Both the position numbers and the translations under genes were made by a program. The notes beneath the pieces are model-generated. The model was given only the letters and a program-made list of their open reading frames with translations, searched no databases and was not told the DNA's origin. This document shows, in pieces, positions 1-64,000 of a DNA stretch of 64,000 nucleotides (positions are counted from its first letter, which is position 1; each line of letters starts with the position of its first letter). The stretch comes from a virus. The stretch lies in IMG/VR virus record IMGVR_UViG_3300021181_000008, positions 14,970 to 78,969 of that record. One strand, written 5' to 3'.

Positions 1-2
1 CG

Positions 3-299
3 GTCAACGGCGTCACCGGCACCCCGATCGGAATGCCCAACGCCCCGCTCCCCCTCTCGCAGGACCCGGCGAGCTTCCTGGCGAGCCTGATCTCCGTGCA
101 GCGGGACGCGAGCATGCCGTACGAGGCGCGGGTCGCGGCACAGGATTTCCTGGTCGCCATTGCCGAGCGAGCGGACAACATCCGCAAGCACGAGCCCGAC
201 GAGGAGATCTCCCAGGACAGCCTGTACGCCCCCAGCGTTCGGTCGCGGCCTGACCTTGAGGACCGCATCAACGACGACAGGCGACGCGGGCACCTGTGA
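3..299 (+). CDS. 3' end of a gene truncated by the window start, probably the portal protein C-terminal extension
   Basis: The frame is open from nt 3 (VNGVTGTPIGMPN...). It lies directly upstream of the prohead protease, the canonical portal slot. No portal motif is visible. Confidence 0.4.
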   Translation, partial: VNGVTGTPIGMPNAPLPLSQDPASFLASLISVQRDASMPYEARVAAQDFLVAIAERADNIRKHEPDEEISQDSLYAPSVRSRPDLEDRINDDRRRGHL

Positions 300-323
300 T
301 TCTGTTCGAGGTACCGTTGCACG

Positions 324-355
324 TTGAGGTAGCACTACCTACCCTGAGCGTAGGA
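324..355 (+). promoter_or_regulatory. Late promoter box, copy 1 (TTGAGGTAGCACT-N3-TACCCT)
   Basis: 28/32 nt identical to 26816-26847. Contains the TANNNT -10 TACCCT at 340-345, upstream of the protease gene. Confidence 0.65.
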
Positions 356-384
356 GCAATATGCCCTCGGGAGGGTGAACGTAG

Positions 385-1575
385 ATGGCAACACTGTCGG
401 CCGCAGCTCGCAAGTCGCTGCCGGACTCTGCCTATGCGTACATCGACCCGCAGGGCGGACGGCACTTTCCGATACATGACAAGGCGCACGTCATCGCGGC
501 GCTACGGCTCGGCCCGCGTTCTCCAATGTGGGCCAAGGCAAAGGGCAAGGTAATGGCTGCTGCTAAGAAGTTCGGCGTGGGCACCGAGTCCGACACGGGC
601 CGGTCGCTTGAGTCTCTGTACCCCGAGATCCGGTTCTACCCGGACAAGGTGGAGCTGCGCTCCGTCGAGGACACGATCCACATCACCGGCTATGCGTCGG
701 TGTTCGGCGCGGTCTCCCGTCGTCTCGGCGGATTCCACGAGAAGGTTCTACCCACCGCGTTCAACCGCGCGATGGAAGAGAACTGGCCGAACGTGGTGTG
801 CCGGTACAACCACAAGGACGACTACGTTCTAGGCACCACGGGCGCGGACACCTGCCGCCTGAGCATCGACGAGCGCGGACTGCACTACGACGTCCAGCCG
901 CCGACCACCCGAGGTGACGTTACCGAGCTGGTTCAGCGCGGCGACGTTCGCTACTCCAGCTTCGCGTTCCGCTGCGTGGACGAGGAGAGCGACTCCTGGG
1001 AGAAGTCGGAGTACAACCTGCCGATGCGGTCGCTGCACAGCGTCGAGCTGGTGGATGTGGCTCCGGTCATGGACCCCGCTTACCGCGACACTACGGCGAT
1101 GGCGCGCAACATCACGGGCGCGGTCGAGTCGCTGGCCCGCTGGGTGGACGAGGACCCGGTTCAGGTCCGCTCCATGATGGAGGCCGGCCAGGCCATCAAG
1201 TTCTTCAAGCGCACCGACCGTCCGAGCGTTCCGAAGCTGGACGCCGCGTCGGCCGAGCAGCGTCAGGCGTGCGATGACATCGCCGTTTCCCTGCGCTCGC
1301 GCTGGGCGAAGTTCGAGGAGAACGTCGCTGACGAGGAGCGCGTCGCCAACCTGATCGACGACGACGGCAAGGTCACCAGCCTTGACGGCACCGAGACGGA
1401 TGTGGAGACCCCGACCGTCACGGACATGCTGGACGAGGACGGCAAGCTCGACATCGGCGACCAGGAGACCCCTGCTGTCGAAGACGAGACCCCGGCCGAG
1501 CAGGACGACCTGGCTCTGGCTCGCCAGTTCCTCGACGAGTTCGAGGGCCGTGGCGAGCCGGACATGGACATCTGA
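385..1575 (+). CDS. HK97-family prohead protease with an N-terminal DUF6582-like domain and an acidic C-terminal tail
   Basis: Motifs ITGYASVF, GGFHEKVLPTAF, YNHKDDYVLG, RGDVRYSSFAF and ELVDVAPVMDPAY. N-terminus RKSLPDSAYAY...FPIHDKAHV..AL. Confidence 0.93.
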   Translation: MATLSAAARKSLPDSAYAYIDPQGGRHFPIHDKAHVIAALRLGPRSPMWAKAKGKVMAAAKKFGVGTESDTGRSLESLYPEIRFYPDKVELRSVEDTIHITGYASVFGAVSRRLGGFHEKVLPTAFNRAMEENWPNVVCRYNHKDDYVLGTTGADTCRLSIDERGLHYDVQPPTTRGDVTELVQRGDVRYSSFAFRCVDEESDSWEKSEYNLPMRSLHSVELVDVAPVMDPAYRDTTAMARNITGAVESLARWVDEDPVQVRSMMEAGQAIKFFKRTDRPSVPKLDAASAEQRQACDDIAVSLRSRWAKFEENVADEERVANLIDDDGKVTSLDGTETDVETPTVTDMLDEDGKLDIGDQETPAVEDETPAEQDDLALARQFLDEFEGRGEPDMDI

Positions 1576-1585
1576 GGAGGCGATT

Positions 1586-1660
1586 ATGGCTCTTTGGCTG
1601 ATCATCGTGATCATCGTGCTGGCTGTCCTACTGGGCACCTTCCTGATTCGTCACCTCTGA
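1586..1660 (+). CDS. 24-aa single-TM microprotein (MALWLIIVIIVLAVLLGTFLIRHL)
   Basis: GAGGAGG RBS at 1574-1580 and a fully hydrophobic helix. The ORF track shows it only as the tail of a longer ORF. Confidence 0.6.
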   Translation: MALWLIIVIIVLAVLLGTFLIRHL

Positions 1661-1711
1661 AAAGTTTTTAAGGCGGGCTATGCGAACACCGGTTCGTTGT
1701 GCTTTCCTGAA

Positions 1712-1758
1712 ATAGAACCTCCCGTCGAGGCCGTGCGCTGATGCGCTCTGGAGCCGGC
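1712..1758 (+). ncRNA. Putative structured cis-regulatory RNA in the capsid gene leader
   Basis: Aligns with 26842-26885 in the tail-tube leader (CCCGTCG.GG.CGTGCGC-loop-GC.C..GGAGCCGGC) and forms nested stems. Confidence 0.55.
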
Positions 1759-1789
1759 GATCAAGATGCCTCTTGAAGGGATTAACACC

Positions 1790-3241
1790 GTGGCATCGGA
1801 ACTCGCCCAGTCGCTCAACGACACTCGGCTTCGCCTTGCGGAGGAGCTGAAGGGCCTCAACGCAACCGTCGCTGCTGAGAAGCGCAACGTCTTCACCACC
1901 GACGAGAAGATCAAGTACGAGAACCTCCACAACGAGCTGGACTCGGTGGACACCCGCCTGCGCGGGATCCTCGCCGACGAGAAGCGCGACAAGGAGACCT
2001 CCGCAGCGTTCGACGACCTCGGCGGACGGCAGGCGACCAACCTGCGCAGCAAGAGCCAGACCGAGGACCCGTTCACGGAGCGCGCTCGCGCCTTCCTCGA
2101 CCGGGACCGCGCCGACGTTCGCTCGCTGGACATCGGCGACTGGAAGTCCTCGCGACTGGTCAATCGCCTGATCGAGAACCGCTCGACCGGCCCGGCGACC
2201 CAGTTCCCCGGCGGCGGCCTGACTCCGTACGAGTCTCGTGTGCTGTACGACAACTACGTCGGCGGTGGCACCCCTGGATCGTTCACCAACGTCTCCGGTG
2301 CCGGCCTCGTGCCGATCGACTTCTACGACCAGATGATCTCGTACCTCATTGAGGTCTCCGGCCTCATGCAGTGCGGCCCCTCGGTCATCAACTCGCAGGG
2401 TGGAGAGCCCCTCCAGATCCCCTACGTCACCAACCAGACCGGCCAGACCACGGCCGGCGCGCAGGTGAACATCTCCGCTCAGCAGGGTGCGCCGCTTCCG
2501 GGCGCTGACCCCGGCTTCGGGCAGAAGACGCTCTCGTCGAACAAGTTCGGCATCCTCGTCCAGGTCGCTCGCGAGCTGATCGACGACTCCGGCATCAACC
2601 TGCTCCAGTACCTGGCGATGTCGGCCGGGCGCGCGGTGGGCAACATGCTCGGAACCTCGCTGGTCAACGGCACCAACGGAATGTCCGGCGGAATCGTCGC
2701 CGGTACCAACTCCGCTCCGGTGGCCGTGACCGGTGGCCTGTCCAACGTCATCTCGGCGCAGTACAACACGCCGGGCGGCACGGGCATCACCGGTGCTCCG
2801 ACCTACAACAACCTGCTGGACCTTGAGTACAGCATCATCGCCCCGTACCGTCAGTCGCGCTCGTGCTACTGGCTGGCGGCGGACAAGACGCTGGGTCTGC
2901 TTCGCAAGATGGTGGACACCAACGCTCGTCCCGTCTGGGAGCCCTCGACGATCCTCGGGTCGCCGGACCTCCTGCTGGGCAAGCCGCTGGTCGCGGACCC
3001 GTTCATGCCGGCCTACGGGCAGACGGCGGGCACCGGGAACAAGTCCATCGCGTTCGGCGACTTCTCGCAGTACTTCGTGCGCCTCATCGGCGGAGTGCGG
3101 TTCGAGCGGTCGGACGACTTCGCCTTCAACACGGACCTGGTGACCTTCCGTGCCATCGTCCGTGCGGACGGGAACCTGATGAACCCGCCCACCTCGATCA
3201 CCACGCAGCCGCTCCAGCTTTTCCAGGGCGGCGCGAGCTGA
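1790..3241 (+). CDS. Major capsid protein, HK97 fold, with N-terminal coiled-coil delta domain
   Basis: Motifs GAGLVPIDF, KFGILVQVARELIDDS, LLGKPLV, IAFGDFSQYFVR, FNTDLVTFRAIVRADG. GTG start at 1790 follows a GAAGGG SD; the ORF track start is 1766. Confidence 0.96.
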   Translation: MASELAQSLNDTRLRLAEELKGLNATVAAEKRNVFTTDEKIKYENLHNELDSVDTRLRGILADEKRDKETSAAFDDLGGRQATNLRSKSQTEDPFTERARAFLDRDRADVRSLDIGDWKSSRLVNRLIENRSTGPATQFPGGGLTPYESRVLYDNYVGGGTPGSFTNVSGAGLVPIDFYDQMISYLIEVSGLMQCGPSVINSQGGEPLQIPYVTNQTGQTTAGAQVNISAQQGAPLPGADPGFGQKTLSSNKFGILVQVARELIDDSGINLLQYLAMSAGRAVGNMLGTSLVNGTNGMSGGIVAGTNSAPVAVTGGLSNVISAQYNTPGGTGITGAPTYNNLLDLEYSIIAPYRQSRSCYWLAADKTLGLLRKMVDTNARPVWEPSTILGSPDLLLGKPLVADPFMPAYGQTAGTGNKSIAFGDFSQYFVRLIGGVRFERSDDFAFNTDLVTFRAIVRADGNLMNPPTSITTQPLQLFQGGAS

Positions 3242-3255
3242 TCTAGCTCAACCGA

Positions 3256-3294
3256 AGAACGACCGTCATCAGCTATGCTGGTGGCGGTCGTTCT
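3256..3294 (+). terminator. 18-bp stem hairpin after the capsid gene
   Basis: AGAACGACCGTCATCAGC-TAT-GCTGGTGGCGGTCGTTCT. The G-U pairs favour a + strand RNA. Confidence 0.75.
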
Positions 3295-3317
3295 CGTTTC
3301 CGACGAAAGGAATCCCG

Positions 3318-3746
3318 ATGAGTACCGAATGGGCAATCCCGCAGCAGCTCCTCACTGATGCCTCCCTGCCGGCCGGGCCGGCTCCCAACCCGCCGACTGT
3401 GCCCGATCCTTCACCGGGTACGCCAGTCACCAGCGGCACCCAGGACTGGGAGCGTGTGATGTCCCAGCACGCACTCCAGCTCACCACCGCTGATTTCGCC
3501 GGATTCGGCAGCATCAACGTCGTACTCATGGGCTCCCTTGACGGGACGAACTGGTACACGATCCTGACGGCAAATCCCAATGACCTGACCGGTGGCGATC
3601 CGCCTACTGCCACTGACGGAACATTCATGGTCGTCGCTACAGGGATGCCTGCGCGGTACGTTCAGATCGTTGCAACGGCATACTCGTTCAGTTCTTCTGT
3701 CGCATCTGGGACGGTGGTAGCTGCCATCGTCACTGCGCGGGAATAG
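3318..3746 (+). CDS. Hypothetical beta-sandwich protein, possible capsid decoration
   Basis: GAAAGGAA RBS. Motif VVLMGSLDGTNWY...ARYVQIV is typical of small jelly-roll virion proteins. Follows the capsid gene. Confidence 0.6.
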   Translation: MSTEWAIPQQLLTDASLPAGPAPNPPTVPDPSPGTPVTSGTQDWERVMSQHALQLTTADFAGFGSINVVLMGSLDGTNWYTILTANPNDLTGGDPPTATDGTFMVVATGMPARYVQIVATAYSFSSSVASGTVVAAIVTARE

Positions 3747-3763
3747 CGTTAGCTCGGCGCAGC

Positions 3764-3798
3764 CGGAACCCCTATCAGCTAAGCTGGTAGGGGTTCCG
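3764..3798 (+). terminator. Hairpin sharing a 15-nt core with 3256-3294
   Basis: CGGAACCCCTATCAGC-TAA-GCTGGTAGGGGTTCCG. Confidence 0.7.
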
Positions 3799-3816
3799 CC
3801 GTTCCTAGGAGATGAC

Positions 3817-4179
3817 ATGGCACTCACAAGCCTCAATGCGCCCCCGCCCGAGCCCCAGCCGCTCGGTCCCGTCCCGCAGGGCCACCGCCGAGTGATGTTC
3901 CTGAGTCCCTACAACATGTCTGACCTCAACGCGGGCAAGGATGAGGTCCGTGATGTGCCTACTGACCTCGCCCAGCAGTACGTGAGGAACGGCATGGCGA
4001 TGATGTTCGATGACCTGCCGCCTGAGCCCGAGCCTGAGGTAGTCGAGGTCGAGCGACCGGCCATGAACGCACCCAAGGCCGCCTGGGTCGATTACGCCGT
4101 CTCGCAGGGCATGAACAAGCTGGACGCCCAGTGCATGACCAAGGCCGACCTCCAGAACGAGTACAACGAGCGGCTCTAG
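3817..4179 (+). CDS. Small head-associated protein with a C-terminal helical (HeH-like) motif
   Basis: AGGAGA RBS. The C-terminal RP..NAPKAAWVDYAV..G......MTKADL motif is common in actinophage post-capsid genes. Confidence 0.65.
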   Translation: MALTSLNAPPPEPQPLGPVPQGHRRVMFLSPYNMSDLNAGKDEVRDVPTDLAQQYVRNGMAMMFDDLPPEPEPEVVEVERPAMNAPKAAWVDYAVSQGMNKLDAQCMTKADLQNEYNERL

Positions 4180-4904
4180 AAGTCGTCCCAGTACTCGCGG
4201 CGGACGAACTGTAGCCACTGCTCGACGACGCCCTCGTCAGCGACATCGGGCAGTACGCCGGGAATGTCGAACTCGCCCTCGGCCCACTTGAGGTAGTCCA
4301 CGGCCATGTCGAGGTTCCCGGCCGCCACCTCCTCGCCGAACAGGCGGCAGAGCCCTGCCTGACCGTCGCGCAGCCTGACCGTCAGCTTGCCTGTCCGGTG
4401 AAGTTCGACACCCTGCTCCAGCAGTCGCCACAGGTGGCGTGCGTGCTTCTCGGTGCGCTTGCGGGTGTCGGAGCTGAACGAGCCGTCCTCCCTGTTCTTG
4501 ATGCGGCGGAACTGCTGGCTGGCATAGCCGAAGTAGGCATCGCGGACGTACTTCTCCGACAGAAACGTCTTCCGGATGTCGATGAGCATCTCGCCCGCGT
4601 CCTGCGACACCTCGTACTCGTCCAGCCACAGCAGCTCGGTCACCGTGGGATTGCAGTGCAGCAGCAGGCCGGCCAGCTTGCCCGCTTCGTGGTAGGTGAA
4701 GTCGGGGGCGGTGCCGTGCCAGGTGGACGTCTTGACAGTGGGAGGATGCAGCCCGTGAAGCTGGGAAGTGGGCGCGACATAGCACCCGATCCGGTCAATG
4801 TCCGAGGCGGGAGTGGCAAGGCCATAGGCAGTCGAGCCGTTTATGCCACCGAGGATTAGTTCTCCGCGGGGATTGGGGTCTTCGAGAGGAAGCATGCGTG
4901 TCAT
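4176..4904 (-). CDS. Pol-beta superfamily nucleotidyltransferase (RlaP/YcgL-like)
   Basis: GSTAYGLATPASDIDRIG (GS...DxD), NPTVTELLW, YFGYASQQ, KHARHLWRLL. Confidence 0.88.
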   Translation of the reverse strand: MTRMLPLEDPNPRGELILGGINGSTAYGLATPASDIDRIGCYVAPTSQLHGLHPPTVKTSTWHGTAPDFTYHEAGKLAGLLLHCNPTVTELLWLDEYEVSQDAGEMLIDIRKTFLSEKYVRDAYFGYASQQFRRIKNREDGSFSSDTRKRTEKHARHLWRLLEQGVELHRTGKLTVRLRDGQAGLCRLFGEEVAAGNLDMAVDYLKWAEGEFDIPGVLPDVADEGVVEQWLQFVRREYWDDF

Positions 4905-4966
4905 CCTACTATGCTCGCGCGGCGCAACTCTCTATCCTGGGGGTAGGACTACAGAGGAGAAGAACC

Positions 4967-5503
4967 ATGGCTACTGCACGCGACGGGTCGAACCCCGGCC
5001 GCACGGGCGTCCCTGCGCGGCAGGACCCGTCTCCCGCTCGCCACGGGCGGGCGTCGAGTCTTGACCCGACTGTTCAGGAAGGCCAGCTCCCCAGCGAGAT
5101 CTTCGGCCTTCCCACCGACATCAAGTCGAGCGGAATGAAGGGGTCCAGCGCTGCCAAGCAGCCGGCGGACGTCACCCTGCACCCCGGCCAGCTCGACGAC
5201 GACCTCGGCCACACCGCAGAGCAGTTCGTCACGGACTCCGGCATGCCGGGCTCGGGCGGCGCTTCACCGCAGGCTGGCGGCGAGTCCGTCACCTACACCG
5301 ACCCTTACGGGATCATCGGTGGCGTGAACCGCGACGTTCACACCAGCGGCGCGACCAGCGGCCCGGGCGACTGGACCACGTGGGGCGACGACAACGGCTT
5401 CAGCGGACCGACGCTGCCCGGCCTGGAGAACAACCGGCCGACCGACTCCGGCATCGGCCACGGCCACGTGAGCGCTCACGCGCACCCCAACGCCGGGCAG
5501 TAA
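4967..5503 (+). CDS. Gly/Asp/Ser-rich, probably disordered protein
   Basis: TATCCT -10 upstream and GAGGAG RBS. Internal repeats GQL and SGMxG. Confidence 0.7.
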   Translation: MATARDGSNPGRTGVPARQDPSPARHGRASSLDPTVQEGQLPSEIFGLPTDIKSSGMKGSSAAKQPADVTLHPGQLDDDLGHTAEQFVTDSGMPGSGGASPQAGGESVTYTDPYGIIGGVNRDVHTSGATSGPGDWTTWGDDNGFSGPTLPGLENNRPTDSGIGHGHVSAHAHPNAGQ

Positions 5504-5506
5504 GTC

Positions 5507-5785
5507 ATGAGCTTCTGGGCGTCGGCCAACTCACCGAACCAGGGGTATGCACCCGGCGCGCAAGTCGGGTACATCCCTCGGGCAGATGCGCCGGCCGGCA
5601 GCCAGACAGCAGGAGCTTTCGGACCGATGGCGGGCGGGTTCGGCGAACGTGTGCCGGACCCGAACCCCGTACCCGAAGATGAGACACCAGAAGAGGAGGT
5701 GCCTGATGGCGAGCAAGGGCTTCACGAAGAACAGCTCGGGGAAGTCGTTCGAGGAGATGTCGAACGGAGTGACGGACCTGAGTGA
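5507..5785 (+). CDS. Small Pro/Glu/Gly-rich hypothetical protein
   Basis: ATG 3 nt after the upstream stop. Its 3' end overlaps the next gene. Confidence 0.55.
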   Translation: MSFWASANSPNQGYAPGAQVGYIPRADAPAGSQTAGAFGPMAGGFGERVPDPNPVPEDETPEEEVPDGEQGLHEEQLGEVVRGDVERSDGPE

Positions 5786-5990
5786 CCTGGCCAAGGGGTC
5801 GCTGATGTGCGGCGAGTCCATGAGTGGCGGCAACATGGTCACGGCCAAGGTCACGTCCGAGCAGCTTGCCGCGCCGGGCACCCCGTCCGAGCAGACCGCG
5901 ACGAACATCCTCGGCGAGGATCTCAACGCCAACCACATCCACGATCCGGCTGCGTGCCCGCAGACGAACGACCGTAAGGAAGTCCACTGA
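5706..5990 (+). CDS. Small hypothetical protein (MASKGFTKNSSG...)
   Basis: GAGGAGG RBS before ATG 5706. TGATG coupling to the next gene. Confidence 0.65.
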   Translation: MASKGFTKNSSGKSFEEMSNGVTDLSDLAKGSLMCGESMSGGNMVTAKVTSEQLAAPGTPSEQTATNILGEDLNANHIHDPAACPQTNDRKEVH

Positions 5991-6238
5991 TGGCCGAATC
6001 CTGGGGGCCGGTAGGCCACCCCACCACCGAGGGCAAGACCCCCGGCTCACCTGACGGCGAGGTTGTCGAGGCCGGTCACGGCGGCGTGAACTACAACGCC
6101 ACCGATGGCCGCCACAGCAAGCCCGATCACGAGGGCTGGGTCTCCGTTGACCCCAAGTCCGGCTCGGTCAGCGACACCGACTGGGCCGACCAGACCGGGC
6201 GCTTCGCTGACGGGCCTGGACCGTGGCGTCAGACCTGA
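5990..6238 (+). CDS. Small Gly/Asp-rich hypothetical protein
   Basis: Translationally coupled, with GC3 codon bias. Confidence 0.65.
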   Translation: MAESWGPVGHPTTEGKTPGSPDGEVVEAGHGGVNYNATDGRHSKPDHEGWVSVDPKSGSVSDTDWADQTGRFADGPGPWRQT

Positions 6239-6957
6239 GTTTCAAGCTTGGCAGGAACCCCGGCCATGTGCCCAACGGTCTACGCGACCTGACCTGGTAC
6301 GTGGCCGGAGATCTGCCCGCGCCGCCTGTTCGCCGCCCTGTGCCGCCTCCGGGCAACGGCAACTGGGGCATGGACGGCAACGACGTCTACGGTGATTGCG
6401 GCGTCGCGGGCCTCCACCACGGGGACATGTGCGTCGAGTACGACACGGCCACGCCGGTTGTCCCGATCACCTCCGACCAGATCACCCAGTACTACCTGAG
6501 CTACACGGGCGGGCAAGACAACGGCGTGGTCCTCGCGGACTTCCTGGGCTACGTGCAGAAGACCGGCTTCTTCGGCCACTCGGTCGATGCGTACGCGCCG
6601 GTCAGCATCAGCGACATGAAGACGCTCCAGTTCGCCACCAACGCGTACGGCTTCTGCTACACGGGCATCCAGGTGACCGACCTGATGATGAACGCGTCGA
6701 GCGCCGGCCAGCCGTGGACCGCGGACACGTTCGCCAACGGCACCGTCGAGGGCGGCCACTGCGTGCCGATCATCGGCTACGGCACCGACAACCTGTACGT
6801 CGCCACCTGGGGCATGATGCAGGCCATCGAGTACAGCGCCTGGCACCTCATCGCCGAAGAGGCGTGGGCCGTGCTCATGAGCGAAGTGACGGCCAAGGGC
6901 AACCACGGCATCAACCTCGCCGCACTCAAGGCGGACATCTCCAAGCTCAAGGTGTGA
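6223..6957 (+). CDS. Papain-like (C1/C39-type) cysteine peptidase
   Basis: Catalytic Cys in GNDVYGDCGVAG, His in GGHCVPIIGY, then YVATWG. Confidence 0.78.
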   Translation: MASDLSFKLGRNPGHVPNGLRDLTWYVAGDLPAPPVRRPVPPPGNGNWGMDGNDVYGDCGVAGLHHGDMCVEYDTATPVVPITSDQITQYYLSYTGGQDNGVVLADFLGYVQKTGFFGHSVDAYAPVSISDMKTLQFATNAYGFCYTGIQVTDLMMNASSAGQPWTADTFANGTVEGGHCVPIIGYGTDNLYVATWGMMQAIEYSAWHLIAEEAWAVLMSEVTAKGNHGINLAALKADISKLKV

Positions 6958-6960
6958 CCG

Positions 6961-7281
6961 ATGTGGTGGGCAGAGCTGATGACCTGGCTCTACGTGCACT
7001 TCGGCGTCAAGGGCTTCGGGCCTTACTACGGCTTCTGGTCGGGCGCGGGCTCTGACCTGGGCGAGGCGTCTCTCCTGATCGCCATTCTCGCGGCGATGTG
7101 GCACATGTTCCGCGTGCACAACTGCGAAGTTCATCACTGCTGGCGCATCGGCCGTCACAAGACCCTCGTCGGCCACTGCGTCTGCCGCAAGCATCACCCC
7201 GACATGCCCGACAAGCCGCCGACCGCGACGTGCGTTGCCGCAGAGCATGAGAGGGCCAAGGATGCGGCTGATCCTGGTTGA
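6961..7281 (+). CDS. Membrane protein with Cys/His-rich C-terminus
   Basis: Hydrophobic segment followed by HNCEVHHCWRIGRH and CVCRKHHP. Confidence 0.65.
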   Translation: MWWAELMTWLYVHFGVKGFGPYYGFWSGAGSDLGEASLLIAILAAMWHMFRVHNCEVHHCWRIGRHKTLVGHCVCRKHHPDMPDKPPTATCVAAEHERAKDAADPG

Positions 7282-7354
7282 GATCCTGGTACCTTTGATT
7301 CCGATCGTCGCGGGACTCACACTGCTCTGGCTAGCGAAGAGGTATCACTGGTGA
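7262..7354 (+). CDS. 30-aa TM peptide (MRLILVEILVPLIPIVAGLTLLWLAKRYHW)
   Basis: Not in the ORF track. GAGAGGG upstream, and GTGA coupling to the gene at 7351. Confidence 0.5.
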   Translation: MRLILVEILVPLIPIVAGLTLLWLAKRYHW

Positions 7355-8067
7355 TTCACTTCTACCACCTGTGGCTGGGCGGCGACTGGAAGACTATCGC
7401 TGACGAGCATTTCGCTGCCCTGCGCGCGGCCGAGTTTCCCGGCGGCGTTCGCGTAGGGCTCGTCGGCTCTCCGGAAGCGCGCGATGAAGCGCAGAACTGG
7501 CTCGACCGACGCTGGAATTACGGCATCGCGGATGAGGCCGACGAGGGCTTTGAGGAAGTGACCCTGCGCTCTCTGCACGACCTTGCCGGGGCGCTCCAGC
7601 CCAGCACGCCGATCCTCTACGCGCACAACAAGGGCTCGTTCCACCCTGTGAGCAAGGCGGGCATCGACGAGAACACGCCTTGGCGGCAGGAGATGACGCG
7701 CTACTTCGTGGACGCCTGGAGTTCTCGCGTAGCGGAGCTGTCCGGACATGACGTGGTGGCGTGGCACTGGCTCCCGGCCGGAATCATAGGCCCTACCGGC
7801 ATCGCGCTCGACTGCACGGTTCCGGCGGGGAACTTCTGGCTTGCCCGCGCGGGCTACCTCAAGAAGCTGCCGTTGCTGCCGCCGAAGCTGGTCGAGGACA
7901 ACAGGATCGAGGCCGAGACCTGGCTTGCGGAGGGCAACCCGCGCGTGAAGTGCCTAAGCACCGAATGGCCGTCTGTGAGCATTGGCCACTGGGAGTTTCA
8001 GTACGCGATGCCCGGCTTCCCGCACACAGGCCGTTGGGTGCTCATTTCGGATAATCCTGTAGACTGA
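7351..8067 (+). CDS. Putative glycosyltransferase-like protein (LYxHxKG family)
   Basis: ILYAHNKGS, WRQEM, GNFWLARAGYL and R..AETW motifs of a GT-A-like family seen in phage glycosylation clusters. Adjacent to other GTs. Confidence 0.55.
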   Translation: MIHFYHLWLGGDWKTIADEHFAALRAAEFPGGVRVGLVGSPEARDEAQNWLDRRWNYGIADEADEGFEEVTLRSLHDLAGALQPSTPILYAHNKGSFHPVSKAGIDENTPWRQEMTRYFVDAWSSRVAELSGHDVVAWHWLPAGIIGPTGIALDCTVPAGNFWLARAGYLKKLPLLPPKLVEDNRIEAETWLAEGNPRVKCLSTEWPSVSIGHWEFQYAMPGFPHTGRWVLISDNPVD

Positions 8068-8072
8068 CCGGC

Positions 8073-9134
8073 GTGAAGATTCTCGCCTCGCACGACGGCG
8101 GTTCCGGCTGCGCCTGGTACCGGATGATACTCCCCCTTGAAGCGGTCGCTGAGTACGCCCCCGGCGTGGATGTCACCTTCCGCCGTGGCGGTATGGCGTC
8201 CATGGAGAACCCGCCGCCCCAGCTCCAGATAGATGATGTCGAGGGCATGGACGTGATGGTCGGCCAGCGGGTTAACGCGTACGAGGGGCTCGGGCTCTGG
8301 CGGCGCTGGAATACGCCGTGGCGTAGGACCGTCTACGAGAACGACGACGATGTTTTCAACATCACGCACGAGAACGTCGGTGCCTACGAGTCGTACAAGG
8401 AAGGATCCGAGCTGCGCGAAGCGGTCAAGCGCTACTGCGACACCGCCGCTCTGATTACCGTCTCCACTCCGCACCTGGGCGACCTGCACCGCGAGATGTC
8501 CCCCGGCGTGCCCGTGGAAGTCCTCCCCAACTACATCCCTGCGTTCGTGCTCGACTTGCCCCGCGATGAGAAGCCCCGGCCGCGTATCGGCTGGATGGGC
8601 GGCTCCAGTCACGTGCGCGATCTCGAAGAGGCCGCAGGCTCGGTCAGGCGCTTCATGCAGCGGCACGGTGACTGGGACATGTACGTGGCCGGCGCGGACT
8701 ACCGCCGATCTTTCAGGGTGCCCAAGGACCGCCTCTTCTACGTGCCGTGGCTGCACGTCAGCAATGACCCGAGGCTGTTCTACCGGATGATCGACTACGA
8801 CATCGGCATCTGCCCGCTGCTGGACACCCAGTTCGCCCGGTCCAAGAGCGCGATCAAGGCGCTGGAATACTCGGCGAGGGGCATTCCGGTAATCGCCAGC
8901 GACGTCGAGCCCTACCGGCGGTTCATTCACGACGGAGTGGACGGCTTCCTGGTTAAGACCCCGCACGAGTGGCTGAACCGACTCGAAACTCTCGCCAATG
9001 ACGAAGACCTGCGGCTCATGATGGGCGCGGCGGCGAAAGAGAACGCCCGGAAGCACACGATCGAGGAGCACTGGCCTGAATGGGTGAACGCGTACAAGAT
9101 GCTGTTCCCCGTGGACTGGGATTACCAGGGCTGA
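8073..9134 (+). CDS. GT-B glycosyltransferase (GT4-like)
   Basis: GCAWYRMILP, ENDDD, IGWMGGSSH, DIGICPL...KSAIKALEYSARGIPVIASDVEPY. Leaderless TAGACT-N7-GTG start. Confidence 0.92.
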   Translation: MKILASHDGGSGCAWYRMILPLEAVAEYAPGVDVTFRRGGMASMENPPPQLQIDDVEGMDVMVGQRVNAYEGLGLWRRWNTPWRRTVYENDDDVFNITHENVGAYESYKEGSELREAVKRYCDTAALITVSTPHLGDLHREMSPGVPVEVLPNYIPAFVLDLPRDEKPRPRIGWMGGSSHVRDLEEAAGSVRRFMQRHGDWDMYVAGADYRRSFRVPKDRLFYVPWLHVSNDPRLFYRMIDYDIGICPLLDTQFARSKSAIKALEYSARGIPVIASDVEPYRRFIHDGVDGFLVKTPHEWLNRLETLANDEDLRLMMGAAAKENARKHTIEEHWPEWVNAYKMLFPVDWDYQG

Positions 9135-9170
9135 TGTAGACTATCCGCGTAACAGCGACCAGGAGGTCTG

Positions 9171-10013
9171 ATGAGGGTACTGGTAACCGGCAGCAGCGGT
9201 TTCATCGGCAGCGCGGTGCGCAAGGTGCTGGAGGCCATCGGCGACGAGGTAGTCCCGTTCGATATGCCCGAGCACGATGTCCGCGACGCCGCCGACCTGC
9301 ACCACATGGTCATCTCCACGGGCGCTAGCGCGATCATCAACCTCGCCGGCATGCTCGGGACGCCCGAGCTGTTCGGGCACGAGGTCAAGGCCGCCGAGAC
9401 GAACATCATCGGCGCGATCAACGTCTACGACGTGGCCGCCGAGTTCCGCATCCCGGTCGTGCAGATCGGCACCGGGCACAAGGGCCAGCCGAACCCGTAC
9501 GCCATCACCAAGGGCTGCGCAGAGGACATCGGACTGGCCCGCGCCCGGTTCCGGCAGGAAGAGATCGCGATCGTCCGCGCGTACCACGTCTACGGCCCCG
9601 GCCAGCCTGTCGGCCCGCCGCACGGCGACGCGCACGTCCACAAGTTCTTCCCCACGTTCGCCACCCGAGGGCTCACCGACATGGACCTGGAGCTGTGCGG
9701 CGGCGGCGAGCAGACCATCGACGCGGTGTACGTGGACGACGTGGCCCAGGTGCTGGTGGAGTCGATCGAGGGACCGTACGGCAAGGTGCTGGAAGCGGGC
9801 ACCGGCTTCGGGATGTCCGTCGCGGAGATCGCCTACGACATCCTGTCCTTCATGCAGAGCAGGTCGGTTGTGAGGACCGTCGAGGGCCGTGACGGCGAGC
9901 CGCATAACGCCGATGTCGTGGCCGGAGCGCCGTTGTGCCAGAACCTGTGGCCCTACAAGGCCGCCGAGACAGTGGAGTGGTACCGACAGTGGCTAGCAGC
10001 ACACCCTCGCTAG
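9171..10013 (+). CDS. NAD-dependent NDP-sugar epimerase/dehydratase
   Basis: VLVTGSSGFIG, YAITK (YxxxK), HVYGPGQ. AGGAGG RBS. Confidence 0.92.
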   Translation: MRVLVTGSSGFIGSAVRKVLEAIGDEVVPFDMPEHDVRDAADLHHMVISTGASAIINLAGMLGTPELFGHEVKAAETNIIGAINVYDVAAEFRIPVVQIGTGHKGQPNPYAITKGCAEDIGLARARFRQEEIAIVRAYHVYGPGQPVGPPHGDAHVHKFFPTFATRGLTDMDLELCGGGEQTIDAVYVDDVAQVLVESIEGPYGKVLEAGTGFGMSVAEIAYDILSFMQSRSVVRTVEGRDGEPHNADVVAGAPLCQNLWPYKAAETVEWYRQWLAAHPR

Positions 10014-10639
10014 TATCGGTCGTAACGCCGACCTGGAACCGGGACGAGTTCATCATGCGGGCGATCATGTCCGTTGCCATGCAAACGTACCGGCCCATTC
10101 AGCACATCGTCGTAGCGGACGGTCCTAATCCCGAGCTTGAACGCCTGCTCCGGTGCATCAGCCGTGATCATCCGGCCACAGGATACGAGTTCGTCTTTGA
10201 GTGCCTGCCGGAGCACGGAATGGGCGGCCGATGGGGTCACACCGCACGGATGCGCGGGATCGATCTCGCCAAGGGCGAGTACATCGCCTATCTGGACGAC
10301 GATGACGCGTACTGGCCGGAGCACGTGGCGAACCTCGCCCAACTGCTTGACGACGACCCGGAGATCGGGTTCGCGCACGCCAGTCTCTGGATGCATGATC
10401 AGGGAGGCGATGCGGGCGGCTGGGTATGCGCTGCGCCGACTCCCTGCTTCGGCCGGATAACCACGTCGGCTATCATGCACCGGAGAGAGCTACTCGATGT
10501 AGCCACTTGGCGTGATGACGGCGTGCAGGAAACTGTGGACTGGGATCTCATAAGCCGGTGGGTGGACAGCGGAGTGCGATCGGCGTTCAGCGAGCAGGTA
10601 AGCGCGCACGGGTACAGGGAATTCGGCGGTTCACGCTAA
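9989..10639 (+). CDS. GT2 family glycosyltransferase
   Basis: VSVVTPTWNR, IVVADG, GEYIAYLDDDDAYWPEH. Start uncertain (9935 or 9989). Confidence 0.92.
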   Translation: MASSTPSLVSVVTPTWNRDEFIMRAIMSVAMQTYRPIQHIVVADGPNPELERLLRCISRDHPATGYEFVFECLPEHGMGGRWGHTARMRGIDLAKGEYIAYLDDDDAYWPEHVANLAQLLDDDPEIGFAHASLWMHDQGGDAGGWVCAAPTPCFGRITTSAIMHRRELLDVATWRDDGVQETVDWDLISRWVDSGVRSAFSEQVSAHGYREFGGSR

Positions 10640-10651
10640 AGAGGAGCACCA

Positions 10652-11209
10652 ATGCATTTGCCATGGCGAGACATCCTGCCGGTTCCGACAGCGACCAGGG
10701 CCGTCAACACGTCGATGACCGAGAACGAGGCCGCCGAGCTGGCCGCTCTCGCCGAGGGAAAGGACGTGCTGGAGATCGGCTCGGCCAACGGGTTCTCGGC
10801 GTGCGCCATGGCCCTCGGCGGCGCTGAGAGCGTTACCGCGATCGACCCGCACTCCTGGGTGCCCGGCTCCCTGCCCGCAATGCAGGCGAACCTGAGCGCG
10901 TACGGCGTCGAGGACAAGGTGGACGTTATCGAGGCCACGTTCTACGACGCGTTCGAGCCGCTCAAGCAGGCGGGCCGGAAGTTCGGCTTCATCTTCATCG
11001 ACGGCGACCACACCGGCCCCGCCATCACGTTCGACGTGAACCACGCCTACGAACTCCTCGCGCCGGGCGGCGTCATCGCCTGCCACGACTACGGCGAGTG
11101 CTGCTGCATGGAAGTTCAGCCCGCGCTCGACGCGCTGTTCCCCAACGGGCCGACGCGGCTGACCGACACCCTGTTCATCGTGTACACCGAGGAGCCGTCC
11201 GATGGCTAA
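10652..11209 (+). CDS. Class I SAM-dependent methyltransferase (Methyltransf_24-like)
   Basis: VLEIGSANGFS, FIFIDGDH, LAPGGVIACHDY. Confidence 0.9.
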   Translation: MHLPWRDILPVPTATRAVNTSMTENEAAELAALAEGKDVLEIGSANGFSACAMALGGAESVTAIDPHSWVPGSLPAMQANLSAYGVEDKVDVIEATFYDAFEPLKQAGRKFGFIFIDGDHTGPAITFDVNHAYELLAPGGVIACHDYGECCCMEVQPALDALFPNGPTRLTDTLFIVYTEEPSDG

Positions 11210-12275
11210 GAAGATCCTCATCACCGGGGCCGGCGGGTTTGTCGGCCACCACTTCCTGGAGCACGTTCTCCAGCACACGAATATGGACGTCGTGTGCACC
11301 GACAGCTTCCGGCACAAGGGCCGCACCGACCGCATCCAGCAGGTGCTCGATAGCGAGCCGACCGACCTCAAGTTCGCGGTGATCAAGAGCTGGCGGGAGC
11401 GGCTGAGCGTCTTTACCCACGACATCAACGCGCCGTTCAGCGTCGGCCAGGTGGCGGATCTCGAAGACGTGGACTACATGGTCTGCTTCGCCTCTGAGAG
11501 CCACGTAGACAGGTCCATCTCCGATCCGGTCCCGTTCATCCGGAACAACGTCGAGGTGGCCCTGAACACGCTGGAGCTGGCCCGCAAGATCAAGCCGCAG
11601 GCGCTCGTCTGGATCAGCACCGACGAAGTGTACGGCCCGGTGGACGAGATGGACCTGACCGGCCACCCCGAGTGGGATCCGATCCTGCCGTCCAACCCCT
11701 ACAGCGGGAGCAAGGCGGCGCAGGAGGCCATCGCGATCTCCTACTGGCGCACGTACGGCGTCCCGCTGATCATCACCAACTGCATGAACCTCATCGGCGA
11801 GCGCCAGGACCCGGAGAAGTTCGTGCCGATGGTGATCAGCAAGGTGCTCAAGGGCGAGACGGTCACGATCCACGGCACCGAGACGGACATCGGGACGCGG
11901 CACTACCTGCACGCGCGCAACCTCGCGGACGGCATCCTGCACATCCTCACCCACCAGGAGCCGGCCGTGTTCCCCGCGCACCAGACGCGGTGGGGCCAGC
12001 GAGTTCACGGTATGCCGGACAGGTTCAACGTGGCGTCGGCCGACCGGATCGACAACCTGACGATGGCGCAGATGATCGCCGAGTTCGTCGGCCAGCCGCT
12101 GCACTACAGGCTGGTGGACTTCCACAGCACGCGGCCGGGCCACGACCCGCACTACGGCCTGTCCCCCGAGAAGCTGGCCATGACCGGCTGGGAGCTGCCC
12201 GTGCCGCTGCGCGAGAGCCTGGAGAAGACCGTGCAGTGGACCATGAAGCACCCCGAATGGCTAAAGGGCGAATAG
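11202..12275 (+). CDS. rmlB: dTDP-glucose 4,6-dehydratase (RmlB/RfbB-like)
   Basis: ILITGAGGFVG, FASESHVDRSI, ISTDEVYG, PSNPYSGSKAA, RQDPEKFVP, RPGHDPHY. Confidence 0.9.
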   Translation: MAKKILITGAGGFVGHHFLEHVLQHTNMDVVCTDSFRHKGRTDRIQQVLDSEPTDLKFAVIKSWRERLSVFTHDINAPFSVGQVADLEDVDYMVCFASESHVDRSISDPVPFIRNNVEVALNTLELARKIKPQALVWISTDEVYGPVDEMDLTGHPEWDPILPSNPYSGSKAAQEAIAISYWRTYGVPLIITNCMNLIGERQDPEKFVPMVISKVLKGETVTIHGTETDIGTRHYLHARNLADGILHILTHQEPAVFPAHQTRWGQRVHGMPDRFNVASADRIDNLTMAQMIAEFVGQPLHYRLVDFHSTRPGHDPHYGLSPEKLAMTGWELPVPLRESLEKTVQWTMKHPEWLKGE

Positions 12276-12293
12276 AGAGGTAGTGTGCGCACC

Positions 12294-12452
12294 ATGTGCG
12301 ATAACAAGGCAGTAGACGAGTCCAACGCCGAGCCGGAGATCCGCGGAGGCGACAAGCCGACTGACTACATCAACGAGGCTCCGCTTCCGGTTCCGCCGAC
12401 GTGGCCGCTGCGTGCAGACGCGATCGAGGACGAGGACGACCTGCACGAGTAA
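12294..12452 (+). CDS. Small acidic hypothetical protein
   Basis: GAGAGG upstream and TAATG coupling. Not in the ORF track. Confidence 0.5.
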   Translation: MCDNKAVDESNAEPEIRGGDKPTDYINEAPLPVPPTWPLRADAIEDEDDLHE

Positions 12453-12607
12453 TGGAAGACGAAGAGTTCGAATCGGACTGGATGAGCGTGGACGAGGCCA
12501 CACAGCACCTCGTAGCCGTCACCAAGCCAATGACCAAAGCGGAGATACGCGCTGTACTGAGCAGCGTGTACTCCCGAGGCTATGAGGACGCGGTGAAGGA
12601 CCAATGA
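12452..12607 (+). CDS. Small hypothetical protein, paralog of 52402-52650 and 62603-62845
   Basis: IRAVLSSVYSRGYED motif. Confidence 0.55.
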   Translation: MEDEEFESDWMSVDEATQHLVAVTKPMTKAEIRAVLSSVYSRGYEDAVKDQ

Positions 12608-13179
12608 TTCCAGAGCTGATCGGCCAGGAGACGCAGGCCGGCAACATCCAGCGCATCATCCGGGGCGTCATGGACGAGGAGCACCGTCTCCTCATGCACG
12701 GTAACCGGCGCGGCGACGCTGAGTGCCTGCCGTTCATGCCATTCCAGCCGGCGGAGTTCATTGCCATCATGTTCGATGTGGTGGCAGAGACAGGCGGCCC
12801 GATCTTCCTGGACGTCGGCTGCGGCAGCGGCACCAAGATGTCGCTCGCGCAGCAGATCTACGGGCTCACGCCGTGGGGCATCGAGATCGACTCGTCGATG
12901 GGAGAGCAGGCCGACACCAAGTTCCCCGACGCCGTGATCGTCGAGAGCGCCCTGTGGGGTGGCTGCAACACCTTCTACCGGCAGGCCGACATCGTGTGGA
13001 TGTACCGCCCGTTCCGCGACCCGGACAAGCAGGCCGAGCTGGAGAAGACCGTCATGCAGGCCATGAAGCACGGCGCGATTCTAGCGGGCAGCAAGTGGCA
13101 GATGGACGACCCGCCGCCGTGGATCCCGATCGTGGACGACTGGGACGACACCAAGTCTGGAGCGTGGATGAAGCCGTGA
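12604..13179 (+). CDS. Class I SAM-dependent methyltransferase
   Basis: FLDVGCGSGTK, GIEID, DIVWMYRPF. Confidence 0.85.
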   Translation: MIPELIGQETQAGNIQRIIRGVMDEEHRLLMHGNRRGDAECLPFMPFQPAEFIAIMFDVVAETGGPIFLDVGCGSGTKMSLAQQIYGLTPWGIEIDSSMGEQADTKFPDAVIVESALWGGCNTFYRQADIVWMYRPFRDPDKQAELEKTVMQAMKHGAILAGSKWQMDDPPPWIPIVDDWDDTKSGAWMKP

Positions 13180-13739
13180 GGGCAAGCTGGCGCGACACCT
13201 ACCTGGAGATGGCGCGCGTACTGGCCGAGATGCGGGCTGACTGCACCCGGCGCAGGGTCGGCGCGATCGTCTTCGAGCCCGACAGCGGCTACCAGGTGTC
13301 CTCGGGGTACAACGGAGCGCCGCGCGGGATGCCAGGGTGCCTGAGCGACGGAGCGTGCCCGCGCGGCCAGCACTACGAAATCAGGGGCACGATCGTCCAC
13401 AGCACGCGCAACCCTGAGGACATCGGCAAGAAGCGCGGCATGGGCGACTGCATCTGCGGCAACCGGTGGCCGTGCGAGGGCTCTGTCGAGCCCGGCTCCA
13501 GCTACGACACCGGCCCTGGCTCCTGCATCGCCATCCACGCTGAGGCCAACGCCCTGCTGCGGGCCGGCCCCAAGGCGCGGGGCATGGTGATGGTGGTCAC
13601 CGAGAAGCCCTGCGACGGCTGCCTCAAGCTGTGCCGCGGAGCGGGGCTCGACTGCGTGATCTGGCCGTCCGGCAACCTCAATGCTCCCTTCGATTACGAA
13701 CAGTTCCCCAAGCCTCCGATGAGGTCTGTGTTCGACTAG
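13176..13739 (+). CDS. dCMP deaminase
   Basis: CTRRRVGAI, GYNGAP, HAEANAL, PCDGC. GTG start overlaps the upstream stop. Confidence 0.9.
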   Translation: MRASWRDTYLEMARVLAEMRADCTRRRVGAIVFEPDSGYQVSSGYNGAPRGMPGCLSDGACPRGQHYEIRGTIVHSTRNPEDIGKKRGMGDCICGNRWPCEGSVEPGSSYDTGPGSCIAIHAEANALLRAGPKARGMVMVVTEKPCDGCLKLCRGAGLDCVIWPSGNLNAPFDYEQFPKPPMRSVFD

Positions 13740-13748
13740 ACTGACCGC

Positions 13749-14327
13749 ATGACAACGGACGCCACGCTCCCCCTCGTCGGGACTATCGGGCTCACCACCA
13801 TCTCGGGTGACGTGGGCAAGCTCATCAAGTTCGGCCAGTTCCTCAACGGGCAGGGCTTCAAGGACTTCGAGCACGCGTTCCTGCTCGGGCCGAACGGGAA
13901 GATCCTGGAAGCGGAGCCCGGCGGCGCGCGGCTCGGGAACGTCAGCGAGTACAGCAAGATCTACTGGTGCACGAACATCGCGGCCCAGTACACGGAAGTT
14001 CAGCTCCAGAGCATTTGGACCGGCGCGCAGAAGTACGTCGGGACCAAGTACAGCTTCCTGGACTACGACGCCATCGCGGCTCACCGGCTGCACATCCCGG
14101 TGCCGGGCCTCCAGCACTACATCGGTGACTCCGGCCACATGATCTGCTCCCAGCTTGTCGATCAGGCGTACTTCGACCAGGGCTGCCAGTTGTTCGCCGG
14201 GGTGTGGCAGGGCTACGTAACGCCGCTGGGCATCTACAACCTGGACGAGCGCATCAAGAACGCCCCGAGAATCCCCCGGTCTACAGGCTGGCGTCCCATC
14301 GCCCGGCCTCGTACTGTGAAGATGTGA
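13749..14327 (+). CDS. Permuted NlpC/P60 (YiiX/YebB-like) papain-fold enzyme
   Basis: His before Cys: FEHAFL...YVGTKYSFLDY...MICSQLVDQAY...YVTP. Leaderless TAGACT-N6-ATG start. Confidence 0.8.
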   Translation: MTTDATLPLVGTIGLTTISGDVGKLIKFGQFLNGQGFKDFEHAFLLGPNGKILEAEPGGARLGNVSEYSKIYWCTNIAAQYTEVQLQSIWTGAQKYVGTKYSFLDYDAIAAHRLHIPVPGLQHYIGDSGHMICSQLVDQAYFDQGCQLFAGVWQGYVTPLGIYNLDERIKNAPRIPRSTGWRPIARPRTVKM

Positions 14328-14536
14328 GAGCGTTTACCCACGACTTCGAGAGCGTGGCCCTGACTGACGACGAGTGCGTGGCCTTTAGCCAGCTCGTCAC
14401 TGAGACGTGCCATACGTCCATTCAGGCGAGTATCTCGGCGCAGCTCACGATGGTGACGCGCCCCTACCCGGAGACGACCATAGATGCCGTCCAGGGTCAA
14501 GCCCGCCGGATGTGGCGCACGGAGGTTAGGCTGTAG
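14324..14536 (+). CDS. Hypothetical protein
   Basis: GTGA overlap with the upstream stop. TACTGT-N6-GTG. Confidence 0.5.
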   Translation: MRAFTHDFESVALTDDECVAFSQLVTETCHTSIQASISAQLTMVTRPYPETTIDAVQGQARRMWRTEVRL

Positions 14537-14610
14537 CTCATAGACCCGAACTTGGGAGGTGGTCGCAATGAACGAGCTGCGAGCGGCGTCCTGGGGGGTG
14601 GTCCTGTAAT

Positions 14611-15033
14611 CTACGCGGAAAGCCCGGTACCGTCGAGGGTATCGGGCTTTCGGTGTGTCCGGACACGGTGGCAGCAGGCGCATCGGACGTCGCACTTGTC
14701 CAGCTCGGCGAGCACTGCGGCCCACGGACTGCTCAGCATCTCGGCGATGCCGGAGAGCTTGAGTTCAGGGTCTCTGTGGTCGAAGTCGAGTGCCACGGCG
14801 TGCGCGTTGTAGCCGCAGTCGATGCAGCCCTTCTCCAGCTTGTAGGCGTTGAGCCAGAGGTGCCTCTTGAGTGCCTCGCGCTTGCGATTGGCCACGTTGC
14901 GCGCGTACGCCTTCTGGACAGCCTCAGGTGTGCGACACCTACCACGGTGATTTGGCGGCATACCACAAACGCCGCCGCGAGCCATCGGTTTATCGCACCG
15001 GCTGGCTATAAGGGGGACACCCCTGGCTGTCAC
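14611..15033 (-). CDS. HNH endonuclease (free-standing)
   Basis: CIDCGY...LDFDHRDP...ELDKCDVRCACCHRVRT. Start is GTG 15033 or ATG 14985. Confidence 0.85.
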   Translation of the reverse strand: MTARGVPLIASRCDKPMARGGVCGMPPNHRGRCRTPEAVQKAYARNVANRKREALKRHLWLNAYKLEKGCIDCGYNAHAVALDFDHRDPELKLSGIAEMLSSPWAAVLAELDKCDVRCACCHRVRTHRKPDTLDGTGLSA

Positions 15034-15109
15034 GCTAAACTCCAGCTCACAAGCCCGAGGATATCTTGTGCGGACAACGTAAGACAAATGAGGGACTAGT
15101 CTGGTCACC

Positions 15110-15415
15110 ATGACTATGCCCCAGCAGAACAACATGCAGTTTCTGGACACCAACAACCCGCTCGTCGGCGGCGGCCCGGCGCGCATCGACACCGGCATCA
15201 TCCAGCACCCCGAGTCGGGCCAGATGGGCGTGCTGACGATCCGGACTCCCTCGACGACGCTGACCGTGGTGATGAGCCCGGAGGATCTGCGCAACTGGGC
15301 CAACCACATCAACGGCCTCGCGGAAGCCATGGACAAGGGCGGCGGCACCAAGCTCGTCCCCGCCGGCATGGGAGATGTTGCGGCCATGGACGCTATGCGC
15401 CGAGCGGGCAGGTAA
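15110..15415 (+). CDS. Hypothetical protein
   Basis: Leaderless TAGTCT-N7-ATG, with codon bias. Confidence 0.7.
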   Translation: MTMPQQNNMQFLDTNNPLVGGGPARIDTGIIQHPESGQMGVLTIRTPSTTLTVVMSPEDLRNWANHINGLAEAMDKGGGTKLVPAGMGDVAAMDAMRRAGR

Positions 15416-15428
15416 CTACTCTGGTGGT

Positions 15429-15749
15429 ATGAGGTCCGAGCCCGTACTGCTGCACGTTCCAGTTCAGGATTGGTACTGCCCCAACTGTGGGACTACCGAC
15501 CGGACTCCCGCCATGCCTCCGAACAGCTCGCAGTACCACAATTGCCCGCGCCTGCACTCGCTGAGCGCTCCCCTCGTCCGCGCCGGAGTCAAGGCCAAGG
15601 TCGAAGCGGTCGAGCGCGAGGACTACCTGTGCAAGGACACCCAGGCCACCGGGGATGACGGCAAGGTCTACATGCTCGTCCGCACTACCCGTGACGACGG
15701 CACTGATCTCAACGTCAACGCGCCCGTCGCTCGAATGAGGCTGACCTGA
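15429..15749 (+). CDS. Zn-ribbon hypothetical protein
   Basis: WYCPNCG...HNCP. Leaderless TACTCT-N6-ATG. Confidence 0.7.
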   Translation: MRSEPVLLHVPVQDWYCPNCGTTDRTPAMPPNSSQYHNCPRLHSLSAPLVRAGVKAKVEAVEREDYLCKDTQATGDDGKVYMLVRTTRDDGTDLNVNAPVARMRLT

Positions 15750-15877
15750 TGGGCCGGGCGTCGCGCAGGAAGCGCGAGCAGCGTGAGTCTGAGACCGAAG
15801 AGAAGCCGGTCGAGTGGACTGACCTGGTAGTTCAAGCAGGTGTCGCCATGGCGACCGGTAAGGGGCACGATCAGTAA
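15749..15877 (+). CDS. 42-aa peptide carrying one copy of the fibre repeat (LVVQAGVAMATG)
   Basis: TGATG and TAATG coupling on both sides. Not in the ORF track. Confidence 0.6.
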   Translation: MGRASRRKREQRESETEEKPVEWTDLVVQAGVAMATGKGHDQ

Positions 15878-16260
15878 TGTCAGATTTCAGCATCAGCAGC
15901 TCAGTTCCCGGCTTCCCCGCGCCCGCCCGCAAGGACATCCTGTTCGAGGGCCTAGTCACTCTGGATTCTTCGGGCAACTTCAAGACTCCGTGGTTCGACA
16001 CGACCGGAGTTACCAGGGTCACAGCGCTGGCAAACTACGGCCCGCTCAGCTCGCCGCTCACGTCGATCTACATTCACGAAGCCTGGACCAACGACGGGGT
16101 TAACCCGATCGATGGCCGCAGCGTGGCTCTCGGTACGTTCGGGGCTGTGGGCGGCTACGGCGAAATGACCCTAGTGGCAGCCAGGTTCGTCAACGTAAAC
16201 GGTGCTGGCGGTTCGGCCAACGCCAACGGGGAGTTCTTCCTCACGATCAGGGGGACCTGA
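15877..16260 (+). CDS. Putative virion structural protein
   Basis: Beta-rich composition, coupled into the structural run. Confidence 0.6.
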   Translation: MSDFSISSSVPGFPAPARKDILFEGLVTLDSSGNFKTPWFDTTGVTRVTALANYGPLSSPLTSIYIHEAWTNDGVNPIDGRSVALGTFGAVGGYGEMTLVAARFVNVNGAGGSANANGEFFLTIRGT

Positions 16261-16802
16261 TGTCTTGGTCATCTTCGGGTACTTCCAACATTTCGACGGC
16301 GGCGATGCTGTCGATCGTCAACGGAAACGCGAACACCTCGGGCGCACAGGTCCCGTTCTACACCGCATCAGGAACCACGTCGTTCCACGGCGACACGGTG
16401 AACGTCGCGCTGTACAACGGTAGCCCGACCTCGGCCACGGCCTCGTCCGACACGCTCGCGCACAACGTGTATCTAGCCGCAGGCGGCCAGTGGGTCACGG
16501 CCAACGAGATCACTGCTGCTGGCTACACGGCTGGCGGTCTAGCGATCACCGCGCCGTCCGGAGCTAAGACCGAAACGTTCTCCGGTAACGTCGTCACGTT
16601 CACCAGCACGGGCGCTCCGGCCTGGACTATCACCTCCGGTGGCATCACCTCGTACGGCGGCCTGGTCTACGACAACACGATCGCGGCAGCCAAGTACGTC
16701 TACTGCTGGAACTACTTTGGCGGCGCGGCCTCGTTCGCAGGAGCCGGGACGTTCACGATCAACTGGAATGCGTCCGGAATCTTCGCCATTACGTGCACGT
16801 GA
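16260..16802 (+). CDS. Conserved phage virion protein (fibre/decoration-associated family)
   Basis: DTVNVALY...NEITAAGYTAGG...GGLVYDNT...FGG...GTFTINWNASGIF pattern. Confidence 0.72.
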   Translation: MSWSSSGTSNISTAAMLSIVNGNANTSGAQVPFYTASGTTSFHGDTVNVALYNGSPTSATASSDTLAHNVYLAAGGQWVTANEITAAGYTAGGLAITAPSGAKTETFSGNVVTFTSTGAPAWTITSGGITSYGGLVYDNTIAAAKYVYCWNYFGGAASFAGAGTFTINWNASGIFAITCT

Positions 16803-16810
16803 GGTGACGC

Positions 16811-17329
16811 ATGTCTGAAAACCTCTACTTCATGGGCAACTTTGCTGCCCCTTCCACGGCTGTTCCCACACCCATTTCTTCGGGTACGGCAGGTTCCGCA
16901 AGCGTTATGCTCCAGCTCGCCACTCCGGCTTCTGGCACGCGGCAGTTCAGCATCGTCGAGTACGGCGTGTCCATGACTGGTGCGCCGGCCGGGGCGAACC
17001 TCCTGCTACGGCAGACGCCCACCGCCGCCACCCTGGGCACAGCGGGCACCATCCTGCCCTACAGCAACATCAGCGCTCCTGCCTCGCTGGCTCCCAGCGC
17101 CGTCGCAACCTCGGCCTGGAACAGCGCTGGCACGACGGTAGCACCCGCTGGCACGTCCGGCATGGTCTACGACTCGCAGCTCCTGACGACCAACACCTAC
17201 ATCAAGCAGTTTCCGCTCGGCCGCGAGCCTGTTGTCGGTCTATCGGGAACGCAGGAGTTCTGCCAGATTGTGCTCAACGTCCCGACCACTGCGGTCACGC
17301 TTCTTTGTTATCTCATCTGGCGCGAGTAA
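16811..17329 (+). CDS. Putative virion structural protein
   Basis: GAGGTG RBS, Ser/Thr/Ala-rich, QFPLGREP motif. Confidence 0.65.
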   Translation: MSENLYFMGNFAAPSTAVPTPISSGTAGSASVMLQLATPASGTRQFSIVEYGVSMTGAPAGANLLLRQTPTAATLGTAGTILPYSNISAPASLAPSAVATSAWNSAGTTVAPAGTSGMVYDSQLLTTNTYIKQFPLGREPVVGLSGTQEFCQIVLNVPTTAVTLLCYLIWRE

Positions 17330-17339
17330 GGGGTGACCT

Positions 17340-18101
17340 ATGGCCGTCGCATTCGACGCCGTATCGTCTGCCACCCCCACGTCGGGTACCACGTCACCGC
17401 ACACCTGGACGCATACCGGAGTCGGTTCTAACCTGGCGGTAGTTGCTGTTGTCTGCCTCGACGAGGCGACATCCAGCACCACCGTAGCCTGCACGTATAA
17501 CGGCGTGAGTATGACACTGCTCGGCGCTATCCCGTCTGACGGTAATGTGCCAGGCAACGGCTACCTGTACTTCTTCGGCATCGCCAATCAGGCGTCCGGT
17601 GCGAAGACCGTCTCGTTTACGTTCTCCGGCACGACTGATGTCTGCGTGGGCGCGTCTGTTAGCTGGACAGGCGCGGGCCAAGCGGTCGCCACGGCGTTCG
17701 GGAGCTTCCAGCCAGCCGTCTTGTCGAACGGCACCGGCTGGGGCAGTGCAGCTAACCCTGCGCTCAGCCCGGCGACCAATGTAGGCGGCAACGTGCTCTG
17801 CGCTATCGCCTGTGGTGCCAGCACCATCACGAGCCAGAGCGGCGGATCGCAGAAGTTCCTCTCCAACAACGGAAGCGCGGGCCTTTGCGGATCGCTTGTC
17901 GGCAGTACCGCAGCCGGAGTTGGCTCGGGCGGCACCATCAACTTCACCTCGTCCATCGCCAGCTCGACCTACGCGATCGGTGCGGTGTATGTTCAGCCTC
18001 TCGTCCCGCCATACGGTGTCGGCACTCCTCCGCTGGAGGACACCTCGACCGGGAAGTCCACCACTATCGGGCAGGCAGTAGCCCGCAGCTCGGTGTGGTG
18101 A
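17340..18101 (+). CDS. Putative virion fibre/receptor-binding protein
   Basis: MAVAFDAV..WTHT...TYNGVSMT beta-sandwich pattern. Confidence 0.65.
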   Translation: MAVAFDAVSSATPTSGTTSPHTWTHTGVGSNLAVVAVVCLDEATSSTTVACTYNGVSMTLLGAIPSDGNVPGNGYLYFFGIANQASGAKTVSFTFSGTTDVCVGASVSWTGAGQAVATAFGSFQPAVLSNGTGWGSAANPALSPATNVGGNVLCAIACGASTITSQSGGSQKFLSNNGSAGLCGSLVGSTAAGVGSGGTINFTSSIASSTYAIGAVYVQPLVPPYGVGTPPLEDTSTGKSTTIGQAVARSSVW

Positions 18102-18106
18102 TCTAG

Positions 18107-20830
18107 GTGCCAATTCTCGGCCGCGGCCAACCGATAGCGCCGCACATACTTTACCGTGCCAAGTACGGCTCGCTGCAAGACAACTGGGCCTCCAACGACC
18201 TCTCGACGCTGTGGGGCACGTCGATCGGCACGATCGTCTACTCGTCCGGCCAGATCACCATTCAGGTAGACACCAGCTACAGCTCGGCGCTGAACACCCC
18301 CAACATCTACGACCTCACCAAGTCGTACTTCTACCTCAAGATCGCGCCGTACCAGAACACCAGCGTGCAGACTAGCGTGTCGTTCGGCACCAGCACCACC
18401 GGCTTCTTCTTCGGGCTCAGCGGGACGAACTTCAACGTCACCAAGATCATCGCCGGGGTGCAGACGGCGATCTCCAACACCACCTACGTTCCGTCCACTA
18501 TGGCCTGGTGGCGAGTTCACGAGGCCGGCGGAACCTTGTTCTTCGACACCGCGCCTGACTCCTCGGGCTCGCCCGGCACGTGGACTAACCAGTTCAACAC
18601 CCCGGACACTACGTTCACGGGCACTAACTTCAAGGCGCTGCCACTCTCGATCTTCTGTGGTGACTTCGGCTCCGACCCGACCGGCACCACGACGATCTTC
18701 GCGATCAACACCTCTCAGGGGCCGGTCACCCTTACCGCGAATGCCGGGCTCGCCTCGGCCACCGGAGTTGCGTTCAACCCTGCCGTAGCGCTGACTATAC
18801 CTGCGGGTGTCGCCTTGGCTACCGGTGTCGGTCTCGGCCCGACCCTCACCATCAAGCCTGTACCGGCCGCAGCGCTGAGCACGGGCGCAGCCCTGAACCC
18901 AGCCACCAACATCACCTTCCCTGCCGGACTGGCATCGGGCACGGGCGCAGCCAACGCGCCTCCACCGGGTGTCGGACCCACGCCGACCGCTGCCACTGCA
19001 ACGGGTGCCGCGTTCAACGCCACGGGTGGATCCACAGGAGTTACCGCTAGCGCTGGTCTGGCCTCGGCCACCGCTGCTGCGTTCAACGTGCTGCCCGGAG
19101 TCGGCCCCAAGCCGCCGCAGGCCGCCGCTACCGGCGTTGCGAACAACGCCACAGTCAACCTCGTCGTCGTTGCCGGAGTCGCCCAGGCTACCGGCGCTGC
19201 GTCCAACCCTGCCGTCGTCCTGGGAGTTCCTGCTGGCGTCGCGCTGGCCACGGGCGCTGCGAACAACGCCACGGTCAACCTCACGGTCACGGCCGGAGTA
19301 GCGCAGGCTACTGGTGCCGCAAGCAACCCGAGCACGAACCTCACCTTCCCCGCTGGAGTAGCGCAGGCTACCGGTGCGGCCAACAATGTCACTCCGGGTG
19401 TCGGTCCCAAGCCGACTGCCGCGCTCGCCACGGGTGCCGCGTTCAACCCGAGCACCAACATCACCTTCCCCGCAGGCGTGGCGCAGGCTACCGGTGCGGC
19501 CTCGAACCCCACCCCCGGCGTCGGCCCGACCCCCACGGTTGCTACGGCCACGGGCACGGCGTTCAACGCCTCGGCCAGCACCTCAAGCGGTGGCACCGGC
19601 AACGCCGGGCTCGCCTCGGCCACGGGCGCTGCGTTCAACCCGACGCCGGGTGTCGGTCCTACCCCGACTGCGGCCACCGCCTCCGGTGCTGCGTTCAACG
19701 CCACACAGACGCTCGGTGTAACACCCGCTGTAGCACAGGCTACGGGTGCTGCGTTCAATCCCAAGACCAACCTCGTCGTCACCGCAGGCGTGGCCCAGGC
19801 CACCGGAGCGGCCTCGAACGCCGGCACCGGCATCACCGGCAAGCCCACGGCGGCCACGGCCACTGGTACCGCTTTTGGTACCACTATGGGCGTCGGACCC
19901 AAGCCGACTGCCGCGCTCGCCACAGGAACTTCCCAGACGCCCTCGATAGCTACAGTCGTGGGTGCAGGTGTAGCTTCTGCTGTAGGTTCTGCCTACAACC
20001 CCACGTTCGTCCTCCCGCCGCGGAGTCCCCTGGCCCTGGGCGGCAGCGCGGTGGGGCAGTTCCCGTACGGCGGCACCATCACGCCGGTCACCTACGACGG
20101 CACGGCAGCCACGGTTGCCAGCACCTACGGCGGCGGCATCACGCCCCTGACCTACGACGCCGTGTGCACTCCGGTGACGATCGACGGCACCGCCGCCACG
20201 GTGGCCAGCACCTACGGCGGCACGCTCACGCTGCTGAACTACGGCGGCGGCGCTGTGCCTGTGACCTACAACGGCACCATCACGCCGGTCACCATCGACG
20301 GCTCGGCCGTAACGGTGGCCAACACCTACGGCGGCACCCTCACGCTGCTGAACTACGGCGGCGGGGTCACTCCGGCGACCATCGACGGTTCGATCACGCT
20401 TCCGAACCTCGGTGGATCGTGCTCCTCGCAGGCGAACACCTACGGAGGTACTGTAGGAGTAGCCACGATTGACGGATCTTTGACGGGATGGACAATGCAG
20501 CAAATTGCCCTGACCCTCGCCGAAAACAACGACGAGACGGTCAACGTCGCCATCACGTCTAGCGGCTCCCCGCTGAACCTGACCGGCGCGACGATCAACA
20601 TGTACCTCAAGACCGCTGCCGGAACCCCGGACGGGGGAGCCACGCTGCTCTCGTCTGCTGGCGGCAGCCCAGCGATCACGATCACCAGCCCCTCGGGCGG
20701 GCTGTGCACCGTGGCGATCCCGCGCGCTGACCTGACGGCCGAGACGAACACCTTCTACCGCATCGACGTGGTGTTCTCGGGTCTACAGAACACTGCCATC
20801 TACGGCTCGATCACCTGGATCACGCTATGA
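18107..20830 (+). CDS. Long repetitive virion fibre protein with C-terminal BppU-like Ig domain
   Basis: About 20 repeats of AG(V/L)A(Q/S/L)ATG(A/V)AxN, then TYGG/IDG repeats. C-terminus PLNLTGATINMYLK...ITITSPSGGLCTVAIP. Confidence 0.75.
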   Translation: MPILGRGQPIAPHILYRAKYGSLQDNWASNDLSTLWGTSIGTIVYSSGQITIQVDTSYSSALNTPNIYDLTKSYFYLKIAPYQNTSVQTSVSFGTSTTGFFFGLSGTNFNVTKIIAGVQTAISNTTYVPSTMAWWRVHEAGGTLFFDTAPDSSGSPGTWTNQFNTPDTTFTGTNFKALPLSIFCGDFGSDPTGTTTIFAINTSQGPVTLTANAGLASATGVAFNPAVALTIPAGVALATGVGLGPTLTIKPVPAAALSTGAALNPATNITFPAGLASGTGAANAPPPGVGPTPTAATATGAAFNATGGSTGVTASAGLASATAAAFNVLPGVGPKPPQAAATGVANNATVNLVVVAGVAQATGAASNPAVVLGVPAGVALATGAANNATVNLTVTAGVAQATGAASNPSTNLTFPAGVAQATGAANNVTPGVGPKPTAALATGAAFNPSTNITFPAGVAQATGAASNPTPGVGPTPTVATATGTAFNASASTSSGGTGNAGLASATGAAFNPTPGVGPTPTAATASGAAFNATQTLGVTPAVAQATGAAFNPKTNLVVTAGVAQATGAASNAGTGITGKPTAATATGTAFGTTMGVGPKPTAALATGTSQTPSIATVVGAGVASAVGSAYNPTFVLPPRSPLALGGSAVGQFPYGGTITPVTYDGTAATVASTYGGGITPLTYDAVCTPVTIDGTAATVASTYGGTLTLLNYGGGAVPVTYNGTITPVTIDGSAVTVANTYGGTLTLLNYGGGVTPATIDGSITLPNLGGSCSSQANTYGGTVGVATIDGSLTGWTMQQIALTLAENNDETVNVAITSSGSPLNLTGATINMYLKTAAGTPDGGATLLSSAGGSPAITITSPSGGLCTVAIPRADLTAETNTFYRIDVVFSGLQNTAIYGSITWITL
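18725..20000 (+). repeat. Coding tandem repeats of about 63 bp (21 aa)
   Basis: Recurring GCGCAGGCTACCGGTGCGGC and GCGTTCAACCC units. Confidence 0.8.
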
Positions 20831-21867
20831 GCGCCACCGTCTACTACGACAACGCCGTGGACGCGGCTGCGGTCATCCCCGTGCAGTTCATCAACTACCT
20901 CACGGGCGTCGCGGCCGACCCGACTGCGATCTCCTGCGTGGTCACCGACCCGCTGGGCAACGTCACCACGTACACCTACGCGGCGGGCTCCGGCCTCAAC
21001 GTCGTCACCCGCACGGGCACCGGCAACTACAGCCTGACGCTCGACGGCCTCACCTCGGCCGGGCTGTGGACGTTCGTGTGGATCGGCTCGGGCAACAGCG
21101 TCCAGCAGACCACGCCCGGCACCTTCCGCATCGTCGCGCTGACCCAGGTCGGCCTCGGCATGCAGTACTGGTACGTGGGCAAGGAAGAACTCAAGTCGCG
21201 CCTGTCGATCCCGAACTCCGACACCGCGAACGACTTCGAGATCCAGCTCGCCATCCAGTGCGTCACCAACTGGATCAACGAGTACTGCGGCGAGCACTTC
21301 TACCAGATCGCCGAGACGCGCACGTTCATGAACGACAACATCTACACGCTGCCGATCGACGCCCTGGTGAGCACGCCCAGCATCGTTTCGAACACAGTGG
21401 TAAAGATCGACTACCAGGGCACGGGAGTCTTCTCGACCAACTGGGGCGCTCCCTCGTTCGCCGGCTCTCCTGGCGCGAACCCGACCTACACCCTCAAGCT
21501 GGGCACCGAGTCGCGGCGCGACAACTGGAATGTCAACGCGGCGGGAGTTCCCCGTCCGTACCGGCAGCTCCAGGTGCTCACCGGCCTCAACAACGCCGCC
21601 GGAGGCCCTGGTCAGTGGCTGCCGTTCATCTGGCCGTTCACGTTCGAGGACCGGATCCAGATTCAGGGTACGTGGGGCTGGAATTTCGTCCCGCCGAATG
21701 TCCAGAACGCGGCCATGATGCTCGCGGTGGACATGTTCAAGAGCAAGGACGCGCCGTGGGGCGTGGCGGGCATCGGAGACCTCGGCATCGTCAAGGTCCA
21801 ATCTAACCCGTGGGTGGTGGAACTTCTTCGGCCGTACATCAACACCCGTCGAAAGGTAGGCGTTTGA
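20827..21867 (+). CDS. Head-to-tail adaptor (gp6/gp15-like) with an extra N-terminal Ig-like domain
   Basis: YVGKEELKSRLSI...AIQCVTNWINEYCGEHF...GTWGWNFVPPNVQNAAMMLAVDMFKSKDAPWG...ELLRPY. Confidence 0.85.
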   Translation: MSATVYYDNAVDAAAVIPVQFINYLTGVAADPTAISCVVTDPLGNVTTYTYAAGSGLNVVTRTGTGNYSLTLDGLTSAGLWTFVWIGSGNSVQQTTPGTFRIVALTQVGLGMQYWYVGKEELKSRLSIPNSDTANDFEIQLAIQCVTNWINEYCGEHFYQIAETRTFMNDNIYTLPIDALVSTPSIVSNTVVKIDYQGTGVFSTNWGAPSFAGSPGANPTYTLKLGTESRRDNWNVNAAGVPRPYRQLQVLTGLNNAAGGPGQWLPFIWPFTFEDRIQIQGTWGWNFVPPNVQNAAMMLAVDMFKSKDAPWGVAGIGDLGIVKVQSNPWVVELLRPYINTRRKVGV

Positions 21868-22061
21868 TGCAGGACGAGTGGAGTTGGGAAGTCTTCGCCG
21901 GTTACTGGCTGGGCGCTAGCAATCGCTCGAATAAGGATGAGAACGACCGACTCAAGTTCAAACTAGATACGCATCGAGACGAGTGGATCTATGTCGGGGC
22001 TCATCTAGCAGACATTCGACAGTGCGCAGACGGTAGGTACCAGGGGAGGCCGCATGCCTAG
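21867..22061 (+). CDS. Hypothetical protein
   Basis: GAAAGG RBS and TGATG coupling. Confidence 0.5.
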   Translation: MQDEWSWEVFAGYWLGASNRSNKDENDRLKFKLDTHRDEWIYVGAHLADIRQCADGRYQGRPHA

Positions 22062-22638
22062 TCCTAATGGCAACTCGGAAGTCGAGCGCCGCACGCTGGA
22101 GGCTCAGCGCAAGGCAATTCTGACCGAGACAAAGGGTCACCGCGGAACGTTCAATCCGTGGACGAACTGCAAGACGATCTACAAGGGCCTCAACCAGCCC
22201 AAGCCGCACCCGCAGACCGGGGACATGATCAACCTCGGCGAGCGCGTCACCTGGCGCATCATGGGCATCTACCGCAAGTGGATCGTCTTCATCGCGCTCC
22301 AGGTGCTCACCATTGTCTGGTGGACTAACCCGCACCTGTTCCCCGGTGGCCTCGTCGGCTGGAATCTGCTGTGGTCCGACCTTGCGGTCATGGTGGAGAT
22401 GATCGTCGGCATCGCTTTCATGGCCCAGTCCATGCGAGACGCCAAGGTCATTCGCGCCGAGATGAAGGAACTCCAGGCAGCGCATTCCGAGACGCACGAG
22501 ATGCTCCAGAACAGGGCTGAGGACTTCCAGATGCTGCGCGAGATCCACGCTGCCCTGACCCCCGGTGGCGACACCCAGCTTGTGGTCGAGCACGAGGACG
22601 GCCAGTCGGTGCTCAAGATGCAGGCCGACGACTCCTGA
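22054..22638 (+). CDS. DUF1003-like two-TM membrane protein
   Basis: LGERVTWRI...W.VFI...W...WNLLWSDLA....I..AQ..RD, followed by a coiled coil. Confidence 0.65.
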   Translation: MPSPNGNSEVERRTLEAQRKAILTETKGHRGTFNPWTNCKTIYKGLNQPKPHPQTGDMINLGERVTWRIMGIYRKWIVFIALQVLTIVWWTNPHLFPGGLVGWNLLWSDLAVMVEMIVGIAFMAQSMRDAKVIRAEMKELQAAHSETHEMLQNRAEDFQMLREIHAALTPGGDTQLVVEHEDGQSVLKMQADDS

Positions 22639-22943
22639 TGCACTGGCACGCCATCTACTTCTGGCTGGAAGACCAGGGCGCGCTCTGGAAAGCCGTCGTC
22701 GGCTGGTGCGTGCTCGGCATACTCGGCTGGCTGGTCGGTGTGCTACCGTGGCGACGCAGCCGAGAGACACAGCGGAAGATCGCGGATAGGCTGAACACAG
22801 AGACGCCTGGCGGCCTCACGGACCTCGTGACGGCAGTGAACAAGCTCGTCGAGAGGGACGGTCATGAGGGTGATAGTCGAGATCCTGGGACGGGTAGTGG
22901 GCTTCGAGGCGAGTCTCCTGCACGTGAAGATGGTGAGCAGTGA
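22638..22943 (+). CDS. Single-TM membrane protein
   Basis: Hydrophobic segment and coupled start. Confidence 0.6.
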   Translation: MHWHAIYFWLEDQGALWKAVVGWCVLGILGWLVGVLPWRRSRETQRKIADRLNTETPGGLTDLVTAVNKLVERDGHEGDSRDPGTGSGLRGESPAREDGEQ

Positions 22944-23097
22944 CGACCAGCGTGAAGAGGTCGAGCAGCTAGGCCACGACCCGCACAGCACCGTCTGCTC
23001 CCAGGTCGAGCGCCGCAGCGACATGGAAGACATGTTCGGCAAGCAGAAGTTCGGCTTCGCCCACGTAACGGACACGCCCGATGGCAGCCAAGGCTAA
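22864..23097 (+). CDS. Small hypothetical protein with an FGF motif
   Basis: GAGAGGGA RBS. Confidence 0.5.
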   Translation: MRVIVEILGRVVGFEASLLHVKMVSSDDQREEVEQLGHDPHSTVCSQVERRSDMEDMFGKQKFGFAHVTDTPDGSQG

Positions 23098-24262
23098 GGC
23101 CCCGGTCAAGGCGAAGGTAGCTCCCAAGGCCAAGGTCGCGACCAAGGTCAAGGCGAAGCCCAAGGGGCTCGTGCTCACCTCGGCGCAGTGGAAAGCGTAC
23201 AACAAGGCGTACAACGCCACAGCTCGCGCCGCAGCCCTCGCCGCTGCCGCCCAGCGGTTCCGAAAGGGACGGCTACAGTCGGCGTACAGCACGATAAAGA
23301 AGGCGAACATAGCCACTAGCCACGCCCGGACTGCGGCCATCGCCGCGTACGCCGCCAAGCAGAGCTTCCGGCAGTCCCAGCTCGGCCACCAGAACACCGC
23401 GCTCCGGACGCGGATCGAGCAGGACATGTTCAACCACGCCACGATCGCCGGCCGGAAGCAGTACATCCAGGGCGGCGTCAAGGGCTACGCGCACCGTGCC
23501 GTCATGCGCACCATGGACACAGCTCAGGCCACCTCCTACGAGCAGGCGATATTCGCGGCTGCGGCCCGGGCCGCCAAGGCGGGCAAGTCCACCGGCAAGA
23601 AGCGCGGCAGGCCATCCAAGGGCGGGGCTGGGGCCGCGATCAACGCTCAGGCGGCGGCAGCCGGGCTCAGGGCGGCCAAGGCGGTCAAGGGCACGTCCAA
23701 GGTAGCCAAGGCCAAGGCGAAAAAGGCGGCAGCGGCCAAGCCAGCGGTCAAGGCGTCGGGCGGTAAGTCCACCAAGGCACCCGCAGCCAAGCCCAAGGCC
23801 CGCACCGCGCCCTACCTCGGCGTCATGCGGACGGTGACGTTCGACGGCAACGGCTACTGGCACCACGGCAACAACGAGTGGTCCGGCACCTGCATCATGA
23901 CCGCCGTGGCCAACGCCCTGCACCACCAGACCAAGTGGCGGCTGCCCGACGAGGACATCGCCTACTGGACCGGGCGGGCCGGCAGGCGGCCGACCATCGG
24001 CGGAGTTCTCTTCATGCTGTACGCCCTCCAGCCGTGGCCCGAGGTGGAGATCGACGTGCCGATCGCCGGAGCTGTGGCCGGCCCGCGCATCCTCGGCTTC
24101 GAGAACCAGTTCGGCGACCACGCGGCGTACGCCCTCGGGGACGGCACGATGGTCAGCTACGGCGAGCTGGTCGATCAGGCCGAGAACGTCGAGGAAGCGT
24201 GGTCGATCCGGTTCACTGAAGTAGCTGGCGTGCCCACGACCGTAGAAGCTCCCGAAGAGTGA
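23081..24262 (+). CDS. Lys/Ala-rich histone-like protein fused to a papain-fold peptidase-like domain
   Basis: PAKA-type repeats over about 240 aa, then GNNEWSGTCIMTAVANAL...GDHAAY...MVSYG. Confidence 0.7.
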   Translation: MAAKAKAPVKAKVAPKAKVATKVKAKPKGLVLTSAQWKAYNKAYNATARAAALAAAAQRFRKGRLQSAYSTIKKANIATSHARTAAIAAYAAKQSFRQSQLGHQNTALRTRIEQDMFNHATIAGRKQYIQGGVKGYAHRAVMRTMDTAQATSYEQAIFAAAARAAKAGKSTGKKRGRPSKGGAGAAINAQAAAAGLRAAKAVKGTSKVAKAKAKKAAAAKPAVKASGGKSTKAPAAKPKARTAPYLGVMRTVTFDGNGYWHHGNNEWSGTCIMTAVANALHHQTKWRLPDEDIAYWTGRAGRRPTIGGVLFMLYALQPWPEVEIDVPIAGAVAGPRILGFENQFGDHAAYALGDGTMVSYGELVDQAENVEEAWSIRFTEVAGVPTTVEAPEE

Positions 24263-24440
24263 ACTGCACTGGCTCGTTACGCTTCGGCGGTGGGGCTTGC
24301 AGCGTCTTGTTGATCTCCTCCAGGGCGTCCGCGATGCGGGCGAGGGTAAGGTACCTGTCCTGCTCGGCCGCCCTGTTCTTCACGAGCCGTAGCTGAACTT
24401 CGGGGGGTAGCTTGTCCGCACTGTGCTTTTCTGCGCTCAT
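24213..24440 (-). CDS. Hypothetical protein
   Basis: Leaderless TAAGCT-N7-ATG on the - strand. Confidence 0.55.
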   Translation of the reverse strand: MSAEKHSADKLPPEVQLRLVKNRAAEQDRYLTLARIADALEEINKTLQAPPPKRNEPVQFTLRELLRSWARQLLQ

Positions 24441-24469
24441 GCCCGGCAGCTTACTGATATCGTTGTCAC

Positions 24470-24952
24470 GTGGCTAGTCTTGGTGCAGTGCGCGACGCCC
24501 TGGCAGCGTCTATTACCGCTAACGCGGTCCCCCAGCTCAACTGCGTCGCGCAGCCGCTCGACCAGATAACGCCGCCGTGCGCTCTCATCCTGCCGTCACG
24601 GTCCAACGTGGCCAAGTTCGGCATCTGCCTGGGTGAGGGCCTGGTCACTGACCAGGGAGTACCGTTCTCCCCGGCTGAGTTCAACCTGGACATCCTGATC
24701 ATCGTGGCGCACGCCTCCACCACCGACCGCGTGCAGCAGATGCTCGACCAGTGGCTGGGGTTCGAGAACACTATGGACCCCGACACCGGCAACCAGACGG
24801 TCTCCGTGGCGTTCGCCATCGCGCAGGACCCCACCCTCGGCGGCTCTGTGGACTACGCCGAGTGCAACAACGTCATCAGTTACGGTCCGGTAGATTACAA
24901 CGGCACGCCCTATTTCGGGGCACGGATCTCAGTGACGGTGAGCACGCAGTGA
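24470..24952 (+). CDS. Tail terminator / tail completion protein
   Basis: VRDALAA...ITPPCALILP...QQMLDQWL...AIAQDPTLGGSVD...YFGARISVTV. Confidence 0.8.
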   Translation: MASLGAVRDALAASITANAVPQLNCVAQPLDQITPPCALILPSRSNVAKFGICLGEGLVTDQGVPFSPAEFNLDILIIVAHASTTDRVQQMLDQWLGFENTMDPDTGNQTVSVAFAIAQDPTLGGSVDYAECNNVISYGPVDYNGTPYFGARISVTVSTQ

Positions 24953-25209
24953 TGGACTACCCAGCACACGCCAAGGTCATCCTGACCGGCCCGGAAAGGG
25001 TGCGCACGACCTGCCTCGGCCTGGAGATCAAGACGCCGGGTGAGGAAGTGGAACTCGAACTCGTCGATTTCAACATCGACTACCGCGTCCCCCGCGTGGA
25101 TGTCTCGTCCATCGGCGACGCCAATCTCGCCTGGGTTTCGAGCTACCCGGAGATCACCATCCGGGGCACCGGCTACCCCAAGATCAACAGGGATGGCACC
25201 TGGCGATGA
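24952..25209 (+). CDS. Truncated paralog 1 of the tail tube protein
   Basis: DFNIDYRVPRVDVSSIGDANLAWVSSYPE versus tail tube DWTINFTVAKVDVTALGDTNLVWVAGLPD. Confidence 0.72.
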   Translation: MDYPAHAKVILTGPERVRTTCLGLEIKTPGEEVELELVDFNIDYRVPRVDVSSIGDANLAWVSSYPEITIRGTGYPKINRDGTWR

Positions 25210-25454
25210 GCCGCATCCACAACAAGAACGCGAAGATCCTCTTCTACGGCCCGGAGAGGGAAACATGCCTCGGGCTCATAATCCCCGGCGAGAAGACTGA
25301 GATCGAAGTCTCGGGCCTGAACATGGACTTCTCCGACATCAAGTACTCATCAGGCATGCTCGCGGGACTCAAGGACGCGTCCGGTGAGTTCACCGGCTAT
25401 TTCGATAAGGGTGATTTCGATGGCGAGGATTCTCCTAGTCCATCCGGGGCCTGA
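25206..25454 (+). CDS. Truncated paralog 2 of the tail tube protein
   Basis: MSRIHNKN...LAGLKDASGEFTGYFD versus tail tube MSRIHGRN...VAGLPDASGDFTGFFD. Confidence 0.78.
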   Translation: MSRIHNKNAKILFYGPERETCLGLIIPGEKTEIEVSGLNMDFSDIKYSSGMLAGLKDASGEFTGYFDKGDFDGEDSPSPSGA

Positions 25455-26520
25455 CTTCTCCGTCGCCGACGTGCACAACGGCTGGTACAAGGCGTTCAAG
25501 AAGCTCGGCCACCAGGTGATGGTGTACAACACCAACGAGCGGCTCACGTTCTATGGCAACGCGCTGATGCCGACGAACGATCCCAAGCCCTGCTCGCACG
25601 GCCGGATCGAGACCAAGCAGGCAATGCCCGACCCGCTGCACGTCACCCAGCACGCCACGGCCGGCCTGATGGAGACCTGCTACCTGTTCTGGCCCGATGT
25701 CATCTTCTTCATCAGCGGGTTCTTCCAGAATGCGGCGACGCTCCAGGTGCTGCGAGAGCGCAACCACAAGATCGTTATGCTGCACACCGAGAGCCCGTAC
25801 CAGGATGACGAGCAGATGGTCCGCGGGCAGTTCGCCGACCTCAACCTGCTCAACGACCCGGCGAATATACAGGCGTGGCGCGACCTGGACATCCCGGTGA
25901 AGTACGCGCCGCATTCTTACGACCCGGACGTCCACTATCCGGATGCGCTCGGCCTCAAGAAGGAATCCGACTTCACGTTCATCGGCACGGCATTCAACTC
26001 GCGGCAGAAGTTCTTCCACGAAATGGACTTCACCGGCCTGGAGGTGTCCTTCGGCGGCAACGGCTGGGACCACGTGCTGCCCGAGTACGCCGACATCCTC
26101 AAGTTCCTCCGGCACGAGCCCGACACCTGCGTGGACAACTCCGAGACGGCGCGCATCTATCGCATCAGCAAGACCGGGATCAACTTCTACCGGCGCGAGG
26201 GCGAGGCCGAGCACGTCGGCGAGGGCTGGGCGATGGGACCGCGTGAAGTTGAAATGGCCGCCTGCGGCCTGTTCTTCCTGCGCGACTCGCGCCCCGAGTC
26301 CGACGAGGTGTTCGGCGGCAACCCGGCGCTTGGTATACCTGATGTGCTACCCACGTTCTCCGGCCCTGGTGACGCGGCCGAGAAGATCAAGTGGTGGGTG
26401 GCGCACGACGAGCTGCGGACGAAGTGGGCGGGCATGGCCCGCGACCGCATTTACGACCGCACGTTCAGCTCCTCGGCGCGCAACGCCTGCAAGTGGATGG
26501 AAGAGGCCGGAGTACTGTGA
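25420..26520 (+). CDS. GT-B glycosyltransferase (CgeB-like) inside the tail module
   Basis: ILLVHPG, TESPYQD, PHSYDPDVHYP, DFTFIGT, GINFYR, PREVEMAACG. Confidence 0.88.
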   Translation: MARILLVHPGPDFSVADVHNGWYKAFKKLGHQVMVYNTNERLTFYGNALMPTNDPKPCSHGRIETKQAMPDPLHVTQHATAGLMETCYLFWPDVIFFISGFFQNAATLQVLRERNHKIVMLHTESPYQDDEQMVRGQFADLNLLNDPANIQAWRDLDIPVKYAPHSYDPDVHYPDALGLKKESDFTFIGTAFNSRQKFFHEMDFTGLEVSFGGNGWDHVLPEYADILKFLRHEPDTCVDNSETARIYRISKTGINFYRREGEAEHVGEGWAMGPREVEMAACGLFFLRDSRPESDEVFGGNPALGIPDVLPTFSGPGDAAEKIKWWVAHDELRTKWAGMARDRIYDRTFSSSARNACKWMEEAGVL

Positions 26521-26819
26521 TCTGCCTGCCCTGCCGTAAGGCCGCCGTGATGTGGCGGGTCGGCGTGTGCACCACCGAGGGCTTTCCTCACTCGTCCGGT
26601 GAGCTGATCACCGAATGCGAGCGCGTTGTCCGCCATGAGATCGAGCAGGCGGGCGGGGTTGGCCAGCTTCTGGTCGCCGCCAAGGACGCTCACCAGAAGC
26701 AGGAAGTCAATCGGGGACTGCTCTACCACGTCACCCAGCTTCACGGGCCGGAGTACTGCCCCGGCTACACATGGTGTGATTGCCAGCATCATGTTCTGGA
26801 CAAGCCTCTTTCCCCTTGA
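26517..26819 (+). CDS. Small Cys/His Zn-binding protein
   Basis: MICLPCR...H...CPG..WCDCQH. Confidence 0.6.
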   Translation: MICLPCRKAAVMWRVGVCTTEGFPHSSGELITECERVVRHEIEQAGGVGQLLVAAKDAHQKQEVNRGLLYHVTQLHGPEYCPGYTWCDCQHHVLDKPLSP

Positions 26820-26847
26820 GGTAGCACTCCCTACACTGGGCATAGGA
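26816..26847 (+). promoter_or_regulatory. Late promoter box, copy 2
   Basis: 28/32 identical to 324-355. -10 TACACT at 26832-26837. Confidence 0.65.
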
Positions 26848-26885
26848 CCCCCGTCGTGGTCGTGCGCACAGTGCACGGAGCCGGC
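26842..26885 (+). ncRNA. Putative structured cis-regulatory RNA in the tail tube gene leader
   Basis: Homologous to 1712-1758. Inner stem CGTGCGC-ACA-GTGCACG. Confidence 0.55.
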
Positions 26886-26917
26886 ACAGGAACGAACCCC
26901 GGAAAGGGTGACTGTCC

Positions 26918-27376
26918 GTGTCGCGTATCCATGGCCGTAACGGCATGGTCTACCTCGCTGCAACCGGCCCTGGAGGTGGAGCTGCCTCTGGTACTGCGGT
27001 GGCGTCCCCGCTGGCGTTCGTTAGCGACTGGACCATCAACTTCACCGTCGCCAAGGTCGATGTGACCGCGCTCGGTGACACCAACCTCGTCTGGGTGGCG
27101 GGTCTTCCTGACGCGTCCGGCGACTTCACCGGCTTCTTCGACACCGCGACCGCGCAGACGTACACCGCGTCGGTTGACGGCCTGAGCCGAAACTTCTACC
27201 TGTACCCGTCGCTGCTTGGCGTGCAGGGTGCGTCTCCGGGCCAGTACTTCTTCGGAGCCATCCTCCCCGACTTCAGCACCGCTGGCGGCGTGGCCTCGGC
27301 CGTGACGTTCAAGAGCACGTGGAACGCGGCGACTCAGGTTGCCCGCTACCCGGCTGTCGGTATCGTCGGTACCTGA
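26918..27376 (+). CDS. Major tail (tube) protein
   Basis: WTINFT...VDVTALGD...VAGLPDASGDFTGFFD...FYLYP..YFFG...GGVASAVTF tube-family pattern. Has its own promoter and terminator and precedes the chaperones. Confidence 0.85.
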   Translation: MSRIHGRNGMVYLAATGPGGGAASGTAVASPLAFVSDWTINFTVAKVDVTALGDTNLVWVAGLPDASGDFTGFFDTATAQTYTASVDGLSRNFYLYPSLLGVQGASPGQYFFGAILPDFSTAGGVASAVTFKSTWNAATQVARYPAVGIVGT

Positions 27377-27383
27377 TCAATGG

Positions 27384-27418
27384 CGAAAGCCCCTCGATTG
27401 GTCGTCGAGGGGCTTTCG
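27384..27418 (+). terminator. Intrinsic terminator
   Basis: CGAAAGCCCCTCGA-TTGGTCG-TCGAGGGGCTTTCG, a 14-bp perfect stem. Confidence 0.85.
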
Positions 27419-27485
27419 TGCCGGTCATCTGGGCCGGCGGCGTCACCAACGAGCGCTAGCCTACCAGATGATCGGAGCATGACAA

Positions 27486-27911
27486 GTGGCTTCCACGGAA
27501 ACCCCCACCAAGCGTCAGCCTGCCGCGCGCAAGCCTCGCGTCAGCGAGTCCACCATGCAGCTCGCGGTGCAGGATCAGGACGCCCGCGTCCCCGAGGACG
27601 ATCGCGCTGTCGAGACCAACGACGGCACCAAGGCCCCGCTGTGCGGCAAGCTGTTCAAGGTGGACACCGAGCAGGGTCTCATGCCCCTCATGGAGTGGGC
27701 TGCCGCGAACGACTCGGCCGACCCGCAGAACGGCCCCCAGCTCGCCGCGCTGTTCTACATGCTCAAGGACATCGTGCACCCCGATGAGTGGGACGAGTTC
27801 CGCGTGCACGCCAAGGCGTCCAAGGCCAAGGGGCCGGACTTCCTGAAGTTCCAGGAGGCGGCGGCCGAGGTGATCGCGGCGGTCCCTACCGAGCAGCCAG
27901 AAACCTCCTGA
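27486..27911 (+). CDS. Tail assembly chaperone (G-like)
   Basis: Lies between tail tube and tape measure. Motif LFYMLKDIVHPDEWDEF. Confidence 0.75.
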   Translation: MASTETPTKRQPAARKPRVSESTMQLAVQDQDARVPEDDRAVETNDGTKAPLCGKLFKVDTEQGLMPLMEWAAANDSADPQNGPQLAALFYMLKDIVHPDEWDEFRVHAKASKAKGPDFLKFQEAAAEVIAAVPTEQPETS

Positions 27912-28306
27912 GGTGGCTCCTCGCTTATTACACCCTGATCGACGGGCGGCTCCTGCTGTCCCACGGCCGAGGGCTGCACACTTTCACACCGCGCGAAGCG
28001 GTGAACATGGCCATCGCCTGGCAGACCGACGAGTTCCGGGCCGAGGACCGCGAGTTCCGCTGGTCTGGGAACAAGAAGGAAGCCGACGATCCGGTTGAGA
28101 CCATCATCGAGCGCTGGCACGAGAAGATCGGGCTCAAGGTTGACCCGGCCGCGCAGGCGATGGAAGCGATGAAGGCGTTCTACAAGGCCACCGGCAAGGA
28201 GTGGGACGACACCCCCGTCACGGCCGACTGGCGTCAGAACGACGAGGAGATCCCAGGCAACTACATGGCCGGCCCGCGGGGCAAGCGCGGTGAGGGCGTC
28301 AAGTAG
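27884..28306 (+). CDS. Tail assembly chaperone extension (GT-like), probably by -1 frameshift
   Basis: Overlapping open -1 frame with no good start. Candidate shift site GGTCCCTACC at 27881-27890. Confidence 0.6.
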   Translation, partial: PYRAARNLLRWLLAYYTLIDGRLLLSHGRGLHTFTPREAVNMAIAWQTDEFRAEDREFRWSGNKKEADDPVETIIERWHEKIGLKVDPAAQAMEAMKAFYKATGKEWDDTPVTADWRQNDEEIPGNYMAGPRGKRGEGVK

Positions 28307-28358
28307 CTGGCACATGGCGTAGCACCCGAATAAGCTGTACGTAGACTGGAGGTGGGGC

Positions 28359-28730
28359 ATGGCCGTGCGCGTGGATATAGACGAGGCCGAGCTGGACGAC
28401 ATGCTTCACAGCCCGGACGGGCTCGTCGGGCACTACATCCAGGGGCTCGGGATCCAGGCTGCCGCGATTGCCCGCGCCATGGCTCCCCGCAAGGATCTCA
28501 AGAACATGTCGTGGAGCCCGGCTAAGTCCACGTCGTACCCCTCGATCGAATTTCCCGGCCTGACGCTGGTCAGCTCGATTAACGCCGCATTCGGCTACAA
28601 CAAGGCCGGCAATATGTACGGCGGGGTGAACGTGAACTACGGGCCGACGCTGTTCCTGACCAAGCCCGCCAAGCAGATCCATCACGAGTACGCGTTCATG
28701 ACTGAGGCTCTGTACGGAGTGGCCCTGTAA
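28359..28730 (+). CDS. HK97 gp10-like neck protein
   Basis: IDEAELDDML.SPDG.VG...AAAIARAMAP...SI...AFMTEAL. GGAGG RBS. Confidence 0.65.
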   Translation: MAVRVDIDEAELDDMLHSPDGLVGHYIQGLGIQAAAIARAMAPRKDLKNMSWSPAKSTSYPSIEFPGLTLVSSINAAFGYNKAGNMYGGVNVNYGPTLFLTKPAKQIHHEYAFMTEALYGVAL

Positions 28731-31700
28731 TGGCACGGCTACTCGGCGAAGCCTATATCGCGATCCTTCCCCAGACTGACCAGTTCGGGTCGCAACTGCG
28801 CGCTGCGGTAGACAAGGACGCCGCCGCCGTCCGGCCCGAGGTGAATGTCGGGGCGCAGCTCAACAAGGCCGACGTCGCCAAGATCGGCACGCAGCTCAAG
28901 GCGGTCAGCAAGGCCAACCCGATCAATGTCGGGGTCAACCTGGACAAGTCTTCGGCCGCCCGTATGGTGGCGCAGCTCGCGGCCTACACCAAGGCCCACA
29001 CAATCGACGTCGGCACGCGGCTGGACTCGGCCTCGCTCGGCAAGATGCAGACGCAGCTCCAGGCGTTCCTGTCCGGCAAGGATATGGAAGTGGGGCTCCA
29101 GCTCAATCCTGCCCAGCTCGCCAAGGTCCAGGGCACCTACGACGCGTTCGTCAAGGAACTGAACGCCGAGAAGGTCTCGCCCAACTGGAACATCCTGCCC
29201 GCACTCGGCAAGATGCAGATGCTCAAGACGGCCAACGCCTCGCTCGGGCAGTTCATCCAGGAACAGAACGCGCGCAACGATGTCAACCTGAACATCATGC
29301 CGGCGCTGGCCAAGATCGTCGCGCTCAAGGCCGCCGAGTCCACGCTGGACACCCACAACACGGGCACGATCGACCTCGCCAGCGGCGCTGGCCTTGCCAC
29401 GACCACGGCGGGCGTCAACAGCTTCATGCGCGCCCTGATGAACCTCTCCACAGTGGAGAGCGACAACGACACGATCACTACGCGGATGGGCCGCAGCTAC
29501 GGCATCTGGGGCGCGGCGATTTCCGCGCTGCAAGTTCACATCCCGCTGTTCGGCGGCGCGCTGAGCGCCCTGCACTTCCCCAACGTCATCGCGCAGGCGT
29601 CCGGCTGGCACATCCTGGCTGAGGCCGTCATCGAGACTGCCGCCGTGTGGGGTCCGGCCGCTATCGCCATGGGCATCTTCGCGGCGGCGAGCTTCCAGGA
29701 CGCCAAGCAGGTTGTCGCGCAGTGGAAGACCGTCCAGGCGGTCATGAGCGCCACTAACACGCCCATGGACGGGCTCACTACCGGCCTGACCAAGCTGTCG
29801 CAGGCGCTCAAGCCGGAGATCTGGGACGCTTTCGGCGCTGGCCTGACCGCGATCGAGACCAGCTCGGGCAAGCTGACCCCTGTGCTTCAGGGCATTGGAC
29901 ACCTGTTCGATGTGCTCGGCGCTCACATTGACCAGCTCGTTCAGGGCGGCGGAGGCGGCTTCGCGAAGTTCATTCAGGGCGGCGCGAACGACCTTCACGA
30001 GCTGGGCGAGGCGTTCGGGAACGTCGGCAAGATCCTCGCGATCTTCTTCGAGTCGGTGCCCGGCTACGCCACGATCCTGCTGCACCTCGGCACGGACATC
30101 CTGGGCGCTGCGGCCGACGTGCTCCAGTTCCTCCAGCCGCTCCTCAAGATCGGCCTTGCAGTTCACGGCGCGATCTTCTACCTCGGCCTCGCGTCCACCC
30201 TCTTCCTGACCTTCGGGCGCAACGCGCTGTCCGCAGGTGCCACCGTCGCTGAGACCGGCGCAAAGGTAGAGGGCAGCGGATCCAAGATCGCCATGCTCGG
30301 CACCGGCCTCGGCAACCTGGTCGGCGGCTTCGTCAACAGCGCCAAGTCAGCGGTCAACTGGGGCCGTGACCTCTCCAACGCGGGCGGCGCGATCTCGGAA
30401 GTCACCGGCAGCAGCCGGGTCGCGGGCATGGGCATCAAGCTCCTCGGCGACGCCGGGGCCGTGCTCGCTGACGTGCCGATTGCAGGCTGGGCAATCGCGG
30501 CGGCTGCGGCTATCGGCGTCGGGCTGTACTTCGCGCTGCGCTCGACCACCGACGCGATCCAGAAGATGGGTCAGGCTCTGGTCCAGTCGATCCAGAACTC
30601 CAACCCCAACACCATCTTCACGAACACCACCAACGCCGTCATCAAGACCGGCCAGGCGATCGAGAACCTGACCAACACCTACAACAAGCTGGCCAAGGCC
30701 GAGACGAGCGCGGCTGCGGTCGGGCCGTACACGCCGGTCAAGGGCGGCGGGGCTGTCGGGCCGTACGGCAGCGGCACCGGGGCGAACAAGGGCGCAGGAC
30801 CCAACAGCCAGCCGGTCTACCAGCCGTTCCCGGCGGCGGCGGTCCAGGAGTACGTCACCAACCTCCAGGACATCGCCAAGGCCGCCACCCCGGCCGCGCA
30901 GAACGAGCTGGCCGTGGCCAAGGCCGCCGGGGGCATGGGCAACGCGATCAGCGTGGCCACCGCGCTCGGCATCAAGTGGAACACGGTCAACACGGCGACG
31001 CCCAAGCAGCTCGCGGTGATCGTGCAGGAGATCGACAACTACACCAAGGCTATTGGCTTCATGAGCAATAGCCAGGGGCAGGCTGCCTCCAACATCGCCG
31101 CGATGAACTTCGCTGCCTCAAGCCAGCTCAAGAACGTCCAGGCCCTCAACAGCGCGTGGGGCACGTACATCAGCACCGTTGAGGGCGGCGAGGCCGCGTT
31201 CGTCCCGTTCGAGCAGGGCATCCAGACGTTCGCCAAGGACGCCAAGGTCGCGGGCGCTTCCATGACGGGCCTGAACGCCCAGAGCCTCACCCTGCGCGGC
31301 GACTTCCAGTCGGTGTTCAGCGGAGCCCAGGCACAGGTCAGCGCGCTTACCACCTACACCGCGGCCACGGGCGGCGCGACGCAGGCGCAGAAGAACCTGG
31401 CCAACCAGGGCATCAAGGCCGTTATCCAGCAGCTCGTCCCCATGGCGGGCGCGAACGAGTCGGCCCGGGCGGGCATCGTGGCGCTGGCCCAGCGTGCGGA
31501 CGGCTCGGTCAACACGTGGCAGAAGCTCACCAAGTGGCTTGGCAAGGGCGGTGCCGCCGGAGCCGCGCAGACTCTCCAGCACGTCAACGGCACGCTCGCC
31601 AGCTCGATCCAGAACGTCGTCTCGGTGGCCAACGCGCTGACCGGGGCCATGCAGGCTACTGCCATCGCCGCCCAGGACAAGCTGGTGTTCGCGCTCGACG

Positions 31701-33805
31701 GCGGCGCGCAGAAGATGACCGCGTTCGGGCACGCTCTGGCCTCCGCCAACGGGCAGCTCACCAAGGCCACGGTGCTCACGGGCACCCAGTACTACGACGC
31801 GCTCGTGCGCTCCGGCGTTGGCGCTGAGACCGCCCGGCAGATGACGCTGAGCATGGCGCACGCCCTCGGCATGAGCAGCCAGAACCTCAACGTACTGAAC
31901 GCCGACCTGATCGCCAACCAGAACAAGCTCGATGCTCAGGCTGCCGCCTCCAACCGCGCGGGCGCTGCGGCCAAGGCCGCCGCCTCGGCGTTCATGAGCT
32001 TCGCGACCGGCGCGCTGAAGATGACTTCCCAGCAGGTGACCACGCTGTGGAACAACATCAAGCAGCAGGATCTCGACATGGTGTCGGGCAAGGCCAACAA
32101 CTCCAAGGCCGCGTTCATCAACTTCGCCGAGAACGGCCTGCACCTCTCCACCACCAAGGCGCAGGAACTGTGGGGGATGCTGCGGCAGCAGGGCCTCGAC
32201 GTCCTCGCGAACAAGGCAACCACCACCAAGGGCCAGTTCGTCAACCTCGCCATGAACGGCCTGCACCTCACCAGCCAGCAGGCGAACGCCCTGTGGGGCG
32301 AGCTGCGTCTTCAGTACCTCGACACGATCGCCCAGAAGGGCGACGCGGCCAAGGCCAGCTTCATCAACCTCGCCAAGCAGGGCCTCGACCTCACCACCTC
32401 GCAGGCCAACACCCTGTGGAACACGCTGCGCAACCAGTACCTCGACACCCTGTCCTCCAAGGCGGGCGAGACCGAGAGCGCATTCGAGAAGACGGCCCGC
32501 CAGTTCGGGCTGAACAAGAGCGCGGCCGACGCTCTGTGGGGATCGCTGAAGAACCTGGCCGGCGGCTCGCCCTACAACGTGGCCGTGCAGGAACTCCTGT
32601 CCGGATCGGGCTCCATCTCGGCCAAGATCTCCGCTGCGGGCATCGTGCTCGGCGGTGGTGGTGGCGTGCTCACGCCCAAGGGTGCTAACCCCAAGACCAA
32701 CCCGGCCATCGGCATCTCCCAGGACATTCACGCTGCGGCCGGCGCATGGATCTCGGGCAACCACAGCAACACCGACTCCGTGCACGTCATGGCCAAGCCG
32801 GGTGAGCTGATCGTCCCGCCGCAGCACGCGGCGTCCGTGGCTAACCACATGGCCGCAGGCGGCTACAAGGTGCCGGGCTTCGCCTCGGGCGGCCTCATCG
32901 GAGAGCAGCCCATCATCTCGTCGGGCAACGTCAACGCGACCAAGGGCGTCGAGAACGACGTCGTTCAGTTCGCCCAGGCGGTCAACGCCCAGTTCTCGAA
33001 CGTCACCTCGTCTGCTCTCTCGGCAGCTCAGGCGTCGGCTGAGGGCGGACCCGATGGCGGACCGCTCGGGCCGGCCGGTGCTGGCGAGATGGCGAACGGC
33101 GCGGCGATCTTCAAGTACCTGGAGTCGTACGCCAAGATGACGCCGATCGCGGCGGCCGGAGCTATCGCCTCCATCTGGGGTGAGTCCACCTGGAACCCGA
33201 TGGCACAGGGCACAGGCGGTCGTGGTCTGATCGGCTGGACTCCGGCGGGCACGATTTCCAACGCGGCATTCCAGGGCGGCCTGTCCACCCAGCTCCCGAT
33301 GATCATCAAGTTCATCTCGACGTCGGGTGACTGGGGCGTCATCAGCGAGATGAACCGGGCGACCTCGGTTCTGGAGGCTGCGAACGAGTGGGGCAAGGGC
33401 GTCGAGCGCTACGGCATCAACGACGTGCACCCCGAGGGCCTCGCGCTGGCGACGTCCATTATGAACAGCAACGGCAAGGCCGCTCCCGCTCAGGCAGCAG
33501 CCAACGCCATCGGCAAGGCATCGCAGGTCAAGCCGTTCAGCGCGGGCGGCACGATCTCGGAGCCCGTCCTGGGATTCGGCGTCAACTCCGGCGTGCCGTA
33601 CAGCTTCGCCGAGAACGGCCCCGAGATGGTCAGCCCCGGACACAACACCGGAGGCGACAACTTCATGCAGCCGATGACGCAGGCGCAGGGACAGCAGCTT
33701 ATCGGACTGCTCCAGACGCTCGCCAACCAGGGACAGCAGCAGCCTTACAACCTCGCCAAGGCAATCAACGGCGGGGTGGGCGCTGGCATGCGATCGAAGC
33801 GGTGA
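28730..33805 (+). CDS. Tape measure protein with C-terminal tail-lysozyme domain
   Basis: 1691 aa, Ala-rich, starts LLGEAYIAILP, has 40-aa W-containing repeats. Lysozyme-like AAAGAIASIWGESTWNP...GRGLIGWT. Confidence 0.93.
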   Translation: MARLLGEAYIAILPQTDQFGSQLRAAVDKDAAAVRPEVNVGAQLNKADVAKIGTQLKAVSKANPINVGVNLDKSSAARMVAQLAAYTKAHTIDVGTRLDSASLGKMQTQLQAFLSGKDMEVGLQLNPAQLAKVQGTYDAFVKELNAEKVSPNWNILPALGKMQMLKTANASLGQFIQEQNARNDVNLNIMPALAKIVALKAAESTLDTHNTGTIDLASGAGLATTTAGVNSFMRALMNLSTVESDNDTITTRMGRSYGIWGAAISALQVHIPLFGGALSALHFPNVIAQASGWHILAEAVIETAAVWGPAAIAMGIFAAASFQDAKQVVAQWKTVQAVMSATNTPMDGLTTGLTKLSQALKPEIWDAFGAGLTAIETSSGKLTPVLQGIGHLFDVLGAHIDQLVQGGGGGFAKFIQGGANDLHELGEAFGNVGKILAIFFESVPGYATILLHLGTDILGAAADVLQFLQPLLKIGLAVHGAIFYLGLASTLFLTFGRNALSAGATVAETGAKVEGSGSKIAMLGTGLGNLVGGFVNSAKSAVNWGRDLSNAGGAISEVTGSSRVAGMGIKLLGDAGAVLADVPIAGWAIAAAAAIGVGLYFALRSTTDAIQKMGQALVQSIQNSNPNTIFTNTTNAVIKTGQAIENLTNTYNKLAKAETSAAAVGPYTPVKGGGAVGPYGSGTGANKGAGPNSQPVYQPFPAAAVQEYVTNLQDIAKAATPAAQNELAVAKAAGGMGNAISVATALGIKWNTVNTATPKQLAVIVQEIDNYTKAIGFMSNSQGQAASNIAAMNFAASSQLKNVQALNSAWGTYISTVEGGEAAFVPFEQGIQTFAKDAKVAGASMTGLNAQSLTLRGDFQSVFSGAQAQVSALTTYTAATGGATQAQKNLANQGIKAVIQQLVPMAGANESARAGIVALAQRADGSVNTWQKLTKWLGKGGAAGAAQTLQHVNGTLASSIQNVVSVANALTGAMQATAIAAQDKLVFALDGGAQKMTAFGHALASANGQLTKATVLTGTQYYDALVRSGVGAETARQMTLSMAHALGMSSQNLNVLNADLIANQNKLDAQAAASNRAGAAAKAAASAFMSFATGALKMTSQQVTTLWNNIKQQDLDMVSGKANNSKAAFINFAENGLHLSTTKAQELWGMLRQQGLDVLANKATTTKGQFVNLAMNGLHLTSQQANALWGELRLQYLDTIAQKGDAAKASFINLAKQGLDLTTSQANTLWNTLRNQYLDTLSSKAGETESAFEKTARQFGLNKSAADALWGSLKNLAGGSPYNVAVQELLSGSGSISAKISAAGIVLGGGGGVLTPKGANPKTNPAIGISQDIHAAAGAWISGNHSNTDSVHVMAKPGELIVPPQHAASVANHMAAGGYKVPGFASGGLIGEQPIISSGNVNATKGVENDVVQFAQAVNAQFSNVTSSALSAAQASAEGGPDGGPLGPAGAGEMANGAAIFKYLESYAKMTPIAAAGAIASIWGESTWNPMAQGTGGRGLIGWTPAGTISNAAFQGGLSTQLPMIIKFISTSGDWGVISEMNRATSVLEAANEWGKGVERYGINDVHPEGLALATSIMNSNGKAAPAQAAANAIGKASQVKPFSAGGTISEPVLGFGVNSGVPYSFAENGPEMVSPGHNTGGDNFMQPMTQAQGQQLIGLLQTLANQGQQQPYNLAKAINGGVGAGMRSKR
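31990..32550 (+). repeat. About five 120-bp (40-aa) repeats in the tape measure gene
   Basis: F.N.A.NGL.LT..QA..LW..LR.QYLD units. Confidence 0.75.
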
Positions 33806-33892
33806 CCTTTACCCATTCGGGCTGAGCTAGTAGGCTGCGCGTGAAGGGAGCGCCCAGTTCGCTGAGGTTGGCCCAGGCAGGCATTTGGAGGC

Positions 33893-36800
33893 TTGGTGGC
33901 AGCGTACTCGGGCACGGGTAATTACCCGTACTGGCTCAGCATTCAGGGCGATGGCGTCCATGCGAATCCTGGCATGCAGGGTGAGCAGATTCCCGTCACC
34001 GCTGGAGTTTCCTATACCGCGACGGCAGTTGCCGAGTTCCTCGCGCTGTTCAACGCTGGCATCAACCTCACCCTGACGTTCTTCTCGGCGACGAACACGC
34101 AGACCGGCACCGTCACCGCAAACTCGGGCTCGATGGCAGCCGGGGCGATGGTCACCTGGTCAACCGGGGCCACCGCAGCTCCGGCCTCTTCCGTCTACGC
34201 TGTCTGCACCGTCACCGCCGCCGGAACTCCGGCCGCCGCCAACACCTTCGCGGTCTTCCAGGCCCAGGTGATCGACCAGAACAACGTCTTCGTCAACTTC
34301 AACTACGCGTTCACCTACACCGCGTTCCCGTGGACGCCGACCAACACCACGAACACCGTCACCTGGCAGTACAGCCCGATCATCGCGCAGGACAGCGACT
34401 CGCTGGTGCTCAGCGACACGATCGAAGTCATGGGCGGCGTGCAGGGCGTGCCCTCCCAGATCCCGTTCCTGCTCGACTCCAACGGCGTCGGCCCCACCTA
34501 CCGCATCCTCGCGCCGCCGTCCATGAACTCCGCTGCGTTCGGCTACGAGGCATCGTACGACCTGAACGCGCCGCAGCCCACGCAGGACGTCGTGGCCTCC
34601 ATGCTGCTCGACGGGGAGCGCCCGTTCGGCTACCGCGCCAGCAACCGCACCATCAGCCTGCCCATCATCATCTTCGGCACGGTGGCCGGGGGCATGAACC
34701 AGGTGCTGGCCGCGCGTGAGTACCTGATGGCGCTCATCGACCAGCAGACGTGGCAGATCAAGTGGACCTCGGCCGACAGCGGCCTGCCCATGGTCTTCGA
34801 CTGCTTCCGCGCGCTCCCCAGCACCCCGCTGTACGGCTTCAACTACAGCCAGGGTGGCAGCGCGAGCAACTCAGCCATCGGCAAGGCCAACTACCCGATC
34901 GCGATGATCACGCTCACGATCCAGGCGCTCCCGTACGGGCGCAGCGACGTGGACGGCATCCAGGATCTGGCGTTCGCGGCTCCGCTGCTCAACAAGGCGA
35001 CGCCCGCTACCGCAGTGACGCTCGACAACTACACCGTGAACACCGGGGGCATCCGCCGCGTCGCCACCGGCACCGTGAACTCCGCTACCTCCCTCGCCAT
35101 CCCGCTCACCCTCGGCCCCGTGCCCAAGGGCGACGGAGTTGTGGTCGCGGTCACCGCCCCGAACGCCACGGGGCAGACGATTACCTGCGTGGACTCGCGG
35201 AACAACCCCTACACGCTGACCAAGACCGAGCAGAATGCCAGCGCCCCGGCCACCAGCCTGTGGGTCTTCACCTCCCCGGCCATCAAGAACGGCCTGACGC
35301 CCAGCGTTGACTCGTTCACGATCACGACGAACAACAGCCAGAACATGGCCGCGAACGTCATGGGAGTGAACGGCCTTGCCAGCGTGGACGTGGCCGGCAC
35401 CAACGGCACAACCGGCTCCAGCGCCTCGCCCGCAGTGTCCTCCAACAAGAGCGCCGAGTCCAGCACCTACTGCCTCGCCCTGTTCTCGAACAACAACACC
35501 AAGGTCGCGGGCACGCCCGCCGGATTCACCGCGTCGGTCGGTAACGCCATCAACGGCTCTGCGGAAGTGGCTGGCTTCTGGAATCTAGGCAACGGCACCA
35601 ACACCCAGACCGCCACGTCCTCGTACTCCGGCAGCTCGCCGTACGCAGCCTGCATGCTGGTGATGGCCATCGCGCCGGGCTCGACGTGGAACCTGGAGTC
35701 CCAGTACGCAGCCGTCGCCGGCACGTCCGCCGCGCACTACGCCACGCCAATCCCGATGCACATGCCGTGGCCGGCCGCCAACTACACCGGCCTGTTCGCC
35801 ACGCCCCAGTCGATCGTGGGCCTGAGCACCCTGTCCCTGTGGTTCGGGCAGGCGTACGACACGCAGTGGCCCAAGGACCCGAAGTTCATCTCGAACGTCA
35901 CCCTGTCGTGGGTTCTGACCGACACCAGCGGGCGCACGCTCAAGTTCAGCTCGACCACCAAGAGCGTCACGTACGGCACGACCCCCACGACGCCCAAGTG
36001 GACGCAGATCAACACCACGATCCCGCAGGGCAGCCAGAAGTTCAGCTACGACTCCGTGCTGAGCTACACCCTGTCCGTCTCGAACTGGTCGGGCTCCGGC
36101 GCTACCGGCTACGTGCGCATGCACTGCTGGCTTAACCAGCTCGTCGCCAACCCGCAGACGGTGGCCAACCAGATCTCTCCGCGGGGAACCGTCTACAACC
36201 TGTTCGGCCTGCCGGGCTCGGCCCGCGCTCCCATCAACGTGCAGTGCCAGCTCCCGGCCGCGCAGCAGATGGTGCAGGAGATCACCAGCCCGGCAACTGG
36301 CAACTGGGTCACGCCGCCGGGCGTCTACCAGGTGCAGGCAGAGTGCTTCGCGGGCGGCGGCGCGGGCGGGTCGGCCCTGTCCTACGACGGCTTCATCGCC
36401 CTGTACCAGCCGCTCGGGTGGTGGAAGCTGTCCGCGAGCGCCGGCGACTCGTCCTCCGGCAACCACCCCGGCACCGGCACGTCCGTCACCTTCAGCCAGG
36501 TGAACTCTGCCGTCGTGGGCAACGACTCGACGAGCTTCAACGGCACCTCGTCCGAGGTGAACATCCCCTTCCAGGTCTCCGGCCTCAAGCGGATGACCAT
36601 CTCGGGCTGGATCAACTGCAACAACGTCTCGGAGGGCGCGTTCGCGTCGCTCATCGCCAACGCCAACAGCGCGAGCGGTGACAACTCCGGCTGGAACATG
36701 TACATCAGCAGCACCGCGCCATACACTCTCACCGCAGCGGTCGGCAATGGCACCACGATCGGGTCGGCTAGCGCCGCGTCGGTCATCCCGGCCACCGGCT

Positions 36801-39800
36801 GGACGCACTGCGCGTTCACATGGGACGGCGCGACGGTGAGGCTGTACGTCAACGGCCTCCAGGTGGCCACGGCGGCGCTCACGGGCGCGCTCGGCCTCGG
36901 CAAGGCCAACAAGATCGGCATCGGGTACAACCCTGAGTCCGTCTCGAACTTCTTCGCGGGGCTGATGCAGGAGTTCAGCATCCTGCCGACCGTGCTCAAC
37001 GCCGCCCAGATGCTGGCTCTCGCGAACGCGGGCGCGGCCATCGGCGGCGGGGGCGGCGGCGGGGAGTACGCCTGCGAGCCCGTCCTGAACGTCATGCCCG
37101 GCATCGCGGTCCCGTGGTCGATCGGCGCGGGCGGCCAGCCGGCCCAGATCTCGAACACGGTGGTGCAGTTCACCAACCCCGGCCTGTCCCACTGGACCTG
37201 CCCGCCCAATGTCACCCAGGTACTCGCCGAGGTGTGGGGCGCGGGCGCGGCCGGAGCTGCCGGTGGCGGTGGCGGCGGCGGAGGCGGCTACAGCCAGATC
37301 CTCCAGACCGTCGTCCCCGGCACGACCTACAACCTCTGGTGCGGCAACGGCGGCAAGCCGGACACCGGCACCTCGTCTGCCCAGGTGGCGTCCCGAGCTG
37401 GTCAGGGCTCTTGGTTCGGCCCGCCCGGATCCACGGTCGGCAGCCAGGCGTTCACGTCCACCCTCGGCGGCTCCAGCGGTATCACAGGTGGTACCAGCGG
37501 CGGCTACGGCGCGGTTGCTCCCGGCCATGACGCCATCGGCAGCATCGTGTGGCCGGGCGGGCGCGGCGGCGGCTCTCCGGGTCCTGCGGGCGGCGGCGGC
37601 GGTGGCGCGGCGGGCCTGCTCGGTCCGGGCGGTGTCGGCGGCGCGAGTCCCGCGTCCTCGATCGGCGGCAAGTGGGTCGGCGCGGGCACGGGCGGCACAG
37701 GCACCGGCCAAGGGGGCAACGGCGGCGCTGGAGCGCCTGAGCCGGGCTTCCCGGTAGTCGGGCAGGCACCGGGCGGCGGTGGCGGTGGCGGCTACACCAG
37801 CGTCCCTCTGGTGACCACCACGGCTGCGTCCAAGGCCACCAGCTCAGCGGCCCAGGTGAACTACCTCGGCGCTGCCGGCGCTAACGGCATGGTGCAGCTC
37901 ACCTACTCGGTCAACACCAACGCCGCGACCAACGGCGGCGCTACCACCTTCGGCACCGTGCCCACCACCGGCACCATCGTGTCCGCGAATGGCGGCGTCG
38001 CGGCTGCGGCCAACTCGGCGGCGGGCGCGGCGGGCGGCTCGGGCAGCTCGAACTTTATCCACAACAACGGCGGCATGGGCGCGCTCGACCTGAACACCGC
38101 GCAGGGCTCCTGGATGAAGTCCCCGGCGGTCAGCGGCGTCGGCACCATGCAGTCCCTCGCGAGCACGACGTACACCACCAGCGTTGGCACCACCAGCGCG
38201 TCGTCGTCCTCGTGCGCCCTGGGCGCTGCGCTCGTGCTGATCGAGTCCAGCACGTTCGTCGGCGACATCCAGGTCACGGACAGCGCGGGCAACATCTACG
38301 ACCTGGTGGACTCCGCTCAGGCCGGCGCGTCGGGCACGCAGTGCGCGGTGTACGCGTTCACGGCCAACATCGAGTTCCCGATCACGACCTCGACGACATT
38401 GACCGTCAGTTCGAATACCTCCCAGCAGTACGGCGTGCTCTGGTTCGCATCTCCATTCATGCTGGCCGGCGCGGACACCGCGAACCTGAACCAGAACAAC
38501 GGCAACGGCACCACGGCCAGCGGCCAGTTCGGCATCACGGACACGGAGTCGGTCGTCTACCAGGTGGCCGTCGCGGTGAACGACTCCACCTCGGCCTACA
38601 CCGTCGCGAACAGCAACATCACCTGGTACCCGCTGGCCTCAACCAACACGGTGACCGCAGGCGTGATGCGCATGGACGCGTTCGTCATGCTCAACCAGGC
38701 TGGCGGCACGGGCGCGGCGAACTCCGGGGACACCTTCAGCGCCACGCTGACCACTGGCAACTGGGCCGTGCTGTGCGTCCCCATGCTGGCCGCCAACCAG
38801 GTAGACGCCATGGTCACCATGGACTGGAAGGCTGGGACTACTCCAGGTGCTACCACCTCCTGGACGAGCTTCGCCAACATGTCCGCCAACGGTATGATCG
38901 CCGTGCTCGGAGTCTGCGGCTCGGGCTCGACCATCACTGGCGGCCCGTCTGCCATGTCGGACGCGGCGGGCAACACGTACACCCTCCAGGAGACGCTCAC
39001 CCTACCGTCCAACCTGGGCGCGATGTTCGCGTTCACGGCTCCGGTGACGCACGCCGTCTCGGCTGGCACCACCGGCTCGATCGCCTGGGGCCACGCCTCG
39101 GCCGCGCCGGAGTACACGGTCTACATGTGGTGGCTGCCGAACGTGGTTGGCCTTGACGCGAACGGCGTCAGCGGAGTCACCGGAGCGGCGGCGACATCAG
39201 GGGCGGCCACTTACACTCCGCGGGCGGCCGGGGACATGGCCGTGTCGTTCGTCGGTAACGCGACTACCGCGACGCAGAACTTCAACGACCAGACCGGGCC
39301 GTGGAACTCCATGACCAAGGGCGGCCAGGCTTACCTCTGGGGTGCGACGTACGCCTCGCAGATGGTAGAGAACAACACCATGACCAGCTCGCCCTCATGG
39401 AGCGCGTCCGCACCGTTCGGGATCATCAACCTGGGCTTCACGAACGTCTCCATCGGTGGCGGCGGAGGAGCTGCGGGCGGTCCGTACGGCCCTGGCTACC
39501 CGGCGACCACGTGGCAGTTCGGCGGTCCCGCGTACGCAGGCGGCGGCAAGGGCGGACAGGGCGCGGGCAACGCTAACGCTCCTGGCGGCGGCGCTGGCCT
39601 ACCTGGCGGCGGTGGTGCGGGCGGCTACTCCGGCAGCCTGTCCAGCACGCCTGAGATCGGCGGCACGGGCGGCGCTGGTATGGTCCGGCTAACCTGGGAA
39701 CCGCCTCTCCAGGTGTTCAACTCCCTGATCGTGCACCGGCCGGGGCAGGGCGCTACGCCGAACCTGTGCCCCATCTGCCCGATCCCGATCACGGACATCC

Positions 39801-40441
39801 CGAACAACACCGAGTACGTCATGCCGTCACTCGTGCCGAACATGAACGCTGCTTTCAACAGCACGTACACGGTGATGCTGGCGAACTACTCCTGGGACAA
39901 CCCCAACGGCACCGCAGCGCGGCAGATCACCGTCACCATCAACCAGTACGCGTACCCTGGCGGCCCGCAGTCCAGCGTGCAGGTGTCGCGGTCGCTCGTT
40001 CCGTCTACCGATGTGGTGAACGGCCTGATCGGCTTCGGCGAGGTGACGCTGCCCATCAACGAGTACGCGGGCTACAACGACCAGTCGTACTTCACGGTGT
40101 CGATCCAGGACACCGATCAGAGCGACCGGTTTATGGACGTGCTTTTCCTTGATACGACCGGGCAGACTATCATTACGAACATAGATCCGGGTCAGGCTGC
40201 CTACGGGCAGTACGTGAACTACTTCTACGACGAGGCCACTGCGGACCGCGACCTCGGATTCATGGGCGCGAGCTTCCAGGACCGACAGCACAGCGTCAGC
40301 GTCCTGCCGTTCACCAGCATCAGCGGCGGCGCGCTCTACATCACGCCCGGTGACAACCTGTTCATGACCTACTCGCCATCGGGCGCTCCGAATCTCGGAG
40401 TTCAGTACGCTCCCCGGTGGTTCCTGGATCGGACTAGCTGA
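33893..40441 (+). CDS. Giant minor tail protein (Dit-like core with inserted Gly-rich, LamG and beta-sandwich domains)
   Basis: Follows the tape measure. Dit-like LLDGERPFGYRASNRTISLPI...ITLTIQALPYGRS; LamG WTHCAFTWDGATVRLYVNG; polyGly turns; ends QYAPRW. Confidence 0.85.
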   Translation: MVAAYSGTGNYPYWLSIQGDGVHANPGMQGEQIPVTAGVSYTATAVAEFLALFNAGINLTLTFFSATNTQTGTVTANSGSMAAGAMVTWSTGATAAPASSVYAVCTVTAAGTPAAANTFAVFQAQVIDQNNVFVNFNYAFTYTAFPWTPTNTTNTVTWQYSPIIAQDSDSLVLSDTIEVMGGVQGVPSQIPFLLDSNGVGPTYRILAPPSMNSAAFGYEASYDLNAPQPTQDVVASMLLDGERPFGYRASNRTISLPIIIFGTVAGGMNQVLAAREYLMALIDQQTWQIKWTSADSGLPMVFDCFRALPSTPLYGFNYSQGGSASNSAIGKANYPIAMITLTIQALPYGRSDVDGIQDLAFAAPLLNKATPATAVTLDNYTVNTGGIRRVATGTVNSATSLAIPLTLGPVPKGDGVVVAVTAPNATGQTITCVDSRNNPYTLTKTEQNASAPATSLWVFTSPAIKNGLTPSVDSFTITTNNSQNMAANVMGVNGLASVDVAGTNGTTGSSASPAVSSNKSAESSTYCLALFSNNNTKVAGTPAGFTASVGNAINGSAEVAGFWNLGNGTNTQTATSSYSGSSPYAACMLVMAIAPGSTWNLESQYAAVAGTSAAHYATPIPMHMPWPAANYTGLFATPQSIVGLSTLSLWFGQAYDTQWPKDPKFISNVTLSWVLTDTSGRTLKFSSTTKSVTYGTTPTTPKWTQINTTIPQGSQKFSYDSVLSYTLSVSNWSGSGATGYVRMHCWLNQLVANPQTVANQISPRGTVYNLFGLPGSARAPINVQCQLPAAQQMVQEITSPATGNWVTPPGVYQVQAECFAGGGAGGSALSYDGFIALYQPLGWWKLSASAGDSSSGNHPGTGTSVTFSQVNSAVVGNDSTSFNGTSSEVNIPFQVSGLKRMTISGWINCNNVSEGAFASLIANANSASGDNSGWNMYISSTAPYTLTAAVGNGTTIGSASAASVIPATGWTHCAFTWDGATVRLYVNGLQVATAALTGALGLGKANKIGIGYNPESVSNFFAGLMQEFSILPTVLNAAQMLALANAGAAIGGGGGGGEYACEPVLNVMPGIAVPWSIGAGGQPAQISNTVVQFTNPGLSHWTCPPNVTQVLAEVWGAGAAGAAGGGGGGGGGYSQILQTVVPGTTYNLWCGNGGKPDTGTSSAQVASRAGQGSWFGPPGSTVGSQAFTSTLGGSSGITGGTSGGYGAVAPGHDAIGSIVWPGGRGGGSPGPAGGGGGGAAGLLGPGGVGGASPASSIGGKWVGAGTGGTGTGQGGNGGAGAPEPGFPVVGQAPGGGGGGGYTSVPLVTTTAASKATSSAAQVNYLGAAGANGMVQLTYSVNTNAATNGGATTFGTVPTTGTIVSANGGVAAAANSAAGAAGGSGSSNFIHNNGGMGALDLNTAQGSWMKSPAVSGVGTMQSLASTTYTTSVGTTSASSSSCALGAALVLIESSTFVGDIQVTDSAGNIYDLVDSAQAGASGTQCAVYAFTANIEFPITTSTTLTVSSNTSQQYGVLWFASPFMLAGADTANLNQNNGNGTTASGQFGITDTESVVYQVAVAVNDSTSAYTVANSNITWYPLASTNTVTAGVMRMDAFVMLNQAGGTGAANSGDTFSATLTTGNWAVLCVPMLAANQVDAMVTMDWKAGTTPGATTSWTSFANMSANGMIAVLGVCGSGSTITGGPSAMSDAAGNTYTLQETLTLPSNLGAMFAFTAPVTHAVSAGTTGSIAWGHASAAPEYTVYMWWLPNVVGLDANGVSGVTGAAATSGAATYTPRAAGDMAVSFVGNATTATQNFNDQTGPWNSMTKGGQAYLWGATYASQMVENNTMTSSPSWSASAPFGIINLGFTNVSIGGGGGAAGGPYGPGYPATTWQFGGPAYAGGGKGGQGAGNANAPGGGAGLPGGGGAGGYSGSLSSTPEIGGTGGAGMVRLTWEPPLQVFNSLIVHRPGQGATPNLCPICPIPITDIPNNTEYVMPSLVPNMNAAFNSTYTVMLANYSWDNPNGTAARQITVTINQYAYPGGPQSSVQVSRSLVPSTDVVNGLIGFGEVTLPINEYAGYNDQSYFTVSIQDTDQSDRFMDVLFLDTTGQTIITNIDPGQAAYGQYVNYFYDEATADRDLGFMGASFQDRQHSVSVLPFTSISGGALYITPGDNLFMTYSPSGAPNLGVQYAPRWFLDRTS

Positions 40442-43332
40442 TGGCCGCGCTTCCCCCGAAGAAGAATCTGGTCAAGAGCACGGCTCTCGCCAAGACGCAG
40501 AGCACGCTCGTCAGGCTGAACAACCTGATCCCGACCACCACCACAGTGCTGTCGCCGACCACGGTCTACCAGCCGGGCGCGAGCAGCGTGGGCAACGAGC
40601 TGTCCGGTCCTACCGCGTCGCTCCCGAACATCGCTGGCTTCTACGGATCGTGGACCGCACCCGACCTGAACAACGGCTCGCCGTACCAGGTGCAGGTGGA
40701 GTGCTTCGGCCCGGGCGGCGGCGGCGGTGGCGGTATCTCCAGCACGGGCGGCGGCGGTGGCGGCGGTGGCGAGTACGCATGCGAGCCGTCCTACACCGTG
40801 TCGCCGGGCGTCACCTACACCTACCAGATCGGCCTGCCCGGCACCGGAGGCTGCAACAACTCCTCGACTACCGGCGCTCAGCAGGGCACAGCGGGCAGCC
40901 AGACGATCTTCGACCTCGCTGGGGTCGGTATCCCTGGTGGCGTCGTCGCGAACCCAGGGTTGCCCGGAGACGCGGGCTCAACGGGTGCCGGCGGCCTTGG
41001 CGGCACGGGCTCGACGAACACCATGGCGTTCCCCGGCGGGCAGGGCGGCACCAACCTCTCCGGCCTAGGCTCTGACAACCCGATCGCCCTCGCCGAGACG
41101 TCCGGCATGTTCGCCGGCAACACCAAGAACGCGAACATCATCCGAGCCTGGTACATCTTCAACGACGGCCCGGATGAGACATTCGAGTTCAACGACTCGT
41201 CCACTTACCACCTGACCGGTACCGTCACGGACTCCGGCAACGGCATCCACGTTTTGCAGTCGAACGCCCCCGCCCAGGTGCCCGCCTATACGCTTACTAC
41301 TACCAACCCCCCTCACCAGCCTAACCCCACGCGGGCGGGGTGCTCCTCCCTGTGGAACGGCGCGGCCAACAACACGTACGCCGGCTACATGCAGGCCCCG
41401 ACCTTCTCTTTTGCCCTCACCAAGCTGACGGTCTCCTGCTGGATCCAGTGCGACCCGACCGGTACCTGGGGCAACACTGCCGCCAACAGCATCGCAACTG
41501 TCGTGGCGAACTCCGCTAACTACGCGACGTTCGGGAACTTCAACGGCTACGGCATGTTCCTCAAGAACAACGGCAGTGCGTCCTCTCCGAACTGGACGCT
41601 GTACGTCAACTGGGGCAACGGCACCGCCGCCAACTTCACTGCGGTCGCGATGCCGCCGATCGTGGGCACCTGGTACTACATCGTCGCGACATTCAATAGC
41701 GGCACCATCACCCTGTACGTCAACGGCGTCAGCGTCGTCTCGGGATCAGCCGGATTCTCGTCGGTGCCCGCCGCATCATATGCCCAGCGCGTCGGAACTG
41801 ACCCCACCGGCACCACCCAGTACTTCTTCGGCTACATCTCCAACCTGTGGTTCGCCCTCGACGCCGCTACCTCAGCGCTTCCGACTCAGGCATTCGGTTC
41901 CACGCCGGCCACAGGCGGTGCTGGTGGCGGGGCCTCTGGTTCGGCAGGCGGCGCGGGCGGGATAGGCGGCGCTCCGGCAGCCGGCGTAGGCGGGACAGGC
42001 GGCGCGGTCGTCGCGCTCCCCGCGCAGTACGCGTCCATCAGGGCACCAGGCAACGCCGGAGCCACCGGAGCGAATGCGGGAGCCTCCGGCAGCAACCTGA
42101 CCTCTCTCGGATCGGGTGGCGCTGGCGGCGGGAACATGGCGGCGTCTCCTGCATCATTCTCACTGACCGTGCCGTTCGCGACTGCGGCCACCTACTGCGG
42201 CACCGACTCCAGCAGCCCCGGCGCGCTGTACAACGCCAGCCAGCAGTCCGGCAACAGCGTGATCGTCACGGGCGGCCTCTCCAGCGACACGGCCTCAGGC
42301 TCAAAGAACACCCTCGTGCTGCTGCCCAAGGGAATCGCGACCTCGCTGGGCAACGGCAAGTGGACTATCCAGCAGATCACGCTGACGCTCACCAACTCCC
42401 TGCTGAGCCCTCTAGACACGGTGCTGGAGTTCGCCTACACCGCGGACACCACATTGCCGCAGAACTACACGGGCGTGAGCGCCGTCGAGTACGTGGGCGC
42501 TATCCCGCTCGACGCGGGCCAGAACACCGTCACCTATGACCTGACCCAGAGCAATCTCGGCACGCTCATCCAGAACGGATCGTGCACCGCGCTGTGCTTC
42601 GGGCCGACCGACAACCCGACGTTCGACGCGTTCAACGCGAGCACCGGGGCTCAGTTCTACTGCCAGGTCTACGGCCCCGGTGCGGTGGACAACTTCGGCA
42701 ACTCGCTCCAGCCGTACCTGACGATCGTGCTCCAGGAGACGCTCACCACCCAGCACGGAGGCAGGGGCGGCTCGGGCGGGATCAAGGTCACCTCGCTTAC
42801 CAACGCCACGACTCCGGTTGCGGTAATCCAGCCCTTCGCCGGCACCGATGACGCAGGCAACGCATACACGACAGGCATCACTACCCAGGCAGTCGTGGCG
42901 TACAATCCAACAGCGGCAGCTCAGGTTCCGGGCAGCTTCACACCGGAGACTTGGCACAAGGTCACCACATTCGCCTCGGGCGTCGTTGCGTCAGGCAACG
43001 GGATCAACGGCTTCTACTACCGGCTGAACCCGGACGGATTCTGTGAAGCTGTGTTCGACTTGGCCTTGACCGCTATCGCCACGGCTACATCTATCATCGC
43101 CGCCTCAGTCATCCCAGCGCCTTACTGGCCGAACTCGTCCAACGGGGGCTACAACGCCGGCGCGATCAGCATGTACGGGACTGTGCCCTCCGGCACCCTG
43201 GGCGTACCGTACATAGAGGTCGGTAATACCGGAGCAATCGTCTACCGCTGGCAGGGTGCGGGTGCCGCCACGTGCGCCATCCTCGGGCACATCTGCTGGT
43301 GGCCAGGAACACTCGCTGACGGATCGCTTTAA
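40441..43332 (+). CDS. Minor tail/fibre protein with Gly-rich and LamG domains
   Basis: YQVQVECFGPGGGGGG, GGGGGEYACEP, WYYIVATFNSGTITLYVNG. Confidence 0.85.
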   Translation: MAALPPKKNLVKSTALAKTQSTLVRLNNLIPTTTTVLSPTTVYQPGASSVGNELSGPTASLPNIAGFYGSWTAPDLNNGSPYQVQVECFGPGGGGGGGISSTGGGGGGGGEYACEPSYTVSPGVTYTYQIGLPGTGGCNNSSTTGAQQGTAGSQTIFDLAGVGIPGGVVANPGLPGDAGSTGAGGLGGTGSTNTMAFPGGQGGTNLSGLGSDNPIALAETSGMFAGNTKNANIIRAWYIFNDGPDETFEFNDSSTYHLTGTVTDSGNGIHVLQSNAPAQVPAYTLTTTNPPHQPNPTRAGCSSLWNGAANNTYAGYMQAPTFSFALTKLTVSCWIQCDPTGTWGNTAANSIATVVANSANYATFGNFNGYGMFLKNNGSASSPNWTLYVNWGNGTAANFTAVAMPPIVGTWYYIVATFNSGTITLYVNGVSVVSGSAGFSSVPAASYAQRVGTDPTGTTQYFFGYISNLWFALDAATSALPTQAFGSTPATGGAGGGASGSAGGAGGIGGAPAAGVGGTGGAVVALPAQYASIRAPGNAGATGANAGASGSNLTSLGSGGAGGGNMAASPASFSLTVPFATAATYCGTDSSSPGALYNASQQSGNSVIVTGGLSSDTASGSKNTLVLLPKGIATSLGNGKWTIQQITLTLTNSLLSPLDTVLEFAYTADTTLPQNYTGVSAVEYVGAIPLDAGQNTVTYDLTQSNLGTLIQNGSCTALCFGPTDNPTFDAFNASTGAQFYCQVYGPGAVDNFGNSLQPYLTIVLQETLTTQHGGRGGSGGIKVTSLTNATTPVAVIQPFAGTDDAGNAYTTGITTQAVVAYNPTAAAQVPGSFTPETWHKVTTFASGVVASGNGINGFYYRLNPDGFCEAVFDLALTAIATATSIIAASVIPAPYWPNSSNGGYNAGAISMYGTVPSGTLGVPYIEVGNTGAIVYRWQGAGAATCAILGHICWWPGTLADGSL

Positions 43333-43344
43333 AGGAGAAATGAA

Positions 43345-43656
43345 ATGACCGCAGTCAACACCGGACTGAGCCCGGCGCAGGTGCAGGGCCTTATCATCTC
43401 GGCGCTTCAGCAGCACCGTAACGCCTTGGCCCTGATTCAGAACATCTACAAGTGGACCTCCGGCCTCGCGGCGGCGGACTTCGCAACTGCGTCAGGGCTC
43501 TCGTCATCCGATGCCGTGGCGTACCTGTCCGCCATTGCGGACGGCAACGCTGAGGCGAACCTGCACTACACCGGGCAGCCCGGCGGCAGCTATCCCGCGC
43601 CCGTCGCCGACTACATCTATTCGGCCACTCAGGCGCAGGTCATCGGCCCGCAGTAA
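43345..43656 (+). CDS. Small tail-associated protein
   Basis: AAGGAG RBS, within the tail-tip cluster. Confidence 0.65.
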   Translation: MTAVNTGLSPAQVQGLIISALQQHRNALALIQNIYKWTSGLAAADFATASGLSSSDAVAYLSAIADGNAEANLHYTGQPGGSYPAPVADYIYSATQAQVIGPQ

Positions 43657-43665
43657 GGAATAGTT

Positions 43666-45438
43666 GTGGCACTTGAACTTCTAAATGCAACACAGGTGTG
43701 CTCTTGGGCACCGCCGTTGCCGCAGCGCGCTTTCCAGATCACGAGCATCGGCGTGACCTCGGACAACATGCTGTTCGCCGGTTACAACACCAGCGGCAAG
43801 CGCTACAACTACGCGGTCCTCAACACCACGCAGTGGGGCACGGCCGAGGGATTCGCCACCCCGCCGATGACGCCTGGCGAGCAGTTCCAGCTCTGGACGG
43901 TGAATCCCTCGGGCTTTACCACATGGCCCGCGCCCCCGGCGTTCGGAACTGGCAGCGCGGTGCCGACCAACTCCAGTGCTGCCAGTGTGTGGTCGTACGC
44001 GCCCGAGCTGTTCAACGCCTACGGGCTGACGCAGAACCGAGAGGGTGAGGGCGCGAACACGCCGTTGGTCATGGCCGACTCCACGATGCAGTCCGTGGTG
44101 GCCGTCCAGCAGATCTCCAACGACTCCTGGTACGTGTACTTCTCGCCGGGCACCAACGCCACCGTCCCGGCCAACACCAGCTCGATCGGCCTCGTCACCG
44201 TGCCCCGGCCCCACAGCCCCAAGTGGCTCGGGCAGATCGGCCACGTTAGCCAGGTTGACTACTCGTTCTCGATACCGGGCGGCCCCGACCAGTTCACCTG
44301 CATGCTGGCGGTCGAGCCGAACTACCGCACCGACGCGCTGAACCCCGGCCGGATCATCACCTGCCACCGCGGAGCGGCGTGCGTCTGGGAAGGGCAGCTC
44401 ATCGAGCCGCAGGCAGCCGCCACCGGCTGGACTCTCCAGGCCAACGGCGTCGGCACCTACGGCACGAACTTCGGTGCCTGGTGGCAGAGCAACGGCGGCA
44501 ACACCAAGACCTCCAACGGCTGGACGGCCGACGCCCCGATCGACTTCGCCATCGCCCGCGGGCTGCGCTGGACGAACTACGGCATCGGCAGCCCGGCGGG
44601 CATCTACCTCGGCCCGGTGCAGGACCCCGGCTCGTTGACGGTGACGGACTTCCTCAACCTGCTCTGCACGGGCGGCGCGCTCACCTGGGAGCTAGTGCAG
44701 CCTGCCGGCTCGGTGACCATGCCGCCCGCCCCGTGGGTGATCAAGGTCTACCCGCTGCCGACCGACTTCTCGGGCAACCCCCTCGTCGCGGGCACCACCT
44801 CGGTTGCGGCCTCCGGCGCTGCGGCTGCGGCCAACGGCAAGTGGGTGCGCACGGACACGATCGTCACCTCGACGCGGCGTCCGCCTGACCTGTACCTGGT
44901 CAACACGAGCCCGGTCAGCCGGACGATCAACGAGGACATCAACACCGTCATCGTCTACTACGAGATCACGGCCGACAATACGGCCACCAGCAGCGCCACA
45001 GCGACCGCCGCGACCTTCGGCACGACCTTCGCGTCCATCCCCGGCTCCGTGTCCGCTCACGGGCGGCTGGAGTACTTCATCGACGTTTCCAACTCGGGCG
45101 CGATGACCAAGCAGGCGGCTGCCGCGATCGGGCAGAACATCCTCAACCAGTACATCCGCGCGAACTTCCAAGCCTCGTTCACCGTGCAGCCCGGCCAGCT
45201 CCTCAACATCGGCGGCCACCCGGTGGACCTCGGCTGCAACTGGAACGGCGCGATGTGCACGGTGCAGGTGGTCAACGAGGCGTTCGGCGGCGAGGTGGGG
45301 CAGGCTCCCATCACGTTCCTGATCGGGGAGTACGAGTACAACGACGAGAGCCAGACCGCGCTCGTCACCCCGTACCAGAACGCCAAGACGGACATGGCAT
45401 CGGTTGTCTCGGCGCTCTATCCGGGGCAGTTCGCGTAA
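43666..45438 (+). CDS. Minor tail protein (Tal/hub-like)
   Basis: YSFSIPGGP..FTC...CVWEGQL.EP, HGRLEYFIDVS. Confidence 0.75.
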   Translation: MALELLNATQVCSWAPPLPQRAFQITSIGVTSDNMLFAGYNTSGKRYNYAVLNTTQWGTAEGFATPPMTPGEQFQLWTVNPSGFTTWPAPPAFGTGSAVPTNSSAASVWSYAPELFNAYGLTQNREGEGANTPLVMADSTMQSVVAVQQISNDSWYVYFSPGTNATVPANTSSIGLVTVPRPHSPKWLGQIGHVSQVDYSFSIPGGPDQFTCMLAVEPNYRTDALNPGRIITCHRGAACVWEGQLIEPQAAATGWTLQANGVGTYGTNFGAWWQSNGGNTKTSNGWTADAPIDFAIARGLRWTNYGIGSPAGIYLGPVQDPGSLTVTDFLNLLCTGGALTWELVQPAGSVTMPPAPWVIKVYPLPTDFSGNPLVAGTTSVAASGAAAAANGKWVRTDTIVTSTRRPPDLYLVNTSPVSRTINEDINTVIVYYEITADNTATSSATATAATFGTTFASIPGSVSAHGRLEYFIDVSNSGAMTKQAAAAIGQNILNQYIRANFQASFTVQPGQLLNIGGHPVDLGCNWNGAMCTVQVVNEAFGGEVGQAPITFLIGEYEYNDESQTALVTPYQNAKTDMASVVSALYPGQFA

Positions 45439-45452
45439 GGCACACTGGGAGT

Positions 45453-45758
45453 ATGAAACCCCCCTGGCGACGACCTCCTCGGGTCAGCCTACGGGCGCAA
45501 GTTGCCGCACTACAGAAGGAAGTAGCCAAGATGGCCACTCAAGCAGACGTTGACGCTCTGACCGCTGCGGTCTCTGGCGTTTCCACCGACCTCGCCGCCG
45601 CCGTCACCAACATCCAGGCGGAAATCGCCGCGCTCCAGACCGCCAACCCGGCGCTGGACCTGTCCGCGCTTCAGACGGCAGTCTCCGGACTGGTCACCGT
45701 TCAGGGCACCGTGGACGCCCTGGAGACCCCTCCGCCGGCCGCGCCGCCCGCGAGCTGA
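45453..45758 (+). CDS. Coiled-coil protein at the end of the virion operon
   Basis: Heptad pattern MATQADVDALTAAV. Leaderless start at 45453, or RBS start at 45531. Confidence 0.65.
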   Translation: MKPPWRRPPRVSLRAQVAALQKEVAKMATQADVDALTAAVSGVSTDLAAAVTNIQAEIAALQTANPALDLSALQTAVSGLVTVQGTVDALETPPPAAPPAS

Positions 45759-45768
45759 CCCTAGCAGC

Positions 45769-45806
45769 ACGAAGCCCCGGCCACATGGTGTGGTGCGGGG
45801 CTTCGT
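45769..45806. terminator. Bidirectional hairpin at the junction of convergent transcription
   Basis: ACGAAGCCCCG...CGGGGCTTCGT. Confidence 0.8.
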
Positions 45807-45812
45807 CATGTG

Positions 45813-45885
45813 CTGGCTAGGCTGGTCTCGATCCAGCGACCTGCGGATTAACAGTCCGCTGCTCTGCCATCTGAGCTACTAGCCA
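45813..45885 (-). tRNA. tRNA-Asn(GTT)
   Basis: Cloverleaf TGGCTAG/CTAGCCA, anticodon arm GCGGA-CTGTTAA-TCCGC, atypical T-loop ATCGAGA. No encoded CCA. Confidence 0.9.
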
Positions 45886-45889
45886 CGGG

Positions 45890-45961
45890 AGACGGTACCC
45901 GGAATCGAACCGGGGTGACGAGGGTTGCAATCTCGGGCCTCAGCCTCTCGGCCATACCGTC
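45890..45961 (-). tRNA. tRNA-Cys(GCA)
   Basis: Acceptor stem GACGGTA/TACCGTC, loop TTGCAAC, T-arm CCCGG-TTCGATT-CCGGG, U discriminator. Confidence 0.9.
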
Positions 45962-45962
45962 G

Positions 45963-46033
45963 AGCGGGTAACAGGGGTCGAACCTGCGTAGCCTGCTTGG
46001 AAGGCAGGTGCCCATCCGTTAGGCCATACCCGC
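45963..46033 (-). tRNA. tRNA-Gly(TCC)
   Basis: Acceptor stem GCGGGTA/TACCCGC, anticodon arm CCTGC-CTTCCAA-GCAGG, T-loop TTCGACC, U discriminator. Confidence 0.92.
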
Positions 46034-46038
46034 GTGCG

Positions 46039-46647
46039 TCACTTCTTGGGGGTGACGTTGTGCACCGTCAGCTTACACCCGTCGCTGTGCTCCCACGACA
46101 GCAGCGCGATGTAGAACTCGTACGTCGTCTCGCGCGACGGGTTGGCGGCCGGGTCGGCGGGCTTGGGCACCGGCCTGCCGGTCAGCAGCTCCAGCGAGGA
46201 GCACTCGTGCTGCACAACCTGATTGGTGTACGCCCTGTCCTGCGCGGCGAGCTGCTGGGTGGCCGCGACGTCGTTCCGGAGCTGGTTGGCCACCGGGTGC
46301 GTCAGGTTCTCGTAGCCCAGGTAGCCGACGAGCGCTGCGAGCACGAGGCAGATCGCGACGAGCGCGCGACCCCACCACCTCGGCACCGACTTGGACTTGA
46401 TCAGGCGCTCGACTTCCTGCTCAGCCGCCTGGGCTAGCCGGGACTCGCCGATGGCACCCTGATCACCACGGACTCCCTTGAACCCCTGGTTGCCTTGGTT
46501 GCCCTTCTCGCCCTTCTCACCGGGGCTGCCCTTCTCGCCCTTCGGCCCGCGCTCGCCCTTGCCGGTGAAGAGAGCAGACATCTCCGGAATCACGGGCGAA
46601 TCGCGGAAATCGGGTGCGGAATCCGGGGTCTCGGGCGTCTCACTCAT
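46039..46647 (-). CDS. Membrane protein with a short collagen-like repeat
   Basis: About 13 Gly-X-Y triplets, one TM helix, C-terminal domain with two Cys. Confidence 0.75.
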   Translation of the reverse strand: MSETPETPDSAPDFRDSPVIPEMSALFTGKGERGPKGEKGSPGEKGEKGNQGNQGFKGVRGDQGAIGESRLAQAAEQEVERLIKSKSVPRWWGRALVAICLVLAALVGYLGYENLTHPVANQLRNDVAATQQLAAQDRAYTNQVVQHECSSLELLTGRPVPKPADPAANPSRETTYEFYIALLSWEHSDGCKLTVHNVTPKK

Positions 46648-47243
46648 GGGGTTTGCTCCTGGTTGCGGCGAATACGCGATAGTTCCATGGTACGCAACAG
46701 GATAGCGGCGTAGGTAGGTTCCCCATCGTACACCGTGAACCCTAGATCGACGCCGGGCCTCCAGGTCTTCACGGCGTTGAGGTAGCGGCGCAGTCTCAGG
46801 TCTTCGTCGGCGGTGAGCGTGTGCGCCATGAAGTGGTCGAGCAGCATGTCGAAGTCGGCGCGGTCAGGGTCGGGGTGGTGCAGGTTCTTGGCCATGTCCA
46901 CGGCCAGCTCCTCAAGCGCTCGCCACACCGGGTCGATCTTGGTGTTCTGCATGACGAGCTGTGCTTCGATCGGCTTCAAGGCTCGGCCAATAAGTGAGTC
47001 GATGGTGACGGGCATCTGGTTGCACGTGGCTTCCAGAGCGAGGAGCCGGTTGTCCAGGGGCTGAAAGCCGTCCTTCACCGCCTGCGCTATCTCAATAGTA
47101 CGCTCGGCCTTGGCTATGGCCTTGTCGTCCTTGTTGTGCGACCGTCGTGTCAGATGGACGCTGAACCACGCAGCCGCAGCCGCCGCAACCGTGCCTGAAC
47201 CAAGGAAAATGTCGGTCCAGTTGATGCCGGCTGCGGCGGACAT
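46644..47243 (-). CDS. Membrane-anchored coiled-coil protein
   Basis: N-terminal TM, GGAG RBS, upstream TACTCT -10. Confidence 0.7.
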   Translation of the reverse strand: MSAAAGINWTDIFLGSGTVAAAAAAWFSVHLTRRSHNKDDKAIAKAERTIEIAQAVKDGFQPLDNRLLALEATCNQMPVTIDSLIGRALKPIEAQLVMQNTKIDPVWRALEELAVDMAKNLHHPDPDRADFDMLLDHFMAHTLTADEDLRLRRYLNAVKTWRPGVDLGFTVYDGEPTYAAILLRTMELSRIRRNQEQTP

Positions 47244-47292
47244 GGTGCTCCAAAGTGGTAGACACGCTTACCACTCAGAGTACCGACACAGG

Positions 47293-48534
47293 TTAGGCAG
47301 GGAAACCGCGCATTCCCCTGACCAGCTCCTCGGCGGTGGCCCCGCGCTCGACGATGATGCGTTCAACTGTCTTGCGCTCATTGTTGAGCAGCTCGTACGA
47401 CGTCTGGAGGTAACTGTGCTCCTCGGTCAGGGCCTCCTGGGAAGACGCGGCCTCGGTGCCGTACAGCGTGGGCGTGACGTAGTGGATCCGGTCGGTGAGC
47501 TTGCCGAGGTGGAGCTGGATGGCGTCCTGGACCCCGGTGAGGAACCACGAGTAGACGGCTAGCGTCTTGTTGTCGTGCCGGGCGATCTCCGGGTAGCGAG
47601 CGGCCAGCGTGCCGTAGGTCGGGTCGGTGCCGACGCCATCGCGCAGCTCCTCCACCGTGCCGAAGACGGGCGCGTCGAGCAGCCACATGCGGGAGAACTT
47701 GCGCAGCCGTGCTGCGGTCTGGTCGTCCACCGGGCTGTCCGGGGCGAGGCCGACCACCTTGACGTACTGGCTGCGGAAGCCCTTCTGCCCGATGACCACG
47801 CGGCCGGTGCCCTCAACGCCGATCGTGACGTTGATCGAGCCCATGCCACCGTCGCCGCCGTGCTTCTGCGCCTCCTCGGGAGCCCAGTACGCCCACCAGC
47901 CGCAGCCGCAGCCGTTGTCGGCGGGAACTTCCTCGGGCGGGTGCTTGGTGCCGCCTGCGTGGCAGCTAGCCTTGCGCCGGCCGTCCGACGCCATCGCGTG
48001 GTCGAGGAAGTTCTTGCCGTAGCTGCCCTTGAGCACCTGGTCGGGCTCGTCCGCCATGTTCGGCGGCAAGATGGACCACTTGCGGAAGCCCTTGATCTGG
48101 CCGATGGCCATGTCCCAGTCTTCCGGCGCGGCCTCCTCGGAGAAGCCCCGCATGCCCGAGGTGGTGATGTTGCTCGGGGTCTTCTTCTGCTTCCGCTCCT
48201 CCTCTTCCTTGGCGCGGGCGGCGAACAGGCCCTTGTAGTACTCGTCGGCGGTGGACGCCACGGAGTTCGTCGCCGTCTCGTTCAGCGCCATCCGGGTCCA
48301 GCCGGCGCACATCGCCCGGATGAACAGCTCCGGGTCGATCTGGGCGGCCACCCGGTCGCGGCAGGTCATGGCAGAGCTGATGGAAGCCAGCTTGTCGAAC
48401 GCCTGCTTGCCGTCCTCGTTGTAGGTCAGGTATCCGATGACGCCGGAACGCTCTAGTACCTCAGTGATGGGCTGGGGTAGCGTGCCGTAGCCGTCGCCGC
48501 CGAGGTACGACGGCACCATCGGGAACTCGCTCAT
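47293..48534 (-). CDS. Hypothetical protein with a conserved GFRxW / C-H-CxCG domain
   Basis: KGFRKW...ASCHAG..HPPEEVP..GCGCGWWAY...VEGTGRVVIGQKGFRSQ. GAGGAGG RBS. Confidence 0.75.
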   Translation of the reverse strand: MSEFPMVPSYLGGDGYGTLPQPITEVLERSGVIGYLTYNEDGKQAFDKLASISSAMTCRDRVAAQIDPELFIRAMCAGWTRMALNETATNSVASTADEYYKGLFAARAKEEEERKQKKTPSNITTSGMRGFSEEAAPEDWDMAIGQIKGFRKWSILPPNMADEPDQVLKGSYGKNFLDHAMASDGRRKASCHAGGTKHPPEEVPADNGCGCGWWAYWAPEEAQKHGGDGGMGSINVTIGVEGTGRVVIGQKGFRSQYVKVVGLAPDSPVDDQTAARLRKFSRMWLLDAPVFGTVEELRDGVGTDPTYGTLAARYPEIARHDNKTLAVYSWFLTGVQDAIQLHLGKLTDRIHYVTPTLYGTEAASSQEALTEEHSYLQTSYELLNNERKTVERIIVERGATAEELVRGMRGFPA

Positions 48535-48671
48535 CAATCCTCCTCAAGTGCTTCGATGCGGCAGACGAGGACGCCCATTGGTACTTCGAACATCCCTCCG
48601 GGGAGGAACTCGACGTCCAATGAGCGCCGCTCGCCTGTGTCTAGCGTCAGACCGTGCACGCGAATCTTCAC
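48534..48671 (-). CDS. 45-aa hypothetical protein (MKIRVHGLTLDTGE...)
   Basis: GTGA and TGATG coupling on both sides. Not in the ORF track. Confidence 0.6.
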   Translation of the reverse strand: MKIRVHGLTLDTGERRSLDVEFLPGGMFEVPMGVLVCRIEALEED

Positions 48672-48790
48672 GCAGGCACGGACTCCGGAACGACTTCCGG
48701 CGCGGGCTCCGGCGACGGCTCCTGAATCGGCATCGTCTCGGGCATGGGCTCAAGCACGCGCTTGGTGTGTTCCTTGCCGATGTCTCCCAT
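48668..48790 (-). CDS. 40-aa Pro/Glu-rich peptide (MGDIGKEHTKRVLEPMPETMPIQEPSPEPAPEVVPESVPA)
   Basis: Strong GAGAGGAGG RBS. Not in the ORF track. Confidence 0.75.
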   Translation of the reverse strand: MGDIGKEHTKRVLEPMPETMPIQEPSPEPAPEVVPESVPA

Positions 48791-48818
48791 TTGGGTACCT
48801 CCTCTCGTTCCTTACAGA

Positions 48819-49403
48819 CTAGTCGGTGAGTGTCTTGAGGAAGCTAACGGCGGTGTTCAGGGCGTCGGCCGCGCCGTTGAAAGCCTCGACCGCCGTGACG
48901 ACGCGCGGGTCCGGCGTCGGGTACTCGTCGGCGTCGTCATCGTCGGGCTCGGCCGCGTAGGCACCGACGCCGACGAAGTTGTCCTCGGGCGCGGCGTACT
49001 CCGGCACCGGCTCGGGCTCGACCAGCTCGCGGGCCGCCGACATGAGCTGCCGGGAGAGCTTGAGGTAGGCCCGCGACAGCGAGATTAGCTCACCGGTCCG
49101 GGCGTTGAACCTGTCGCCCTGCTCCCGCTTGGACGAGCCGGTGGCCGTGAACTGGAAGTCCGGGTCCGCGCCGAAGTCGTAGGTGGAGTGCTGGCTGAGC
49201 GACACCTTGGCGACCGTGGCGTTGCGGTCCTGGAGGATCTGCGCAGAGGTGTTCTGGTACGGGTCCACGCGCTCGGGCGGCTTCACCCAGTTCACGGGGA
49301 CGGGAGCCGGCGGCTGCGGGATCGGATAGGGCGGCCACGGCGGCGGCGAGGGTAGTACCCCGAACGTGTCCGGCGGGTTGGCCTGATGCTTGGGCTTGGA
49401 CAA
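48819..49403 (-). CDS. DUF1876/Rv2632c-like (dsRBD-fold) domain protein
   Basis: ATGSSKREQGDRFNARTGELISLSRAYLKLSRQL. Confidence 0.65.
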   Translation of the reverse strand: MSKPKHQANPPDTFGVLPSPPPWPPYPIPQPPAPVPVNWVKPPERVDPYQNTSAQILQDRNATVAKVSLSQHSTYDFGADPDFQFTATGSSKREQGDRFNARTGELISLSRAYLKLSRQLMSAARELVEPEPVPEYAAPEDNFVGVGAYAAEPDDDDADEYPTPDPRVVTAVEAFNGAADALNTAVSFLKTLTD

Positions 49404-49411
49404 CGGTTCTC

Positions 49412-49723
49412 CTACTTGAACGCGGCCTTGAGCTTGTCGAGCTTGGCCTGTGCGGACTTCTTAGTCGCGCCACGGAGGCGGGCAACCTTGGCCTCGGCCT
49501 CGCGCACCTGCTTGGCGATGGCGCGGTTTTCCTTGTGCCTCAGCCGGCGGATCTGAGCGGACGTGCCGCCGAAGTGGACGGTGGGGTTGAACTTCTTGAA
49601 CTTCCCCTTGCCCTTCTTCGGGATGCCCGGCGAGGCGTAGTGGGCGGCACGGGCCTCAAGCGTCATAGGCTCATCGGTCTGCACCTTCTTCTCCGGCTGG
49701 GTGTCAGTCTCTTCGTTGCTCAT
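49412..49723 (-). CDS. Basic hypothetical protein
   Basis: Lys/Arg-rich, with codon bias. Confidence 0.6.
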   Translation of the reverse strand: MSNEETDTQPEKKVQTDEPMTLEARAAHYASPGIPKKGKGKFKKFNPTVHFGGTSAQIRRLRHKENRAIAKQVREAEAKVARLRGATKKSAQAKLDKLKAAFK

Positions 49724-49751
49724 GATCATCCTAACCAGGGAGCCCGAGGGG

Positions 49752-52650
49752 TTATTCCGTGGGCGGCTGCGGATTTTCCGGCGGGCCGTCCATGGTGCCG
49801 GGGACACCGGTCGGGCCATCGGGAACCCGTGGTGAGGCGTCCGCCATGCGTCCGTTGCGGAAGGTGGCCAGCCCGATCTGGCTCATGCTGCGGGTGTAGG
49901 CGAACGCGGTCAGCTCACTGCTGGTGAGCCAGCTCATGATCCTCGCCTTGAGGTAGAGCAGGAAGATGTTGCGCAGTCTCATTCTGATCCGTCCTGTGCG
50001 TGGACTTCGACCACCCGCAGCTCCGGGTAAGTCCTGAACGCCTCGTCGATAGCGTCCAGCCTACACTTGGCCCGGATCGTAACGCGCTTGGTGTTCTTGC
50101 GCCCGTCCTTGTCGGCTACGCGCTCGCGCAGGGTCACCCTGTAGTTCACCACCGGTCATCAGCGTCAACGTCGGACGGCTCCTCCTGGCGGGCGACGGCT
50201 GCGTCCGCGGCGGCGAGCTTCCACGCCGGCCCCTTGACCCAGCCGTCATCCTCTTCGGGAAAGTGGTACCAGTAGATCTCGGCCGGGTGGTCCTTGATGT
50301 ACTGGGCGCGGGCGTCCTTGCTCTCGAATATCCACCCGAACGGCACCGTGTTGGGGTTCGGGTCGGTCTTCCAGTGCATCTGCATCAGAAGCCGTCAAAC
50401 ATGTGCGAGAGCTGGACGAGGACCCAGATCAGGATGCCCGCGAGCCCTACGGTGATGAGGCTGAGCACGCCCACCAGAATCCACCAGATCATTCGGGGGT
50501 CCTCCACTTGTCGAGCTTGTTCTTGAGCAGCCAAGTCCAGATGCCCAAGAATACCAGCTCGACAAAGGCCCACCCGTAGCTGTGCAGGGACAGGTCCCGC
50601 AGGAAGAAGAACGCAAAGAACCCCTGGAGCCCCATGGTGAACGTGAGGCTGAACGCAAAGGTAAAGCGAGAGATCTGCTCGGCCTTAGTCGTGGTGGTCT
50701 CCAACGTAGCCTCCCTGCGCTAGCATCTCGAATGCCTTGTCCGGATCCAGCGAGATGAACTGGTTGAGGAGCGCGACCTTGGTCAGCATGTCCTCCATTG
50801 CGAGGATAGCGTGCACCCGCTCCTCGATCTCGCGGCGGCGGGCCTTTTCCTGGGCCTCGTGCTTGCGCCGCGCCGCCTTGTACCACTCCGGCTCGTAGCC
50901 CACCTGGCTGTCGCTCACGCCTGGTACCTCCCGACCTTGCTAGGCGAGATGCTGATGACCAGCTCGGCGCTGGACCCGTAGCCGTCCTTGGTCACGTAGA
51001 AGGAATCGGCTAGGTCAACGCCCAGCTTGTCCAGCACTTCCTTCCGGGTGAACCGCATCTCGGCGCTTGTGGTCTGCGTGACGTGCAGGTTGCTCATCGG
51101 TTCCTCCAGAGATAGACCATGACCCCGACGATGACCGCGAACAGGATGAGGGAGTACCCCCAGTCGTTGTTCACCGGCTCACCCTATGGATGTCCACCAG
51201 GCGGATCCGGTGCTCGTCCTTCCGGAGCTGCTGGAAGATGTGCGCGAGCGTGCCGGTGTACTCCTGCTCGCCCTCCCCGCGCACCGCCTCGGCGTCGGTG
51301 TTTTCCGGGTCGTCGTCGGTGTACCAGACATCGGCGCTGAACAGCGCGGTCACCGCGCACCCGCCGCCAGCCCGGTCAAAGTCTCCATGACGATCGCCTG
51401 GAGCCAGTCAGGCAGCTTGTCGGAGCTGTAGTAGTGGTCGTTGACCGGGACCTTGCCCGGCTGGCCGTCCGAGCGCTTGTTCTTGACGCCGTGGACGGTG
51501 AGGCCGGAGATCGGACTGGACTCGCCTAGGATGCTGTGGGTGGTCAGCTCGTCCGAGTCCGGCAGGAACGCCCCGAACCGCTTTTCGGTGTTGAGCTGGA
51601 GGTGGACGGTGGTCGGCGTCCAGGTGTCCTTGTTATTCCAGTGCCTGCGCGCCGGGACGCCCTCGACCTCGTAGTAGACATCCAGGTACAGGTGGCCGTT
51701 CGTGTTGATCAGCTTGTGACTCATAGTTGCCTCGCCATTGTCAGGAGCATGGCTATGCCTTGCTCGGATGTGGGGTGCTCGATGCCGTGCGCCAGCATCC
51801 TAGCGCCGATCGCTAGCTGCTGTGACAGCGCCATGCACTGGTCGAACGTGACCTCGTGCTCGGTCAGCCACGCGTCGTTGAACGGGCTATTGTAATTGTC
51901 CAGTTCATCGGCAGCCGCCAAGAGTAGTTCCGCGCTTTTCCGGAGTGGCATGTCTTCCCTTCCTTGTTGGTGCCCGTGTAGATGCAGTCGCTTGCCGACA
52001 GCGGGCAGGTGACGCGGGTGATGAACTCATCGGTGGGTTCGTGCAGGGCATAGGTGTTGCCCTGACTATCGCAGCACCAGTCCATGCCCCGCCGCTGCAC
52101 GCGAATGGTAGCGCCCGCCGGGATGCTGGGGCACAGATCGCCGACAACCTGGATCATCAGTTACCCACACAGGCGTACTGATCCATGTTCACCATCACCT
52201 TGCCGACCAGCTCCAGGTGGGTGCCGGTGTAGACCAGGTGGTAGGGAGCCGAGCAGGTCGGCTCGGTCGCGAGGACGTAGATCCAGTAGGCACCGTACGC
52301 GACGATCCCCAGGACGACGAGCCACATGAGGATCACCAGCCACGCGCGCATGTAGCCGTTGTCGTGGAAGAACCAGCTCGTGTGCGGCCTCGGGTGGAGT
52401 CTCATTCTTCCGTACTCTCCTGGCCGTCCGTGTAGCCGTCGTCGTAGCCACGGTCGTAGCCGTCCTGGTCGCCGCTCTCCTCGCCCGCCACGTACAGGTT
52501 GTAGAGAACGTCCTTGATCTCCTCCAGGTTCTTCTTCCACGCCGCGTTGACCGCGAGCCCCTTGGGCAGCAGCTCGCGCAGCTCGACCATGGCGTCAGCC
52601 GTGATCTGGTCCTTGGCGCTGCGGACGGTCTTCTGAACTTCCTCGCTCAT
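49752..52650 (-). other. Run of about 14 small, translationally coupled hypothetical genes, several single-TM
   Basis: Includes 49752-49982, 50146-50385, 50489-50704, 50685-50918, 50915-51097, 51171-51353, 51350-51724, 51721-51951, 52157-52405 and 52402-52650, with ATGA/GTGA overlaps. Confidence 0.65.
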
Positions 52651-53156
52651 GCCAATGGGTCCTTCATGTGTGCGTCCTTGACGGCGGCGAACAGGCAGTG
52701 CCGCGCGCCGTCTGCTGAATGCCTCATGCTATCCGGAAGCTTGGGAACTCCGGCTCGCAGCAGGCGCTTGTCGCTCGCCCAGGGCTTGACGTCCCCGGCC
52801 TTGCGGATGCTCGGGTGGTAGCCGAACAGCGACAGCATCTCGGCGAACTTCATCACGTACTGCCGGGTCAGGTCGGCGTTCTTCCCCCGCGTCCCGGCCG
52901 AGGAGCCCGTCACGAACGCCTCGACGCCCGCCACCCGCTGGACGATGCGCTCGTCCTTGTAGAAGTGGGACAGGTACGCCTCCAGCACCCGCAGGGCGGT
53001 GCCCGCGTTCGCCTGGATCAGGGTGACATTGCACTCGGGCAGCGGATACGGGCTGTCTCCCACGAACTCCATCAGGCAGATGCCCGTGGTCGGCCCCGGA
53101 TCGATCCCGATGGCTGAGACGATGTTGGCGCTGGGGTGCTTCGGTGTGGTCACCAC
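52647..53156 (-). CDS. RuvC-like Holliday junction resolvase
   Basis: AIGIDPGPTTGI, GVEAF, VKPWASDKRL, HSADGARH. Confidence 0.82.
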   Translation of the reverse strand: MVTTPKHPSANIVSAIGIDPGPTTGICLMEFVGDSPYPLPECNVTLIQANAGTALRVLEAYLSHFYKDERIVQRVAGVEAFVTGSSAGTRGKNADLTRQYVMKFAEMLSLFGYHPSIRKAGDVKPWASDKRLLRAGVPKLPDSMRHSADGARHCLFAAVKDAHMKDPLA

Positions 53157-53162
53157 CGAATT

Positions 53163-53492
53163 TTACAGTGACTTCCCGTACGTCACGCCGTACATGAACG
53201 CGCCCCGCGCCTCGTTCTTGCCCTCGGTGCCGTCGTCGCCCTCGCAGTGGGTTTCGCGCCAGTAGTCCTCGAACTCAGCCTCAAGGCCGAAGGGCTGGCC
53301 GTCCGTGCGCTCCATCGAGATGACCGGGATCGCGAAGCCCGCGCCTGCGAGCCGGGTCTGGCCGATGGTCGCCTTGCCGCTGGCGTCGGTGTCGATGTCC
53401 TGCACGATCTTCGCGCACACGGCGTCGGCTCCGTGCGGGTGATTGACGCGCACCCTGAGCTTGAGGTTGAGTTCTTCGGGGTCACGAGACAT
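53163..53492 (-). CDS. Hypothetical protein
   Basis: AGGAGG RBS. Confidence 0.65.
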   Translation of the reverse strand: MSRDPEELNLKLRVRVNHPHGADAVCAKIVQDIDTDASGKATIGQTRLAGAGFAIPVISMERTDGQPFGLEAEFEDYWRETHCEGDDGTEGKNEARGAFMYGVTYGKSL

Positions 53493-53642
53493 GGTGTCCT
53501 CCTGTGAAGTGGGGTGTGAAGCCGCGACTAACGGGTGCCGGGTGCGTCCATCCAGTTTCCGAGTCGTCCGCTTCTCTCAAGGACGCGTTACGCTGTCAAT
53601 GAGCTGGGGGTTGTGAAGTTGATAGTCCAGTCGCCGTGAGGC

Positions 53643-54242
53643 TTACTTGGCGTGGGCGGGAACCTTGGCCGCCGGGGCGGTGCGCGCGATGGCCGTGGGA
53701 GCGCCTGTGAGCGAGTAGGAGTGCGTGGTCATGTTCCACGTCGCCGGGCCGCCCACGGTGTCCGCTGTGTCCTCCACGCGGTCGATGTAGGGGGTGCCGT
53801 CAGCGGCGAGGAAGATGACGAACGTCCCCTCGGAGCTGACCGGGGCGTAGATCCCGTTCGGGTCCTCCTGACCCACCACGTCGTCGGCCCAGGAGCCGCT
53901 GTTGCTGGCTGGCTTGAGCGGGTTGGAGAGGCTGGCCGAGTCGGGGATGCCGAAGCCGATGGACGGGCCGGAGTTGATCGGGTCGCGGTCGCCGTTGTGC
54001 ATGACGAACGTGGTGGTCTGCACGTCGTTGACCTCGGCCAGCTCGATGTCGATCATGTTCTCGCGCTCTTGGCTGAAGGTGACGTTCGGCAGCGGCTGGT
54101 TGTTCTCCAGGTTGGTCGAGTCCTGGTTCTGCTGGGCGGACTCCTGGTTGCCGTTGCTGTTGCACGCGGCGAGCCCGATGCCGAGCCCGACTACGACGAT
54201 GGCGGTGCCCGCGATGGTGCGGGTGCGGCCGGTGAACTTCAT
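53643..54242 (-). CDS. Lipoprotein
   Basis: Signal peptide with lipobox LAAC. Motif SIGFGIP..ASLSNP...QEDPNGIYAP.SSEGTFV. Confidence 0.8.
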   Translation of the reverse strand: MKFTGRTRTIAGTAIVVVGLGIGLAACNSNGNQESAQQNQDSTNLENNQPLPNVTFSQERENMIDIELAEVNDVQTTTFVMHNGDRDPINSGPSIGFGIPDSASLSNPLKPASNSGSWADDVVGQEDPNGIYAPVSSEGTFVIFLAADGTPYIDRVEDTADTVGGPATWNMTTHSYSLTGAPTAIARTAPAAKVPAHAK

Positions 54243-54250
54243 GATGCCTC

Positions 54251-54685
54251 CTAGTTGGGAACTACGATGTAGTACTGCGAGCCGGGAGCGACAGCCCCGT
54301 CAAGGCAGTTGGCGTGGAACCACGCGGCCTGATCTGCCGGCACGACGCCCGAGACGTTCTCGCCCTCGGAGCACAGCGTGCCCGCCTGCGAGTCCTGCTC
54401 GACCTTGACCTCGCCGATCAGCGCGGTGTTGTGGGCCTGCTGATCCTGCACGAGCTGGACGCCCTCGCTGTTGAGCTGGTCGAAGCCCTTGGTGATCTGC
54501 TGCTCGTTGGTCGTCTGGTACTGGACGCCGTTGTGCTGGATCTGGTAGTTGGCGGTGGCGTTGGCCTTGGCGAGGAAGACCCCGCCCGCCCACAGCCCCC
54601 ACACCAGACCGACCAGCGCCAGACCGGCGAGGATGAAGATCCAGAAGTTCTTCCAGAAGGCGATAACCGCCTCGGTTGGGGTCAT
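54251..54685 (-). CDS. Single-TM membrane protein, partner of the lipoprotein
   Basis: N-terminal TM, coiled coil, two Cys. AGGAG RBS. Confidence 0.72.
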   Translation of the reverse strand: MTPTEAVIAFWKNFWIFILAGLALVGLVWGLWAGGVFLAKANATANYQIQHNGVQYQTTNEQQITKGFDQLNSEGVQLVQDQQAHNTALIGEVKVEQDSQAGTLCSEGENVSGVVPADQAAWFHANCLDGAVAPGSQYYIVVPN

Positions 54686-54693
54686 GATTGCTC

Positions 54694-55056
54694 CTACGGA
54701 TGCTGATGGACGTTCATTGGGTTGTCGTACACCCAGGACTGGTACTTGGGCTCGTCGCCTCGTGCGATGGCCTCGATGTTCTTGAGGCACAGCGGCTTGC
54801 TGTTCTCCTCAAGCGTGACCATCACGCCGTCCGCGTTCTTCACCATCTCGTGCGGCCAGTTCGTGCCGGCCCAGGTGGTGTAGTTGCGGTTGCAGTCGAT
54901 GCAGATGTAGCTGTTGATCATGTACTGCCACAGGAACATCAGCCTGGACGGGCCGTCCACGCCGTCCGACGAGTCTTTCACACCGCAACCAGGGCAGTGC
55001 TCAGGCAGGTTGTCGAACAGATCGCCTGCGAGTGTGCTCTCCACGATTCCCTCCAA
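54694..55056 (-). CDS. Zn-finger hypothetical protein
   Basis: CPGC...CIDC. Confidence 0.6.
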   Translation of the reverse strand: MEGIVESTLAGDLFDNLPEHCPGCGVKDSSDGVDGPSRLMFLWQYMINSYICIDCNRNYTTWAGTNWPHEMVKNADGVMVTLEENSKPLCLKNIEAIARGDEPKYQSWVYDNPMNVHQHP

Positions 55057-55073
55057 CTACCGGTCGCGAAGTT

Positions 55074-55478
55074 CTATTCCGCGGCGGCCCATGCCCTCAC
55101 ATTTGAGGCTGTCATCACCTTACTGGCCGCCACCAGCGGGCGGAGACGCAGCTCGTCGAACTCCCAGTCCTCGATCAGGGGGTCGAGCGGCAGCGGGCGG
55201 GGAACTCCCTTGCCCATGGCGTCAGTGACGCCCCTGCGGCCCGTGTGACCCGTCCAGCGGCCATGCCCCCACGCGCAGTCCCTCATGCGCATGCGAGCGG
55301 CGTTGGTGAGCCACGGGGCGAGCGTCCCCTTGCAGTCGTCGTACTTCTCGTACGCCCGCCACATCGCGATCCGGCCCTCCTGCACCAGGTCATCGATCTC
55401 GGCGTCGTGGAAGCCGCCGGGCAGCATATCGGCCGCCGTCCGGTAGAGCCAGTTGTGGTAGTCGTCGAGCTGAATCAC
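55074..55478 (-). CDS. Sigma-70 family protein containing region 2 only
   Basis: DDLVQEGRIAMWRAYEKYDDCKGTLAPWLTNAARMRMRD. No region-4 HTH before the stop. Confidence 0.8.
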   Translation of the reverse strand: MIQLDDYHNWLYRTAADMLPGGFHDAEIDDLVQEGRIAMWRAYEKYDDCKGTLAPWLTNAARMRMRDCAWGHGRWTGHTGRRGVTDAMGKGVPRPLPLDPLIEDWEFDELRLRPLVAASKVMTASNVRAWAAAE

Positions 55479-56089
55479 CCGAACAGCATAACCAGCAGCG
55501 GGTACAGTCCGACCACGCAGAAGCAGAGCGCAAACGCGGCGTAGAACAACGTGCGAGCGCGGTTAGAGTCCTTGGCCGGAGCCTTGTAGACCGGGATCGC
55601 AGGTCCAGGCGGCGGATTCGTCTCGGTCACGTGCTGGAGCATGGCGTTCAGGGACTCCCACGTGCCGTCCTTGGCGAACTGGTCGCGGGCGTCGAGCCAG
55701 TCCTTGTGCGGGTACTCGTACTTGGTGCCGCGCTGGACTAGCCGCGTGATCATGCCGCCGTTGCCGTCCGCCCCGCTGTAGACCTCCTCGAACACCGGGA
55801 CCTGGACGTACTTCCTCATCGCGGCCTCGGCGTCAACGCTGTGCGGGCTGACGTACGTGTCCGGGTCGGGCGGCTTGGGCTGCACGGGCTTGTCCTTCTT
55901 GATGTTCCTCGGATGCTGCGGGCAGGTGCTGTAGTGCTCGCCCTCGATCTTCCAGCCGCAGTCCTTGCACGCCTTGCGCTCCCGCTCCTGTATCCAGTAC
56001 GGCTCAGCTTTGGCAATGCCGGGGCAGCCTGAGATGTGCATGCCCTCGCCGATCCCGCAGTAGCTGCACCTGCTGACGCCGTACATCAT
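55475..56089 (-). CDS. Protein with two CxxC-H-C motifs and a C-terminal TM
   Basis: CSYCG..HISGCP, CKDCG..HYSTCP, hydrophobic C-terminus. Confidence 0.65.
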   Translation of the reverse strand: MMYGVSRCSYCGIGEGMHISGCPGIAKAEPYWIQERERKACKDCGWKIEGEHYSTCPQHPRNIKKDKPVQPKPPDPDTYVSPHSVDAEAAMRKYVQVPVFEEVYSGADGNGGMITRLVQRGTKYEYPHKDWLDARDQFAKDGTWESLNAMLQHVTETNPPPGPAIPVYKAPAKDSNRARTLFYAAFALCFCVVGLYPLLVMLFG

Positions 56090-56111
56090 GCCTCCCTCGT
56101 AGTCAGGCAGC

Positions 56112-56972
56112 CTACCGGTAGCCAAGGTTCTGCTCCCTGACGTACGTGCCCCACTGGATGGCCATGGCCTCGGCGAGTCCGGGGAACGTGAGGCTGCGGA
56201 CCTTGGACCTGTTCTTCCGGCCGTGGCTGTCCTCGTAGTGGTTAGCGCCCGCGCCGAACCGGCCGGCGTAGTTGCTGCCCTGCGTGACGACGGAGCCCAT
56301 GCGGTAGCCGTTCATGTCGCCGGACACGCCAGTCGCCACCGCGCCGACCATCTTGGACGGGAACAGCTCGGGCAGGCCCTTGAGCCACAAGCAGGTGGTC
56401 TTGCGGAACGGGTCGCCGAACCAGAACGGCTGCACCATCTGGTCGGGCCTGCGGTAGCGGCTGAACATGACGCCGCGCGGGTTCTCCACCGCGACGAACG
56501 GAGCCGGGGCGTCGATCATCTTCATGAAGAACGCCGCGCCCTCGTCCTCGCGCCCGTCAGCCTGCTTCTCCGCCCTCCAGCGGTTGCCGGCGTAGCTCAG
56601 GTGGGTGCAGGGCGGGAACGCGATGATCAGGTCCCACAGCGGCAGGCTGACGTCGCTGGCCTCGTTCTCGGCCTTGCGGTCGGCGTTGACCGGGTGGTCC
56701 CAGTCCCACAGGTCGAGCACGTCGCCCTCGTAGTGACGCTCGATCCCGATGCCCATGGCGCGGCGCTTGTAGTAGCGGGCTCGCTTCTTCGACTTCTTGT
56801 CCAGCAGGGGCTCGGCGTTGTCGCCGCGAATGGTCTGGACCTTCCGGCCGTGGCCGTACTCGATGGACTCGTCGGGCAGGATGTCGCAGGACCAAGCGTC
56901 CCAGCCTTGTAGCATGAACTGGTGGCGGACGCGGCCTGACATCTCACATGCCAGCAGGACTCGGAGTTGCAC
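56112..56972 (-). CDS. DNA cytosine-C5 methyltransferase-like protein (phage type)
   Basis: VLLACEMSGRV, WSCDILP, DLIIAFPPCTHL (motif IV PC), VAVENP (motif VI), KTTCLWL, RSLTFPGLAEAMA.QW. Confidence 0.85.
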   Translation of the reverse strand: MQLRVLLACEMSGRVRHQFMLQGWDAWSCDILPDESIEYGHGRKVQTIRGDNAEPLLDKKSKKRARYYKRRAMGIGIERHYEGDVLDLWDWDHPVNADRKAENEASDVSLPLWDLIIAFPPCTHLSYAGNRWRAEKQADGREDEGAAFFMKMIDAPAPFVAVENPRGVMFSRYRRPDQMVQPFWFGDPFRKTTCLWLKGLPELFPSKMVGAVATGVSGDMNGYRMGSVVTQGSNYAGRFGAGANHYEDSHGRKNRSKVRSLTFPGLAEAMAIQWGTYVREQNLGYR

Positions 56973-57172
56973 CGGATTCTCACATTCTGTTAAGTGCGGA
57001 TTTTCTCACGCGTAATTGAACTTGCGGTAGTCCACGGTGACGATGTGAACTTCCATGCCCATCTCGATGACTGTCTTGATCCAGACCATCTCTATGAAGA
57101 CCGGGAAAGACGGGCAGGTGGTGCTCGCGGTGGGCATCTCCTGGTCGTGGTACTCAACGCGCTGCTGCATGG

Positions 57173-57439
57173 CTACTCCGTGTCGAGCGGACCGTGCTTC
57201 TCGGCAAGGTCCCCGAGGGTGTCCTTCCGGAGTGAGTCTAGCTTCATCAGGTGCCAGTGGCGGCCCGAGGTGCCGGGGTCCATCTCGATCCAGTAGTCCC
57301 CGTCGCTGTCCTTGACGGCCCGGTAGATCATGACCGGGCTGCCGTTGGCGCTGTAGCGGATGCCATTGACGTAGACATGCGGCACCGCCTTGCCCTCGGT
57401 GTCGATCGTGACGTCCTGGTCGTCCATGCTGACGTTCAC
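57173..57439 (-). CDS. Hypothetical protein
   Basis: AGGAGGG RBS. Confidence 0.6.
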   Translation of the reverse strand: MNVSMDDQDVTIDTEGKAVPHVYVNGIRYSANGSPVMIYRAVKDSDGDYWIEMDPGTSGRHWHLMKLDSLRKDTLGDLAEKHGPLDTE

Positions 57440-57759
57440 TATGCCCTCCTGGTCTCTCCGTTGCGGCGGGCGCGGATGGCAGGCACCGCCTTGAACTTGA
57501 TGTTCATCTCTCTGTCCCAGTGCAACCCGTGCCCGCAGGAGTTTGTTCCCTCGGGCTCGGTGCACATCAGATGGGGCACGTCGTGGCTGGATCCCTCGAC
57601 GCCGCAGATGTTGTTGGGGTACACGGCGGTGGTGTGAGCGGGCACGCGACAGGTCGGGCAGAGCACCTGGTGCACCTTGCCGATAGCCATGCCGGGGTAG
57701 TCCCGCAGGCAGCCGCAGCTCAGACGGAAAGTCCGAGTCGCGTGATGAGTTCGCGCCAC
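57439..57759 (-). CDS. Cys/His-rich Zn-binding protein
   Basis: LSCGC...CPTC. TACAAT -10 lies 8 nt upstream. Confidence 0.6.
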   Translation of the reverse strand: MARTHHATRTFRLSCGCLRDYPGMAIGKVHQVLCPTCRVPAHTTAVYPNNICGVEGSSHDVPHLMCTEPEGTNSCGHGLHWDREMNIKFKAVPAIRARRNGETRRA

Positions 57760-57796
57760 GATCCGTAATTGTACCGCACGCGTGTTCTACCCCCGG

Positions 57797-58480
57797 CTAA
57801 AGGTCGATCAGCTCGGCCAGCTCGGTCCACACCAGTTGCTTGTGGGTGAGCGAGCCGTCCGCGTGCAGGAAGCTGCCGTTCTTGAGCATGGGCTCAAGGT
57901 CAGCCCAGTTGTCGCCCTTGGCGTGCAGCATCTCGTGCAGGTCGGGCTTCTTCTTGCCCTGTAGCTCGCTGTGGCTGTAGTACGACTGCGCGAGCATGGA
58001 CAGGCTGTTGCGGTGCCAGTCCTTCTGCCGCCACACGAACACGTTGGGCGCGTCCTCGTAGGGCACGGTGAACGCCCGCGCGTCGAACATGGCAGGGTTC
58101 CGTTGGATGTTGATGCCGAACTGGTTGGGCACCTCGCGGTTGAAGTAGGCGGTGAACGCGCTCGCGGCGATCGACACCACCTTGTTCAGCCGGTAGTCGA
58201 ACCAGCCCTGGGACTCCACGCGGTCGGTGTCCGTGAGCATGAACGTGACCTCATCGGACTGGCAGTAGGCCAGCTTGAAGCCGGGCATGTCCTTCACGAC
58301 GTCCATTGTGGTGTTGATGAACGTGCGGATCAGCCGCGTGTCGAACGGCTTGTCGAGCCCCCGGCACCAGGTGTGGAACGCCCGGCCGTCTACCCGGATG
58401 AACAGCGGCGAGCTGGGCGTCAGCATGTGGTCGGACACCCGCTCGTAGCGCTTGATGCGGTCGCCGAGTGAGTCCTTCAT
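57797..58480 (-). CDS. tRNA(His) guanylyltransferase Thg1-like protein
   Basis: LGDRIKRYE, IRVDGRAFHTW, YCQSDEVT, FDARAF, WRQKDWHRNS. Confidence 0.93.
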   Translation of the reverse strand: MKDSLGDRIKRYERVSDHMLTPSSPLFIRVDGRAFHTWCRGLDKPFDTRLIRTFINTTMDVVKDMPGFKLAYCQSDEVTFMLTDTDRVESQGWFDYRLNKVVSIAASAFTAYFNREVPNQFGINIQRNPAMFDARAFTVPYEDAPNVFVWRQKDWHRNSLSMLAQSYYSHSELQGKKKPDLHEMLHAKGDNWADLEPMLKNGSFLHADGSLTHKQLVWTELAELIDL

Positions 58481-58854
58481 CAGCCGTACTCCGCCAGCAG
58501 CAGGAGCTTCCACGTGCGGTCACCCGTGAACCCGAGGTGGTCGAGCACCTTGTCGCGCATGACCGTCTCGGTGTGGTCCGGCGGGAATAGCTGTCCGGGG
58601 TCCACCTCGGCGGGCATGGTCGGCTTGGCGTCTTCCTTGGACCGCACCAGCAGCAGGGCCAGCCGGTCGCCGTCGTCCTCGCCGTAGTAGCCGTACATGA
58701 AGACCTCGAACGTGCGCTCGTCCTCCCACTCGGTGCCCTTGAGCGCGTCGTAGGACTCCCACGTCTTGTCCTCAAGCGAGTCGTGCAGCTCGTCGTACTC
58801 GCCCTGGTTGAAGTTGACGCCCCACGCGATGATCGCACTGGCAGACGATCCCAT
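58480..58854 (-). CDS. Hypothetical protein
   Basis: GAGGTG RBS and coupled stop. Confidence 0.65.
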   Translation of the reverse strand: MGSSASAIIAWGVNFNQGEYDELHDSLEDKTWESYDALKGTEWEDERTFEVFMYGYYGEDDGDRLALLLVRSKEDAKPTMPAEVDPGQLFPPDHTETVMRDKVLDHLGFTGDRTWKLLLLAEYG

Positions 58855-58978
58855 AAGCTCACCTCTTCGAACATGTAGTCATAGTCTGGATGGCACAGTT
58901 CCAGGTGGACGCCGTTGATGATGCTGTCGGTCTCCACTGGCTCATCGCACAACACGCACCTGAACGGAGGTATTCCGG

Positions 58979-59467
58979 TCAGTACTTCGTCCTTCCTCGC
59001 AGCACCAGCCCGACGAGGGACTTGCTGATCTCCAGGCCGGTGTCGTCGTAGACCCGCTGGGCGATCTCGCCGTGGGTCAGGCCGTCGCCGTGCAGGCCCT
59101 TGATGGTGGCGGCGAGCTGCGGGTTCAGCTTCTCGCGGTGGGCAGACACGCTGGAGCAGTACCACTTCTCGCGCTTGCCCGCGATGGGGCCGCCCGCGTT
59201 CTTGTAGCCAAGCCCACGGCAGATCTCGCTCGACCGGCTCTCGCTGATGCCGAACAGCAGGGCAAGGTCAGCGTGCGACCAGCCTCCGGCGCGGTACTCG
59301 CGCAGCATCTTCACCTGTGCGTTGTCGAGCTTGGCGTTGGGGTTGTCCGGGCCGGCGCGCTCGCTGTTCCGCAGGGCGAGGCCGGGGTTGGTCTGGCCGG
59401 AGGTGTGGTGGCTGCGCGTCTTGAGCGGTCGCCCGCGTCCGGCGGTGGTGTAGTCGTAACCCGCCAT
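58979..59467 (-). CDS. Double helix-turn-helix DNA-binding protein
   Basis: AKLDNAQV...SHADLALLFGISESRSSEICRG and KLNPQLA...THGEIAQ...ISKSLVGLVLRG. Confidence 0.75.
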   Translation of the reverse strand: MAGYDYTTAGRGRPLKTRSHHTSGQTNPGLALRNSERAGPDNPNAKLDNAQVKMLREYRAGGWSHADLALLFGISESRSSEICRGLGYKNAGGPIAGKREKWYCSSVSAHREKLNPQLAATIKGLHGDGLTHGEIAQRVYDDTGLEISKSLVGLVLRGRTKY

Positions 59468-59584
59468 CAGGCGTTCGCCAGTCCCCGGTCGTGCGCGGCG
59501 CGCTGCCGCCGCAGGAAGTGGCCGAGCCCGCGTGAGATGCGCGTCCGGAAGCCGCAGCAGTCACAGATGTAGAACGTCCCACCC

Positions 59585-60695
59585 TTATGCATTGTCCGAT
59601 TCCTTCCTTGCCGCCTCGCGGCGCGACCGCTTCGCGGCGAACACCTCGTAGGCGTGCTGCTCGGTCGAGCCGTTGGCGATCATCCGGTAGATCTTCTCCA
59701 TGTCCCGGCCGCCCTGAGCGCGCTTGCCCCCGCCCTTGATCTTGGGGCTGACCTTGAACCTGAACGCGCTCATGACTTGGGGTCCTCTCCCAGGATCTCG
59801 CGCACCTTGCTGATCGGGATCTTGAACTTCTGCGCGATCAGCATGCGCCAGTTGGTGACGTCGTTCCAGTAGCCGCCGCCCTCGTTCTGCATCCAGTAGA
59901 AGCTGTTCCTGGCGGACCGGCGGTAGGCGCGGACGCGCTGCTCAAGGCTCATGCGGGGTTCCCTATCTCCATGCCGTGCTCAAGCGCGTCGGCGAGGTGC
60001 CACGACTTGGAGCGCGGGCGGCCGGGGTTGCGGTCAACGCTGTCCCAGGTCACGCGGAACTCACGACCGCGCTTCTCCGTGATCGTGCCCTTCAACTCCG
60101 GGCTGAACTTCAGGTGTACGCGGTCCCCGAGGACCATAGTCCGACTCCTCTGTTGCTACTAGCACGACGGCATCGACGATGAAGGGCTCGTGCTTGCCCA
60201 ACACGGCCCGCCCCTCGTCGAACTGGTCGCGATCGACTGTGTGGACGGGCGAGATCTCGTTGTCCGTCTCAGCGTAGACGGTGAGCGTCAGGTCCATCTT
60301 GGAGAGCTGCTCGATCAGCTCGGCAATGATCATCGGACCTCGTTTCCCAGGTCACCCGGCGGGCAGTCGCCGATTTCCCCGCTGTAGCGCTCCAAGTGCG
60401 GGTCCGTCCGGCTGGCGGTCCGGTTGTACGCCGTGGCCAGCGGGGTGAGCGGGAAGCCGTTGTCGCCGCCGTCAGCGGTGAGGAGCGCGGCGATGGCCTC
60501 GGCCGCCCACGGCGTCTCGGTGTAGAGCACCACGTACGGCCCCTCCTCGACCGGCCCCTGGGGGACGAAGTGCTGCGGCTTCATGCACCGGCACACGACG
60601 TGCTGCCTAGCCTGCTCGACGTACTCCAGCACCTCGTGCTGGCCCGTGCCCGAGACGTTGTAGCCCGCGCAGTAGCGGACATTGAGCTTCGACAT
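59585..60695 (-). other. Five small hypothetical genes
   Basis: 59585-59773, 59770-59952, 59949-60137, 60061-60333 and 60330-60695, mostly ATGA-coupled. Confidence 0.6.
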
Positions 60696-60703
60696 GTGAT
60701 CTC

Positions 60704-61408
60704 CTAGTGGACGCTGTGGACCTTAGAGTACTCGGTCCAGTCGCGCTGCTTCATCTTCATGATGAGCCGGCCGCCGGCTCGGGTGGCGAGGGGAACGTGG
60801 GGCGTGCCGACGACGCCCTCCATCTCGACGGCGGGCCAAGCGGACTTGAGCCCCTCGTGTGTGATGACCTCCCACATGAGGTTAGGCGACACGGTGCCGT
60901 AGTAGGGCACGGTATTGATGCCGAACTCGTTCGCGATCTCCTGCACCGCGTGCGGCTCCAGCCACCACTTGCCGATCTTCACGTCGAACAGGATGAAGCT
61001 GGGGTCACCGTAGTTGCCGCCGCCCTTCTGGATCCCAGCGCCGAAGCCCTCGCCGAACAGCGTGACGGCCACCGCGCTGCCGTCGTTGGGCTCGGCCGGC
61101 CACTTGGAGCCGTAGCGATCGGGTGCGAGCAGGCCCATGTCGGCGATGGCCTCGACCAGGCGGGCCGGGATCTGCGCGTTGTCGGTGCGCCCGCCGAGGG
61201 TGACGGACAGGCCGTCCCAGAACAGGCGGATGTTCGTGCCGTCGATCTTCTCGGTCCAGCGCCACGGCAGGTCGGCGAGGTACGCGAACTCCGGCTGCGA
61301 CCACTCGCCGGGGATGACGGGGTTGCCAGGGATGGACGTGTCGCGCTTGAACGCGCTGTTGATCTTGAGGTAGGCGGGGCCGAAGCCCTCGGACAGTTGG
61401 TTGACCAT
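60704..61408 (-). CDS. ATP-dependent RNA ligase (Rnl2-like)
   Basis: Motif I TEKIDGTN, plus LFGEGFG, FILFDV, EGVVG, KMK. Leaderless TAGTCT-N6-ATG. Confidence 0.9.
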   Translation of the reverse strand: MVNQLSEGFGPAYLKINSAFKRDTSIPGNPVIPGEWSQPEFAYLADLPWRWTEKIDGTNIRLFWDGLSVTLGGRTDNAQIPARLVEAIADMGLLAPDRYGSKWPAEPNDGSAVAVTLFGEGFGAGIQKGGGNYGDPSFILFDVKIGKWWLEPHAVQEIANEFGINTVPYYGTVSPNLMWEVITHEGLKSAWPAVEMEGVVGTPHVPLATRAGGRLIMKMKQRDWTEYSKVHSVH

Positions 61409-61417
61409 CCCGACAGA

Positions 61418-61984
61418 CTACACCGCGGTCGCCGCTGCCTTGGCCGCCATCTGGGTAAGGCACGCCTCGTGAATCAGGTCGAGCTGCTTGCGGCTATCGG
61501 CGGCCACCACGGGATTGCGCATGATGGTCAGCACATTGTCCTGCTTGGTCTCGCCGGACTTGCTCCAGTTGGTGCTGCCGGAGCCGACGTCGAGCCCGTC
61601 GATGATGAACTCCTTGAGGTGCATGATGCCACCGCCGCGACTGCGGCCGAACGCCACCGAGTTGCTCGCCATAAGGCCGAGTTCGAGGAGCTGCTTCTCG
61701 TGCTTGCCCGCCGCCTGCGTGCTGTCCAGGGTGATAGACACGTAGATGTTGGGGTCCTTGAGCTTCTCCATGATGATCTCGGTCAGCTCAGGGTCATCGA
61801 ACCCGTACATAGCGATGACCAGGGAATGCTCGACACTCCATAGCAGTACCTGGAGCGCTGCATCCACCCGGTCATCAGGGGAATAGAACTTAACGTACGC
61901 GTCGGCTGGGTACAGAGGCGGCCAGCCTAGATCCTTACCGCCGCGCTTGAACTTCACTAGGTCGGCTAGGCTTTCGAGTGCCAC
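61418..61984 (-). CDS. Phospholipase D-family nuclease (single HKD)
   Basis: FYSPDD, IAMYGF, MHLKEFIIDG, GSTNWS. Confidence 0.88.
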   Translation of the reverse strand: MALESLADLVKFKRGGKDLGWPPLYPADAYVKFYSPDDRVDAALQVLLWSVEHSLVIAMYGFDDPELTEIIMEKLKDPNIYVSITLDSTQAAGKHEKQLLELGLMASNSVAFGRSRGGGIMHLKEFIIDGLDVGSGSTNWSKSGETKQDNVLTIMRNPVVAADSRKQLDLIHEACLTQMAAKAAATAV

Positions 61985-62106
61985 CGCGCCTCTTTTTCAT
62001 GATGATGATCGCGTCCTTAACGTGATCCACCACCGAGCCCGGCAGCGCATCGCGTTCACTAATGGACAAGTCCACCACCTTTTGGAGATAGGCGATAGCC
62101 CACTCC

Positions 62107-62325
62107 TCATGCAGGTCGCTCCTCTTGCTCGGGCGCGTCATCCTCATCATCTCCGAAGTCGTCGCGGTTCTGTGCTCTGCGCTTGAGGTAACTGCTGATC
62201 TTCCACAGCGTGTTGGCCACGGCGTGGCCGTCCTCGTCGATCGGGTCCAGGTTGAGCCCCGACACGCAGTTGCCCGCGCGGTCGAACACCTCGGCCAGGA
62301 TCTTGTCTACCTTAGCGTCGATCAC
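62107..62325 (-). CDS. Hypothetical protein
   Basis: GTGA-coupled start. Confidence 0.5.
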   Translation of the reverse strand: MIDAKVDKILAEVFDRAGNCVSGLNLDPIDEDGHAVANTLWKISSYLKRRAQNRDDFGDDEDDAPEQEERPA

Positions 62326-62606
62326 AGCGGCTTCCATTCCTGGTTCATCGGGCTGCGGCGGCAGGTGTTGCACTGGACGTACATCCCCGGCCGGGTGATC
62401 CTGTCGTGGCACGGCTGGCACGTGAAGATGCTGCCGACGTGGCCGCAGTGAGAGCATCGGCACGTGAAGAACCACACTGCGGGCTTGCCGCACGCGATGC
62501 CGCCGTACTGCATCTCGCACAGCGGCGGGGCCTCGTCCCACAGGCTCTCCAGGTCCGAGACGTTCACCAGGTCTTCAGTGACCTGCTCCTCGGTCATCGT
62601 GCTCAC
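62322..62606 (-). CDS. Cys-rich Zn-finger protein
   Basis: Multiple CxxC pairs. Confidence 0.65.
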   Translation of the reverse strand: MSTMTEEQVTEDLVNVSDLESLWDEAPPLCEMQYGGIACGKPAVWFFTCRCSHCGHVGSIFTCQPCHDRITRPGMYVQCNTCRRSPMNQEWKPL

Positions 62607-62845
62607 TGGAGAGCCTCGGCTGCGTCCTGCGCGCCCGCCGCGTAGCCCCGCTCGTAGCCGGCGTCGTTGCCCATCTGCTCGCAGTCCAGGCAGCCCTCGT
62701 CCTTGCCGGTCTGGTAGCCGTCCTCGTGCCCGGAGTGGTAGAGCTTGTCCAGCACGTCGTAGATCACGGCGTCGTCGGGCGTCGGCTTCGAGCCGAACAG
62801 CAGGGTCTTGGCGTCTTCAACATCTCGAACTCGGGGTGCTGGCAT
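62603..62845 (-). CDS. Small protein with GxxxG repeats
   Basis: GAGGA RBS. Paralog of 52402-52650. Confidence 0.65.
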   Translation of the reverse strand: MPAPRVRDVEDAKTLLFGSKPTPDDAVIYDVLDKLYHSGHEDGYQTGKDEGCLDCEQMGNDAGYERGYAAGAQDAAEALQ

Positions 62846-62956
62846 GTGTCCTCACACTTTCGCTTGCTCGCGGACTGTAATTAGGAGCGGCCCTCGACGC
62901 CTGTCTCTGCCCAGACAGACGGAGGGCCGCCCAAGGTGTGCCCAGTGGCAGGTATG

Positions 62957-64000
62957 TCAGGCCCCGAAAGGCGGGGGCGCGTGGACATCCTTGCGGGGGA
63001 GGTGAGCGCCATGTCCCGAACGCACAGACCCGTTTGACCACTCACGCACTAAGACTCGCAACGGCTGTCCCCCTAGCAGTTCCTCTACGATACGCGGGTC
63101 GCGCACCAGCTCAGCCAGGCTGCCCGCCTTGGACTTGAGCGCCTCTCGGACTCTCGACTCGACCGTGTTCTTGGCCACGATGTCAATTATATGCACCTGC
63201 TTGGCGTTCCGGATGTCGTCGGCGCGGCTCTGCGCCTGGTCGGCCTGCCAGTAGGCCCACGGACGTTCGAGGAAGACGATGGTGTCGGTCCCCGTCAGCG
63301 TCAGGCCCACGCCCCCGGCGGTCACGTTGGCGCACAGCAGGTCGAGCTGACCCGCGTTGAACGCCTTGCGGATGCCGGTTCGGCTGGACTGGCTCTGGCC
63401 GCCCACGATGTACCCTACGCGATAGCCGTTCTTCTCGGCCCGGGCACCCGCGAGCTTGACGAGCTGGGTGTGGGGGGAGAAGCAGATCAGCGGCTCTCCG
63501 CGGTTGTCGTCCATCAGCTCCATGAGGGCGTCGATCTTCCACGACGGCTCGCGCATGGTCACGTTGTACTTCGGCACCATCTCGCCGTACGTCTCGCTGC
63601 CGGGCTTGTCGTCCAGTTCGTATACGATCTCGACGTCGCAGGCCGAGCTGGCGAGCTGGGAGAGGCGCTGGAGCTGGGCGAGCACCGTCATGACCGGCAG
63701 CGGCTCGTCGGTGTCGGGGATGTGCGCGATCATGTCGTCGCGCATCTCGTCGTACGCCTTGCGGTGAGCGGCCGGCACGTCCACGGCACGGGTCTGGTAG
63801 GTTTTCGGAGGCAAGTCCTTGTTGACATCGCTTCTCGAAATCCTGCGCATACTCCCCTGCATGAGGGTGAAGAACTCGTTCTTGTTCGCAGTCGAGATCC
63901 CCTCGATCTCGGGGTTGCCGTACTCCCTGCTGAACCGGTCGGTGTAGCGCGCCTGGTAGCGCTCCTGGTCGGGGAACGATCGGATGTCGAGCACGTTGAG
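62957..64000 (-). CDS. SNF2-type helicase, C-terminal part (5' end outside the window)
   Basis: MRR..DV.KDLPPKTY, LQRLSQLA, KIDAL, AGGVGLTLT, QAQSRA, IIDIVAKNTVE. Confidence 0.9.
   Translation of the reverse strand, partial: LNVLDIRSFPDQERYQARYTDRFSREYGNPEIEGISTANKNEFFTLMQGSMRRISRSDVNKDLPPKTYQTRAVDVPAAHRKAYDEMRDDMIAHIPDTDEPLPVMTVLAQLQRLSQLASSACDVEIVYELDDKPGSETYGEMVPKYNVTMREPSWKIDALMELMDDNRGEPLICFSPHTQLVKLAGARAEKNGYRVGYIVGGQSQSSRTGIRKAFNAGQLDLLCANVTAGGVGLTLTGTDTIVFLERPWAYWQADQAQSRADDIRNAKQVHIIDIVAKNTVESRVREALKSKAGSLAELVRDPRIVEELLGGQPLRVLVREWSNGSVRSGHGAHLPRKDVHAPPPFGA

Follow-up and report, generated by a model that had tools for sequence, protein, structure and literature searches.

How tailed phages supply each virion with hundreds of capsid and tube subunits from operons that also hold low-copy genes is poorly understood beyond a few model phages, and least of all for actinophages. 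In the DNA of an uncultured soil phage analyzed here (the window, 64,000 nt of a 79-kb contig), the 5′ leaders of the major capsid and major tail genes share a short string, and a sequence-only reading had taken it for a structured cis-acting RNA common to both. We asked what this element is and what it might do. Both strings are present exactly on the + strand, at window positions 1712-1758 and 26842-26885, and are the only strong matches in the contig. Their 18-nt core occurs twice and no more in the whole 79 kb, and the window holds two instances of the combined pattern CGTCGNGGNCG-N8-30-GGAGCCGGC, against none in any of 100 dinucleotide shuffles. The distances first reported also proved exact for both genes: the element ends 31 nt before GTG 1790 (capsid) and 32 nt before GTG 26918 (tube); each gene has an AAGGG Shine-Dalgarno (SD) box, located at 1777-1781 and 26904-26908, respectively. 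The genes and the two copies are laid out as follows.

1790..3241, + strand: major capsid protein gene, HK97 family (Pfam PF05065, 5.8e-48; phrog_10, 1.2e-48)
26918..27376, + strand: major tail (tube) protein gene (phrog_10528, PHROG major tail protein, 6e-6, and gene position)
1712..1722, + strand: conserved 5′ flank AUAGAACCUCC of the capsid leader (leader alignments)
1723..1759, + strand: capsid-leader copy of the element (sequence, centroid fold, covariance models, pair covariation in relatives), with outer helix H1, CGUCG 1723-1727 / CGGCG 1755-1759; internal loop, A1728 G1729 G1730 opposite A1752 G1753 C1754; second helix H2, CCG 1731-1733 / UGG 1749-1751; and apical hairpin, GCGC 1735-1738 / GCGC 1743-1746, loop UGAU
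26842..26852, + strand: matching 5′ flank AUAGGACCCCC of the tube leader
26853..26885, + strand: tube-leader copy (sequence, MFE fold, covariance models, tube-set covariation), with H1, GUCG 26853-26856 / CGGC 26882-26885; loop, U26857 G26858 G26859 opposite A26879 G26880 C26881; and a continuous 8-bp helix, 26860-26867 / 26871-26878, loop ACA

The tube gene, whose protein has 59 homologues in IMG/VR, directly precedes two chaperone-sized ORFs and a 1,691-aa tape-measure-like gene.

The stability of the single-sequence folds is ordinary (z = +0.43 and −0.14 for the two copies), and it is the relatives, not the folding energy, that speak for structure. When the element was forced in full leaders, most of them folded 1-10 kcal/mol worse than the MFE; because nearest-neighbour energies disfavour the element in this way, its fold may depend on a partner, on folding during transcription or on non-canonical contacts within the loop. 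Among relatives from IMG/VR with 46-88% capsid identity, 48 of 52 distinct capsid leaders contain GG-YCR...YRR-AGC 31-44 nt before the start (65 nt in two cases), and about 25 of 38 distinct tube leaders carry the element 32-46 nt before theirs. The consensus, 33-50 nt in size, consists of a variable, covarying outer helix H1, a near-invariant loop in which 5′ N-GG stands opposite 3′ AGC, a second covarying helix CCG/CGG and a variable apical hairpin.

The pairing covaries in the capsid set, in the tube set and in an independent set, and most homologues stand in front of capsid and tube genes. In an alignment of 43 capsid copies (A3), 84% of cells are paired, and the covariation score of 0.285 compares with 0.211 in shuffles, none of 500 reaching it, and with at most 0.136 when the partners were slid. 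Pair 6-44 of this alignment is CG in 23 sequences, UA in 10 and UG in four; pair 7-43 is GC in 31, UA in three and AU in one; pair 11-39 is CG in 38, UG in three and UA in two. In the tube set, pair 14-36 is GC in seven, UA in seven and AU in four, and in the independent set, retrieved by a pattern that leaves H1 out, two-sided changes occur at all five H1 pairs. One detail of the original fold had to be given up: the GG(C/T)/GCC helix shows no compensatory change and is broken in five of 43 sequences. The helix that covaries is CCG/(C/U)GG, leaving N-GG opposite AGC as an internal loop.

Covariance models find the same sites. A scan of the window returned both copies at 31.1 and 29.0 bits, followed by a next-best match of 17.2 bits; models R1 and R2 score the two copies at 29-35 bits (R2: capsid, 34.5; tube, 34.8). 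Across three genomes (298 kb), exactly six matches reached at least 28 bits, namely the capsid and tube leaders of each genome, and the next scored 21.4. The loop also occurs flipped. The inner loop of the extended form reads UAGC...YGGA, and the tube leader of the 163- and 181-kb relatives places AGC in the 5′ strand and AGG in the 3′ one; use in both orientations would be typical of a recognition module. We define the family by an outer helix, N(1-3)GG opposite AGC and a second helix starting YC/GR, in sense orientation and 30-70 nt ahead of a gene for capsid, tube or portal protein. Both window copies are NGG/AGC-loop leader hairpins by this definition, and we are highly confident that the element is a real conserved structured RNA.

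G-U pairs are frequent in the helices. In duplex DNA, or read from the other strand, such a pair would be an A-C mismatch, which assigns the structure to RNA of the + strand. This bears on the idea that the locus acts as DNA, either as an imperfect inverted repeat bound by a dimeric regulator (a roadblock or an activator) or as part of a phage-sigma promoter. The extended form is indeed dyad-symmetric, a promoter-like box is duplicated together with the element at fixed spacing, and the phage encodes both an HTH protein and the following protein.

55074-55478, minus strand: sigma-70 region-2 protein

Protein operators keep their sequence, however, whereas the helices here change and yet stay complementary, with many G-U pairs; the element lies on one strand only, always gene-sense; and it is present where there is no promoter at all. 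We regard a DNA-level role as scarcely credible. The element is most likely a transcribed, sense-strand structured RNA module in the 5′ leaders of late structural genes.

Which genes carry it? The sequence-only reading had confined the element to the two highest-copy virion proteins, and this turned out to be too narrow. The portal gene of this phage has a variant third copy upstream (L252:13380-13406), just outside the window, and elsewhere four of 73 matches precede portal genes. These come from an extended-motif scan of IMG/VR in which the downstream gene encodes a capsid protein 60 times, a portal protein four times, a tube protein twice and an unrelated ORF seven times; seven more matches have no usable downstream ORF. 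Nine of 14 off-target matches were inspected, and all nine lie in apparently coding sequence and are devoid of H1 pairing. Since the portal is a low-copy protein, a simple rationale based on high copy number is weakened. No copy precedes the tube genes of L188, L194 and L213 or the portal genes of G001 and G002, so in some contexts the element is dispensable.

As the first reading had surmised, the element corresponds to no named RNA family: cmscan of both leaders (1600-1850 and 26750-26980) against all 4,227 Rfam 15 families gave no match, even at E values up to 10, and at the gathering threshold the whole window yielded three tRNAs and nothing else. Rfam holds candidate phage cis-regulatory RNA motifs from comparative genomics, such as GP20-a/b and Mu-gpT-DE. 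These resemble the present element in being conserved structured RNAs beside phage head genes, found by covariation and putative in function, but they are unlike it in fold and sequence. We found no description of the element in the published literature. A 2023 survey of viral structured RNAs gives five candidates upstream of a different capsid family (PHA00201).

Several known motifs were considered and rejected. Cluster K mycobacteriophages carry SAS, a 13-bp sequence (5′-GGGATAGGAGCCC) located 3-7 bp before the start codon, in the position of the RBS, at non-structural genes and in 11-19 copies per genome; the inverted repeats of its ESAS show no compensatory changes, and RNA pairing is unsupported (PMC3203893). 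Like our element, SAS is an actinophage-specific leader motif repeated upstream of starts, and the string GGAGCC is common to both. Ours, in contrast, lies 31-46 nt upstream, precedes structural genes, is present in two or three copies and has compensatory pairing; as distance, gene class and compensatory changes all differ, identity with SAS/ESAS was rejected. A kink-turn of the L7Ae type calls for a 3-nt bulge followed by 5′-GA, with 5′-GA before the C-stem opposite (tandem sheared G-A). N-GG/AGC has AG, not GA, next to the outer helix, and neither loop fits in either polarity. The loop-E/sarcin-ricin and ops (RfaH) motifs, compared by eye with our consensus, did not fit either.

Simple string searches were of little use. 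The exact 18-nt core has 69 matches in IMG/VR, all single and on either strand, as expected by chance in GC-rich sequence; one of them is followed by GGAGCC, and that one is unfit for the element. The short-form pattern CCGAGGCC-N6-30-GGAGCCGG is unspecific, with three of 119 matches preceding tube homologues, and a loose helix descriptor, which gives about 13 chance matches per window, was kept out of the counts. In a tblastn search of 50,697 phage records, no match to the capsid protein exceeded about 30% identity, and megablast gave only a 231-bp nucleotidyltransferase match to Streptomyces phages. None of the experimentally studied phages carries the element, and it is missing from the capsid homologues (32-40% identity) of prophages in Streptomyces, Amycolatopsis and Cryobacterium genomes.

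The following features lie upstream of the copies.

26832..26837, + strand: TACACT, a −10-like hexamer (TANNNT) 26 nt 5′ of the element GG
1703..1708, + strand: TTTCCT in the −10 slot of the capsid leader, at the same 26-nt spacing as the TANNNT of relatives
1682..1697, + strand: small hairpin GCGAAC-ACCG-GUUCGU 5′ of the capsid leader

TAC(A/C)CT-type hexamers precede the GG by 20-26 nt in 24 of 25 distinct tube leaders, and TACACT is the predicted tube promoter, with transcription predicted to start near 26843-26845. Capsid relatives have TANNNT together with TTGCAC at 17 nt, the TTGCAC lying as a −35-like box in the loop of a larger hairpin at the site of 1682..1697; in this phage, TTTCCT may be a degenerate or weak −10. 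An RNA-library contig crosses 1703..1708, coming from upstream. A scan with the sigma-70 consensus found no site near either copy, and reading the UGAAC box as an ECF-type promoter was rejected, the spacing to the CGT box varying from 8 to 14 nt. A start downstream of the element is unlikely, because the 5′ strand of its outer helix covaries. The 1712..1722 flank is predicted to be a single-stranded 5′ tail of the leader. While in close relatives the element lies 3′ of a TANNNT −10 box at fixed spacing, in distant ones it is intercistronic and promoter-less, 25-45 nt past the stop codon of the upstream gene; the TAGRAC/UGAAY box of the flank is kept even there.

Downstream, both copies are followed by a second structure, over the translation-initiation region (TIR) of the gene, and the capsid gene is closed by a third.

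1765..1797, + strand: TIR hairpin of the capsid gene (centroid fold, folds of relatives, compensatory variants), pairing GAUGCC 1765-1770 with GGCAUC 1792-1797, the last start-codon base plus codons 2-3
26886..26923, + strand: TIR hairpin of the tube gene (folds), pairing CAC(A)GGA 26886-26892 with UCCGUG 26915-26920, start codon included
3253..3296, + strand: strong 17-bp hairpin (fold −40.8 kcal/mol, z −5.4), 12 nt past the capsid stop codon

The TIR hairpin follows the element at 3-10 nt. That of the capsid leader has the SD AAGGG (1777-1781) in its loop, with GUG 1790 at the edge of the stem; that of the tube leader encloses the SD AAGGG (26904-26908). Compensatory changes support this structure in about 20 capsid leaders, with variants such as CAGAAGGCA/UGCCUUCUG, CAGAUGGCA/UGCCAUCUG and GAUGCCAU/AUGGCAUC. 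An equivalent of the post-capsid hairpin is found in 43 of 56 relatives, and its fold suggests a terminator or 3′ stabiliser closing the capsid cassette. A contig from a soil RNA-Seq library (X2) joins the leader to the capsid ORF (1660-3294) and ends at this hairpin. In metatranscriptome contigs, the capsid gene is covered in four RNA libraries, while 3300-4900 and 6600-8000 are mostly bare. These are assembled contigs that may include DNA and carry no information on depth, strand or ends, and we do not count them as evidence of expression level or transcription start. The capsid gene makes up a self-contained unit of expression, in the order promoter or read-through entry, leader element, TIR hairpin, ORF and strong 3′ hairpin.

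A hairpin at such a place could simply be a passive 5′ module for stability or processing, with no specific partner, that guards the message against 5′-end-dependent RNases such as RNase E and RNase J. RNase E senses 5′ ends, and the leaders of ompA and T7 gene 10 protect messages from RNases that depend on them. The T7 gene 10 leader (g10-L) and the E. coli ompA 5′ UTR are 5′ stem-loop stabilisers and also translational enhancers. As in those systems, the hairpin here would lie near the mRNA 5′ end and would serve very high expression of virion proteins; as in T7, a dedicated structured leader stands before the major capsid gene in a cassette that a terminator closes. The fixed −10 spacing would place H1 about 4-10 nt from the predicted transcription start, the conserved box directly 5′ of the hairpin is AU-richer and present in promoter-less leaders as well, the strong 3′ hairpin of the capsid gene fits a stable monocistronic message, and the genes concerned need high output. 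There is, however, no similarity to g10-L or ompA in sequence or fold and, unlike these, the element has a loop that is invariant across hundreds of phages and common to two or three genes. This shared loop suggests specific recognition over generic protection: a generic hairpin needs no invariant loop, and yet this one persists in either orientation and through 46-88% protein divergence. With 4-10 nt, the predicted 5′ tail is also long for classical 5′ protection, and the start-codon distance, held at 31-46 nt, argues for coupling with the initiation region. We consider passive stabilization unlikely.

The position behind promoters is likewise that of put and nut sites, promoter-proximal antitermination RNAs that, with or without a phage protein, make RNA polymerase pass late terminators. 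HK022 put RNAs have two stems and span about 70 nt. The likeness to these and to lambda nut/boxB is that of repeated cis RNA hairpins shortly after the promoters of separate phage units: one copy heads each putative late unit (portal, capsid and tube) after a promoter-like box, the late region has strong hairpins, and the sigma-70 region-2 protein makes it probable that late transcription is controlled by the phage. But a single short hairpin of 33-50 nt is found here, it also occurs between cistrons without a promoter, and it keeps a constrained spacing to the start codon, for which an antitermination site has no need. The strong hairpin that closes the capsid cassette argues against such a role; the RNA-library contig stops at it, as if termination were used and not overridden. 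We rejected an HK022 put-type antiterminator with putative read-through activity on the grounds of the single hairpin and the hairpin-terminated capsid unit, and antitermination in general appears distinctly unlikely.

Alternatively, the element would be a riboswitch-like translational ON switch, an aptamer for a metabolite or protein whose ligand stabilises H1 and so frees the start codon, H1 competing with pairing of its own 3′ strand (H1′) to the TIR. The conserved loop sits against H1 much as the ligand pocket of a riboswitch sits against P1, and without a partner the element has marginal thermodynamic stability. With the 5′ strand of H1 blocked, H1′ and its flank are predicted to pair with the start region in most close relatives, and in the tube set, cognate H1′-flank/TIR duplexes averaged −8.7 kcal/mol versus −6.7 for non-cognate ones. 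This complementarity is nevertheless weak when compared with shuffles (mean z −0.44 for capsid and −0.89 for tube, from sequences that are not independent), and it is absent in most distant relatives. Gene context suggests no ligand, and 12 bp with one 3 × 3 loop are very small for an aptamer. We hold the ligand switch to be very improbable.

Cleavage by an RNase III-type enzyme could also relieve the TIR structure that follows, and would separate or activate the structural-gene messages. RNase III sites are known in the early and late regions of T7 and in the lambda N leader, and a hairpin with an internal loop between late-region genes, intercistronic in distant relatives, resembles them. 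Against this, typical substrates have roughly 20 bp, far more than the approximately 12 bp of the window copies, and such sites are not known for an invariant loop sequence. A T7-type processing site was rejected on this stem length, and RNase III-type processing as a whole seems barely plausible.

The preferred reading is that the loop is a tag read by a factor, which sets stability or translation, and to this mechanism we give an even chance. The helices of the hairpin drift in sequence, while the N-GG/AGC loop and the first adjoining pairs stay fixed; the internal loop would be the recognition site for a putative trans-acting factor, which could be encoded by the phage or be a conserved part of the host, for instance the ribosome or an RNase. 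The element and the TIR hairpin would then jointly set message lifetime and translation efficiency. A plausible model for activation by a bound factor is provided by phage Mu, in which the Com protein acts on mom mRNA with its translation-inhibition stem. There, as here, a hairpin over the start codon or SD of a late gene has a conserved RNA site directly on its 5′ side; the site sequence is unrelated, and Mu has one target gene whereas two or three are found here. A fuller proposal, in which the NGG/AGC loop is a new, orientation-independent RNA module with a putative reader, commanding a post-transcriptional regulon of major virion genes (capsid and tail tube, with portal in some cases) throughout a large clade of uncultured soil actinophages and acting as an ON switch that opens the start/SD hairpin, is tentative, and we think it rather doubtful as a whole.

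At minimum, the element is a well-supported new RNA family suitable for Rfam. Found in hundreds of metagenomic phage contigs, it is a compact, testable handle, with a defined invariant loop, on the very genes whose dosage matters. If its loop is read by a factor, it would define a new RNA-protein or RNA-ribosome recognition pair, and in high-GC hosts it could find use as a portable tag for expression. Among the approximately 30 of about 80 proteins scanned, none encoded beside the copies was a Com-like zinc-ribbon protein, and Pfam scans of 20 early-region proteins revealed no obvious RNA-binding regulator. The Pfam matches obtained in the early region were the sigma-70 region-2 protein, the HTH protein, a Thg1-like enzyme, an RNA ligase and a PLD-like protein.

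The sequence-only reading had proposed that the 5′ leaders of the major capsid and major tail genes share a structured RNA element. Both strings are present as written on the + strand, at 1712-1758 and 26842-26885, and the claimed distances to GTG starts (31 and 32 nt) and AAGGG Shine-Dalgarno (SD) boxes agree with the sequence. A pattern combining the conserved halves of both strings (CGTCGNGGNCG, 8-30 nt, GGAGCCGGC) gave exactly two matches in the window against none in 100 dinucleotide-preserving shuffles, and the entire 78,969-base IMG/VR virus record contains just two copies of the 18-nt core. The genes concerned are:

385-1575, prohead protease gene, 5′ of the capsid gene
1790-3241, + strand, HK97-type major capsid protein gene (Pfam PF05065, 5.8e-48)
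26918-27376, + strand, major tail (tube) protein gene (PHROG major tail protein match, 6e-6)

Immediately after the last gene come two chaperone-sized ORFs and a 1691-aa protein with a tail-lysozyme domain, as expected of a tube gene. Judging from the N-terminus M/V-A-S-E, kept here in relatives, translation of the capsid gene starts at GTG 1790 rather than at the in-frame ATG 1766. The capsid and tube genes are separated by about 23 kb of + strand genes (3300-26800), an unusual insertion for a siphophage structural module; the stretch includes a glycosyltransferase-like protein (25384-26520, PF13524) and 231 bp (4431-4661) matching Streptomyces phage genes annotated as nucleotidyltransferase. 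A 24-codon ORF (MALWLIIVIIVLAVLLGTFLIRHL, 1587-1661), located after the protease gene and before the capsid leader, resembles a single transmembrane helix; a 3′-end variant of it was found in an RNA-library contig (run X2).

Folded singly, neither copy is unusually stable (z +0.43 and -0.14), so folding energy gives no support for structure. Relatives were collected by a protein-guided IMG/VR scan, which returned 80 loci with capsid homologues of 46-88% identity. In 48 of 52 distinct capsid upstream regions the same arrangement is kept, 31-44 nt upstream of the start codon (65 nt in two of them): a short outer helix (H1), then 1-3 unpaired nt, GG, a CCG...(C/U)GG helix (H2), AGC and the H1 3′ strand. 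The CCG-to-CGG interior is a variable hairpin; more distant capsid relatives have a second conserved loop, CCGU-AGC ... YGG-ACGG, and the extended form is dyad-symmetric, its central 4-bp helix carrying GG-NNNN-AGC on both strands. Scanning with the tube protein returned 59 loci; about 25 of 38 distinct tube upstream regions have the element, 32-46 nt upstream of the start codon. Two relatives, G001 (115 kb) and G002 (104 kb), carry it before both genes, like this phage. The loop is also found flipped: it forms the inner loop of that extended form, and it recurs in the tube leaders of two further relatives (G003 and G004), whose 5′ strand carries AGC and whose 3′ strand carries AGG. This swapped-strand form (L190/L191/L196/L197:1426-1474, from the 163- and 181-kb genomes G003/G004) reads GGG-AGC-CGUG ... 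CACG-AGG-CCC; RNAfold favours another register for it, pairing GCC with GGC.

In a 43-sequence capsid alignment, H1 and H2 are paired in 84% of cells, with a covariation score of 0.285 against 0.211 in shuffles (0/500 reach it) and at most 0.136 for slid partners. Exchanges occur in H1 (pair 6-44: CG 23, UA 10, UG 4; pair 7-43: GC 31, UA 3, AU 1) and in H2 (pair 11-39: CG 38, UG 3, UA 2; pair 13-37: GC 36, GU 6, AU 1), and the third H2 pair of the tube set is GC 7, UA 7, AU 4, UG 2, GU 1. When only the loops and H2 were fixed (GGCCGTAGC, 4-34 nt, GGACGGAGC; more than 115 loci), all five H1 pairs showed two-sided changes. The GGC-with-GCC helix originally drawn is not supported: it has no compensatory change and is broken in five sequences, and when U replaces its C, the compensating G-to-A change falls where H2 predicts. 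G-U pairs are frequent in the helices and would be A-C mismatches on the opposite strand or in DNA, which places the structure in the sense RNA. A DNA operator is contradicted by these pairs and by complementarity free of sequence conservation; an RNase III site is unlikely at only about 12 bp. The claim of a structured RNA shared by both leaders is borne out by covariation in relatives, on the sense strand.

A covariance model trained on capsid and tube copies was run on both strands of this phage's genome, G001 and G002 (298 kb). Exactly six matches reached at least 28 bits, two leaders per genome, and the next best scored 21.4 bits; since the six lie in the training set, the informative part is that there are no other strong matches. 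A 19.9-bit match proved to be a variant third copy:

L252:13377-13411 (element at L252/G000 13380-13406), 1.6 kb before the window, leader of the portal gene

It reads CCG-A-GG-CUG ... CAG-AGC-CGG and stands 60 nt ahead of the portal gene. A box (TACCTT) and a flank (TAGGAAC) like the ones in the capsid and tube leaders precede it; G001 and G002 have no copy in their portal leaders. An unbiased extended-pattern scan gave 73 matches with a usable downstream ORF (capsid 60, portal 4, tube 2, unrelated 7) and 7 without. Nine of the 14 matches lacking a capsid, portal or tube gene were inspected, and all nine lie in apparently coding sequence with no H1 pairing. From the portal-leader copy and these downstream genes, the element marks major virion genes: capsid mostly, tube next, portal sometimes. 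The proposed link to the two highest-copy proteins is too narrow. Copies in relatives are concentrated upstream of capsid, then tube, genes and show covariation.

On the upstream side, closer relatives have a TANNNT hexamer whose spacing to the GG is fixed (23-28 nt in capsid leaders, 20-26 nt in 24 of 25 tube leaders), often with a TTGCAC-like box 17 nt farther upstream in a hairpin loop. That hairpin (L079-L084, L088, L203 and others; e.g., GGGGACUGUU-gcacgaagu-AACAGUCCCC) lies 30-60 nt upstream of the element, with the -35-like TTGCAC in its loop and a -10-like box directly after; a terminator that overlaps a promoter is one possible reading, an operator another. If transcription started 6-8 nt past the hexamer, H1 would begin about 4-10 nt into the transcript. 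The capsid leader of this phage has TTTCCT alone in the -10 slot. Distant relatives have no promoter, and the element follows the preceding gene's stop codon by 25-45 nt. With or without a promoter, an AU-richer box (UGAAY; AUAGAAC / AUAGGAC here) lies 5′ of H1. Related features are:

26832-26837, + strand, TACACT, -10-like box of the tube leader
55074-55478, - strand, sigma-70 region-2 protein (4.1e-11)
58979-59467, - strand, HTH / sigma region-4-like protein (weak match)

With a sigma-70 region-2 protein of its own, the phage may have phage-specific late promoters and may direct its late transcription itself.

Structure at the translation-initiation region (TIR) follows the element within 3-10 nt, and a hairpin closes the capsid gene:

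1765-1770 / 1792-1797, predicted capsid TIR stem GAUGCC / GGCAUC, SD box in the loop
3253-3296, 17-bp hairpin, 12 nt 3′ of the capsid stop (-40.8 kcal/mol, z -5.4)

In about 20 capsid leaders the TIR stem is 7-9 bp and covaries with the first codons, with compensating variants CAGAAGGCA/UGCCUUCUG, CAGAUGGCA/UGCCAUCUG and GAUGCCAU/AUGGCAUC; in other leaders the SD box instead pairs with a UUCUCU that lies upstream. In tube leaders, the sequence right after the element is predicted to pair with the start codon or SD box. Constrained folds suggested a riboswitch-like switch in which the H1 3′ strand would alternate between H1 and the start region, but the statistics are weak (z -0.44 and -0.89).

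A hairpin equivalent to that at 3253-3296 follows the capsid gene in 43 of 56 relatives, and the gene looks like an insulated monocistronic cassette. A soil RNA-Seq library contig (1660-3294) spans leader and capsid ORF, extends upstream past the leader and ends at this hairpin; such assembled contigs show leader and gene together in the RNA library and are silent on starts, strand and level. The element occurs with or without its own promoter, in a cassette ending in a strong hairpin. An antitermination RNA would account for each unit having one copy behind a promoter, but we consider it very improbable, as a terminator-closed cassette and a fixed start-codon distance do not fit. A passive 5′ stabiliser agrees with position and cassette and is somewhat less improbable; it leaves the invariant loop unexplained.

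The element is an RNA structure of the sense strand that has an invariant loop and keeps a constrained spacing to the start codon in two or three virion genes. Its helices vary while the loop is invariant and also occurs flipped, which argues for a module read by something. We give about an even chance to a recognition tag: a trans-acting factor would bind the loop and set the stability and/or translation of these messages. Among 20 early-region proteins scanned, there was no obvious RNA-binding regulator.

Searches with cmscan against Rfam 15 found three tRNAs and nothing else in the full window, and no match in either leader at E up to 10; the known-family match that would have counted against novelty was not found in Rfam 15. 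A literature search found no description of the element. Start-associated sequences of Cluster K have the letters GGAGCC in common with it, but differ in position and target genes and show no pairing. No cultured close relative was found (capsid protein at most ~30% identical among 50,697 phage records). Prophages of Streptomyces, Amycolatopsis, Kribbellaceae and Cryobacterium carry distant homologues of the capsid protein, which makes an actinomycete the probable host; the element is absent from these prophages. We class it as a new family of actinophage late-leader element. The Streptomyces prophage homologues (L232-L237) instead have another repeat, GGCAGGGCGACACCCACC, twice, once near the upstream gene's end and once in the capsid leader, in a region ~60-170 nt upstream of the capsid start (locus position 3001).

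Elsewhere in the window, we noted the following genes:

45813-46033, - strand, three tRNAs
57797-58513, - strand, Thg1-like 3′-5′ nucleotidyltransferase (6.5e-31)
60704-61408, - strand, RNA ligase (3.4e-12)
61418-61984, - strand, PLD-like protein

The grouped Thg1-like enzyme, RNA ligase and PLD-like protein, plus the tRNAs, form an RNA-repair toolkit.

Follow-up and report, generated by a model that had tools for sequence, protein, structure and literature searches.

Why does a phage keep two half-length relatives of its own tail tube protein inside its tail operon, and what could they do there? The question is raised by two small ORFs, here called mini1 (85 aa, 24952-25209, plus strand) and mini2 (82 aa, 25206-25454, plus strand), in a 64,000-nucleotide stretch of viral DNA (the window). 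The original prediction, made from this stretch alone, was that they are tandem miniature paralogs of the tube protein acting as decoys for host sensors, as poisons of competing phages or as caps or adaptors of the phage's own tube.

Two half-length tube paralogs in the tail operon

The source record in IMG/VR is linear and 78,969 bp long, with a G+C content of ~62-66% around mini1 and mini2. Relatives of its tube protein occur on 278 viral contigs and also on contigs assigned to two MAGs, one of Streptosporangiaceae and one of Actinomycetota, so the phage probably fits an uncultured soil actinophage. The isolated-phage collection held no near relative, and the best tube match there was to Arthrobacter phage major tail proteins (27% identity, E 0.2). 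A tyrosine integrase was not found in the 79-kb record, whose completeness is estimated at 67%.

The minis lie within a block of structural genes. A head-tail adaptor (20827-21867, phrog_442) is encoded upstream of the tail terminator (160 aa, 24470-24952, plus strand; phrog_17840, E 4.5e-12), which stands ahead of a glycosyltransferase in related loci also. Here, mini1 and mini2 separate the terminator from that glycosyltransferase (25420-26520, plus strand; PF13524, E 1.6e-11), which was traced in related loci by tblastn at 44-78% identity. A conserved spacer or leader of 397 nt (26521-26917) leads to the gene for the major tail (tube) protein (152 aa, 26918-27376, plus strand; phrog_10528), a family assignment shared by 31/31 members of the tube family (best E 5e-11). 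The next gene (27486-27911, plus strand) is a putative tail assembly chaperone by its position, which is also that seen after the tube gene in relatives; Pfam and PHROG searches returned no family match for it. A 1691-aa ORF then occupies the tape-measure position. The order terminator, glycosyltransferase, tube, chaperone recurs in nearly all of the ~130 loci fetched around tube homologs. Just upstream of the terminator, and opposite in orientation to the structural operon, there is a 75-aa ORF on the minus strand (24213-24440, GC3 0.74).

Both minis are homologous to the tube and to each other. BLASTP aligned mini1 to the tube over 37 aa (41% identity, E 1e-9), mini2 to the tube over 77 aa (29% identity, E 5e-7) and mini1 to mini2 over 39 aa (49% identity, E 4e-10). 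When either mini was the phmmer query, the tube ORF was matched in essentially every related locus (1,892 ORFs). Profile comparison, which had been proposed as a check, agreed: with family alignments (31 members for the tube), hhalign matched mini1 37-70 to tube 34-67 (P 96%, E 3.5e-9), mini2 1-68 to tube 1-76 (P 97.5%, E 6.5e-12) and the two minis to each other (P 96.7%). These three methods bear out the predicted tandem of miniature tube paralogs that diverged as a family. They equally support the claim that both ORFs cover the N-terminal half of the tube only (residues 1-77), with alignments stopping at tube residue 67-77. Judged by these similarities, the tube gene at 26918-27376 is the parent of the mini genes. 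A single gene split by a frameshift was also considered and rejected, since the two ORFs match one and the same part of the tube and none of 1.84 billion representative proteins was a fused form.

Curated models did not recognise the minis. Neither matched Pfam or PHROG at E <= 0.1, and among 22 mini-family members run against PHROG there was one weak match to phrog_1407 (E 0.29) and one to a chaperone PHROG (E 0.36). NCBIfam gave no match for the minis, and PADLOC, a library of defence rather than anti-defence proteins, gave none for the minis or the tube. As a lead only, an ESM Atlas feature search placed both minis near clusters of ~80-aa 'tail tube domain' proteins. These short clusters may be fragments, or short forms may be commoner than annotated.

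Across the whole virus record, matches to the tube protein were confined to the tube gene, mini1 and mini2. The minis had been grouped with sequences at 15749-15877 and 53613-53634 into a wider system of self-derived mimics, and we found no basis for that link. The first, an ORF of 42 aa, resembles at residues 24-37 the AGVAQATGA repeat unit of a 907-aa protein (18107-20830; best 11/14 identical), an overlap of only ~14 aa. The second, at 53612-53632 on the minus strand, is a 19/21-nt copy of tube codons 37-43 (27026-27046 in the tube gene), located in an intergenic spacer whose flanking genes (53163-53492 and 53643-54242) are both on the minus strand. Shuffled sequences are expected to give 0 such matches. 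By its setting, this copy is best described as a DNA- or RNA-level oddity and not a coded mimic. A plus-strand transcript across it would be antisense to the tube mRNA.

Narrow distribution and a variable gene slot

The ~130 loci around tube homologs, drawn from the 278 viral contigs, were searched with an HMM of the mini family. Minis were present in four: the window, L004 and L005, with two each at the same positions, and L019, with one mini2-like gene. By terminator, glycosyltransferase and chaperone identity, L004, L005 and L019 are also the nearest relatives of the window. Phages with tubes 75-81% identical to that of the window carry no minis. Tail assembly in those relatives thus proceeds without need for them and, as these relatives never had minis, the minis are accessory. 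Absence from relatives had been named in advance as evidence against a function, and the outcome was divided: the closest relatives keep the minis, whereas more distant ones lack them. Going by this distribution, the minis are optional and young, and confined to a shallow subclade.

Wider searches yielded only small proteins of the same kind. Eight relatives of mini1 (78-86 aa, 64-82% identity) and ten of mini2 (69-88 aa, 54-89% identity; plus P0022-P0024) were found, and related small proteins formed ~20 metagenomic protein clusters (69-103 aa). In a profile search of the 1.84 billion representative proteins, six clusters of minis emerged at the 50% level, and fused or longer forms were absent. 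The giant proteins P0025-P0028 in that search were discarded as repeat-summed artefacts, each single stretch scoring <=10.7 bits. Two scans of metagenome contigs with the mini alignments found nothing, and the same alignments matched only L004 and the L005 contig among viral contigs.

The place where the minis sit varies among relatives. Elsewhere, the terminator and glycosyltransferase genes directly abut or are separated by HNH endonuclease genes (L015:2137-2679; L017:3084-3608), a small membrane ORF (L013:2875-3276) or unrelated small ORFs; an accessory gene occupies the junction at L053:3278-3565. These varied contents mark the junction as an accessory-gene slot, or hot spot, in this phage clade, as far as gene content can define one. 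In a further locus, L049, we observed two tube-like pieces, one resembling tube 1-102 (4529-4861, 35% identity) and one resembling tube 44-152 (5025-5330, 70% identity). The pieces may stem from a tube gene that was broken or rearranged, or represent another partial copy of independent origin.

The single mini2-like gene of L019 (L019:1353-1580) starts on the terminator stop through a GTGA overlap. Its own stop codon is lost through a CCT-to-CCG change that is synonymous in the overlapping glycosyltransferase codon, adding ~120 aa. A synonymous change in the enzyme that removes the mini stop shows that mini2 owes its Ser/Pro-rich C-terminal tail to overprinting on the glycosyltransferase N-terminus; the tail is not a feature of its own. 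This bears on the proposal that the minis serve the adjacent glycosyltransferase, either as a tube-like handle that recruits the enzyme to tube subunits or by being glycosylated themselves. The last 35 nt of mini2 do overlap the enzyme's start (ATG 25420), and a large sugar-pathway block lies in the virion module. However, nearly all relatives that lack minis also have the enzyme between terminator and tube, which makes an adaptor role unlikely; the mini2 tail is a mere overprint of the enzyme's conserved N-terminus, and the minis lack the tube's Ser/Thr/Gly-rich variable loop. The predicted link to the enzyme is thus not indicated, and we regard such a partnership as very improbable. Upstream, the sugar-pathway block includes a glycosyltransferase (8073-9134, phrog_7162) and an NDP-sugar epimerase (11202-12275, phrog_540) inside the virion gene block and, together with the glycosyltransferase of the tail module, suggests glycosylation of the virion.

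Coding constraint and complementary tube segments

Mini1 and mini2 are intact and tightly joined to their neighbours. The terminator TGA (24950-52) overlaps the mini1 ATG (24952-54) as TGATG, and the mini1 TGA overlaps the mini2 ATG as ATGA (25206-09). The same start and stop overlaps are present in L004 and L005, bearing out the claim that both ORFs are intact and translationally coupled. GC3 was 0.84 for mini1 and 0.82 for mini2, compared to 0.79-0.90 for neighbouring genes and 0.42 for a non-coding frame of the spacer. RNA-library contigs identical to the phage span the mini1/mini2 junction (25075-25241) and the mini2/glycosyltransferase junction (25311-25461). These contigs come from two soil metatranscriptome studies in which DNA carry-over is possible and mini stretches without contigs are not interpretable; they are a weak indication that the mini region is transcribed.

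Selection was estimated as omega (Nei-Gojobori, NG86) in pairwise comparisons among the window, L004 and L005, with Fisher p values. Mini1 gave omega 0.32-0.50 in 3/3 pairs (p 2e-4 to 0.02). Mini2 gave 0.22 between the window and L004 (p 2e-5) and 0.67-0.80, not significant, in the window-L005 and L004-L005 pairs, so that omega lay at 0.22-0.50 in four of the six mini comparisons. The values for neighbouring genes were 0.16-0.21 (tube), 0.19-0.27 (terminator), 0.36-0.47 (glycosyltransferase) and 0.36-0.40 (chaperone). Thus, the dN/dS comparison that had been suggested as a check revealed purifying selection on mini1 in every pair and on mini2 in one of three, but the mini2 pairs involving L005 were not significant.

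The conserved spacer ahead of the tube gene is 73-76% identical at the nucleotide level in L004 and L005, and its plus-frame ORF (26549-26819), with the GC3 of 0.42, is non-coding. A minus-strand ORF across it (26451-26963) has 50-54% amino acid conservation in L004 and L005. RNA-library contigs from the two studies begin at 26857 and 26865, where a DNA contig continues through, a weak hint of a 5' end of the tube transcript or of a processing site.

The two minis retain different parts of the N-terminal half of the tube. Mini1 keeps the tube's predicted β-hairpin segment, DFNIDYRVPRVDVSSIGDANLAWV, matching tube 37-60, with a nearly intact middle (VPRVDVSSIGDANLAWV compared to VAKVDVTALGDTNLVWV in the tube), and it carries an invariant tail specific to mini1, YPEITIRGTGYP. 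It lacks the N-terminal strand of the tube and the tube's most conserved motif. Mini2 and the single-copy forms keep both of these, the strand as MSRIHNKN (MSRIHGRN in the tube) and the most conserved motif of the tube family, GLxDASGxFTG, as GLKDASGEFTGYFD (GLPDASGDFTGFFD in the tube), and their hairpin or middle region is short, indel-rich and hypervariable. Both minis had been described as sharing a private insert, GPER..TCLGL.I..PGE. The motif is indeed derived and common to both, yet nothing was inserted: the ETCLGL-I-PGE stretch takes the place of the hypervariable Gly/Ala/Ser loop and the next strand of the tube at about equal length.

The retained segments use the same codon as the tube for 8/15 and 8/12 of the identical residues. 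On this ground, we discarded the idea that the tube gene had recently converted the minis, as synonymous sites have diverged. This divergence indicates that the segments were preserved by selection at the protein level and that the duplication is old.

These observations were weighed against the possibility that the minis are functionless remnants of a partial tube-gene duplication, drifting to loss. Their narrow distribution, the mini2 omega of 0.67-0.80 with L005 and the lost stop codon in L019 would fit such drift. In contrast, all seven mini copies known as DNA have open frames and coupled starts, mini1 is constrained in every pair, GC3 is of the coding type and the duplication is old. The motifs TCLGL, ITIRGTGYP and DASGEFTGY are invariant across family proteins that are only 54-89% identical. 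Decaying duplicates, an outcome that would have counted against the original prediction, are not what the GC3, omega and conserved relatives indicate, and we consider the remnant explanation improbable as a whole. Neutral decay is unlikely for mini1 and is conceivable for some mini2 copies. Collectively, these results identify mini1 and mini2 as real, selected accessory genes of the expressed type.

The segment retained by mini1 may correspond to the long β2-β3 hairpin of solved siphophage tubes. This mapping draws on general knowledge of siphophage tube folds, on the description of the SPR and YSD1 tubes (PMC10981675) and on a low-confidence model. AlphaFold2 gave an all-β model of mini1 with low confidence (pLDDT 66.4), and its model of the tube was unusable (pLDDT 40.6). 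Searches with the mini1 model returned nothing above noise, neither with Foldseek against BFVD (best E 0.16) nor with VIA-align against a wide PDB set (best Z 2.4), and a PDB sequence-profile search with the tube alignment gave chance antibody matches only. A predicted complex of mini1 and mini2 scored 0.02, which speaks neither for nor against binding.

Possible origin and role of the half-tube proteins

Taken together, the sequence comparisons show how the minis arose. The tube gene of the phage itself was partially duplicated, and the copy, covering its 5' half, entered the variable slot between the terminator and glycosyltransferase genes. There, the variable loop of the tube gave way to the new β-rich segment (ETCLGL-I-PGE). 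A tandem duplication followed, after which the two copies kept complementary tube segments.

Are the minis then still tube proteins? They are homologous to the tube family (PHROG 10528, 9522 and 1407, with a weak link to Pfam PF06199, Phage_tail_2) over residues 1-77 and lie in the same operon and on the same strand as the tube gene. In contrast to the tubes of this clade (140-155 aa), they are half as long and lack the C-terminal half with its helix, outer strands and C-terminal arm; a new conserved segment stands in for the variable loop, and they lie ahead of the glycosyltransferase and not ahead of the chaperones. Their length, their position, the lack of a direct match to the PHROG or Pfam tube models and their non-universality (4/~130 loci) place them outside the tube family proper, yet by their alignments they clearly derive from it.

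Tube-fold paralogs with complete domains are well known in phage tails: the terminator (lambda gpU), the Dit N-domain, the T4 tube initiators gp48 and gp54 and the internal duplication in T5 pb6. They act at tube interfaces and are essential and widely conserved. To our knowledge, all described tube-fold paralogs keep the whole domain and are essential. The minis are likewise tail genes that derive from the tube or share its fold, but they are half-domains with overt similarity to their own phage's tube, are optional and are restricted to a shallow subclade. In the literature searched, we found no description of standalone half-tube genes. The minis vary a known theme, that of tail genes derived from the tube.

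What the minis do is best approached from what they have lost and kept. Without the C-terminal half of the tube fold, a mini would be unable to complete the usual tube ring, and it would still display N-terminal surfaces that hardly vary across the tube family. We suggest, with a probability of roughly 40%, that the minis are non-polymerising tube look-alikes and, as the economical mechanism, compete for proteins that bind the N-terminal half of the tube, serving either conflict or the control of assembly. In conflict, they would mask or compete for a host sensor that detects the tube monomer, or interfere with co-infecting relatives. Their optional presence, their accessory slot and their faster evolution than the core tail genes lead us to rank a role in conflict first; an accessory contribution to tail assembly in the phage itself comes close behind.

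Several observations argue against this ranking. The late position in the tail operon and the coupling to a structural gene would suit a minor tail or assembly protein equally well. Omega for the minis is not above that of the glycosyltransferase or chaperone, and positive selection was not seen in the pairs among the window, L004 and L005; the mini2 of L005, at 0.67-0.80, and the single mini of L019, without its stop codon, also fit poorly. The hairpin mapping involves low-confidence models (pLDDT 66 for mini1 and 40 for the tube).

The minis may instead be minor tail or assembly proteins made in terminator-like amounts, which could bind the final tube ring, the terminator or the complex of tape measure and chaperone. 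As such, they could tune tube initiation or termination, or hold back early polymerisation of tube monomers. They directly follow the terminator in the tail operon with overlapping stop and start codons, are co-oriented with it, have no promoter-like site that we could find nearby and keep the most conserved surfaces of the tube family, all of which suits such a role. However, relatives with tubes 75-81% identical do without minis, half a tube domain would be unable to close a ring by the usual contacts, and the PHROG tail families do not match the minis. On balance, a minor role in assembly or capping is nearly as likely as one in conflict.

One form of the look-alike model is that the minis are complementary half-domain mimics, each presenting a different tube epitope. 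They would be decoys or shields against host sensors that detect the tube monomer, or would attack co-infecting relatives as dominant-negative weapons. We regard this specific form as conceivable but rather unlikely. The bacterial sensor DSR2 detects monomeric tube protein, and the β2-β3 loop of the tube is essential for its activation (PMC10981675). Its response is stopped by the phage protein DSAD1, which is unrelated to tube proteins and binds another conformation of the sensor (PMC10981675, PMC11087589). Mini1 keeps the predicted equivalent of the β2-β3 loop. The likeness to DSAD1 and DSR2 would be one of logic only, for a phage known here from its sequence alone.

A second analogy is with eukaryotic microProteins such as Id and LITTLE ZIPPER, truncated paralogs that keep only an interaction surface and act as dominant negatives by forming non-productive complexes. 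The homology searches place the minis alongside them in two respects, derivation from a larger oligomerising protein and retention of a part of it. MicroProteins belong to another kingdom and another fold, and a mechanism shared with the minis would be an analogy.

In this phage, selection has maintained a copy of half the tube domain. This copy has duplicated, and the resulting pair has partitioned the conserved surfaces of the tube, while relatives thrive without either. If the minis are only a minor assembly aid, they would be an evolutionary curiosity of modest weight in a clade of uncultured soil actinophages. If the mimic or decoy reading is true, they would point to a general and undescribed counter-defence strategy. 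If they act on partners of the tube, they would provide a natural viral example of dominant-negative or decoy "micro-proteins" and a way to learn how the tube monomer is dealt with, or hidden from immunity, before assembly.
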